DNA from: the human T2T-CHM13v2.0 reference genome, Homo sapiens | Assembly: GCF_009914755.1 (NCBI RefSeq) | Contig: NC_060929.1 | Reading direction: 5' to 3' (one strand) | DNA length: 64,000 nt | Shown: one piece after another, positions 1-64,000 of the stretch | Position numbering within the stretch: position 1 is the first letter of the stretch | How the letters are laid out: each line of letters starts with the position of its first letter | Position numbers and translations under genes: made by a program | Notes under the pieces: generated by a model | Told to the model about the DNA's origin: nothing | What the model saw: only the letters and a program-made list of their open reading frames with translations | The model's database searches: none

Positions 1-2521
1 TTTATGAAGTCAACATCATCCTAATACCAAAGTCTGGCAGAGCCACAACAACAACAACAAAAATTTCAGGCCAATATCCTTGACGAATGTTGATGCAAAA
101 ATCTTTAATAAAATACTGGCAAACCGAATCCAGCAGCACATCACAAAGCTTATCCATCATGATCAAGTCGGCTTCATCCCTGGGATGCAAGGCGGTTTCG
201 ACATACACAAAGCAATAAATGTAATCCATTCACTTAAACAGAACCAATGACAAAAACCACATGATTATCTCCATAGATGCAGAAAAGGCCTTCGATAAAA
301 TTCAACACCCCTTCATGCTAAAAACACTCAATAAACTAGGTATTGATGGAATGTATCTCAAAATAGTAAGAGCTATTTATGACAAACCCACAGCCAATAT
401 TATACTGAATGGGCAAAAGCTGGAAGCATTCCCTTTGAAAACTGCCACAAGACAAGGATGCCCTTTCTCACCACTTCTATTCAACATAGTATTGGAAGTT
501 CTGCCCAGGACAATCAGGCAAGAGAAAGAAATAAAGGGTATTCAAATAGGAAGGGAGAAAATTATATTATCTCTGTTTGCAGATAACATGATTGTATATG
601 TAGAAAACCCTATCATCATCCCCAAAACTCCTTAAGCTGATAAGCAACTTCAGCAAAGTCTCAGGATAAAAATCAATGTGCAAACATCACAAGCATTCTT
701 ATACAACAATAATAGACAAACAGAGAGCCAAATCATGAGTGAAATCCCATTCATAATAGCTACAAAGGGAATAAAATACCTAGGAATACAGCTTACAAGG
801 ACTGTGAAGGGCCTCTTCAAGGTGAGCTACAAACCACTGCACAAGGAAATAAGAGAGGACACAAACAAATGGAAAAACATTCCATGCTCATGGATAGGAA
901 CCATCAATATCGTGAAAATGTCCATATTGCCTAAAGTAATTTATAGACTCAGTCTATCCCCACCAAGCTACCATTGACTTTCTTCAAAGTATTAGAAAAT
1001 AGTAATTTAAATTTTATATGGAGCCAAAAAAGAGCCCATATAGCCAAGATAATCCTAAGCAAAAGAATGAAGCTGGAGGTATCATACTATCTGACTTCAA
1101 ACTATACTACAAGGCTACAGTAATCAAAACAGCATGGTACTGGTAGCAAAACAGATTTATAGACCAATGGAACAGAACAGAAGCCTCAGAAATAACACCA
1201 CACATCTAAAACCATCTGATCTTTGACAAACCTGACAAAAGCAAAGGGGAAAGGATTCTGTATTTAATAAATGGTGTGGGGAAAACTGGCTAGCCATATG
1301 CAGAAAACTTAAACTGGATGCCTTACTTACACCTTATTCAAAAATTAACTCAACTTGGTTTAAAGACTTAAACGTAAGACCTAAAACCGTAAAAACCCTA
1401 GAAGAAAACCTAGGCAATACCTTTGAGGACACAGGCATGGGCAAAGATTTCATGACTAAAACATCAAAAGCAATGGCAACAAAAGCCAAAATTGACAAAT
1501 GGGATCTAATTAAACTAAAGAGCTTCTGCACAGCAAAAGTAACTATGATCAGGGTGAAGAGACAACCTACAGAATGGGAGAAAATTTTTGCAATCTATCC
1601 ATCTGACTAAGGGCTAATATCCAGATTCTACAAGGAACTCAAACAAATTTACTAGAAAAAAACAACCCCAACAAAAGTGGGCAAAGGATATGAACAAAGG
1701 AAATGAACTTCTCAAAAGAAGACATTTATGTGGCCGATAAACATATGAAAAAAAAGCTCATCATCACTGGTCGTCAGAGAAATGCAAATCAAAACCACAA
1801 TGATATACTATCTCATGCCAGTTAGAATGGCGACCATTAAAAAGTCAGGAAACAACAGATGCTGGAGAGGATGTGGAGAAATAGGAATGCTTTTGCACTG
1901 TTGGTGGGAGTGTCAATTAGTTCAACCATTGTGGAAGACAGTGTGGTGACTCCTCAAGAATCTAGAACCAGAAATACCATTTGACCCAGAAATCCCATTA
2001 CTGGCTATATACCGAAAGGATTATAAATCATTCTACTATAAAGACACATGCACACGTATTTTTATTGTAGCACTATCCACAGTAGCAAAGACTTTGAACC
2101 AACCCAAATGCCCATCAATGATAGACTGGATAAAGAAAATGTGGCACATATATACACCACGGAATACTATGCAGACATAAAAAAGAATGAGTTCATGTCC
2201 TTTGCAGGGACATGGATGAAGGTGGAAACCATCATTCTCAGCAAGCTAATACAGGTGCAGAAAACCAAACACAGCATGTTCTCACCCATACGTGGGAGTC
2301 GAACAATGAGAACATATGGGCACAGAGAGGGGAACATCATACACTGAGGCCAGCTGGAGAGTGGGGGACAAGGGGAGGGATAGCATTAGGAGAAATACCT
2401 AATGTAGATGATGGGTTGATGGGTGCAGCAAACCAACATGGCACATGTAACAAACATGCACGTTCTGTACATGTATCCCAGAACTTAGGGTGTAATTAAA
2501 AAATAAATAAATAAAATAAAA
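1..2521 (+). mobile_element. LINE-1 3' portion (L1PA7-like): disrupted ORF2 RT/C-terminus, 3' UTR and A-rich tail
   Basis: ORF2 peptides [32 protein letters not shown] and LFADNM (FADD motif degenerate) in the ORF track, with frameshifts and stops. The 3' UTR 'gtagatgatgggttgatgggtgcagcaaacc' resembles L1PA7. A-rich tail at about 2498-2521. The element runs off the window start. Confidence 0.93.
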
Positions 2522-5359
2522 GCAGGGGGGTCATATGAGAACTGATCAGTTAAAAATGTTTTATTCAACTATAAATAAAGAACAGTGTGTACTTAGAATC
2601 AGGTATGAGACATTCCTACTTGTCTTATCTAATCTTTGACTCATGCTGAATAGCACATTTCTTGTGGATTTGTGTGTTGCTAGTTTTCTAACCTTTTCCA
2701 GTTACTTTGTCTTTCCAATTTATTTGCTGCTCTTTTTATTTCTCTTTCAGTTTAACTCTTGCTGTCATTTTCCTGTTTTTGTTCCTTCATCTTCTGCTCC
2801 TTTCCTTCCTATTCTCTGTTTTCCTTGGATTTATAGTTTAACATTTACAGTTTCATATGAATATGTACTTCTCAACATGGACAATTTAATGTACACTTCA
2901 GACACCACTGTAACCAGTCATGACATACAGAATCACAACACGACCCTAGAGATTGTGGTTTTTTGTCTCACTTCTCATATCAACATATGCACCTAGCAAA
3001 GCAGGTTACGTAACTAATAGTTAAAGCAGAATTGTAGATCTTTCCTCCGGTCCAAAATCCAGAAAAATCCTGGGGAACATAAAGCCTGGAGGTGAACACA
3101 AATGTAAAAATCATCAAACTGAAGTGGGGAAGGGAAGGTAGATAATCAGCAAGGAAGGAAAAGAGACTTTATTCCTCAGAAAATCTGAGTACTGGTGAAT
3201 TAATAGCCAGTGCAGACAAAAACTCAATGTGGGGCATCTAATGTCTGGATCATTTCTATTCAATAGGCAAATTCTTCAAGGTTTCCAAATACATTACAGC
3301 CTACTCCAAATGCTGGACAAACCACTTATCACCATTGATCAAAGCTGACTTTGAGGGTGTCCTTCAGGTGCCTCTGAGAGCGATTTGAGACAAGAGCCAC
3401 TTCCTGTTCCCTTGTGTTTCTTATGGCTGCTAGTGAACATCAATAATATGAATTCCATTTTAATTTTTCTGTAAGGGATATTATTTATAGGGCAATTTCC
3501 AGTGCAGTGTCTTGTCTCTATGAAATGATTGCCAACTCAGGCAGCCGTTAAAGTTTACTGCTTAGGCTTTCCTTCAAGGTACAATATGGATATTACTTTC
3601 AAAAGTAATTTGGAATACAGAGTGAGAAGAGGATGTTAACTCTTTGCAAATATCCTATCTCAGACAAGGAAATTCTTGCCTTTTGAATTGCTGTGGTTCT
3701 GTGCTTCTCTAAGGTAACATAAGATGCAGTATTAAGACTTACTTTTTTACTGCCCTTATTTATAAATTAATGATATCTCACTTTCAAGTGAGTATTACCT
3801 CACAGAATTTCAGTTATTAATTGAAGGAAATGATCATTTTATTTCAGCTTTCATGCCAGTACCGTCACCCTCACCCACACACTGTAATAAACTACACAAG
3901 CTGTCACATTTTTATGTGCTCTTTCTTCTTGGGCAGAGGCTTATATCCACTCAGCAGCCTGTCTCCAAACTCCTACACAGAATTAAATAATGAGATTCCT
4001 TAGCTGTAACCTAGTTAGCAAAAGGTTCTACTCAGAATGGAAACCAATCTTTCACAGTTCATACCTGTTCATCTAATAGCTGCGGGGAATATCTGACCAT
4101 ATAAAAATATTTTGTAAACCACAAGCACAATTTTCCACTGCTGGTTACATTGCGGCCTACCCATTTCTCTTTGTTCTTATTGTAAGCATGTGACTGACAG
4201 AAATAAAATTGTTTGTTAGAGTGGATGAAGAAGTCTAGCTTGGCCCATTTCTAGATGCAGAAAGGACTTCTCTCATCACTCTGAAAAGGGAGAGCGCTTC
4301 ACTGGGAGACCAATTTCACTATGGGCTCGTAATGATAGTTTTCCAATCATTGTTATATTAAACCGAATCCCTGCTCCTGCTGACTTTGCATTCTGTAGTG
4401 CTGCTTATGACCTTTCAAGGTGCAAAGACTGTATGCAATCTTCATTTCATATCATAGTCCTTAAAAATATGCCTGAGCTATAACAAAATCTCTTAATTGT
4501 CTCTGGACCAGGTGTCTCATTTGCTCAACCATTTCTCCTGTGGCATTCAGACTACTCTCAATGTGTTTGCTCTCCTTTAGATATTTTATTTAGTTAAATA
4601 TTTATTCTGAAACACATTGCCCTTATTCTGGGGTCAAGTCATAGCTACTTCAGATTATGCTAATATCAATGGCTTACATAAAAGTTTTTAAAGCAAAGAC
4701 TCTATTTACCCTTTAAAATATTTTTTACTCAACAATATAGGTTTAAGTTGAACCTGTGATATTCTGAAACTGCGTTTCTTTTTTTATTCACCTCTGTTAA
4801 ATTTAATCTCGTCAAAGTCAAGAAAATCTTCTTTCTCTTTGATGCCAATTTGACTATTTTGTATTATTTATTATATTTAAATTAATTCTAGTTAGCTGTC
4901 ATCTACATGTTTGGTAGTATTTTTTTAAGTCTATTTTCAAGGAATTGAAAGTAATTTAGAAAATATTAACGCAAGATCTTCACAAGTCAGCCAGAATCAC
5001 TTAAGATGCTAAGAGAGTGAGTACAGGCTGAAACTTCAAATAACTCCTTAGTTATTCAGTTCTCAGTTCTTCATCTTATCTACAAGTATAATGTATTTAA
5101 TTCAAATTATTGGTGAATCATTTGGAAATTCTATATATCAATGTTAATATATAGAAAAAAATTTCCAAATTGTGAATATTTATATTATTTTCAGAATTCT
5201 ATATACCATTTTTACTTTCCCAAGACATAAACAATATAGAACAGGAAAAATTGGTATAACTTCATATGGAACTGTGAGAAATTAGCTTCTCTGACTGTAC
5301 TAACAGTAATTTTTATCAGTATTTTGGGGGCATGAGGGGAATAGACATGGTGTCTAGAC

Positions 5360-6150
5360 TTACTGAGTTAGTCAAATATTTTTATTGACTATCTACTCTG
5401 TATCAGATACCATATAGTAAAGGTGGCTACATCAATAAGCATGAGAGAGAGTTGCTTCTTCATTGGTACTTTGAAGAGCATAAAGTAAGATAGAACTGAC
5501 CATTGATACTCTTTTTAGCAAGAGTAAGTGAAGAAGGCATGCCTCTGCAATGAATGTGTAGTCTTGCATTGATTGATATTATAAGAAGGAAGAAGCCAAG
5601 CAAAGGACTCTGAGGAATGCATTTTCCAGAAAAAAAAAGAAGGTCCTCTGATAAATTTTTCTCTTCCAAAAAATGAATAAGAATTACAAAGGATCACATA
5701 AACCAATAGTGTAGAAGAGCACAGAGTTGGAATTAAATCAGAGCAGAGAACAAAACAGGGAATAGATCATGTAAGAATTTGCAGACATGGTAAGAAGTTA
5801 GGTTTTCTGCTTGCAATGGAGGACTTTAAACATGACAATAACTTGATGTTATTTGAGTCATGAAAGATTATTTTGGCTGCTGTGGAGTAGACAGACTGTA
5901 GGGTAGCAAGAATGGAGGCATTGAGACCTAACAGGAGATTGTATCTGGAGTCCAAATGTCAGTGGCTTGAAGATGGTTTCTAGTGGTACAAGTAATGAGG
6001 TTTAGATCTCCTTTTGAGATATACTCAATAAGCCTTTCTGATAAATTGAATATGAAATGTAATGGTAGGATGCATCACAAAGTCCTAAGATATTTAAGAT
6101 ATTTGGCTTCGGTAAGTGGATAGATTGTGATTCTACTTACTGATAAGCAT
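5360..6150 (-). mobile_element. L2 LINE 3' fragment
   Basis: Degenerate L2-like motifs 'aatatttttattgactatctactctgtatcagatac', 'tggctgctgtggagtagacagactgtagggtagcaagaatggaggc' and 'tttggcttcggtaagtggatagattg'. Confidence 0.6.
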
Positions 6151-6751
6151 ACTTTTGTGAGAGGGATAGTTTATTCATAATAACAAGATGTGCATGATAT
6201 CATTATTATTCTGGCTATTGGGCATTAAAAACATTTTAATGTTTGGGTCTTAGGCAATGCAATATATACCTCCTATTATAAAATATAAAACTGACTATCA
6301 ATATACTTTCTTAGTTTTCTTTAACCAATAGCATGAGTACTGAACTTATGTTGTTGCAATTAGGGCCACATACTAAGTTTTTTAATTCAAAAGTATTGGC
6401 AGCAATGGCAGATTATCCTTTCTAGCAACAGTGGCAGCTGTATTGAATTTAAGCATTTTTAGGCAAGAGGAAATGTTAGTAGTAGCTTCCAGGGTCAAGA
6501 GTTAATTCATCAGTAGGACATTTACAGTAAAACCGGCTGCAATATCTAGAGCTCTAACAAGGTGGCTGTGGTTTCTTTACTAAGACAATTTTGTGGAAAG
6601 ATTTTTGTCGTAGACCCAAGCTATGTATCTTTCCAGAATAATTCTCTAGCTATCCCATTAGTTTTGTAAGCCAATCAGTATTCTTTTTTTTTAAATCCTT
6701 CTAATCAGGAGAGGTAACTTCTGTGATTACAACCAAGAACAACTTATATAA
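6150..6751 (+). mobile_element. Probable 5' LTR of an ancient ERVL provirus
   Basis: Ends in an LTR-like terminus 'ttctgtgattacaaccaagaacaacttatata', followed by 'aatgggtatcagtggg', which resembles the ERVL primer-binding region. The start coordinate is a guess. Confidence 0.4.
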
Positions 6752-7059
6752 AATGGGTATCAGTGGGAAAATGACTCAAGACAAGTGAGAGGAATTTACA
6801 ATTTGTTATCTGCTCACACTTGTACCGAGGGGAGTGATAATCAGCTACTATATAAAGGGATATTCGTGTGTAGTATACTAGAACACTAACTTCTTCAGCA
6901 GACCCTTAATGAATCTACATACCGAATTGGTCCAGCTATTAATACAATTGCAGAATCAAGAATTTTTAAGGTTGTTCTTAGCTCTGTAACTGTGACAGAT
7001 AAGGACTTTTTAGTGAAGTCATAGGAAGTATCTGATTGTATAGTTTGTGCCTTGGTGCA

Positions 7060-7210
7060 AATAGAAAGATAGATAGATAGACGACAGATAACAGAGAGAT
7101 AAATAGATAGATGATAGATAATAGATAAACAGATATAGATATATAGATGATATATATCAGATGTAGATGATATATCTATGTAAATAATATATGTCTGTAC
7201 ATATATATCA
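7060..7210. repeat. Degenerate (GATA)n/(TA)n microsatellite
   Basis: 'agatagatagatag...gatatatagatgatatatatc' read directly. Confidence 0.85.
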
Positions 7211-7867
7211 GAATCATTACTGATCCAGGTTCTCATCCTTTAATTACTTATCTCACTACATTTTGTGAGTAGCCACTTACTTCCAACATTATGCTTCACA
7301 GGATATTTCATTTTTGATGTTTACATTTGAAAGTTGAGTAACTACACACTGAAGAAAAAGTGGGACTTGAGAAATGAAATAAGAATCTATAAGTAGGGAA
7401 GCTTTAATACTTAATACAAAATGAGTCTTCCTTAACAGTAAGTGTAAGTTATCCTCCTATGTCTCATGATGATTTTCTTACGTTGTTTTAAAAAAAATCT
7501 GAAATGACTTTGCATGAGGAAATATTTTCAGTGAGAAATTAATGCTTCTAATGCATTTATCTCCAAATATACTAACGTGAACATTAAGTCTCAAGTAAAA
7601 ATTGGTCATTGGAAAATTAAACAAGGAGTCTTTACAACAAAAGATTGATTTATGTGCCTATCTATCATATATGTCTATTATCTATCTATCATCTCTCTTC
7701 CACTTTGTTTCTGTAGTTTTTAATGGAGCCACCAAGATTGAGAGTCACAGTCCATAGGCCAATTCCCTGACTTGAGTTCTTTAAAAGTTTAGACTCTGTG
7801 AATGAAAGAAAGTTAATTATTTGAGGAAGGGCCCTGCAATAATACAACAAACAATATAATTCCTACT

Positions 7868-8281
7868 TGTATTTGTCTGCTGGGCTATCATAAAATGTAC
7901 CATAGACTGAGTGATTTAAACAACAAAGATATATTTTCTCACAGTTCTGGAATCTAGAAGCCTGAGATCAAGGTGTTCCCAGAGTTTTGGTTTCTTCTGA
8001 GGCTTCTCTCCTTCACTTGTAGATAGGCATCTTCTCTCTTTATTTTCATATAGTCTTCTCTCTGCATACGTGTGTCCTAATCTCCTTTTCTTAAAAACAA
8101 ACAAACAAACAAACAAACAAAAAAACACCAGTCATATTGGACTAAGGCCCATACTTACAATCCCATTTTAACTTAATTACCTCTTTGAAGATTCTGTCTC
8201 CAAATCCAGTAATGTTCTGCGGTATTAGAGGTTAGAACGTCCACGTATGAATTTTGAGAGAACACAATTCAGACCATAACA
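7868..8281 (-). mobile_element. MaLR solo LTR (MLT1B/C-like)
   Basis: Starts 'tgtatttgtctgctgggc', contains 'ttttctcacagttctggaatctagaagcctgagatcaaggtg', and ends 'acaattcagaccataaca'. Internal (AAAC)n. Confidence 0.8.
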
Positions 8282-8734
8282 CCACCCTGAGGTGCTTATA
8301 GCCATTTAATAGGCTCACTATGTATTGAGGGAATAAAACAAATAGAATTAACTAGAGATTATCGGACACTGGCTCTGAGGATGCAGAATTCCATTGCATT
8401 TCACATTTCTAAATGAGGCACTATGAGGGGTATGACAATATATTCAGCTCTGATGTGAATTCTCTTTATGTAGCCCCCTACGAGACAAAGATTTGCACCG
8501 TGCTTACCTCAAGATACATTTGCAATCATCCTAAAAGCTTTTATAATATCCATATTAGCTCTTTGGCCTATGCTGTACTAGTATTTGAGACAGGAAGAAT
8601 GAATTAGAAGCCACCAGAGCTGCATCTTATAAAATGATAAAAATGATGCAATAATGAATCTATGGTGAATACTATATCTTAACATTAAGAACTTAAAATA
8701 TGTTTAATGGAATTTCTATCACACCCTCTTCCTC

Positions 8735-10132
8735 TTTTTATGATAGGTTTTATTTTTAGACCACTTTAGGCAAATTTTTGAAACAAAATTAAGCAGATGG
8801 TATAGATATTTTTCATATTCTCCCTTTCCCCACACATGCATAGCCTCCATCATTATCAACATCTCCCACAAGAGTGGTATATTTCTTACTATTGATGAAC
8901 CAATGTTGACACATCATTATCACCCAAAGTCCACTGTATTCATTAGAATTCATTGCTGGTGTCGTACATTCTGTGGGTTGGGACAAATATATAATGACAT
9001 GTATCCGCCATTGTAGTATCTAATAAAATAGTTTCACTGCCTTAAAATTTCTCCATGCTCTACCTTTATATCTCTTCCCACCTCCAACCACTGCCAACCA
9101 AACAGTCTTTTACTCATAGTTTTGCCTTTTGTCTAACGCCTTATATTCTAAGTCATATAGCATGTAGCCTATTCAGACTGGCTTCTTTCACTTAATAACA
9201 CTGAAGTTTTTCCATTCTTTATTATGGCTTAAGAGAATTTTTTTTAGTGCTGAATAATATTCTATTGTTTGACTGTGCCACTGTGTATCTATTCACATAC
9301 TAAAGGACATCTTGGTTATTTCCAAGTTTTGGCATTTATAAATAAAATTGTTATAAATGCCTTTGCAGGTTTTGTGTAGACATATGTTTTCAACCCCTTT
9401 AGGTAAATACCAAAAGGAAAATTGGCAGAATCATATGGTAGGAGTGTGTTTAGTTTTGTAAGAAACTGCCAAACTGACTTCTAAAATGGTGAACCATGTA
9501 GAATTTCCAAAAGCAATGAATTACAGTTCCTGTTGCTCCACATTCTCACCAGAATTTGGTGGTGTCAGTGTTCTAAAATTTGGTCAATAAGTGTGTAGTG
9601 GTAATTCATTGTTTTAGTTCATCGTCTCTGATGACATATGATGTGTAGCACCTTCTTATATGTTAATTTTCCACCTCTGTATCTTCTTTGGTGAGGTTTC
9701 ATTAGGGTATTTGGCCCATTTCTTAATGAGAGTTTTGTTTTTTGTTTTGTTTTGTTTGTTTGTTTTTCCCTATCGTTGAGTTCTCAGAGTTCTTTGCGTA
9801 TTTTGGTAACAATCCTTGATTGGAGAAGTCTTTTGCAAATATGTTTTCTCATTCTTTGGCTTCTTTATTCTCTTGACAGTGTCTTTTATAGAGTAGAAAC
9901 TTTAAATTTTCATGAAGTATAGTTTATCAATTCTTTCTTTCATAGATTGTACCTTAGGTGTGGTATCTAAAGTCATTGCCAAACTCAAGGACATTTTTTA
10001 GATTTTCTGGATTTTATTTCATGGATTTTCTATGTTATCTTCTAAGATTTTTTAGTTTTGTATTTTACATTTAGGTCTGTGATGAATTTTGAGTTAATTT
10101 TCATGAAAGATGTAAGGTCTTGGTAAAGATTC

Positions 10133-10165
<33 letters not shown>

Positions 10166-10197
10166 ATTTTGTATGTCGATATATAACTATTGCAGCA
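8735..10197 (-). mobile_element. Old LINE-1 3' end (L1MC1/2-like)
   Basis: 'cccacacatgcatagcctccatcattatcaacatctcccacaagagtggtatatttc...acacatcattatcacccaaagtcc' matches the recalled L1MC 3' UTR, followed by antisense ORF2 3' sequence. (TG)n at about 10134-10161. Confidence 0.8.
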
Positions 10198-10275
10198 CAC
10201 CCCCTTTTAATATACTTGTTTGGCCAGTGCAAAAGGCAGTTGGAGTTTGGTTAAGGGTAATGTAATATTCTGAGT

Positions 10276-10497
10276 CAAATGTTGGCAAACTATGGCCAGT
10301 GGTTCAAATCCAGTCTTTTGATTTTCATTTATAAATAAGGCCTATTGAAATATAGCAATTATTATTAGTTTATATATTGTTTCTGACTGCTTTCACACTA
10401 CAGTAGTTGAGATGTGTAGTTGTGATAAATTTTTGTATGACCTGCAAAGTCTAAATTACTATCTGATATCATGTAGAAAAAGTTAGCCAGACTCTAA
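10276..10497. mobile_element. MER58A-like hAT-Charlie non-autonomous DNA transposon
   Basis: 'ttggcaaactatggcc...aaatccag' start, 'ctgctttcacactacagtagttgagatgtgtagttgtga' core and 'agaaaaagttagccagactct' end. About 220 bp. Confidence 0.8.
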
Positions 10498-11509
10498 GAT
10501 AAATAAAGTGAGGACTCTAATTCCAAAGATATTTATTAACAGCAACACTCATTATGTTGATTTATGGCTTTTCATGATGATCAGGACTTGTGGGGAATGT
10601 CTGGAGAAATTAAGATGAAAATATTAGAGAAATGTGATGAAGATGATCTCCTTAAAGTGGGTGAAAATTATATGAATATGCTCATCCTATGATACATTAA
10701 AAGCTCAGTGACAATTCCTACTTGATTATTGGAATAGAACCCAATAATTAAGCAGATGATATCAACTGCATTGTAAATATCAGACAGGCTCATTCTAGCT
10801 ATCTAGCACTTGTTCTGTTGTTGTTCCTTTTTCAAGAAATAGCAGTAAGATCTTCTTTATTGAAGTTGACATAGATACTATAAGGGCCATGTAACCTCCC
10901 AAAAGTACTTTTCTCTGTTGATAGTCTGAAAAAGTGCTATACTCTGGAGGGACCCAGTCAACTATGCATTAGTAGATTACATTAAACTTATTAAGTAAAT
11001 TACATTAAACTTCTCTCATGGTTTTGGCAATACACACTAATTTATGATTTGTATTTGATTTCACCATAGTTATTGCTTTTCTCAGTTCTCTCTTCACTTG
11101 ATTTATTGAATTATTTAATCACTGCTATTTTATAAAACACAATGTTTTATCTGACCAAAAATTTGACTTTATATCAAATGCAGGAGGCAATGGGTTAATT
11201 TTTATAGTTATGTATATTCCATAACTCAGAAGTTACTAGGTTGATACACAATTGAACCTAGTTATGACAAGAGATAAGAACTTCTGAGTCTGCAATTTCA
11301 TCCATATTAATGTCTTTTTTATTGACAGAATATATGTTTTGAGAACCTAAGCAAGAAAGAGGAATGGTGTCTACTCAACATTGCACCAAATTAATTTATT
11401 GTAAAAAATTTTTTTGAGAATCACATAGCTTTCCCTAGGGGGAAAGCTACCATGTGCTGACTTATCAAGGGTTATATTGAACTAGAAGCTGAAGCTGAAT
11501 TACTGGCTA

Positions 11510-11583
11510 GTTTTTTGTTTCTTTTTTTTTTTCCTTTGTCTTTTTTTCTCTCTCTCTCTCTTTTTTTTTTTTTTTTTTTTTTT
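11510..11583. repeat. Polypyrimidine (T)n/(TC)n tract
   Basis: Direct read. Confidence 0.9.
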
Positions 11584-12299
11584 GGCAAATAAGCAAGAGC
11601 AAGGAAAAAAGGAAGATGATCTTTGCAGAAATAACCCATTCTCACTTTCAATAAAAAATGTGTTTTTTACTGCAGAAGAAAGATAATAGTATAAAGACAT
11701 AGCCTCTGTATACCTTAGTACTGCCTGTCTAGTAATAAAAGTTAATGAAAAAGGGAAGTGCGTCTTTATAGGAAAATTGAAACAGAAGGTTTAGACCCCT
11801 CAAAAGCAAAGTTTCAATCATATTACTTGGTAAAGAATAATGATTAGTTAATGATAAAACTAAAGTTTAAGGATACTATGAAATAAAAAGTGGAGGAAGG
11901 CAATCATAGACTGTAACTTCCTTGCCAAGTGATGACATTAGGATTAATAGGTCTTTTTTTTTCTTTGTTGAGTTAAAAAATATTGTTTATATTAAAGAAT
12001 ATTTTTCCCATTTATCATCTATCAATTTTATACATATTATATTAGAGATAATTACATAATAATGTAATACATACATTACAGAATATTAAGATGGGCTCTG
12101 AACACCCTGGAGAAACAATAGTTATCTTTAGTATAGCCTACACTTTGAGTTTAGTTCAATAAATGAGTCATATCTTTGCATATTCTTCCTTCTGGAAAGC
12201 TAGAGAAAATATAACCAATATTATGAATCATATATGAATTATTCGAGATAAGAACCATTTTTATATGTAAATATTAGAAGATATGTTTCCTTTTTTTTT

Positions 12300-13216
<917 letters not shown>

Positions 13217-13219
13217 ATA

Positions 13220-13600
13220 CAAATGTAGACAGAAATTAGATTTTTAGCATTAGTCATGATTATAACAATAACCTAGGTAGTCTCTGTGAATATGAGAGAC
13301 ATTTGGAATGGGTGAAGAAAAGAATGAAAATTATGGAAATAGAAAGGATAACTATAGATAAATATTTCAGTTACTATGAAAGGGAGCATAAACATGAAGC
13401 AAAACTGGAATGGAATCAATAGAGGATGATGTTTTGTCATCTTTGTCTAGGAAAATAATGGAAACAAAGTTGGGCAAAGTACTGATGGAATAAAAAGGAC
13501 TACTTGCAGTTGTGAAGTGTTTTAAATGGTTAAAAGAAGATGCAGAGCAAAAATGAACATAGTAACTGCAGAAAGAAGTACAGGCAATTTTTACTGTAAT
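13220..13600 (-). mobile_element. L2 fragment, probably continuing the 5360-6150 L2
   Basis: 'ttagatttttagcattagtcatg' and 'tggaatgggtgaagaaaagaatg...ataactatagataaatatttc' resemble L2 body sequence. Confidence 0.45.
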
Positions 13601-14128
13601 GTAAGAAAGACAGAAGATATAGTAATACGATTAAAGAAGTTAGTGAGAATTATGGGAAAATGAAATAGTTTTCTTCTGATTTCATGCATTTTCTCTGTGA
13701 AGTATTTAACATGGTTGTTTGCTAAAATGGAAGAACTTGAATATTAATGGTCAGATTAGTGATATGAGAAAAGTCGGAATATATCTTAAATAATAGAAAA
13801 TTAGTTTAAGGAAGCTAACTGGAATTCATTTTTATGTTTATTCTTTTAAGTCACATTTTGATTTTTCTTCAAATAAATGAATCCACCATTTTATATAGTT
13901 GTATTCAATTATCTTGAGAAAATTCCTTGGAATGGAATTATTTTTTCCTTCTGACTTAAAAAGTGAGTAAATTTGTATCAAATTATTCTTGCTATATTAT
14001 CTCACACTTAATGAAATATTTATTGAACTAATGTGGAACCACTGTACAAAGCAACATGAGAGATATAAAGAAACAGATTAGGTATATTGGAGAGATACAC
14101 AACATTTAGAAACATGAGGTTACCTATG

Positions 14129-14488
14129 TATATTAGTCCGTTCTCATACTGCTGATAAAGACAACCCAAGACTGGGTAATTTATAAAGAAAAAGAGGTTT
14201 AACGGACTCACAGTTCCACATGGCTGGGGTGGCCTCACAATCGTGGTGGAAGGTGAAGGTGGAGAAAAGGCAAATCTTAAATGCTGGCAAAGAAGAGAGA
14301 ACGTGTACAGGGGAACTGCCCTTTATAAAACTGTCAAATCACGAGACTCATTTACTGTCAGAACAGAGTGGGAAAAATACGCCCCATGATTCAATTACTT
14401 CCCACCAGTTCCCTCCCAGGACACGTGGGGATTACGGGAGCTACAATTCAAGATGAGATTTGGGTGGGGACACAGCCAAACCATACCA
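14129..14488 (-). mobile_element. THE1 (B/C-like) MaLR solo LTR
   Basis: 'tattagtccgttctcatactgctgataaagac...gggtaatttataaagaaaaagaggtt...gatgagatttgggtggggacacagccaaaccatacca'. Near-TSD ctatg/ctata. Confidence 0.92.
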
Positions 14489-17464
14489 CTATATGATTCT
14501 AAAACTTCACTTTTTGGAAACATATGTTTTGAATAAGAGAGCACAGGGAAATAGAGGGGCTGTAAATGATTTTTGATTGTCTTGAATGGTGTACTTTTCC
14601 TATCTTTTCCCATAATTCGTCAAGGCCTAATAAATTTTTACTATAATTTTTACAACAAAGAGTTAAAAAAACAAATTAATTGAATGTATGCAGGTACCTT
14701 AACTGTAAAAATGAACTAATATATTGATTAATATATCAATCCCTAAAAGAGAATCCTTACATTTCATTATTTTAATAAAACTCACTTTCCTCAAGTTTTA
14801 AAAATACATATAAAAGTGTTCAGCATATTCTGGGTGAGTGATTTAGTGTAAAGGACTGTTTCCTCACAGTACATTTTTGGGCTGAAATTGTTTTCCATGT
14901 GCTAGGGAGTAGAATTTATCAGCAACCCTCATTCTCACTCCCCTAATGATGATATGAGGAGCAAAAGAACCATCTTGTATCAAATCATCATGATTGTATA
15001 GAATAGCTTCTGAAAATTGTTGACTGGCCAGAGTAAAGCACTTTCACCTTTTTCAAAAGTCGTGCTGTTTCCTCTTTGGGAAATGAAATAGCATAAAATT
15101 GAATAGTATATGCATAACCTAAACTTGAGGAGGCACTTGAAACTTCTGAAGATCTTGTCATCTGCAAATTATTTCTAACAGTTCTGTTCAGCTTTTTGAT
15201 CAATGTAAGAGTACAACAAATTTGGATAATTTTTAATATAAACACATATTTTTTTTTAGAATCAGAATAACTTAGAATAAAAAAGATAAAAACATATTGC
15301 AAAGGAAGTTTGACCTGGGTACACTACAGATATCTTCAATTGCATTCATTTTGATCAAAAAATGAACACGATACAGTAACATATACTAAAAAATATGCAG
15401 CAACAATAGGTCACCATTTAAGCAAATGGGGAAGATCCCTGCTATGTTCAAAGTCTGCATAATAATTCAGATGTATTTTGAAAAAAGCAAAGGATAAAGC
15501 AGTAAACCCAGTGGCTGTGTGGTTAGAGTAAACAAATTATTTTCATAAAGAGAGAGTTTTAATTAACTTAGAGTAGCAAATATAATTAGCTAGGTTAGAC
15601 AGACAACAAAACAATGGAATACCCTCAAGCTTTCAACTTTTAAAATCGAAGGCTATGTCAGTAGGACAATCTTAAAGACTTTTCAAAGTAATAGGTGACA
15701 ATAAATTAAATAAGGAAAATAACATATATATACATATTTGAGTACATCTTTTAAAAATATAAACGTATATTTCCTGAAAATAAAATTATTATGCTTTATT
15801 ATAATTTGATTGAAAAATATATGTTATATATATTATACAGAATTTTTAATTCAATAATGTATTTAATAAATATTTATGCTATTATTAAACTGTCTTCAAA
15901 ATAGAAATGTGTAGCCAGTATTCTTAATTTAATCTATTGATAATTTCTAACATTTTTAAATTTTGGAATTCTTTTCATTTTGTTTTCACATCTCAGTATT
16001 TTCTTACTGTTTCCTATTACATGCACAAAACAGATTTTATTCCACATTCTAAAAAGTAAAACAGAGTAAAACAGAGTTTTCAACTCTCATTTGTTTCTGT
16101 TAATATCTCATTCCCTGGTTTCATCTTAAATTAGAAAGAATTATTTCCATTTTTCTATCTTTCATCTCGAAAATCTCTCCTATTTGCTTTGAATGCCCAT
16201 TTTGAACCTCACCAATTTTTTTCAGAATGTTAAATCAGCTTCATTAAGTAAATGTCCCGTTCATGACACCCAACATAGTTCTTCTCTGAAAACTGTTTTC
16301 CACCTGACTGCACGTCTTCACACTCCCCTGGATTTCTGACCACCTCAATCACTGTTTCTTACTAGGTCTCCTTGCTGATCCTCGAATAGAAATATGGTAA
16401 TTATTTATATTTTTTCATAGTTTGAATGTTAAATAGCTTTGTTGAACATTTTATCAAACTTTGTTTTTTCTTATCTCCCCAATAATTAATTATTCAGGTT
16501 AATTATCTGAAACGAGGGTGTTATTTTTTTAAAACTTTTGCCCACACCACCCGAAACTGATTATGTTTTTGTTTTCTTTTATGTATTTAACTGAAACATT
16601 AATTGGTGAAATTTCCAGTCTACGTAAATGATATCATGTTACTAATATTTTTGTAATGTGGCTTTTCCTTGATCTCTTCATGATCTATGCATTTTAAGCA
16701 AATAATATTATGTCAATTTAGTGCTTTAAAAATTTAATAATATCAATACTTCAGTGTAATGATAACCTATATTTCCCTAAATATTATTTGGGCAAAGAAA
16801 ACATATCTAATTTCACTACTGATGTTAAAAAAAGAATCAATGTGATTTTAACCCTCAAATCTCCATATTTTTCAACTAGTGGATGTTTGTATCAATGCAT
16901 TTTAAATCATTGTTGTTATAAATTTTATGTTAGAGGACTTTTTTTTTTTTTACAAGATAGCAATACCTTGGGAGGATTTTTCTGTTTGTTTTTTGTTTTA
17001 CTTCCTTTAAGAAAGTTCACATCATCATATTTTTATAATTACATTGAATTAAATATATTCTTGGCAACTTCTCAGAGATAGTATAAAGTTTAATTAATTA
17101 ATTATTGTATTTTAAGAAAGCCACTTTTTCCCCTAAGTTTCTGAAAAAAAACTTCGAACTTATATGGTGCCATATGGTGCCAGATAATTAAAGATGATCA
17201 TGTCTATCTTTATTGTGATTCTGTTAAGAGCAAAACAAAACAAACAGCAATATCAACAACAACACTATATTGAGCTTTGAAAAACAGGTCTAAAAATGTC
17301 TTCTCCGTTATTTGTAGTCTCAATTAAGCAATACTCTTCAATGATCTTAAGTCCATGGACATACTAATCAAAAAAAAAAAAAAAAAAGAAAAAAAAAGTA
17401 TGGTCTCCACATTTGGAAATCTACAGTCTTAGGGAAGCTTCTCTGCACCTACTCTTCTCTTCAG

Positions 17465-17622
17465 AGGTGGTTTCCAAATATAACCCCTAAGGACTCATGC
17501 TCCTTGTAGTTATTCCCTCATGTAATCTCTTCCAATTGACTCTGGTCTGGTCATATGACTCACACTTGATCAATAGAATGGAATACAGGTGATTCAGTCT
17601 GATATCTGAGGCTGGGTTATAT
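17465..17622 (+). mobile_element. MLT1G/H-like LTR, 5' half
   Basis: 'gactctggtctggtcatatgactcacacttgatcaatagaatg' MLT1 motif. The partner half lies near 20030-20350. Confidence 0.55.
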
Positions 17623-18272
17623 AGATGGAGGACTCAAATGTTTTCATTTAAACATTTTCTACAAAGCTTCAGCAATCAAGATTATGTGGTCCTGGCATAA
17701 GAATAGACATATAGATCAATAACACAGAATTGAGAGCTCATGAATAAGCCCATATTTATGCTCAGTTGTGGTTTGAAAAGGGTGTCAAGAAAACTCAATG
17801 GGGAAAGAATAGTTGTTCTCACATATGGTGCTGGGACAACAGGGTATCTACATGTAAAAGTATGAAGTTAAAACTCTACCTCACACCATATACAAAAGTT
17901 AAACCCAAATGGATCACATGCCCAAGTGTAAGCTTTAAAACTATAAAACTCTTAGAAAAAAACCATACATATTTATAATCATTAATTTGGCAGCAGTTTG
18001 TTAGATATGATATTTAGCATGAGCAACAAAAAGAAAAATTTGACTTCATCAAAACAAACAAAAAACTTGTGCTTCAAAGGACTACCAAGAAGGTGAAAAG
18101 ACAAGCTACAGAATGGGAGAAAATACTTACAAATAATATATTTAATGAAAGTCTAGTATCCAGAATATTTGAAGAATTCTTACAGCTCAACAGTAAAAAG
18201 GTAACCCAATTTAAATGACCAACCAATTCAAGTGTATATTTCCACTATTTGGAGAAATATCCAATTGGAGAA

Positions 18273-18273
18273 A

Positions 18274-18307
<34 letters not shown>

Positions 18308-18459
18308 CCTATCTATCTACCTATCTACATACACACACACATATATACACACCCATATATATGTATATATGGGTGTGTATATATACACATATATACACAC
18401 CCATATATATGTATATATGGGTGTGTATATATACACATATATACACACCCATATATATG
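18273..18459. repeat. (TATC)n followed by about 2.5 copies of a 48-bp palindromic minisatellite
   Basis: Unit atatatacacacccatatatatgtatatatgggtgtgtatatatacac at 18341-18388, at 18389-18436, and partial to 18459. Confidence 0.92.
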
Positions 18460-19005
18460 CACCATTTTTTATATTCTCATTAGTGATGTTATGAGGGTTC
18501 CAATTTCTCCACCACATTATTTTCTAGCTTTATGATTATAGTTATTCTGGTGGTAGTATCTCATTGTGGCTTTGATTTGCTTTTTCCTCATAATGAATGA
18601 ATGATGTTGAGTATCTTTTCATGTATTTATGGGACAGTCCATATATATACAAACATATATATGGGTGTGTATGTATACATATATATGTATATATATGGGT
18701 GTGTGTGTGTATATATATACATATATATGGGTGTGTATGCATACATATATATGTATATATATATGGGGGTGTGTGTGTGTGTGTATATATATACACACCC
18801 GTATATATGTTTGTATATATATGGACTGTCCCATAAATACATGAAAAGATACTCAACATCATTCATTCATTATGAGGAAGAAGCAAATCAAAGCCACAAT
18901 GAGATACTACCACCAGAATAACTATAATCATAAAGCTAGAAAATAATGCGGTGGAGAAATTGGAACCCTCATAACATCACTAATGAGAATACAAAAAATG
19001 GTGCA
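18458..19005. repeat. Long inverted repeat: 215-bp arms (18458-18672 and 18791-19005) with a 118-bp microsatellite spacer
   Basis: Manual reverse-complement alignment gives 4 mismatches and no indels. The ORF track shows near-identical peptides on opposite strands (18542..18862 - and 18601..18921 +). Confidence 0.97.
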
Positions 19006-20029
19006 GCCACGTTGAAATACAGTTTAGCAGTTTCTCAAAAAGTTAAACACAGAATTATGTCTATGACCCAGCAAGAGAATTCAAAACATACATTTTCACA
19101 AAAACTTTCACATTAATATTCATAGTAGCATTATTATAATTGCCAAAAAGTGAAAACAGCCCAAATGTCCAACACCTGTTGAATGCATAAACAAGATTTG
19201 AAATATCTATACAATGAAACATTATTTAGTTGTAAAAGATAATGAAGTGTAGTTACATGCTACAAGCTACAACACAGATGAACCTATGCTCAGAGAAAGA
19301 CTCCAGACACAAAAGGCCACATATTGTATATTTTCATTTACAGAAAATTTCCATAATAGACAAATCCATAGAGAAGATAGATTAGTGGTTTCCAAAGGAT
19401 AAAAAAATGAAGGAGGAAATGGTTACTGCTAGTGGGCAAGGGGTTTATTTCTGGGTTACGGAAAATGATACGGTATTAGATAGTGATGATTGCACAACCT
19501 TGTGAATATGATAATAACTACTTCATTGTACACTGAAAAAATAACCTAATTCCCTACTGATAAATTATATACTCCTCAAAAAAAGCATCAGATAAAACAA
19601 TAAAATATATGAAAATATGATTATCCAAAAATATATAACACTTAAGAAAAAATACAAAAGCACCAAAAATAATAAAGTTTTGCCTTAAGTTATACCTGTG
19701 TTTCTTAGAGAAATAACTTTATCATTGCTTTTCTGTATCTTACAGCGTGGATGTAAAAATATGTAAAAATATGATGCCTGCTGCATCAAATCTGCCTCTC
19801 TATAATTAATAAAATTTTCAAAAATCACTTTTGTTCCTTTTGCTAAGGAAAATTATAATAAAATATTCTGCAATAATTATTTTTCAATAGGAGGTAAATC
19901 ATATCTATTCATTGATTAGGCTCCACTTTCTCCCTTTCCTTTATATGTTTTACCATTTTACAAAATATTTGCTCAATTAAGTTTAAATAAAGCATGGGTC
20001 GTAGTTACGAGTAAAATAAAAATAAATTC

Positions 20030-20350
20030 CTGCAGTATCTGCCTAGACCTTCATCTTGGCACGCATGTTTTTGTGCCACAACCTCCCAGAACACAGCTAC
20101 TGTGCTCAGACAAGCTCAAAGTAAATGCAGAGGTCAGATGTGGGTGCCCTAGTAGACATCCCAACTGAGGTCCCAGGTAACAGTTAGCCCCTACCAGTTA
20201 TGTGTGTTAGTTAATTATGTGCAAAACTCTAGGCAAGAACTGTTCAGCGGAGTTCAGTCAACCCTAAGGACAGTGAAGATGATAATACATTTGCTTTTAA
20301 GCCACTTAAGTTTTGCAAAATTTTGTTACAAAACAATAGGTGATTACAAC
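20030..20350 (+). mobile_element. MLT1G/H-like LTR, 3' half
   Basis: 'cccaactgaggtcccagg', 'gaactgttcagcggagttcagtcaacc' and the terminus 'ttttaagccacttaagttttg...ttgttacaaaacaataggtgattaca'. Confidence 0.7.
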
Positions 20351-21611
20351 CACTATCTTACAATTCAAAATTCGATCCTTCTCAAATTCTCATCTACATA
20401 TCTTATTTTATTCCCATTAGTAACCTCGAAATCCCTAAAATCCAATCCTTTCCCTCCAGGGTGAAGGTATATTAGGAACAAAATTATATGTTAAAATTAC
20501 AAAGTAAGTTTATTCTTCCTGGAATTATAGTAGAGAAATAAGTAGTTTTATTTTATGCACTTATTTTCTCATGCACAACTAAACAAGATACTAGTTTTTA
20601 TATTATTACTAGCAATATATTTACAGAATATACCAAGATTTTGTTCAGGAATGAGCTTATTTTGGTTCTCACAACTAGCCTATTCATGAGTATTTTTAAG
20701 TTTGGATATGTCACTTATACAGCTAGAATATGTATTTGCCATTTCATATCTGATATTGTATATTACATTCACATACGAATAACATATTTGTGGCATATAA
20801 AATTGAGTCATAAAATTGGCTCCTCAAATATCCATTGATAAACTTCTATTATGCCTAAGCAATGAAGCTCTAGTTCATCCTAATGTTTACCCATAAATAA
20901 TACAATTGGATTTATCTTCTTTTCTTTCTACTCTCCATCTGATTGCTGTTGGGTTTCTATTTATTTGACAAGTAGAAATTCTATATGTTTATGTTGCAGA
21001 ACGTGATGTTTGATGTATTCTTTTTTTAATAGGTCCATATACGGAGACTAATTGTTGTAAGAAGCCGTAGTCAACAGCAAACTGTTTTGCGGTGTCAAAG
21101 CAAAAATTGTACCAGATAAAACTAAACAAGTCAGGGAGAATTTGTTGAAGGATATTGCAATACGACATAGAGACCAGCATGCATTCTCAATTCAACTGTG
21201 TTTAAATAAAGGGCAGGGGATTTGAAGAGATAGAGTGGAGGGTATTACAAGCCATCTGTGTTTGCTAATTGGCCTTACCCAAAAGAAACATCAAATTTCT
21301 TATAACTTCCCAACAGCAGGTACTTTTGCAATTTGGAGTAATGCACCTACCACAGTCAGTCTCCTCTCTTTTCCCAGAGGTGATTCTAACTCACTTGGTG
21401 ATTATTTTTCAGAGGAATGGCTCCCAGGTTCTGAAGAAAAGCAGCCTTGGCTTGTAAAGCAAGAAAGCAATAATAAAAATATGTACATCTCAAAAGAGCA
21501 GAGAAAGAATTTGCAATTACAAGTTTTCTAAAGGAAATACTGTAAGAGGGAGAAGAGGGACCTCTGTGGTTATTAGGATTCTGTCTACACCAAGTAAAAG
21601 GGAGGTCAGGG

Positions 21612-23109
21612 TGTGTCCAGAATTGGTGGGTTCTTGGTCTCACTGACTTCAAGAATGAAGCCGCGGACCCTCGCGGTGAGTGTTACAGTTCCTAAAGGCG
21701 GTGTATCCGGAGTTTGTTCCTTCTGATGTTCGGATGTGTTCGTGGTTTTGCTGGCTCAGGAGTGAAGCTGCAGACCTTTGCGGTGAGTGGTGAGTGTTAC
21801 AGCTCTTAAGTCCAAACGTCTGGAGTTGTTCGTTCCTCCCGGTGGGTTCGTGGTCTCGCTGGCTTCAGGAGTGAAGCTGCAGACCTTCTCGGTGAGTGTT
21901 ACAGCTCATAAACACAGTGTGGACCCAATGAGTGAGCAACAGCAAGATTTATTGCAAACAGCAAAAGAACATACCTTCCACACTATGGAAGTGGACCCCA
22001 GCGTTGCCACTGCTGGCACAGGCAGCCTGCGATTATTGTCTTATCTGGCCCCACCCACATCCTGCTGATTGGTCCATTTTACAGAGAGCCGATTGGTCTG
22101 TTTTACAGAGAGCTGATTGGCCCGTTTTGACAGGGTGCTGATTGGTGCCTTTACAATCCCTGAGCTAGGCACAAAAGTTCTCCAAGTCCCCACTAGACTA
22201 GCTAGATACAGAGTGTTGATTGGTGTATTTACAAACCCTGAGCTAGACACAGAGTGCTGATTGGTGCATTTACAAACCTTGAGCTAGATACAGAGTGCCA
22301 ATTGGTGCATTCACAATCCCTTAGCTAGACATAAAGATTCTCCAAGTCCCCACCAGATTAACTAGATACAGAGTGCTGATTGGTGCATTCACAAACCCTG
22401 AGCTAGACACAGGGTGCTGATTGGTGTGTTTACAAACCTTGAGCTAGATACAGAGTGCTGATTGGTGTATTTACAATCCCTTAGCTAGACATAAAGATTC
22501 TCCAAGTCCCCACCAGACTCAGGAGCCCAGCTGGCTTCACCCATTGGATCCCCCACTGGGGCCGCAGGTGGAGCTGCCTGCCAGTCCTATGCCATGCGCC
22601 TCACTCCTCAGCCTTTGGGCTGTGGATGGGACTGGGCACCGAGGAGCAGGGGGCGACGCTCATCGGGGAGGCTCTGGCGGTGCATGAGCCCATGGCGGGG
22701 GGACGCTCAGGCATGGCAGGCTACAGGTCCCAAGCCCTGCCCCTCAGGGAGGCAGCTAAGGCCCGGTGAGAAATCGACTACAGCAGCTGCTGGCCCAGGT
22801 GCTAAGCCCCTCACTGCCCTGGCGGCGGGGCCAGCCACTTGGAGTGCGGGGCCACCAAGCCCATGCCCATCCGGAACTCTAGCTGGCCCGCAAGTGCGTG
22901 GGCAGCCCCGGTTCCCGCCTGTGCCTCTCCCTACACACCTGGCAAGCTGAGGGAGCCGGCTCCCGCCTCAACCAGCACAGAGAGGGGCCCCCACAGCGCA
23001 GTGGCGGGCTGAAAGGCTCCCGGAGCATAGCCAGAGCAGACCCGGAGGCCGAGGAGGCGCCAAGAGTGAGCGAGGCCTGTGAGAGCTGCCAGCACGCTGT
23101 CACCTCTCA
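21612..23109 (-). mobile_element. ERV9 solo LTR (LTR12C-like), about 1.5 kb
   Basis: Termini 'tgtgtccagaattggtgggttcttggtctc' and 'gccagcacgctgtcacctctca', an internal CCAAT/GATA tandem array and a GC-rich U3. Confidence 0.95.
22020..22520 (-). promoter_or_regulatory. LTR12 enhancer/promoter array with about ten CCAAT (NF-Y) boxes
   Basis: Repeated 'gctgattggtg' units on the + strand. ERV9 LTRs are known NF-Y/GATA-driven promoter-enhancers, but activity of this copy is not shown by the sequence. Confidence 0.6.
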
Positions 23110-23892
23110 GGGGGACTAGAAGGAGAAAGAAGCCTGTGTAAAGTTTAGTCAAACCGAGGGAAGTGTGAAGACCTCCTTGGTCAGAAGTCTTCGATTAGGC
23201 TGGATCTAATGTTCTGAAGAGAACATCTCTGAGACTATGTTTGGTACTCAGAATGAGTAGTTAAGGGCATGCCTGGAGACTTGGATGAAAACCCAGTATG
23301 CTTTTTTTCAGAAGCAAAGAATGGAATGATCCTACCTTCATTAAGCTACTCTGTCACCACTCTTCAAGGCTCAGCATATTTACACTGAAAATTTTCATCC
23401 TTGAATTTAAAATACTGCTTTCATAAGAATGTTCATTTCTATCACCTTGCATTTTATGCATTGAAGTGACAGAAATTTAGGTTTCTTTTGTATTTATAAT
23501 TGGTGAATTATTCTAGTTGGCTGAAATTTTACTAGGAGTGAAATATTTCCCCCATCCCCATGAGCATACAAAAGCTTCTATCTCTGACAAAGGAGTACGT
23601 AGAAAAAATGAATGGACATATTTAGGTGACACTACTGTGAGTTTCAAGGATATCTTCTATCCTATGAAGTTATACATTCTTCATTTGGCTTGCATATCAT
23701 TGATAAGTAATCCGTAATTTCAGGGCTTTGTGTCTGGGTTTACTTAAATCTTGCACTGAGAACATGGGAAGAGCCAAACGGAGAATTGTTAGATTTGTAT
23801 CATTGTGATATCTAACTTGGTGGTTAAACCTTAAGAGCAATTACTTGGGACAAGATAACCCCTAAGTATGCAACACTTCATGGTAACTTATC

Positions 23893-23896
<4 letters not shown>

Positions 23897-23952
<56 letters not shown>

Positions 23953-23955
23953 TAT
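23897..23955. repeat. Pure (TA)25 microsatellite with a short interrupted tail
   Basis: Direct read. Confidence 0.95.
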
Positions 23956-25596
23956 GAAATGAAGATGAAGATTGGCTAACAATCATGGAAAAAATGAAAG
24001 GTACAGAATCTAAATTTAATAATGCCAAAGATTGCCCAACCAACAATTTTTCAACACTGTTGTTCATTTACAAGGCTAGAGTATGTGCAGAGACAAGAGC
24101 ATGGGAATGGACTTAAATATTAAAATCTATGAGACATTAGTAAGAACATCTCTATTGTGCAGATCTGGGAGAATTAACAAACTTTAAGTTTTTCAATTCT
24201 AAGAATAGTGCTTTCCTTGAATAACTAGCTTGAAAAGGAGACTGACACAGTTGCTGAAATCTATCTTAAAAAGTACCATTGGAGCAAGGTATCATATGGG
24301 TATAGAAGTTGTGGTATGGTATAGTTCAAACAAGATAGATGCAAATCACATTGCATAGTAATTCATCTATCTCTTCAGTTATAATAGTGAATCACAGGAA
24401 AACGTATGTCTTTGTTTCAGTTTTCCATGTAGGCCCTCCAAACAACATAGGAATTTATGATAGTTACATATTCGATTCTACATTTGTCAATTGGTATGTG
24501 CTATAGAAGTGGCAATGTCTTGAGGCACCAATAAGAGATGATTGCATAGCTCATGTGATAGACCGTGGTAAATTTTCCAAAATAACAAATGTCTCCAAAC
24601 AATACCCTTAGAGATCCTCTGCCTATTCTAGGAGACAGGCACAAACTCCTGCATATCCATACTTATATCACAAAGATTTACAGAATCACACTCTCTTACT
24701 TCTATTACATGGCTTCTTATGAATGTTAGAAGCATATGCCACGATTCATGACTCCATTGCATCCCTTCTGTGTAAATTACCTTTTATTGAAATTTGTACA
24801 ACATAAATATTAATATAATTATCCTGAGATAAAGAATATAGGTCATATAAATGACAATTATGAATAAGGCATATCATTTTAAAAATAACACTTGAGGTAA
24901 CCTGAATATAAATGATCATATAAAACAAATGTAGAAATTAACCTTTCTGTGTATTTTAAACAAGACATTGGTGATAGAGATGGGGTCATAAGGAGGTTCA
25001 TTTATTATCCTTTTATTGCATTTCAGACAGTGCATTTTAAAAATTCACTTAGATTAGTTTTAGCTTTAATTAAAATGCTTCGCATACATTTTCAACAGAG
25101 TAAAACATAAAATGAATGTATTAGTACATGATTTTGAAGAATGCCTTTAAGATCATCAAGGTGAAACAAACAACAGAAAGAAGCAACATAATTAACAGTA
25201 AAAGAATGCAGATAACCATTTAAGCTGAAATACGTTAATTATAATACATCAATTTAATTAATTTTAATTTGAATAAATTAATATATTTGGGATCTAGGCT
25301 TATTCATTAGTTTACACGTTTTTATTCAAAAGGAGACATTGAACTTATCTTTCCATTATTTATCCTTAATTCATATTCCACTGGCCCAGTAAAGTTTATC
25401 CATGACAAGTTTGCATGGATGTAGTATGTCTATCAGGATAAAACTTAACAAATAAGAGGCATCCCTATCCAAATTGTCCATAATTAGAATTTCTGAAACA
25501 TTGAGAAAAAGTAGAACTAATGTTCCACAATCTTCCAGTGTTTGTTGACAGGTTTTAGTGATCTCGCTAATGTTTTCCCCACAGTAGTGTGTTCTT

Positions 25597-25906
<310 letters not shown>

Positions 25907-26094
25907 CTGTTCTTATTTTTTAACATCATTAGTATAAGGCATTCCACATTGTTTAAAAATACATAACCTTCATAGTTTGGATTGGATTATAATTCCCATA
26001 TGTTTGAAACTGGGTTTTGTATTAGAATTCCACTATTACATTTCTAACTTAGTCATGAGAGAAACACAAATGTGTAGATAAGTTTGTGTTTATA

Positions 26095-27012
26095 ATAGTA
26101 TCAGATCTCTACTACCAAATAACAAATCATCCCAAACATGACGGCTTAAAACTAGAACGATTTATTATTTCTTAAAGTTCTTATGTTAGGCTGATTATTG
26201 TGTTGCTGTAAAGAAATACCTGCAGCTGGGTAATTTATAAGAAAAGAGTTTTAATGGGCTCATGGTTATCCAGTCTGTACAAGAAGCATAGTGCCAGCAT
26301 CTGCTTCTGGTGAGGGCCTCAAAAAGCTTACAATCATGGCACAAGGCAAAGTGAGAGCAGGTGTCTCACGTGGCAAGAGCAGGAGCAAGAGAGAGTGAGG
26401 GGGAAGATGCCACACACTTTTAAACAGCCCAAATCCTGCAAGAACTCACTATGATGAGGACAACACTACCGGGATGGCGCTAAATCATTCATGACAAATA
26501 CGCCTCCATGATCCCATCACCTCCTACCAGGCCCCACATCCAATATTGGAGGTTACAATTCAACATGAAATTTGGTGAGGACATATATTTAAACTACATT
26601 GGTTCTATCGGTTGGCCTCTGCTAGTTTAGCTTGACTAGCTCAAATAGTTGCACTAAGAAGACTGTTGGATGTACTGCAATATATAAGATGGCCTCATTC
26701 ACATATCTGGCTATCACTTGGGATACCTTGGGTATCCTCTTCCGTCAGTGGGCTAGAATGGCTTTCTTGTTATGGCAATGTCAAAATTGCACTTCAAAAG
26801 GCAAAGGTCTTTTAAAGTCTAGGCTGTAGAAAATAGCATCGCTTACACCACTTTTTATCAGCCAAGCATAGTGGTAAAGTCAGCCCAGATACACAAAGTG
26901 TGAAACAAGATTCCACATCTTAATGGGCTGACTTGCCAAGCCACATTACAAAGAGGTGTGAGCAGAGGAGCACAAGGAAGTGATGTAACCTTTGCAGACA
27001 ATTTATCACAGT
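26095..27012 (-). mobile_element. Old MLT1 (I/J/K-like) LTR split by an MST LTR
   Basis: 'taacaaatcatcccaaacatgacggcttaaaac...atttattatttct' before the MST and 'gatggcctcattcacatatctggc', 'agtcagcccagatacacaaagtg' after it. Confidence 0.55.
26182..26600 (-). mobile_element. MSTB-like MaLR solo LTR
   Basis: 'ctgtacaagaagcatagtgccagcatctgcttctggtgagggcctc...agcttacaatcatggc...gtctcacgtggcaagagcaggagcaagagagag'. Confidence 0.85.
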
Positions 27013-27130
27013 ATACTTGCCATTTAAAGGCTACAAAATCCCTAAAAAATTCAAATAAATCAGCAAATTGCCTCAGTATTTTAATTATTTATTTTTTCAT
27101 TTCATTAGATTTTTTAATTTCAGAATTTAA

Positions 27131-27458
<328 letters not shown>

Positions 27459-27660
27459 TTATGATTTAACTTTTGGTAATTCTTTATGAAAAACTAGCAT
27501 ATTCTTACTCATGTCCTCTTACAGTAGGCTAATTTTCATTACAGTTTAGAGTGCTATGCTTCATTTTCCAAGCATCTCACAATATTTAGACTAATGAGTA
27601 TTATTTCAGCAGTGGGTCTGTTCTTCACTTTCCTTTCTAGAGAAACACTTTAATGGAAAT

Positions 27661-27963
27661 CATCTTAGTTCATTTGTACTGCCATAATGAAATACTACAG
27701 ACTGGGTAATGTATTAGAAAAATAAAAAAAATATTGGCACCCAGTTCTGAGGGCTGGGAAGTCCAAGAATAATACATCCATATTTGGTAAGAGATTCCTT
27801 CTGTGTCATCACATGGCCAGAAGCTCTTTCTGGCTTCCATTCATGAAGACAGAGCCCTCAAGACCTAAACACCTCTCAATGAACCTCATCTCCTAACACT
27901 GTCACATTGGGGATTAAGTTTCCAACACATAAATTCTGGGGGGATATATTCAAATCACAGCAG
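27661..27963 (-). mobile_element. MST/MLT1A-like MaLR LTR, internally deleted
   Basis: 'tcttagttcatttgtactgccataatgaaatactacagactgggtaat...ggctgggaagtccaag...ggggattaagtttccaacacataaattctgggggg'. Confidence 0.8.
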
Positions 27964-27982
27964 AAGTCAACATATGTCAAAA

Positions 27983-28060
27983 CACTGGTTCTCAAAATTT
28001 AGCATAAATTAGGTTTATCTGGGGAGTTGTTAAAGGACAGAATACTGGACTTCACCCAAG
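27983..28060. mobile_element. MER5A-like hAT fragment
   Basis: 'cactggttctcaaa...tctggggagttgttaaaggacagaatactgg'. Confidence 0.5.
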
Positions 28061-29904
28061 TTTGTTTTGTTTGTTTGTTTGTTTGTTTTGGTTTCAGCTT
28101 TGGTCCCAGGTATTCTTGGATAAAGCCTAAGATTTAGGATTTATTAAAACAAAAGTGCATATGGGATTGATTCTGTTGATGCATTTCTCAATTTCTTAAC
28201 AGAGAGAACTACTTTCAGATGAAGGAACACTAGTCTCTGGCAAAGAATTGAAAAGCTCCTATTATCAAGACATAAAGACAATAACTATTCAAATAATATG
28301 TTAGCTATTAAAATGTTGGAAAGTTAGTCATATGATCAAAATTACTAATCAATGTAGATTTTATAGAATTTCTGATACAAGATACATGTAATATGTTTTG
28401 AGTAGATAGTGTGAGCCAGTAAGAGGAGCTGTTTAAAAAAAAAAAAAAAAAGGATAATATCATTTCACAACAGAACATTGAAATCCAGAGAGATGAAAAG
28501 AAGAAACTTAATAGAAATATCTTCCATCAACAAATTATTGACATTTATTTTGTTCCAATAAATTTCTTCTCTTCCTTCAGTTAAAATGCAGCTATACTGT
28601 AAGGTACAATTACTACTATTGGGTGATCAAAAGAAAATATGGGTGTTACATTGAGTGACAAAAACAACGTATTTGGTAATATACTCCTGTATGTTTAACA
28701 TTTATACATTTTTTTGCTTTTTAACAAAAGCTTAAGTTTTTGCTGCCTAACCGAAGGATGTTGATGTAAAAATATTTTCAAATAAGAAAGGACTACAATA
28801 TCAAGGATCTCTTTTAAAATAACAAGGGAATTTTCAGGAAGTTTGTTCAATTCATTATTAACAGAAGACTAAATTAAGTAGAACAACTTATACCTTTCAA
28901 ATGGAACATAGGAATAATTAAATACAAAAATATTTTTAGTTGTATAACATAAAACTTTCCTCAGGTGAAGAGACATCCTTAGCATTCGAGAAATTTTCCC
29001 AGCTTGTGTATATACAATTGAATACATTCGTCTGTCTTTTTCTGTTATATATTTGAAAAAAGGTAGATGCTATTACCAATAAAATTGTGATTTCTTATTT
29101 TATATTTAAAAAGAACAGAATTTAGATAAGTTATGCAGAAATTAAAAATGCAATATCACATTTCTCTCTATGTATGAGGTATATATAGAGAGTGAGATTC
29201 TCCCCTTGTTTCAAAAAGAAAATAGAACTTAAGCTCTATGAAAGCAGATTTAAAAAATTAAAATGACAAAGCAATCTACATATATATAATTTACGTTCTT
29301 GTATATGGAACATTAAAATAGGAACTTTAATAGTACATATAGTATAAAATCCTAATACATTATTAAATAGAAAATGTATATATTAAGAAAGCATGTTCAG
29401 GCCACTGTATATGCTGGTGTATATATTAATTAACCCTCTTATAACTAAATGAAAATAACCAAATATTACTTCATTTAAGTTATCATTAACATATTTATTT
29501 TAAAATTCAGAGGTGGATCTTGGAAATTAATTTTATTTCTAGTATGAGTAAATTTTTAAAATTTGACCATATTTTAATATAGAAAATAGGAAACACTAAT
29601 ATAAAACAACAGAATAATTTTGGTCCTCAAGAAATGTAATAAAATCAAATGCTAAGCTCTTACACTTTTATGTAAATTGAGAATAATGCTTCCATACCAC
29701 ACATTTTTCTAGACATAGATTGGAAAGTTCATAAAAACTAGTCCAATCATATTTTTAGTGTAAGATAAGTTATTGGCATCTCTTCATCTAAATATGGTTT
29801 TATACAACTTTAGTCTTTCTTTGGCCATAATAATCTCCAGAAACTACAAATTCCTGGAAGATTTTAAGATTTTCAGCTATGGTATTTACTACATTTGTTG
29901 AGCA

Positions 29905-30082
29905 TTTGACAAAGTGTGGATTGATTACCCAAAATCAGATTCATATGAGGAACTTGTCAAAACCGATGTTTTCAGGATACCTTTTTGTCCTGCTCTTTTG
30001 GAATCTCTGAAGGCAGGATTTGGCCATCTATATTTTTATCAAAACCCTCTATGAATTCTTAGTTCTACTAAGTTTGATAACA
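29905..30082. mobile_element. MER5-like hAT element
   Basis: 'caaagtgtgg...atcagattcatatgaggaacttg...gaatctctg...atctatattttta...taagtttgataac'. Confidence 0.45.
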
Positions 30083-31447
30083 AAAATTCTTGATTAAAAA
30101 TATAAAAGACTGTCTATGTTTAAACTTTTTAGAAAGTAATAAAGTTATTTTCTATTTTTGAATTCCCAAAGCACAAGGTATATTTAGTTTTGACTGATTT
30201 TAGTTGAGCATAAACTCTAGCAATATAAAGTCACAAATCAAGATCAATTGAAGCAATAATTTTTGTTTTAAGACCATAGAATTTATATATACCCATTCAA
30301 GTTAACAGAAAATTATTAATACTAAAAAGAAGTGATCTATGAGTCATGATTTTATTGTTTTCTTTAAAGTACCTTTCCAAAAATCATTATAATAAATATT
30401 AATTTGTGAGTAAAGATTAATGTACATTATACATCTTATTTTTATTTTAAAAGGCCTTATGGACCTACATAAAATAAAGAAAAAGACAACATTAAACATC
30501 GATTAGCACCTGCCACTCTGAAGGAATAATAATTTAAAACTAGTTGTAATATTAATGTAAGTGTCTTTACATTAAGACTTTTACATTACATAAAAAAGGG
30601 CTGTTTATAATGGACCTTCAATAAATTAGTACTTGCTGATAAATGCAAACATTCCAACTTTGTACACAGTTATAGTGATGTTTTGTTTACTCTTTCCTTA
30701 TTAAGCTGATGAAATTCCATGAATAGAATTATTCATTGAATCCGTGTCATTATGACAACAATCACTTAGGCAAGCTTTTCCACTGGTTAGTGCATGTTTC
30801 TGAAAAAGAGACACATGATGAAAGGTGGTGAATATTGGTTGATTCATTCAAAACATATTTATTGAGAACCTCCTTAGTCCCTGTCCAATGGACGTGTCAT
30901 AAGTTATGTTATATTTGTTAGTCAGATTTATGTTAAACCTGTAAACGACAAACCAGACTGAGGTTTGAAGGTATTGAGCATATTGTGTATAGAGATGGAG
31001 TCAGGTTTCCACTGTATCTTTGTATTTGGCTTAGTGCCTCTTATTAGAGGACCTTATCAAGGGCACTTAGTCATTTTTGTTAGTAGAATGAATAAATGAA
31101 CTAAAATTCAATACAGTTTATTTTCCAGAGGAATTTATTATAACTAATTGCTTGATAGAACGTTCGTGTAAGTTGTAAATCATGGTACCATTTTACATGT
31201 AATTTTTTTCATTTACTAACCTATTTTCCTCTGACCATATACTCTTTCTCCTCCTGTGTGTTATCAGAGTGAGCAGCTAACAATTTCATGCTTCATTTTG
31301 CACCATCAAAATCTATGTTGAGTTCGTTGTGATGTGCAACACACCTATAGCTTAACACAACTGGTGCAGAAAGACTGGTTAGCCTGAATGCTACATCACT
31401 ACTATGAAAGGTATTTGCATTTAAGAGGTTTTTTTTGCTACTTTCCC

Positions 31448-31990
31448 CAGCTTTTTAAATGTATGATTAGTAAAAATAAACAAATAAATAACGTATATAT
31501 TTAAAGTGAACAATGTGTGTTTTTTTATTTTTTCTTTTCTTTTTTAGAAGGAGCTGCAATCTTGTCGCCCAGGGTGAAGTGTTTTATTTTTTCTTTTCTT
31601 TTTTAGAAGGAGTTGCAATCTTGTTGCCCAGGCTCAAGTGCAATGGTGCGATCTCGGCAAACTCCACCTCCTGGGTTCAAGCGATTGTCCTGCCTCAGCC
31701 TCCTGAGTAGCTGGGATTACAGGCATGCACCATTCTGCCTAGCTAATTCTGTATTTTTAGTAGAGACGGGGTTTCACCCTGCTTGTCAGGCTGGTCTCAA
31801 GCTTCTGACCTCAGGTGATCCACTCGTCTTGGCCTCCCAAAGAGCTGGGATTATAGGCGTGAGCCACCGCGCCCAGCCAACATGATGTTTTGATACATGT
31901 ATACATTGTGAAATGAATACCACAATCAAACTCCTAACATATTTATCATTTAACCTCGTTACGATTGGTTTGTTGTTGTTGTTGTTGTTT

Positions 31991-32031
<41 letters not shown>

Positions 32032-32340
32032 TGAGAGCTTGATATCTACTCTCCTGGAATATTTGAAGTGTACAGTGCTTTGGTATCATCTATAGTCACT
32101 GTGCTTTATATTTAGGCTCCAGAACTCATTTATCTTATAACTGAAATTTTTACTCTTTGACCAAAATCTCTCCTTTTCCTTAACACCCAGCCCCTGGTAG
32201 CCATTATTCTACTCTTTCGCGTGAGTTCAGTTACACATTGTTTGTTTGTTGGTTTTAGATAACACATAAGTGAGTTCATGCAATATTTGTCTTTCTGTGC
32301 CTGGCTTATTTCTCTTAGCATAATACCCTTAAGATTCATC
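31448..32340 (-). mobile_element. L1MA-like 3' end interrupted by an Alu
   Basis: 'catgatgttttgatacatgtatacattgtgaaatgaataccacaatcaa' and 'atttgtctttctgtgcctggcttatttc'. (TG)n at about 31995-32029. Confidence 0.8.
31520..31878 (-). mobile_element. AluSp/Sq-like element with a duplicated 3' end
   Basis: 'cttgttgcccagg...gtgcaatgg' diagnostics. 59-bp tandem duplication of the tail and terminal bases. Confidence 0.9.
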
Positions 32341-33299
32341 AGAGGGGACAACTTACTGACTAATTTTCCAACATTTGCTGATTGTTAGAAAGAATCTGGG
32401 TTTCACATTTAAATTTCATGTTCCCAAACTCTTTCCTTAAATTTCTAATTCCCAATGCCTGAAATATAAATAAGTAGATAACCACTTAGGTAATTCTTAG
32501 ATGACAGGTTTAAAAATATGGTCTTAAATTACTCAATAATTTATTATAGCAAAAACTTATTATGAGATATATTATCAATATTAATATCTGACATGTACAG
32601 AACAACAACAAGAAAAAAAAAAACTTCAGGGAATGAGCAAAAAGTGGATAACATTCCAGGATATATCATTGAAATACTCACTTGGAGAAAGCTACTTTTT
32701 TTCCTTATTTAGAAAAGCTAATGCTTTTTAGTGTATGGTTTTAAAAGAACTTTATAAAATTTCTGAATTTTGCATTACATTGTACATCTTGAAAAATGTA
32801 GTTTGATTTGAGTTACTTTTGAAAAGGAATGTGTGAAATGTATTATCTTTAGTTATCACACTCCTTTCTTTTCAGTATGACACTGTAGTATCTTGCTAGA
32901 CTTAACATTTAACTTTAAACCTGAGAAACAAAATTAACAGGTAAACCACCAAAATGCCTGGTCTACAAAATATAGTCAAAAACTGCAAGAATCGATTATT
33001 GTGCCAAATTGATTGATTTGAAAGACTATTAAAATATTCTATCTTTTAAATACAAGTTTGGATTCTTGGAGATTTTATATTCAGTAATAATTTCAGGGAA
33101 AAGTAAAGACCTAAAGTTTATGACTGTCACCTAGCTGAGAAAGTCCCTAGTAAAGAAAATAATTAGCAGAGTTCATTTGGCATGAATGGATGCAGTCTCT
33201 TATGTTTCAACTTATAAACAAAAGTCAAGTTCTTTAAAATAGATAAGACACAATTGAATGAAAATTTCAACATAATTTCTTGATTGCCAGAATAAATGA

Positions 33300-34900
33300 G
33301 AAAACATAGCACCAAGGAAAATTGTTATTGGATATGTACATGCAAAGGAATGAAACTGGACTTCTGCTTCAAAGCATATATAAAAATTAACTCAAAATGC
33401 ATCAAAGACATAAATGTAAGAGCTAAAATTATAAAACTCTTAGGAAGAGACATAAATCTTAATGAGCTCTATTTATACAATAATTTCTTAGATATGATAC
33501 CAAAAAGACAAGAGATATAATCTAAAACATAGATTAAACTTAATCAAAATGTAAAAACTTTTGTGAGCAAAGGACATCATTAGTAAAACAAAAATGCAAT
33601 GCACAGAATGGGATAAAATATTTAAAAATCATATCTGATAAAAGGCTTTTATAGAGACGACATAAAGGATTCTTACAACTTAACAATAAGATGACAAATA
33701 ACCCAATTAAAAATGGGCAACAGATTGAATAGATATTTGTCAAATGAAGATTTACAAAGGAATGACGTGCACATACACAGTCATTAGTTACTGAGGAAAC
33801 ATCATTAGTCATCACAGAAATGTAAATAAAAAACACTAAGAGAAACTCTTTCATATTCCTTAGGATTAAAACCCCAAAAAATAGGAAGTCTTGGCAAGGA
33901 TGCGGAGAAATTGGAGCACACATATACTGCTGATTAGAATGTAAAATAGTGCAGTTACTTTGGAAAATAGTCTGGCAGTTTCTCAAAAGTTTAAAAATAG
34001 ATTTTACCATATGGACCAGCAACTCCAAGATATATAAAAACTTGCACACAAATGTTTATAACAATATTACTTATAATAATCAAGAAGTAGGAAAAAACTC
34101 AAGTTGATTCATGTCTGTCAACTGATGAATAGGTAAATATCCATAGAACTTATGTACATACAATGAAATCTTATTTGGTAATAAAAAAAAAAGAATGATA
34201 TACTGACACATGCTAGAACATGAACCTTAACATATACTATGTGAAAAGCTAGTGACAAAAAACTATGTATCATACTAATTCATTTATAGTGAATCCAGAA
34301 TAGGAAGATATCTAGAGACAGAAGGTAGATTAGTGGTTGCCTATATCTGGGACATGGTTAGAATGGTGAACAGAGGGAGTGATATCTAAAACATACAAGG
34401 TTTCTTTTGGGGTGATGAAAGTCATCTAATATTGATCATCATGATGTATTATTCCACTCTCACACAGCTATGAAGACATACCCGAGATTGGGTAATTTAT
34501 AAAGAAAAGAAGTTTAATTGACTCACAGTTCCGTGTGGCTGGGGAGGGCTCAGGAATCATAGTGGAAGGCACCTCTTCACAGGGCGGCAGGAGAGAGAAT
34601 AGGTGCCAGCAGGGGAAATGCCAGACATTTATAAAACCATCAGATCTTATGAGGACTCACTCACTAGCATAAGAACAGTCTGGGGGAATATGCCCCCATG
34701 ATTCAACTGTCTCCTACCGGGTCCTTCTCATGACACATAAGGATTATGGGGGTTACGATTCAAGATGAGATTTGGGTACACAGCCAATCCATAGCCAGTG
34801 ATGTTTGCACAACTCTGTGACGGTACTGAAAATAATGAATTTTATACTTAACGATCTAATTTATATGGTAGATTAATTATAATAATCAAGTTGTTTTTGT
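33300..34900 (+). mobile_element. Old LINE-1 3' portion (L1MB/MC-like) interrupted by THE1
   Basis: ORF 33296-33520 (WICTCKGMKLD..KINSKCIKDINVRAK) is ORF2-like. 3' UTR 'gtagattagtggttgcct...ggtttcttttggggtgatgaaa'. Confidence 0.8.
34445..34797 (-). mobile_element. THE1D-like MaLR solo LTR
   Basis: 'ggaaggcacctcttcacagggcggcaggagagagaat...ggaaatgccagacatttataaaaccatcagatct...gatgagatttggg'. Confidence 0.88.
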
Positions 34901-35286
34901 AAATGAAAAACAGGTATTAACTTCTTTATTTACCAAAATGAGCTGATTACAAATCATTTGAGAATGGAAGACAAACTTGGATAATTTTAATAACAAGCAC
35001 ATAATGGCAAAATTGAAGATTCTAAGAGATTAATAGCAAGCTCCCAAATGAAGAAATTAAATAGTAAGGAGGTATAACTGAAATATATAATGTGTACATA
35101 TAAATTATTAATTGACAATAGATCATAACAACAAAATTAATTCTATACCACTTGACTAGTCTAAGCTACCATTATTTATTGCCAGGTCTATTTAAATTGC
35201 CCTTTATTTGCTTTCCTTCATGCTTTGCTATTTATACTACAGTCACATCTCTATACATGGAGTCTTCTTTATTACAGAAACAAATA

Positions 35287-35352
35287 TTAGTTTGATGCAA
35301 AAGTAATGATGGGTTACTGGCAAAACCCATGATTACTTTTGCATCAACCTAA
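35287..35352. mobile_element. MADE1 mariner-derived MITE, internally shortened, with TA TSD
   Basis: 'ta|ttagtttgatgcaaaagtaat...attacttttgcatcaacctaa|ta' matches Hsmar1/MADE1 terminal inverted repeats. Confidence 0.9.
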
Positions 35353-36509
35353 TAATTGCAGTTTTTGGGCTTTTGAAATCATTATATTTGAAAATACAAA
35401 CTTGTAAGTCATCAATTCCATCTTTTCTGATAGGATAATAGGCATTCCATCCATCATCATTCTGTTTCACATCCTGTGGTTTCCTCTAGCTAGGATCATA
35501 GATATTGGAAAGCTAAATGGCATGATTCCTTGGTATTTGCTTAGCGTTTACATTTTTATTTCCACTCTATTGATCTGTGGTGTCAGGATTTCCATAAGTA
35601 TTGATAATTTATATTTATTTGTATTTGTTGTTGTTTTGTTTAATCATTCAAACATATCCTGATTAAGAAAATTGCTTTGTTTGCAATTTCAAGGATTTTA
35701 GCCAAATCTGTCCTGTGCTTGAGGTTGAAGTGTGTGTTTGTGTGTGTGTGTGTGTATGTTTTATTTCATCCTATAAATACTTTTTGGGGTATGTCCCATT
35801 TATTTCATTCTGAAATATGGTAATTTTGTTGTGATTTTGTTTGTGTGTTTTGACTTGTGGGTGTTTTTTCTTTGTTTTTATTTTCTTTTTGTGTTTTTCC
35901 TTATATATGGGGAGTCAAATATGGAGACATATCAATGATTCTACCTTGAGGTCTTTAAGAAATTCCAAATCTCTTTTTTATAAATAATGTTTACTATATT
36001 AACATAAACATCCTGAAGGAGTAAAATCAGGTATTTTTATTTTTAAAGGGCTGCAATTATTTTCCTGATGACACCCAACTATGTGATAGAATTGTGAGTA
36101 GAATATGGTTATTTTGAATCATGGAAAGGGAAGTTCCGTAGTCAAGAAGTAAAGATAAAAGTATGTAAACTTAGACTATTTGATCAGAAAATTTTATAGA
36201 TAAGAACAAAATGTTCGGTTGGTTAGACATACTGAAAATAGGCCTTCGATATTTTCAGGCTCCCTGTGTTGTGATATTTGTGCTGGGTATTTGGATTTAA
36301 AGAATTTAAGACAGTAGAAAATTACCCTCATATCTCCTAACCTGTATACCACATACACATTTTATAACATTCATTATTAAATAGATTATGCAATCAAAAA
36401 ATAAGGGATAACATGTAATTCAGATTTCTAGTAGACATCTCCATAAACCTGGAAACAACTGTGGAAATTTCTCTCCATTGTGAATGTTTATCCTTTGCTT
36501 TTCACTATG

Positions 36510-37050
36510 ACATACATCTCCAAATCTTCCACTCCATTCCACTGTTCCTATGCCCAGTTGGTCTCCTGCAATTTTTAAAGTCTCTACAGAGTATTAATAA
36601 CCTTTTAAACATGGTCATCAATTTGTAATTCTCCTCCATAAAACCTTCCCATGTCTTCTCATTTCACTCAGAATAAATTTCAAATTTTATTATTTTCAAA
36701 ACTATATGTATTATTTGCCACCTGCCTCTTCTTTGCCTTTGGTTTCTTGAACATGCCAAGCTCTTTTTCCTCTCTTCAGGTCTCATTTTTCAATTTTATT
36801 TTTCTGAAATGCTAATTATATAGCTGCTTTCCTCAAATAATTTAGGTCTCACCTCAGATGTCATTTCTGCAGAGAGACTCCATTAGTTTTTCCTTATAAT
36901 ACTGCACTCTACCCTCACCCACTCTTTCTCAAAAAAAATAGTTACTTTTTTATCATTTACCATAATCTAAATTCATTTCATATAGTTATTGGTTTCCCTA
37001 TTTATTGCCTCACAAAAAATTCAATGATTTTTATTGAATGTATGAGTGGG
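36510..37050 (+). mobile_element. L2 3' fragment
   Basis: 'aaaaccttcccatgtcttctcatttcactcagaataaa', 'tttcttgaacatgccaagct' and the end 'ttattgaatgtatgagt'. Confidence 0.6.
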
Positions 37051-40000
37051 CAGGTAAAAGAATAGAATTATGAAATTATTCTTTATCTAAAGTGTAAAGC
37101 TGGCTTATCTAAAATTGGCAGTTTTACTCATGTCCACATTCAGTCATATGTATTTATGCAGATGTGTCTTATGCAATCCATTGGTAGTTATGGCAACTGG
37201 TTAATGCCAATGATTATTAGAAAGAAAACTAGACTTTCATAAGAAATCTGCATTAGCTGGTGACCACTTTGAAAAGCATCAGATATTCAGATATAGTTAA
37301 TTTTTCTATAGTCAAACCAAACAATTTAGAAAAAGTAGAAATGGTAGGGTTCATCTATGGTCATGCCACAACCAATCGTGACATGAATAAGGTTAGTTTG
37401 CATTCTCTCTATCTTCTCATTCACTTTCTCCCATGGATTTGCGCCCTTCTTACTTTAGGTGTCTTCAAGTGTCATTTTGAAGTTCTAGCTGAGTTTTCCT
37501 CCACTTTCTCAGTTTTTGCTCCTCAAATGATAAATAAAATGTACCCATCAGTGGTCATTCTACTGGTGGCTTTGTCATCTCTAGAAAAACAACTTAGTTA
37601 CAGCACTTTGATATTTGAAAATTACATCTCCAAACCAAGAAATGAGGCATGTAGAAAATCTTAATGGAGAGTACATGTTTTGCTCCTTTTAATGCCATAA
37701 GGATTCTAGTCTGTTCTCTTTTCTGCAATTCTAGATATTTTTCACTCCAGAATCAAGACAACTTGAGTTGTCTTCCACTCCAGAACCAAGAAGGAAAGAT
37801 CAGGTGCATTAGGACACACATGCAACTTGTTAGGAAAGAGTGCTGTTATTAACCAAATGATTGAAGTAAAGTAAAACTAAACACTAATTACTTTAACCAA
37901 AGAAAAGGCTTAATGAGGTGAACTGTCAGAGTGATTTTTAAAAATTAATTTACTGAAGTATTTGTAAATTTATTTAAAATATTTGATTTGGGTTTTTAGA
38001 AACTAAAACTGTATAAGTATATTGAATTATTCACACTATATACCCAAATTAGAAATCATAAATAATTTAAGTAGATACTCATATACATGTTTTTAGGAAG
38101 TAAAGAAATTTCCATCAATATGAGGGAATATTTTTTCTCTTTGGGGTATATTGCCTGTTTCAATTCCTTCACTTATTAAATCTATAGCTCATATTATCTC
38201 ATATGTTGCAGAAACAAAAAAAAAAAAACAAATTTTGGCCGTATAATTTCTCTGGGATGTACTTTTTGGGATGTACTTTTGTCAACTGGAGAAAAATAAG
38301 ATAAATAGAAAATGACAAATAATTTGAAGAGCTATCCATTTCTACAAGCCAGGCTTCAATTTTGTAGTGCTTCAGGCCAACTACTAAGTCCTCAACGCTT
38401 ATCTTAATAGTGTGGAACCATCTCAAACAACATCCACACAAAGTGATTAAAATAAGGATAAGGACCAATGAGACCAGGAGGAATAAGAAAGCTTGGAAAG
38501 GATGCTTTGAAGTTTAGCTCTCCTCATTTCTTCCTTTCTTTGTTTTTTGAAAACCAAGTGATAAGCAAAGGAGCTAATAGAAGACATGGTGAAATAAAAA
38601 GCTGTTTGATGGGCAAAAAAGACCCTTGTAAAATATCATGAATTTTATATTTGTTATCAAGACAATAAATTAAATTTTTCTTTTGCTTTAATCTGCACAA
38701 TATTTTACTTTAATTAAACATCTAGGAGGATTAGCAAGATGCTGACTTTAAAATCTTTGAACCCCTAGGAAGGAAACACAATAAAAGAAGTAGCTTTGAT
38801 GCATAATAAAATAACTAGCTTGCATTGTGATTATGAGTAATATTCCTGTGAGCAATTGCTTTCAACATTTTCATTTAAAAATAACTTTGCCCTATTAACC
38901 TTGAAAAGAGGATTAAAATAAAATGAATATTTCTTAATCATTATAAAATTTAACTAAAACTTTAATTAGATAGGCTCTAATAGTTCACAACCAATGGATT
39001 TAGAAATCATTCTCAAATATTAAGTTTGGTTTTCTTCAATATAATATTCTGTACGTAGGTTCAGGTAATTTCTGGTCCCAAAGCACTGAAATAGGCAGCC
39101 TAACTTCTGAGACCAAACATATGTTTTTTTTTTTGTTTATAATTAAAACAAAGTCACTGTTAAAACCAAAAAGAATAAAAATTACAGTATCTCACTGAAA
39201 AGCAAACTATGATGGTAAGGTAACACATTAAGAACTTTAAGATGTTTAGATAAAAATTGAGCTGTTGATATGTTTATTTATAAATTAGGACAGTATGTCA
39301 ATCTCTATAATAACAGGTAGCAGATATAAGCAAAATGAGTGGCCTTAATAGTTCAAACAGCTGCAGAGCTGCCTTTGATAAGTGGACTGGTAATATTTGA
39401 ATTATAATATTAGTAAGATTAATAATGAAATACACACACATACATATACACAATATATGCATATATAGAGAAATTAAAATGTAGATATAGTTGTGCAGTC
39501 AGAGATATTTAGATCTAAACTGACTTGATCAAAACTATCATTTTATTTTATACTTCAAAATCAGGACATTTTTGTTTTTCACATTAGCTGTTTATAAAAT
39601 TCAAGTTAGAAGTCTTGAAAACCTGCATATACAGTAGGAAAAATTATCCTTTTAAAGAGAAATTTTAATTAAACTGGAACACATCTATAATTAGAAGTAA
39701 GAAATATATTCAAAATGTTGAGATGGAAAATTCTTGCCCACAATGTATTCAATAATATATCAGTCTATAGACCATATGCAAGTGGCACTAAGGATAAAGG
39801 AACATGCACTACTGATTAGGTTAATTTTTGGTTGATAAATATCTAGATAGGTGTTCATTTAAATAATACACTTAAATAATATCTATTTGCATACATAAAT
39901 GTTTCATTAAAAATCATTTCTATGTATTTCTATGTATGTCTATGCAATGCCTCTATTTGTCTACTGAAAAATAAATATATAATATGCTCTTATCTTCCTA

Positions 40001-41351
40001 CATGCATCTGATAATAAGATAGAAAATATCACTTGTGTGAGGTAGGTATAAATTTCCAGTAAGTATACTAAAACAATAATATCCTTAATATCAGGGGCAT
40101 CATTACAGGATGGTCTGCATAAATGTGATATTGTTCAAAATTAAAATTATATAAACTTTGATTTCATTAATAGTTATGGTTATTTGCAAAATATCACAGG
40201 GTCACTATGAGTATATAAAATAATATCAGGAAAAAATATCCAATACCCTTCTCAGATATATTTAAAAGTCTAGAAATAAAGGCCTAGGTATTAGTATTTT
40301 ATTCATTTCCAGCATTAGTCACTCATTGTCTGAATTATATTTCAAATATCCAAATTGCCAATTAGTAATGAGATAAAAGAGTGATCTAACTTAGTTATTA
40401 CAGAAAAGTTTAAAGGACTTTGATTTGGTGACAGGATTGGAATAGAATATCATATAATTTTGGTAGGAACCAAAATTAGTTCTACATAAGTAAGGGCATT
40501 TAGCAAAAAATATGTGAAGAATAAGTTGAATCTTGTTAAAACAGACCGACATTGAAAATATAGGACATGTAGTCTAGAAACAGATTAGTAGTTCTTGTTC
40601 CAAAATGGTCTTAATATAGAAAGCTATGGATTTTACAGTGTGAAACTGAAAATCATGCCAAAGGCACATGACAGAAATAGGTAAATGAAAGAAGTTGAAA
40701 AATAATTACCATTTGTGTTCAGTCTTTGATAATTCATAAATACAAAGCATACACAAACACACACACACACACAATGATTTTATTATTGAATATGATCATC
40801 AAAGTAGATAGTGACATGCAAGGGCAATTATTCCATGCCATGCTATAGAAATGGCAGTTAGAGTTCTGGGAAGTTGACTATTGTCAGAGTTACGATGGCC
40901 AAACATTTTTTTTTTCAAAACTATATTAAATGCTTCTCTTCATTCTAGGTAATATTGTGTAGGTTATGCATAAACTTTATTATACTGACCATAATATAAG
41001 AAGAAATGATGTCTAAAATTTCAAAAACTATATTTAAATACTTTATGTAAGAGATGCAAAAAAGTTAATTATCATAAAAAGTGGGAGAAAGACACAATTC
41101 ATTTTTCAGAGGTATTAACTTTTTTGGAAGGGTGATGTAAAAATTAAACATATAATAAAACAGGTATCCTATAGACATTGCTTAGCAAGCATACATTTCT
41201 ATGAGATAAAATTAATAATAACCCTTTTGGTAATTTTATTTTTAGGCCATCATAATGTATTCAAAAATAGGGTGATGGTATATATTATTGCCTCTCATGC
41301 ACAAGCCCAGAAACACTGATTTGGATGCGACTTTGAGATTTTCCAGTTATT

Positions 41352-43686
<2,335 letters not shown>

Positions 43687-43689
<3 letters not shown>

Positions 43690-44169
43690 AGTTTTCCTTC
43701 CATAATATATACCTTTTCATTTTTCTTTTTAATTATTCCAGTTCATTTTACCATAGGTTTGAAAGAAGAATAGAATGTCCTCTATGATGAACATATGTTA
43801 TACTATTGGCATTTATAAGAAAGGAACTAATATGTTACTCAATCTACAATATTAGATTGTTTTCTAAAAATAATTGGATTTTTATATAAAAATAACGGGA
43901 TTTTTTATATAAAAATAACTGGATTTTTTAAAAATAACTGGATTTTTATATTAAAAAACTGGATTTTTATATAAAAATAACTGGATTTTTAGAAAACAAT
44001 TTAATATTGTAGATTGAGTAACATATTAGTTCCTTTCTTATAAATGCCAATAGTATAGCAGATGTTCATCATAGAGGACATTCTATTCTTCTTTCAAACC
44101 TATGGTAAAATGAACTGGAATAATTAAAAAGAAAAATGAAAAGGTATCTATTATGGAAGGAAAACTATG
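43687..44169. repeat. Long inverted repeat of non-repetitive-looking DNA: 185-bp arms (43687-43871 and 43985-44169) with a 113-bp spacer
   Basis: Manual reverse-complement alignment gives 4 mismatches and no indels. Confidence 0.97.
43866..43990. repeat. Six-copy, roughly 22-bp minisatellite (aaaaataactggatttttatat)
   Basis: Core copies start at 43866, 43888, 43911, 43930, 43953 and 43973. Confidence 0.93.
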
Positions 44170-45388
44170 TAAAATGTTATAAGATGATATTTTTTCTTTA
44201 GATGTACCCTTTCAAAGTATAGATAAAAAATGAGTATTTCATGAGCAGGAAAAGTTTTTTAAAATATAAAGGGTCATCACGTTCAGTAAAATTGATGAAA
44301 AAGATAACAAGCATCTGGATAATAATACCAGAAAGGTTCCTGAATAAAAAACATCAGAAATTTGTCAATATCAAATGGGAATTATAATTATGAACATAGG
44401 ACTTGATAAATGAGATGTTAAGGTAAATAATACCTATATAAATAATGAGCAAAAGGCAGTTTAATAAAAAACTCAAATTTCATAATAAATTATATATAAT
44501 TAATAATTTTTTGGATATGCTTTTAAATATTTCTAAATTGATATGAAATATAAGTAAATACATTTTGGCCATTGCATGTGCCAAGAATTCTTAGCTTCAT
44601 AAACAAGATTTTTTAAAGTCATGAAAAGGTTAAATTATTTGGCCACATTGAATATAGGTATATTTTTCTCATACATGTGTCCTTGGTTTTCCTCAGATAC
44701 TCAAATGCAAGTCTGTAACCTCCAAATTTCTAGATTCACTAATTTTAGATTATACTTTCTTATGAGAGTTAATAAGGCACGTTTTAATTACACCAAAATG
44801 CCTGCTATCGCCAGAATAGAGTAGATATTTTATAGTAAAGTTGCACGTAAAGTGTAGTTAAAATCATGTACTAAATATCATTTTTCCTACATAATAATGT
44901 ATATTTGATGACTAAATAATCTTATTTTTTTATATAATCTCTATAATTTTATGTTTGTCTGTATCTTTGCATTATAGATTTATCTATCCTTAAAAATATT
45001 CTCAGTAAAAACCAAACAGTACAGAGAAAGGAGTTATTTTGAAAATTGTTTATACTTAATATTTAATATTTTCCATTGGTGCGTTTAATGTCGTTGTCTA
45101 TAAATTCTTGGAAAATTGGGAATATTTTGAAAATTAAACTTTAATTTTATTTCCGGTAATAATATCCTAGTTATAATAGCTGTACATCTATTCATTAACC
45201 AAAGATTTGGACAGTGAATTGTGAATGTGTGAATTGAGTATCTTTTAAGAAGGATTAGGTAAAAAATTTGATTAACCAAACTTCAGTGAGTAATTATAAG
45301 ACTGATGCTTGTGCTCAGTTACATTTAAAATAGCGGTAGAATTGTTTCTTTTGTATTCATAAGCTAAAGACCATTTTCCCCTCTTAGT

Positions 45389-45911
45389 TGTGATGGTTAT
45401 TGTATTTGTCAAATTGACTGGGTTAAGGGATGCCCAGAGAGCTAATAAAGCCTTATTTCTGGATGTGTCTGTGAAGTTTGAACCAATAGATTGAGTAAAG
45501 AAGATTGTGCTCGTCATTTAGTGTGAGCGTCAGCCCATCCATTGAGGGTCCAAATAGAACAACAACAACAACAAATAGAAGAAAAGGAAATTTACTCTCC
45601 GCTTGAGGTGGGACATCATCTTCTCTTGCCCTAGGACACTGGAGCTCTTGGGTCTCAGGGCTTAGGACATGGACCAGGTTCTACACCCCTGAGCCTCCAG
45701 TTCTTGGACCTTCCCTCCAACATGTACTGGAACTTATACCCCATTGGGTGCCTTGGTTCTCAGGCCTTCCAATTTGGACTGGAATTTCACCAGCAGCTTT
45801 CCTGGGTCTCCAGCTTGCAAAAGACAGATCGTGAAATTTTTTGGCCTCCATAATCACATGTGCCAATTTCTCATAATATCTATCTAGCTAGCTAGTTAGC
45901 TTCGATCTATC

Positions 45912-45958
<47 letters not shown>

Positions 45959-46097
45959 ATCTATCTATCTATCATCTATCTAGTTACCATCTATCATCTA
46001 TCTATCTATCATCTATCTATCTATCTCTCATCTATCTATCTATCTCTTATCCATCTCTCCTATTGGTTCTCTTCTCTGGAGCATCCTGACTAATATA
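45389..46097 (+). mobile_element. MLT2 (C/D-like) ERVL solo LTR
   Basis: 'tgtgatggtta...gtcaaattgactgggttaagggatgcccaga' start and 'cctattggttctcttctctggagcatcctgactaatata' end. Confidence 0.88.
45877..46052. repeat. Compound (TATC)n/GATA tetranucleotide STR inside MLT2
   Basis: Direct read. Contains a pure run of about 11 units. Confidence 0.95.
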
Positions 46098-46817
46098 CTA
46101 GTCTACGCAGTAATTTTAAATGAGATGAAAATTATTGATCTAAGTACCAGATATAGATACAGATATCTTTGGGGAGGGTTCGTTGAAGGATCAGTTTTTT
46201 AGCTCATGGAGAATTGAAATGGATGTACCAGGAAAATAAGAATAATGAGTTGTTATGACAACTGACACAGAAAAAGCACAGAGTGGGTGATATAAAGAGA
46301 ACTTCCTTTCATAGAGGCTAAAAATAAGATGGAAGTTTTCTGAGAAGTTGAATAACCCTGACATATCCTATCCTGGATGTCATTAATTATCACATGCTCG
46401 ACACTGGTAAACATTTCCGGACATGGAGTAAAGACATATCTGGACAACCTGAATAGGAAAAAGGTCATAAAATAAACTAATCTATTGATCAAATTAAACT
46501 GAATCAAGCAGAGAGGGAATTGACTATTATCTCTTATACTATTATACTATCAAGCAGAGAAGGCTTCCCTATGAATGGGAAGGAGAAAACTCACCATCTC
46601 TGTTAATCCTATGACTTACAGCATACCTAGACAGGATTGTTTAAGATAGCAACTAGTAAATCTGGTGATCAAAATTTTGACTGCAAATGTCTGTCATAAA
46701 TCCACACATTCATGTATTGTCTATTATATATTTAGATATAAATGCCTGTATATGCATATATAGTAGGCATGTGTACATTTATAAATATACCAATATACGC
46801 ATATATATATATATTTC

Positions 46818-46856
<39 letters not shown>

Positions 46857-46886
46857 CATGTATATGTACATAGAGAGAGAAAGAGA

Positions 46887-47480
46887 CAGGCATGAATTGC
46901 TTAATGGTAGGGATACATTCTGAGAAATGCATCCTTATGTGATTTTGTCATTGTACAAACATCACTGAATGTTCTTACACAAACCTAGATAGTACAGCCT
47001 ATTATACACCTAGGCTATGTGGTATAGCCTATTGTTTTTAGGCTACAAACCTGTATACTATGTTACTGTAGGCAATTTTAACACAATGGTAGATATTTCT
47101 GTATCTAACCATATGTAAACATAGAAAGGTATAGTAAATATAGAGTAAAAGATTTTAAAAAAATGGTGCACCTGTATAAGGCACTTGCCATGAATGGAGC
47201 TTGAAGGATTGGAAGTTGCTCAGAGTCAGTGAGTGAGTGGTGAATAAATGTGAAGGCCTAAGGACATTCTGGTTCACTGCTGAAGACTTTAGAAGCACTG
47301 CACACTTAGGCTACATTAAATTACTTTTTAAAATTCAGTAATTGTGCTACAAGATTACAACGGGTAAGACATAACTAGGCAACGGGAAATTCTCAGCTGC
47401 ATTATAATCTTATAGAACCACTTTCATATATGTGATCTGTTGTTGACTGAAAGAAACATCGCTATGAAGTGCATGATTGT
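46887..47480 (+). mobile_element. Tigger3-family deletion derivative (about 600 bp)
   Basis: 'caggcatgaattgcttaatggtagggatacattctgagaaatgcatc...acacaaacctagat...gtgcatgattg'. Confidence 0.85.
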
Positions 47481-48825
47481 GTATGTGAGTGTGTGTGTCT
47501 CTGTGTGTGTTTATGTGTGTGTATATATGTGTATATATGTGTGTGTTTGTGTGTGTGTATATATATATATATATATTCAAACAAGAACCACAGCATTTTT
47601 TAGGAGATTTTGAAAAATAAAACAGTTAAAGCTAAATATTAATTCCACATTACAAAATGAAAACAGTATTATATTTATAAAATAAGAAGCCTAAGCACAA
47701 ATCAACTTGGTATACCCTAAATGCAACTGCCTGTTTTAGCTACTAATTAAAAATTCTTCTTCATACTATTCTTCAATAGTAAAACTATTGAAACCCTTAA
47801 GCAAATGTTGCCAGTGATAATTTCTGGACTCTCTTCTTTCAATAGCCATAATCTAGAGCTGTGGTCTTTTTGGTCTGAGCTATATTAGTCACATGTTAAT
47901 ATGTAACAGAATAGTCTTATGCCTGTATCATGGCTTTTAATATGTATGACTGATAATTCTCAGTCTGCCCATAGCAATTGCTTGAAGCTGATACTTTGTT
48001 ATAGTCAGATGCAGAAAATGAATTGAAATTAATTATAAGAATGTAAAAAGAGATTTCTTCTAATACAGATCTTCACTTTTCAATGTTCAATCTTTTAACT
48101 ACATGAAGTTAAGAGAAGCTTTGCAAGCAGTTTCTACTACTATTTGTAATTTTTAGCATTACACTTTTTATATGTTAACAAACTTTTAACAATATATTTT
48201 CTTAAACATCATAATTATGTAAACATTTTTAACATCATCTTTAAGCTGCAAGATAATTTATCAAATTTATGCTACCAAACTTGTATTTAGCTTTGATCCT
48301 TCCATTAGGTACACATATTTAGAACTGAATGTTCTAGAATCATTTCTACTTATTTTTATTATACACAAATTCCAGTTAATGGGCACTCATTTGCTATTTT
48401 TTAGTCTCTGGAATTTCACCTTATATTGTATAATTCATAATGCCAAGTAATTAAAAGTGGCAGAAGAATGTATAAATCAATAAATAGATTTTTACAGCCA
48501 TTTAAACATCAAACATAAATGGCATACTATGAGAAACATTATCTTAGTGTCTGTAGGAGGATGAACTTGTTTTTGCTAGGTTGTGATTGCTAAATAATTC
48601 TCAATTGACTTCTAACAAGCCATTAACATATTCTAAATATTATAGCTCATGATCTCAATGATTTTTTGAAGGGTCGTACATTTTGGTGTTTATAGATTTT
48701 GACATTTTGCTAATGCATGACCACCTTGAACAATTAAGTTATATGAATTGTACAAATTTACTCTTCAATACTACCAATCACCCTTAACATAATTATTAAC
48801 ATAATTATTTTTAAACTTAGAAATA

Positions 48826-49168
48826 GAATCATACATTGCTTAAAAATGGGGATATATCTTGAGAAATGCATCCTTAGGTGATTCTTTGTAGTTGTGCAAA
48901 CATCGTAGAGTGTACTTAAACAAACTTAGATGGTATAGCCTAAGACACACTTACACTATATGATATGACCTATTGCTCCTAGGGTGCAAACCTGTATACT
49001 GTGTTACTGTACTGAATACTTCAGGCAATCATAACACAGTGATATTTGTGTATCTAAATATGTATAACAGGAAAGGTAGAGTAAAAATATGGTATCATAA
49101 TCTTATGGGACCACCATCATATGTGTAGTCTGTCAATGACCAAAATGCCATTATGTGGCACATGACTG
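48826..49168 (+). mobile_element. Tigger3a-like element (about 345 bp)
   Basis: 'gagaaatgcatccttaggtgatt...taatcttatgggaccaccatcatatgtgtagtc...gcacatgactg|ta'. Confidence 0.85.
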
Positions 49169-49544
49169 TAAAGAGATAGTATATAGATATTACCACTCAT
49201 TTAAATGTTGAAATCAAAGTCTACAATTCTTGACTCTCAATTCCAAAACTGTGAATCTATGTGAACTTGAAGCTAAAGCATATTCTGTGGGAAATTTCAC
49301 ACAAATTGGAAGAAAATTATTTTTAATATTTATTTCAGTTAGTGTGAATATTCACATATTTCACTAGAAAAATTGTGTTGTTTTTTATTGAATGTGCTTC
49401 CACAGATCCCACATATGTTACCCATTATAAGTATATACAATCTTCCAAAACCCCAAAATTCTGAAGCCCAAAGCAAACTTGTCCATAAAGATCAGATATT
49501 ATGTACCTAAATCAAAATTAAATAGTAAATCAAGTTTATATACT

Positions 49545-49981
49545 ATATTAGTTAAAGCAATGCATGATTCTATAACAAATAACTTCTTAATTTCAGTAGT
49601 TTAAAAAATAAGAAATGTATTTCTTATGCTCATAACATTTTAAGAGCTCTGAACCTATGCAAGCACCTTTCTGTCATATTATGCTTTTGGGTTTCATACA
49701 GCTTGCTGTGGATTTGTCAAGCTCTAGGTCCCCTTGTTACCAGTTGATGGAATAATGTAGTGTATGAGAAAGAAATATTAATTCCTAATACTTTTTTTCT
49801 GGAAGTAATGTTCATTAATGTGCCTTGTGTTCTATGGCTGAGAACTAACTACATAGCCACACTACATGCATGAGAGAATCACAACGTTGCCTATGGTTGT
49901 ACAGACCCTTTGGAGACATGTGTCTCTGTTCTGAAAGAGTGAGCATAGATTTTTGGTGGATACCAAAAAGTCTGTGCCACA
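49545..49981 (-). mobile_element. Old MLT1 (J/K-like) LTR
   Basis: 'ctataacaaataacttcttaatttcagtagtttaa...tatttctt' start and 'agtctgtgccaca' end. Confidence 0.5.
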
Positions 49982-50863
49982 GTGTTTGTTGTTAAATTAT
50001 GCAGCCAACTCCGAATATGTAACTTTCACAACCAGAATTACATTCCACTAGCTATAATTTAAGAATATTCTTTGTTATTTTGATGTTTTTGGCTGCTTAA
50101 GCTAAAAGGAAAAGTGACTTTTTTCTTCCTATTTTATTTAGAGAAGATTCAAGTTATAGATAAGATCTTTGTTTCTTTCTTTCTCAAATATGTAACTATT
50201 ACATATTATTATATATAATACACTTCATATATACAATATTCCCCTAATTGAATATTCTGATGAAATTTGTAGATCTATCTGTACAGGGTCCCAGGAAATC
50301 CCACTTTGGGTGTAGATACTGGAAACTGTACCAGGTTACTTAGGGAAGTAGTATGCACATGAAAACTTGAACATTGTATGTGGATTTATCAATATCGACT
50401 GCATGCTCACCAATAGAAAGTGGTATCTGTCTTCTGAAAGATGGTGTTTCTTACAATTTGGATTTCTTGATGGTTTTAGATTTATGTTTTTTTTCATTTT
50501 CCTGTTTATTTTATTTTTATTTGTTGTCATCAAAGAATATAATCATCCTCTACATTCCTTGATGGATTATAAACAACACATGCATAGTAACCATTTCTTC
50601 CCTTCCCTCCTCCAGGTATAATCTAAACAGAAGTTTAGCAGCAAATAAGCTAGGAAGCAGTGAGCAAGAAGAGCGATGAAAGCAGAATAATCAGGCTCTG
50701 TTTATTCATTGCAGGCTTCCAGCCTGAAGCAACATGACAAAAAATTGCATATATAAAATTTAGTTTAAAAACTTACAAATGAGTATGTTACATATGATTT
50801 TATTTATGTAAAATTTGTAAAAAGACAAAACAAATTCATGGTCTTGGAAATTAATATAGTGAT

Positions 50864-51222
50864 TGCAGTGAGGTGAATGGTGGCCCCCACAAAAGATATG
50901 GCCATGTCCTAATTCCTGGGACTGTTCAATGTAATCTTAATTTGAAAGAGGGTCTTTTCAGTTCTAGTTAATTTAGGGCACTAAAAATGAGATTACTTTC
51001 AATTATAGTGGGAAGCCAAAAATTCAATGACAAGTACCTCAATAAAAGATGCACAGAGGAAAATAACATGCAAAGATGGAAGCAGAGATGGGAGTGATGC
51101 GGCTACAAGCAAAGGAATTCCTGGGGCCATCGAGCTGGAAGAGGCAAACAATAATTCTCTCCTGGTCTTCTGAGGAAGTATGGCCCTGCCACCATCTTGA
51201 TTTCAGATTTCTGGGTTCCAGA
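50864..51222 (+). mobile_element. MLT1B/C-like LTR within an old L1M 3' remnant
   Basis: 'tgaatggtggccccc...atgtcctaattcctgg...gaagcagagatgggagtgatgcggctacaagc...tggccctgccaccatcttgatttcagatttctgg'. Confidence 0.8.
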
Positions 51223-52504
51223 TACTTTCAATGTATGACAATTCACTGACTTACACACTTACGAGTGATAAACTTTTCTATTGCTATACTTTTAATCATT
51301 TTTATTACAAAAAGCCAATTGTTTTGGTAATAAAGGGCAGACGAATTAGATTAGACGAGGAAAGCTCATTGTCCCCTTAAATACTCATCTACATTTTCAA
51401 CAGAGCTGATGATAGCATATTGGATCCTATTACAGAAAGTTGTAAAATTAATACAGTGCTATATATGGAGTAAATTAAAATTGTAGTAATAGAGAGTAGA
51501 GGAAATATACATTTTTCTCTTTTCTGGTATCTAATATTTTTATTACAATTCATTCTCCAGTATCTGCTTGTAAGGGCTATCTTCTTTAAGGTTTTGATTT
51601 TAAAAGATTAGAAAAAAAGTGGGCTCCATCAATTCAGTTTTCCAATAAAAATCACTAAGCTCATTCAAATCCAAACTGAGGTATCTAGCTTTGCTCAATT
51701 AATATATTATGGTATCATCTTCTGATTATGTTACTATAAATTTCACTTGAAAACTCAGGGCAAGGACTGACATTTCACATAAAGCACTCATGCTTTAATA
51801 CTTGTGGTGAGTATGATCAATTTTAAAATGGATTGCATTTACACATTAATACAAACAAGAATGGGACAATTTTGGATTTTTAAAGACAACATTTCCTCTT
51901 TTCTTTCTCACAGAATAGACCACATGTAGAATATTCTTGAATTTGAGTCTATATAAAAGCTTGAGGTTTGATATCCTAAAGCATCTTTAATTTTGTGTGT
52001 TTAGCATATGTTATGCAATGTACTTGTTTCACAAGATTTTCTTTTTAAGACTAGCCTATGCTAAGTCATAAAGAAATGGTGATGATAATGATGATAACAA
52101 AAACTCTGAATTTCCTGTGAATCATGAAAACTATTTCTCTTTTTCCTTTGCAATCTGGGAAAATTCTCCAAATTAGTATGTATATAGTATAGACTTGAAA
52201 GAACAGAAAATATTCTTATTGTGTGAAAGGAGGAACTATTTTATTGAATGGCCTTTTCTCCTCCTCATCTGGCCTTCTATACATTCAGTAACACAGAACA
52301 CTTCAAGATCCTCAGGAGCAGAGCTTGTTCCTAATAGATAGTAAGTAGTAATTTTGATTCCTATTACTGTCATATTTACATTACAGGCAATTAATATTTA
52401 TTGATTTATTAGCTAAATTACTTAACTCAGAAAGTGTCTGTAGATGTGGAATTAGATAATTGAGTTACAGTTAGTTGTATGTCTTAAAGTGTAGAGCTGC
52501 TAGA

Positions 52505-53075
52505 TGAACAAACAATTCTACTCCTGATTATATGCCTAAGAGAAAAGAAAAAATATATATCCACACAAAAAAAACCTTGAAAAATGTTCATGGAAGCTTT
52601 ATTCATAATAGCTAAAAAAATGGATCAACCCAGATGGCTATCAACTAACGAAGGAATAAACAATTGTATGACTATGTGATATAGCCATAAAATGGAACAT
52701 TGTTCAACCATAAAGGAAAATAAAGTACTGATACTGCTACAACATGGATGATCCTTGAAAATGTTGCATTAAGTGAAATAAGTTTGACACAGAATGTCAC
52801 ATATTGTATAATCTAATTTACATAAAATGTCCAGCATAGAAAAAAATCATAAAGTCAGAAAGTATGTGAATGTGTTTGAAGGGTTTGGGTGGAAGTGAAT
52901 ATCAAGAGTTACATAATAGGCATGAGTGTTTTGGGAAGGCTCAGGAAAATGTTATGGAATTAGACAACCATAGATGCATAACCCTTTGAGTATATTAAAA
53001 ACTACTAAATTGTACACTTTAAAAAGATAAAATTTATGTTATGTGAATATCAATTAAGCTATAATTTAAAAATAA
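52505..53075 (+). mobile_element. Old LINE-1 3' end (L1MB/ME-like)
   Basis: 'caattctactcctg...atgttcatggaagctttattcataatagc...acaacatggatgatccttgaaaa...aattgtacactttaaaa'. Confidence 0.75.
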
Positions 53076-55824
53076 CTTTATATACAATTCTTGAAAGTTC
53101 TTAGAGGAAAATTTATCGTCTTATTTCTTTCCTATTTCACAAACTGGTATATAATGTTTTGGTTTTCATATGACAAATGCTAAGAATTTAAAAATATGTG
53201 AAGAAATATCCCTCACGGAGAGAAATTTGTAGCTTTTGGATACAAGAAGGAATACTTTTTGGTGTACAATTCTTATGCCTATGTGCATCGTGGATTTTCT
53301 TGTTTTACTCTTCCGACATCATTAACATCACTGTAATGGTCTTCGGCATCATAAGTCCAACATGTTAAACCATTGCTAGCTTTCACAGATGTTGGCAAAA
53401 CTCTCAGTATGAATTATCCACTTTATTCCTGAGAATCTCCTTTTGAGGTAGATGCCTTAAAAATATGAATATTTTAAATAAAAAAGTTGTAGCTTTGAGT
53501 GGTTAAGTAAGCCACACGAGGTAATTCAGATGATAGAAGGGCCAATACTAAAATTCAGATGAATCTGACACTAGAATATATTCTAAATCCTCTTCCTATA
53601 TTGTCTGCAGGGTAAATTAAATAACATGAGACGTGGAAGGCATACAAGCACAGACCTCTATATAGTCTATGCTTTTTTCAATATTTAATTTGAAACTTAA
53701 TTTTTTATTTGCATACACTTTTATTCTTCAGAAATACAATGTTAGCTATCTTCCTAGGTTATCATTTGGCCACTTACACTGAATACACTTTCAGAAATCA
53801 TTATCAGTGAAAAATGTTCGTTTCTACAAGTATTGGATTGCTTAAACAGCATATTTCCAACTTTTCAGCCAATTTAAATCTACCGTTATATTGTAAGTTA
53901 GAATCATAGACAGGTGTTTCTGATTTATAGCAATAAATGACTGTTATTCTTTCTGGTTTTAATCAACAGTGTCAGTGTCAGTGTTAAAAACGCAACTTCT
54001 AATTTAGTAAAACCTTATCACTAGATACCTTGTAGGCAGCAAATGGCAGAAAAAATAATTAGAGACTTCTAAAAATAGTTTTCAAATGATTCCTCTAATT
54101 CATTTCAGTATAACAAGAATTACACTTAACATTCTTTTTTACCTCACTTTAGAAATATTTGTTAATAAAGAGCATAGTTTGAAAAGTCAAGAAGTGTTTG
54201 CTCCCTGTGAATAACAAGTCAATTTTTACAGGGTTCTTTTGGCATGTGGAATAGTTGTCTTCTCCAATTTAATATCCAGTAAAGAATTATATCTAAAGTA
54301 TGTAATACATAGAAATTAATGTCAGAAATACTAAAGTTTGTTGATTTTCTTGGCAGTCAAAGAAGAAAGACAGTATCATTTTTTCAACTTAGAATAATTT
54401 CTTTTGAGTATATTCAAATACAGCAAGCTGAGCAGCTTGGAGAGTGGGCCATGACTCAGATTTATAATATTAAAGCATATTTGATATCTATGAGACCTAC
54501 TTGCTATAGTGTGTGATTAATATTGCATATTTGCCTTTCAAATTAAATAATTATTTAATTTAATTAAGCCTGTTTTTATATTATTGTAATGTGCTCATTG
54601 ACATTTCTGCCCATACCTATTTAGATAGGGCAAACTTCTAAAGCAAGGAAGTGCAAAATTGCTGAATTAAATAATATGAAACATTATATGGATTATAATA
54701 AAAATTGCTCAATTGTTCTAAAAAATCAGTACTAATTTATATTCCATTCTGCCATGTGAGAGAATCGCTATTTCATTACGATAGTGCTAAAATTTATATT
54801 AATGTTAGCCAATTTGATAAATGACAAATATACTTTATTATTATCTCCATAGCTATTTATATAAGTTTCAAGGGATTAGGACTTTTGTTTACCTTTGGTG
54901 AACTTGTACTAAAAGTTTTCTTTTTATGAGAATTACTTCTATAATTTCATTCATAAATTTGATATTTCATTGTTTCTATTTTTTAGCAGTATACTTTAAT
55001 GTAAGAGCATGTACTTTTCTGCTGAAGAGTTATTGGTTCAAATCCTAGCTCGGCTAATTAATAGGTGTCTTTCTTCATCAAACATGATATCTCATGCCAG
55101 TAAAATATCCAATAACCCCATGAGATAATAGGAATGATAGGTACACAATAAGGATACTAGTAGAAATCCAAAAAGTCTTGTATGTCAGAAGCCATAGATG
55201 TCTATTTGTATGTTTTACACATACAAATATATGTTAGCCTTTATTAACAAGCAAGAGAGCTTATATGTCTGTATGTATTTAACACTGGGAGACAAGAAGT
55301 GCTTTGGGGTGGATCTGGATGAAGATAAGACAAGAATGGAGGGTCTTCACCTACAAATTCCCTTAGACTGATGGGAAGTACCTAAAGTTAGAGGAACTAG
55401 AGTCAGTCACGACAGAACAATTTCAGAAATTCTTTGCGAAACTCAGTATAAGTAGAAATGCTTTGGAGAATTAGTGATGTGTGGATCATTGTGTGCGGGG
55501 ATTGCTTTTCCATGACTCTGCATGGAACCTAGCAACTTACTAGGTTCCAAAGAAATTTGGGCTCAATCAGAAATCTCAAGTATGGAACAAATGCTAGATT
55601 CTCAAAATGGGCTTTAGCATATACAAAATGCATCTAGTGTGTGGCAGAAAGTACACATGGATAAATAGCTATGAATCAATAAATGCAGTTTGTAGAGTGC
55701 AGTTTTGACCCCTTGGAGACACTCATGAACAACCATAAAATGGAGTAAAGTCCTGCTCTTTGTGTAGGAGGACCTACAGAGCTGGCAGGCATTTAGGTTA
55801 ACAAAGGTTTATTTTTTAAATGAA

Positions 55825-56186
<362 letters not shown>

Positions 56187-56719
56187 TTAAATGAAATTTT
56201 ATAGGCATTGTTACCTATCCTTTTGATTACATGTTGTTATACTCTCCCTCTTCAAATCTAATAGAAATATTAAATTGCATTTTCTTTCACCACCTCTGTA
56301 GCTTTATTCATGCATGATAAATATTTAACTCATTTGTTTTTTTAATTCTAAAAAAAGAAAACATAAACTGCAGTTTAAATAACAGGCAGACAATAAATTC
56401 AAAATGAAGAGCTCTTCACCGTTATTCAGAAGTAGGATCTAATGTCAGTAGGAGGTGGATCAACGTAAAAAGGCAAGATAATTAGCAGTGGGACCAAGCA
56501 GATATGGCAGTGTCCTGGGTGGCTGGTGATATCTTGAAGAGACCAAGAAGAGTCATTTAAAAAAGATTATCTATAGTAGCATCCCATTTCCGGTCCTGCC
56601 CATGTACATTTAACAAAGACAACATGGTCTACTCATCTAGGCAGTGAACTTACACCTGTAATTAAGGCATCAATCATAAAAACTGTTTATGGAGCAGCAG
56701 TTAGGAAAAGCTGATATCT

Positions 56720-57516
56720 ATTTGTCAAACCTGTTACCTCTCCTAGTGTTTCTTATCTCAGTTAATGAGTACCTTTGACTCCTCTCATTTTTTCAAGTTC
56801 TACTTTCAATCTATCAGCAAATACTGTTGGTTCTTTATTCAAAATAGATAAACACCTGAACACTTCTCACCACATCCACAGGTACCACCTTGTCCAAGCT
56901 GTTGTAGTAATCTTCCTCAGGTCTCCCTTTTAGGCCTTTGCCTCCTGACATTCTGCTCAACACTAACAATTAGTTATCTGGTCATGATGCTCCAGCCCTC
57001 CATTGATTTTCTGTCTTACAGATAATTAAATCTAAATTATCTGAACAACCTAGGAATGCCTCCAGGATCTGACCTGCAGTGGCCTTTCAAAGTCGCCATT
57101 TTGATTCCTGTCCCACCCCTCTCCCTCTTCTAGCTGCACTAGCCTTCTTGCTGTCCCCACCATCACTAGCTATGTTCCAGCCTAATGGCCTCTGCTCTTG
57201 CCAGTCCAGGAACTTAGAAAGCTCTTTCCTCAGAGACCTTGATAGCTCGATGGCTATCTCTAAGATCCTGACCAAATTTCACCTTCTCCACGAAACCATC
57301 CCTTTCTATACAATGTAAAGCTGAATGTCCATCTTTAGTCCCCAGACTACCTAGTCCTCTGACTTACTTCATTTTGTTCCATAATACTTTTTTTTAATTC
57401 ATTTCTTCTGAATCATCTGCCTGATTCCAGTAGAGTATAAGTTGCTTAAGTACAAAGATTTTGCCCATCTTTTGTCTGTGTTCACTTATAATTAATAAAT
57501 ATTTTAAATGAATGAA
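56720..57516 (+). mobile_element. L2 3' fragment
   Basis: 'caatctatcagcaaatactgttggttctttattcaaaatagat...cacttctcaccacatccac' and the end 'aataaatattttaaatgaatgaa'. Confidence 0.75.
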
Positions 57517-58092
57517 ATATTTTGGATTCTAAGTTTTAATTAAATTGTAACGTCTCATATATGAAGTTATAAATCACCTTTCATGTCATAAATATAAATG
57601 AGTCCTTGTTTCATAAGTGTAAAAGTATATCATTTAATCTTTAGTTCTGACATAAGTGCTTTGTTATAACTTTTCACTATAGGAATGTTATATTTCAGTA
57701 TAAGATATATTTCAAAGTAAATGAAAGGAGTGAGTAATATTATAACACACTTTCTTCTGCTTTGATTGCAAAGGTAACAAAGATTAAAGTGTGATAATGT
57801 GTGTTCCTCACTTATTTATGAGTAAAAAAGTCAGAAATCATTTAAAAAATAATAAAATAATGCATTAGATGAATCAAATGGAAATTGTCAAGATAAGCTA
57901 AGTTATGTTGTAGCAAAAAACACATGGCATAACTTAGTTACCTAAAACAATAATATTATGGTTCTCATTTTTGTTCCATGCTCATTACTATCCTTGAGAG
58001 AGGCATATGCAGATGAAGCAAGCACTGCCTGAGCCATTGACAGTCACCATGGCCAAGGGCAGGAAAAGCTGGAGGAGGATGGACTTCCTCTC

Positions 58093-58162
58093 ATTAGATT
58101 AGATTAGATTAGATTAGATTAGGCTAGATTGGATTAGATTAGATTGAATTTGATTGGATTGA
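58093..58162. repeat. (ATTAG)n pentanucleotide microsatellite
   Basis: Direct read. Degenerates towards the right. Confidence 0.93.
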
Positions 58163-58974
58163 TAAAAAACAGATAAAGATATGAAATATTGTATATTATT
58201 TATTAAAATTTATGCACAAAAGATAGCCTATCATGTCATATTTATTAAATTTTGATATCATATTTTGCAACATTACTTGACAGAATTAATGGGGTACTTT
58301 CAATACTACTTTTGTTTGAAAATTAAGACTATACTTTTATATATTATCTAAATAACTTTTTTTCTTTTGGGGTGGGTTTTTTTTAGTTCTTTTGGGTTCT
58401 TTCATTATGAGGAAGATGACAGAAGCTACTATGCTTGTTAATGGAAGAAACTTCATTTTATTTGTAGTTGAAATTATATTAGAGTAGTTCAAATTTGATA
58501 TATTTTGATTTAGCATTTACAGTGCATATTTTTCTGCTCTGATTTTCTACATATATCACAAATGTCATATTGATTAATAAATACTTATGCAGAAGAAATA
58601 TATGGCATCTGATGAGAGCCTATTTAAATATTAATCTATACTTTAAAATTGGATAGGACATTTTATTAGTGACAATTTTATTTTTTAAAAGAATGAAGCA
58701 CTGAGGATAGTGAGTGAGGAAAGAAATGGTAAGCAATTGACTGTACTGAAAACTATATACCATATTATGGAGAAACTCAATGCACTACATAGGAATAGAG
58801 AAAATGAGAGAGGCTGGGGCAGTGCCAGTACTACCTGACTTAGGGTTGTGGGGATCAGGGAATGACAGGGGGAGCAACTGATGGACTGGAATTTAAATAA
58901 TTGTGAAAGAACATCACAGGTAAAGAGAGAAGTATGTGCAAATGAGTGAGGTTGTAGAAAACCATTGCTATTTT

Positions 58975-60598
58975 ATTATTTATTAAAAATATTAAGTTCA
59001 GGGATACATGGGCAGAATATGCAGGTTTGTTATATAGAAAAATGTTTGCCATGGTGGTTTGCTGCACAGACCATCCCATTACCTAGGTATTAAGCCCAGC
59101 ATCCATTAGCTGTTCTTCCTGATGCTCTCCTTCCTCCCCCTCCACCCTCTGACAGTCTCCAGTGTGTCTTGTTCCCAGCTATAGGTCCATGTGTCCTTGT
59201 CATTCAGCTCTCTCTTATAAGTGTGAACATATTCTATTTGGTTTGCTGTTCCTGCATTAGTTTGCTGAGAATAATGGCCTCCAGGTCCATTCATGTACCT
59301 GCAAAAGATATGATCTCATTCTTTTTTATGGCTGCATAGTATTCCATGATGTATATCTACCACATTTTCTTTATCTGATCTAGCATTGATGGGCATTTAG
59401 GTTGATTCCATGTCTTTGTTATTGTAAATAGTGTTGTATTGAACATATGCATGCACATATGTTTGTAATAGAATGATTTATATTCCTTTTGGTATATACC
59501 AGTAATGGGATTGCTGGGTCAAATGGTATTTCTGTTTCTAGGTCTTTAAGGAATTGCCACACTGTCTTCCACAAAGGTTGAACTAATTTACTTTCCCACC
59601 AACAGTGTAAAAGCATTTATTTGTCTCCACAACCTCACCAGCATCTGTTGTTTTTGACTTTTTCATAGTAGACATTCTCACTAATGTGAGATGGTGTCTT
59701 CTTGTGGTTTTGATTTGCATTTCTATAATGATCAATGATGCTAAGCTAGTTCTCAAATGTTTGTTGCCAGCATGTATGTCTTCTTTTGAAAAATGTCTGT
59801 TAATATCTTTGCCCACTTTTTAATGGTGTTGTTTTTTTCCTTGTAAATTTGTTTAAATTCCTTGTAGATGCTGCATATTAGATCTTTTTCAGATCGATAG
59901 GTTATAAAAATTTTCTCCCGTTCTATAGGTTGTCTGTTCACTTTGATGATAATTTCTTTTGCTATGCAGAAGCTCTTTAGTTTAATAAGATCCATTTGTT
60001 AATTTCAACTTTTGTTGCAATTGCTTTTGGTGTCTTTGCCATGAAATCTTTGCCGGTGCCTATGTCTTGAATGGTATTGCCTAGGATTTCTTCTAGGGTT
60101 TTGTAGTTCCGGTTTTCCACTTTAGTCTTTAATCCATCATTAGATAATTTTTGTATATGGTGTAAGGAACCAGTCAATTTCAATTTTCTGCATATGGTTA
60201 GCCAGTTCTCCCAGCACCATTTATTAAATAGGGAGTCCTTTCCCATTGCTTATTTTTGTCAGGTATGTCAAAGATCAGATGACTGTAGTTTTGCACCCTT
60301 TTATCTGGGTTCCCTATTCTGTTCCGTTGGTCTATGTGTCTGTTTTTGTATCAGTACCATGCTGTTTTTGTTACTATAGGAGTGCAGTATAGTTTGAAGT
60401 CACGTAATGTGATGCCTCCAGCTTTGTTCTTTTTGATTAGGATTGTCTTCACTATTCATGCTCTTTTTTGGTTCCATATGAATTTTAAAATAGTTTTTTC
60501 TAATTATGTGAATAATGTTAATGGTAGATTAATGGGAATCTATACATTGCTTTGGGCGATATGACCCTTTTCACGATATTGATTCTTTCTATCCGTGA
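58975..60598 (-). mobile_element. LINE-1 (L1PA11-13-like) 3' segment
   Basis: ORF2 C-terminal peptides on the - strand ([15 protein letters not shown] region, HCWWE). 3' UTR 'tattaagcccagcatccattagctgttcttcctgatgctctc'. Confidence 0.93.
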
Positions 60599-62240
60599 CT
60601 CAGGTAAATAATGAAATCAAAGCAAAACTTGAGACGTTCACTGAAACTAATGGGAACAAAGAGAAAACATACCAGGATCTCTGGGACTCAGCTAAAGCAT
60701 ATTTAAAAGGGAAATTTATAGCACTCAATGCCCACATCAAAAAGCTAGAATGATCTCAAGCTAACAACCTAACATCACAACTAAAATAACTAGAGAACCA
60801 AGAGCAAACACACCACAAAACTAGCAGAATATAAGAAATAACCAAGATCTGACCTGAACTAAAGGAGATAGAGGGATAAAAAACCCTTCAAAAATTCAAG
60901 GAATCCAGGAGCTGCTTTTTTTTTTAAATAATAAAATATACTGCTAGCTAGTGTGATAAAGAAGAAAACATAGAAGATTCAAATAAATACAAACAGAAAT
61001 GGTAAGGGGAATATCACCACTGATCCCACAAAAAAACAAACAAAAAAAATTAGAGGCTGCTATGAATACCTCTGTGCACACAAACTACAAAATTTAGAAG
61101 AAATGGATAAATTCCCAGACACATATGCCCTCCCAAGACTGAACTAGGAAGAAACTGAAACCCTGAATAGGCCAATAACAATTTCTGAAATTGAGGCAGC
61201 AATAAATAGCCTACCAAGCAGAAAAAGGCTAGGACCAGATGGATTCAGAGCTGAATTTTACCAGAGGTATGAAGAAGAGCTGGCAGGATTTCTACTGAAA
61301 CTATTCCAAAAAATTGAATAGGAGGGACTCGTCCCTAACTTATTACATAAGGCCATTATCATTCTGATACCAAAAGCTGGTAGAGATACAACAGAAAAAG
61401 AAATCTTCAGGCCAATATCCTTGATGAACATTAATGCAAAAATCCTCAACAAAATACTGGCAAATAGAATCCAGCAGCAGATCAAAAAGCTTATACATCT
61501 TGAGCAAATAGGTGTCATCCATGGGATGCAAGGTTGGTTCAAGATATGCAAATCAATAAATGTGATTAATCACATAAACAGGTCTAAAGACAATAACCAC
61601 ACGATTATCTCAATAGATACAGAAAATGTGTTCCATAAAATTCTTCATTCCTTCATGTTAAAACCTGTCAATAACTAGGTTTTGAAGGAACATACCTCAA
61701 AATAATAAGAGCCATATATGACAAACCCATAGCCAATATCATGCTGAATGGGCAAAAAATGGAAGCATTCCCCCTGAAAACTGGCACAAGACAAGTGTGC
61801 CCTCTCTCACCACTTCTATTCAAAATAGTTCTAGAAGTTCTGGTGAGGGCAATCAGGCAAGAGAAAGAAGTAAAGGTATTCAAATAGGAAGAAAGGAAGT
61901 CAAACTGTCTATTTTTGCAGGTGACATGACTCTATATCTAGAAAACCCCATCATCTCGCCCCAAAAACTTCTTAAGCAGATAAGCAACTTCAGAAAAAGT
62001 CTCAGGATACAAAATCAGTGTGCAAAAATTGCTAGCATTCCTATACACCAACAACAGGAAAGTCAAGAGCCAAATCACAAACAAACTCCCATTCACAATT
62101 GCCACAAAAATAAAAAATACCTAGGAACACAGCTAACAAGAGAAGGCCAGGACCTCTTTAAGGATAACTACAAGCCACTGCTCAAAGAAATCAGAGATTA
62201 CACAAATGGAAAAAACAAACAAACAAACAAACAAAAAACA
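60596..62240 (+). mobile_element. Inverted 5' segment of the same L1 (ORF2 from after the endonuclease domain through RT)
   Basis: Peptides [18 protein letters not shown] and LSIFAGDMTLYLENP on the + strand, directly abutting the - strand segment. Confidence 0.92.
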
Positions 62241-64000
62241 TGGTTACTTTAACTTCTAATGTAAAGGGAAAAAGAATTTCAAAGCCCTAGTGGGGAATCC
62301 TACCAGAAAGTCTGTTCATCTCATGAATATCATTAAGTTTTGGTGGTATCTGCTCAGCTCAGGAGCAGTCTCCTATTTCTGAGGACCGACTCGGGTTTAT
62401 ACCCGTGGTTTCTGCAGTAGCTGGGTTTGCACCTCCCTAGCCCTTGGTTTAGTTGAGGGAATTAGAAGTGTTTGGTGTATTCAAGCTAAGATGTTCACAT
62501 TCTCTCTTTACTAGGGATTAGAATTGGGGAAATATACTAAATCAGTCCAGTCTCTGAGATCATTCCTCCTGTTTATTAGAATTCAGAAATTAAAAAAAAA
62601 ACCCACATGTTATAAAAGATCAGATAAAGGAAAAAAAAAAAAGACTGGGAAAGGAGAGATGGTGCATTCTCAAAGATTTTTAGTACCTAATCATTATCCC
62701 TTCCCTGAGATCCACTCCGTACTGGACCAGTTTACTCAAGATGGTTTCTTTTAAAAATACAATTTAAAAGTTGTAATAAATCACATAACAAATTTTATCC
62801 TAAAAATTAGACGGAAATCCTGATAAATTTTATGATCTGCATATAAACTAGGGAAAAGTCTTAAATTATCCCAAAATGTATATCTATTTCTGAGGGAAGC
62901 ATTATTTTTAATTATGTCTGCAAATTAATATGTCTGCATTCAACCACCATGAAAGATTTATGATTTTTCTCCTGAATTAATTTCATTTAATTCAAAGAGC
63001 TAACCTTTCCTAATTTATTTCCTGCTTTTCATATTCTAAAACATTAATGTAAAAAGTCAAACTGCATTTAAACTATTGATAGATAAAATAAGTTACTTGT
63101 GTAAGATAGAGAAAAAAAATCTAACTGTAAAAAAATATGGATTTTTCTACAATACCCAATATCAGAGTTTAGGAAAGAATGACCTGGCTTTTAAAAGAGG
63201 AGATAAGATTATGTATAATTATTTCCTCTTTTCCATGAAAATAATGTATAGTCATATAATGATATACATCACTATATATATAATGATGTAACACACTATG
63301 CATTCATGCCTCCAATTTTAAAAAAAATTATTACATCATAGACTATTATGAAACACAACAGAGATGAATTTGTATCCTAAAATGTATATATTAAATATTT
63401 AGAAATTAAAACCAGTAGGTATAACCAGAAGGAAACAACAGCAACAACGTCAACAACAACAACAAAAACAAAATTTAAAGCAATAATGAAAAATAATAAA
63501 ATTCTCCCTGGAGTCGAATATTTTTGGTTTAAAAATGCTTATGTCATAATTTTAATATATTTCAATACCTTACTTGGCTAATTTTCCAAGTGGGTTCCGT
63601 TATGCTATTCTTTTGAAGAATAAAGCAATAACATTTCTATTTCCTCTAACAGCGATTTATAGATAATAATTTCTCAGCCCAATATTCTCCTTTCTACAAA
63701 ATAACTCATTAACCCAAGGTATTCAGGCTATCAATTTCTCTGAGATTAAAAACCGTAAGTCATTTAGATTTCAATTTTCCATTTTATATATGCAATTTGA
63801 ATTTCACCTTTAGCCATGCAGGAATCCCTTCTATTTTTCAAATATATTGCATATCTCTCACTACCAAGCCTTTCCACGATCTCTTCTCCTAGCTTCTTTT
63901 TAGCTCAAACCTCAGTTTCTGCCCATCATTCATGTACTGGTGCCCCTGAGGTTTGTGGATAACTTCTTCTACTTTTCCTACTCATCATCCTTGGATGACT

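What the first reader, a model, noticed from the sequence alone, without database searches (positions are those of the whole stretch)
43866..43990. Hairpin loop built from six inverted copies of the L1 target site
Seen: the spacer is six copies of aaaaataactgga (variants aattgga, aacggga and one with a deletion) separated by ttttt(atat). Its reverse complement tccagttatt matches 41342-41351, the bases immediately beside the L1 poly-T tail 2.5 kb away. Inference: the would-be TSD overhang was copied repeatedly in inverted orientation by cycles of snap-back priming (each linker tttttatataaaaa is itself a palindrome). This resembles the iterative templated insertions attributed to polymerase-theta end joining. 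It would be a minisatellite born from a retrotransposition intermediate.
Basis: partly seen in the sequence, partly recalled or inferred. Interest (0 to 1): 0.75.

Follow-up and report, generated by a model that had tools for sequence, protein, structure and literature searches.

The report
L1 junction hairpin with target-site repeats
An old, truncated L1 retrotransposon in the human genome is joined to a 179-base inverted copy of its own flank, and the loop holds six back-to-front copies of the 13 bases beside the L1 tail, likely a scar of repeated copying while the insertion break was repaired, with no sign of a function.

Summary
A 5'-truncated L1 (minus strand, 41363-43689) is joined by a 3-bp microhomology to a 179-bp inverted copy of its right flank (4 differences). 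The 125-bp loop is six copies of a 13-bp core whose reverse complement matches the bases beside the L1 tail at 12 of 13 (chance about 0.001 on a generous count). L1 insertions with such foldback duplications are published (about 4 of 1,200 somatic insertions; models). The six-copy loop I did not find in 8 searches. The copies need the complementary strand as template, either the partner end or slippage. They also lie on the strand opposite the original overhang, which points to a sealed hairpin opened 179 bp away, or a later flip. A second foldback with a repetitive loop, at no insertion end, lies 25 kb away, suggesting ordinary host repair. Polymerase theta, timing and the empty site are untested. 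Verdict: a new variant of a known kind, one non-functional fossil.

The parts
41342..41354 (+). Left copy of the target site (would-be TSD), 12 of 13 identical to the reverse complement of the array core
41352..41362 (-). Short, impure poly-A tail of the L1 (T-rich on +); its border with the TSD is not sharp
   Evidence: most relatives align from 41347-41365 onward
41363..43689 (-). 5'-truncated primate L1, 2,327 bp; 92-96% identical to the 39 other places listed; 1.8-2.3% private divergence
43687..43689 (+). 3-bp microhomology (CAT) shared by the L1 5' end and the outer end of the inverted arm (5 of 6 if extended)
43687..43865 (-). Left arm: inverted duplication of the right flank, 179 bp, 4 substitutions, no gaps
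43866..43990 (+). Hairpin loop: six same-orientation units (22, 23, 19, 23, 20, 18 bp), each the 13-bp overhang sequence plus a T-run, most with an ATAT linker
43986..43992 (+). TTTTT/AG, inferred first-strand L1 endonuclease nick between 43990 and 43991
   Evidence: sequence; consensus TTTT/A as given in PMC11702581
43991..44169 (+). Right arm: original right flank, single-copy in the genome apart from the left arm
44170..44174 (-). TTTT/A on the bottom strand 1 base outside the arm end; possible nick that opened the hairpin (weak: 7 such motifs in 410 bp)

Best explanation
A 5'-truncated L1 is joined to an inverted copy of 179 bp of its flank around a loop of six same-facing copies of the 13 bases beside its tail, likely a repair scar made at the free end of the insertion break, likely by a host end-joining polymerase that copied the overhang repeatedly and sealed it into a hairpin later opened off-centre. 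Steps: (1, inferred) nicks at 43990/43991 on the top strand and 13 bases to the left on the bottom strand leave the right end with a 13-nt 3' overhang. (2, inferred) Its last A folds onto the T six bases back and a T-run is copied; a second fold adds the palindromic linker. (3, required by the sequence) The end then re-anneals to the complementary strand, either the partner end's single-stranded TSD or the strand being made through the loop, and copies the core again in the same direction; this repeats. (4, inferred) The last T-run pairs with the first A-run and abuts the 5' end at 43991, so ligation closes a hairpin. (5, inferred) A nick on the bottom strand about 180 bp out, strand-displacement fill-in, and joining to the L1 cDNA at the 3-bp microhomology give the present palindrome with the overhang copies on the top strand. 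Shown: arms, loop, orientation, junctions, uniqueness. Inferred: order of events, enzyme, timing. No function is proposed.
For: Arm starts where L1 homology stops in 29 of 29 relatives, with 3-bp microhomology. Core matches the tail-side bases 12 of 13, chance about 0.001; 13 bp is within the 12-18 bp stagger given in PMC10830420. All 6 copies stop at the same base and none runs into the left flank. Array ends exactly at the TTTTT/AG site. 6 of 6 cores in one orientation. Two-linker pattern found once in the 3.1-Gb genome, here; the exact 18-mer unit occurs 7 times, 3 here and 4 as isolated single copies, so it was not brought in as an array. No substitution is shared between units; 2 substitutions in 125 bp against 2.9 expected if as old as the L1, and arms 4 differences against 8.3 expected (P = 0.08), both compatible with one age. 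Precedent: hairpin formation, cleavage and transfer of the overhang to the other strand at the L1 reciprocal end (PMC11702581 Fig. [quoted passage not shown]
Against: ATAT recurs in 4 of 5 linkers, more regular than independent stochastic cycles would suggest, and slippage gives that for free. Units 2 and 3 share a six-T run, possibly a later duplication. Indel excess in the array (4 in 125 bp against 3 in 2,648 bp) falls to P = 0.06 when counted per homopolymer run. The left TSD copy now carries an extra change (A at 41352) that no unit has, so it cannot be the template in its present form. The age figures rest on 2 and 4 mutations with wide intervals. The bottom-strand TTTT/A is common locally (7 in 410 bp). 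A later flip of the loop would explain its strand without a sealed hairpin. No evidence here names the enzyme.
Confidence: 0.55

Rival explanations
1. Seed plus later slippage: the insertion left a two-unit loop, and ordinary replication slippage in the germ line later expanded it to six units.
For: Gives same orientation and a near-constant linker without further assumptions; units 2 and 3 share a six-T run; units form small hairpins; the second foldback in the window also has a repetitive loop with 3 of 3 motifs facing one way.
Against: No substitution is shared between units; unit divergence (1.6%, interval 0.2-5.8%) fits the L1's age, so expansion was probably not recent; still needs a two-unit seed made at the break.
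Confidence: 0.28
2. L1 ORF2p made the copies by non-templated addition and repeated template jumping onto a free end of the target site, giving a concatemer.
For: ORF2p makes concatemers by template jumping, adds non-templated bases and copies DNA in vitro (PMC10830420 passages); copies have sharp, constant ends.
Against: A cDNA jumping onto the overhang would give copies in the normal TSD orientation next to the L1; they are inverted and 179 bp away. A similar repetitive-loop foldback lies inside an old L1 body with no tail nearby, so no ORF2p is needed for this kind of scar.
Confidence: 0.1
3. Pure serial snap-back on one strand, then displacement of the new strand and joining to the cDNA.
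For: Each unit has 6-bp inverted ends around a 6-nt loop and 3 of 5 linkers are perfect palindromes; snap-back between adjacent bases is proposed in PMC2943611; displacement model in PMC11702581 Fig. S9C.
Against: Predicts alternating cores and the overhang left on the bottom strand; observed 6 of 6 in one orientation, on the top strand.
Confidence: 0.04
4. The array and palindrome existed before, and the L1 inserted at the edge with a target-site deletion; the tail-side match is chance.
For: Foldback duplications with repetitive loops arise without an insertion end; inverted duplications are the commonest inversion class outside mobile elements in PMC12350158 (277 events, median 284 bp).
Against: Needs a 12-of-13 chance match beside the tail (about 0.001) and a chance meeting of arm end and L1 end; the palindrome does not continue on the far side of the L1.
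Confidence: 0.03

Closest known systems
L1 insertion with foldback inversion (inverted duplication) of the target flank, 'process C' of Nam et al. (PMC10191854; bioRxiv 10.1101/2022.05.18.492429; passages read)
   Same: Inverted duplication of flank DNA at the L1 5' junction; 179 bp is inside their 52-220 bp range; rare (3 plus 1 cases, 0.3% and 0.1%).
   Different: Theirs are somatic; the passages read describe no repeated target-site copies in the loop. Their model (cDNA extends on the flank strand) does not by itself give the overhang sequence six times.
L1 insertions with inversion or inverted duplication at the reciprocal end (Mendez-Dorantes et al., PMC11702581; abstract, passages and supplement file 1 part 3 of 5 read)
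   Same: Reciprocal-end overhang folds into a hairpin; S9A moves it to the other strand by cleavage and fill-in; S9C gives an inverted duplication of about 126 bp joined to the L1.
   Different: S9C leaves the overhang on its own strand with a single loop; here it is on the opposite strand and six-fold. The figures themselves were not visible, only legends and labels.
Polymerase-theta / SD-MMEJ complex templated insertions (PMC2943611, PMC5068794; passages read)
   Same: Insert copied from sequence at the break, in repeated rounds, with short microhomologies; both snap-back (inverted) and loop-out or trans (direct) copies.
   Different: Shown genetically in fly and worm at other kinds of break; enzyme untested here; six near-regular 22-bp units is more orderly than the overlapping patchworks described in the passages read.
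Micro- and minisatellites born from L1/Alu insertions (PMC3812793; search listing only)
   Same: A tandem repeat that arose with a retrotransposition event.
   Different: Those come from the poly-A tail or internal sequence (partly recalled); this one comes from host target-site DNA at the 5' junction.

Membership tests
[quoted passage not shown] | L1 3' end with poly-A tail | tested here: met
   Relatives align from the 3' end at 41347-41365; short impure T-tract beside it
[quoted passage not shown] | Endonuclease site TTTT/A at the insertion point | tested here: met
   TTTTT/AG at 43986-43992; the site is reconstructed, no empty allele seen
[quoted passage not shown] | Direct target-site duplication flanking the element | tested here: not met
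   No direct match of 7 or more bases at the 5' junction (L003); the 13-bp match is inverted and six-fold. So a non-canonical insertion
[quoted passage not shown] | 5' truncation with short microhomology | tested here: met
   Homology ends at 43689 in 29 of 29 relatives; 3-bp overlap with the arm
L1 foldback inversion (Nam et al. process C) | Inverted duplication of target flank at the 5' junction, about 52-220 bp | tested here: met
   179 bp, 4 substitutions; range
L1 foldback inversion (Nam et al. process C) | Duplication made in the same event as the insertion | tested here: inconclusive
   Arm divergence 4 observed, 8.3 expected, P = 0.08; no outgroup available
Polymerase-theta templated insertion | Insert copied from sequence next to the break | tested here: met
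   Core equals target-site sequence, 12 of 13; no donor array elsewhere
Polymerase-theta templated insertion | Microhomology at the resolving junctions | tested here: met
   3 bp at the L1 junction; 6-bp inverted ends of each unit. Short, so not specific
Polymerase-theta templated insertion | Dependence on POLQ | not testable with these tools
   Needs knockout cells or purified enzyme
Serial snap-back product | Successive copies alternate in orientation | tested here: not met
   6 of 6 cores one way, 0 the other
Minisatellite / VNTR | Head-to-tail array of 10-60 bp units | tested here: met
   Period 22, 5.9 copies, 86% matches; size range of the class is recalled
Minisatellite / VNTR | Copy number varies between haplotypes | not testable with these tools
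   Only one human genome and no relatives are held

The most novel reading that the evidence does not exclude
A self-regenerating copying cycle at an L1 insertion break: the overhang snaps back twice, re-anneals to the partner end's single-stranded TSD, is copied up to the second nick and so ends in the same 3' sequence it began with, five times over. A minisatellite would then be born whole in one germ cell from a retrotransposition intermediate, and such loops would record the exact overhang length and show that both ends stay together and unsealed through many rounds of synthesis.
Probability: 0.3. Interest if true: 0.6.

Novelty: new variant of a known kind. Interest (0 to 1): 0.36.

Why it matters
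How the second half of L1 insertion is completed is still open (stated in the papers read). This fossil constrains it in two ways that can be read from sequence: the strand on which the overhang copies lie separates a sealed-and-reopened hairpin from simple strand displacement, and the orientation of successive copies separates snap-back from copying of the partner strand. Tallying those two features over all reference-genome L1 foldbacks would be a cheap test. It also shows one way a 20-bp-unit tandem repeat can arise from non-repetitive DNA. Limits: one locus, no gene within 100 kb upstream and 60 kb downstream by the supplied annotation, no sign of function, and the parent class is already published.

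Tried and rejected
Donor elsewhere: the 511-bp hairpin region matches only itself; the two-linker pattern matches only here; the 4 other exact 18-mers are single copies. Paralog of the empty site: the 1,046-bp left flank has only four 33-52 bp repeat-like hits besides itself, so the join could not be checked. Survey of other L1 5' junctions: of 58 other loci examined (29, 29), 35 had no junction with 300 bp of room inside the held DNA and were dropped; 0 of the remaining 23 had a foldback or repeated inverted target-site copies (4 had a single inverted match of 9-11 bases), while the same script found the foldback here. That bounds the rate only below about 12%, and some of those 23 may be internal inversion or interruption points. 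More junctions could not be obtained. Indel clustering as proof of error-prone synthesis: strong per base, P = 0.06 per homopolymer run, post hoc; not relied on. Second endonuclease nick at 44170-44174: kept as weak only. Arm-to-arm gene conversion: not significant (P = 0.08). Papers opened with nothing bearing on the loop: 10.64898/2026.01.20.700639, PMC12016303, PMC2666801 (passages). Earlier scan findings were not available.

Full report
Observation. The window holds, left to right, unique flank, the bases TCCAGTTATT at 41342-41351, a short T-rich tract, a minus-strand L1 to 43689, 179 bp that are the reverse complement of 43991-44169, the 125-bp array 43866-43990, and unique flank. The arms differ at 4 sites with no gaps and fold at z = -44.65. 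The array is six units of 18-23 bp. The reverse complement of the 13-bp core matches 41342-41354 at 12 of 13; neither the 10-mer nor the 13-mer with one mismatch occurs in the other 122,260 strand positions of the window, and a generous chance estimate is 0.001.

The L1. Forty places were listed, the 39 others at 92-96% identity. In 29 of 29 fetched relatives the alignment stops at 43689, and the relatives continue with other sequence, so this is the 5' truncation point; its last three bases are also the first three of the inverted arm. Private divergence is 1.8% (41 of 2,325 columns with a base seen in no relative) to 2.3% (50 of 2,146 non-CpG columns against the 9 most diverged of the 29 relatives). 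From recalled rates and subfamily features this would be an L1PA3/4-like element some 12-20 million years old; that label comes from no call. There is no direct TSD at the 5' junction, whereas 11 of 23 other junctions showed a direct match of 11 or more bases.

What the loop is made of. If the top strand was nicked at TTTTT/AG (43990/43991) and the bottom strand 13 bases to the left, the right end carried a 3' overhang with exactly the core sequence (inference). All 6 copies end at the same GGA and go on with a T-run; none goes on with the bases the left flank would template. So the template ended there. The T-run is what the overhang would gain by folding its last A on the T six bases back, and it abuts 43991, the inferred 5' end, so a hairpin could be ligated with no resection (inference). 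The unit was not imported: the region and the two-linker pattern are unique in the genome, and the 4 other exact 18-mers are lone copies. Genome counts from this tool skip some repeats and are lower bounds.

Two orientation facts. First, 6 of 6 cores face the same way. Snap-back gives reverse-complement copies (legends in PMC2943611 and PMC5068794), so serial snap-back would alternate; the complementary strand must have been the template, either the partner end's single-stranded TSD or a strand slipping through the loop. Second, the overhang sequence is on the top strand, though it began on the bottom. One-pass fold, extension and displacement (PMC11702581 Fig. S9C legend) would leave it on the bottom. 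A sealed hairpin nicked about 180 bp out and filled in moves it to the top, as in the S9A legend; a later flip between the arms would do so too. A TTTT/A lies on the bottom strand one base outside the arm end, but 7 such motifs occur in 410 bp, so this is weak.

Timing. Units share no substitution; 2 in 125 bp were seen against 2.9 expected at the L1's age, and the arms show 4 against 8.3 (P = 0.08). This fits one event but the intervals are wide. Against one event: ATAT recurs in 4 of 5 linkers, units 2 and 3 share a six-T run, and the left TSD copy has a change that no unit carries. The indel excess is P = 0.06 per homopolymer run. I put same-event multiplication at 0.55 by a host polymerase, 0.1 by ORF2p, and later slippage from a two-unit seed at 0.28.

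An internal comparison. A window-wide scan found one other long, close inverted repeat: arms 18458-18677 and 18786-19005, 5 differences in 220 bp, 108-bp repetitive loop in which 3 of 3 motif copies face one way between palindromic AT linkers. It interrupts an old L1 body (59-63% identical to the younger L1) and has no tail nearby. So foldbacks with repetitive loops arise here without an insertion end, which favours host repair or slippage over an ORF2p-specific route. Its loop is low-complexity, so the analogy is loose.

Comparison with print. Foldback duplications at L1 5' junctions are described: 3 plus 1 cases, 0.3% and 0.1% of somatic insertions, 52-220 bp (PMC10191854 and its preprint, passages); three experimental cases with hairpin models (PMC11702581, abstract, passages, one part of five of a supplement). 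Repeated templated copying at breaks is described for polymerase theta (passages), and concatemer formation for ORF2p in vitro (PMC10830420 passages). Germline inverted duplications are common as a class (PMC12350158 passages). I found no description of a tandem array of inverted target-site copies in such a loop in 8 searches or in the passages read. That is a limited negative: most subscription papers are not in the library, I did not read the classic junction studies (Gilbert 2005 seen only as a reference; Symer 2002 and Kojima 2010 recalled), figures were not visible, and supplementary tables of Nam et al. were not opened and may hold such loops.

Rarity. 0 of 23 other junctions had a foldback or array; 35 of 58 loci were dropped for lack of a visible junction. 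The bound is only about 12%.

Verdict. A real, unique, non-functional fossil: a known kind of non-canonical L1 insertion with an undescribed (so far as searched) six-copy loop. Origin from the target-site overhang is well supported (about 0.9). The enzyme, the timing and the empty site are untested. Interest 0.36; 0.6 if the single-event cycle is shown and recurs at other L1 junctions.

Noticed in passing
window 18458-19005 (arms 18458-18677, 18786-19005): Second foldback: 220-bp arms with 5 differences and a 108-bp repetitive loop, inside an old L1 body where about 70 bp of L1 are replaced by about 630 bp; no tail nearby. Arm divergence (2.3%) is close to that of the main hairpin (2.2%), 25 kb away.
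   Followed up: partly
window 18337-18459: 2.6 perfect copies of a 48-bp unit with an internal palindrome (both orientations of the same 7-base motif), abutting the outer end of that second foldback; preceded by a TATC run and a doubled 13-mer at 18249 and 18265.
   Followed up: partly
window 35281-35358: Small self-complementary stretch, 79 columns at 86%.
   Followed up: no
window 45877-46056: Long compound TATC microsatellite, 47 copies.
   Followed up: no
window 210-2400 and 59100-62250: Two further L1 pieces in the opposite orientation to the main L1, 75-92% complementary to it.
   Followed up: no
L037 (G000:C12:87245184-87245201): One of the lone 18-mer matches is followed by a partial second copy of the A-run and next bases; probably chance in AT-rich DNA.
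   Followed up: no
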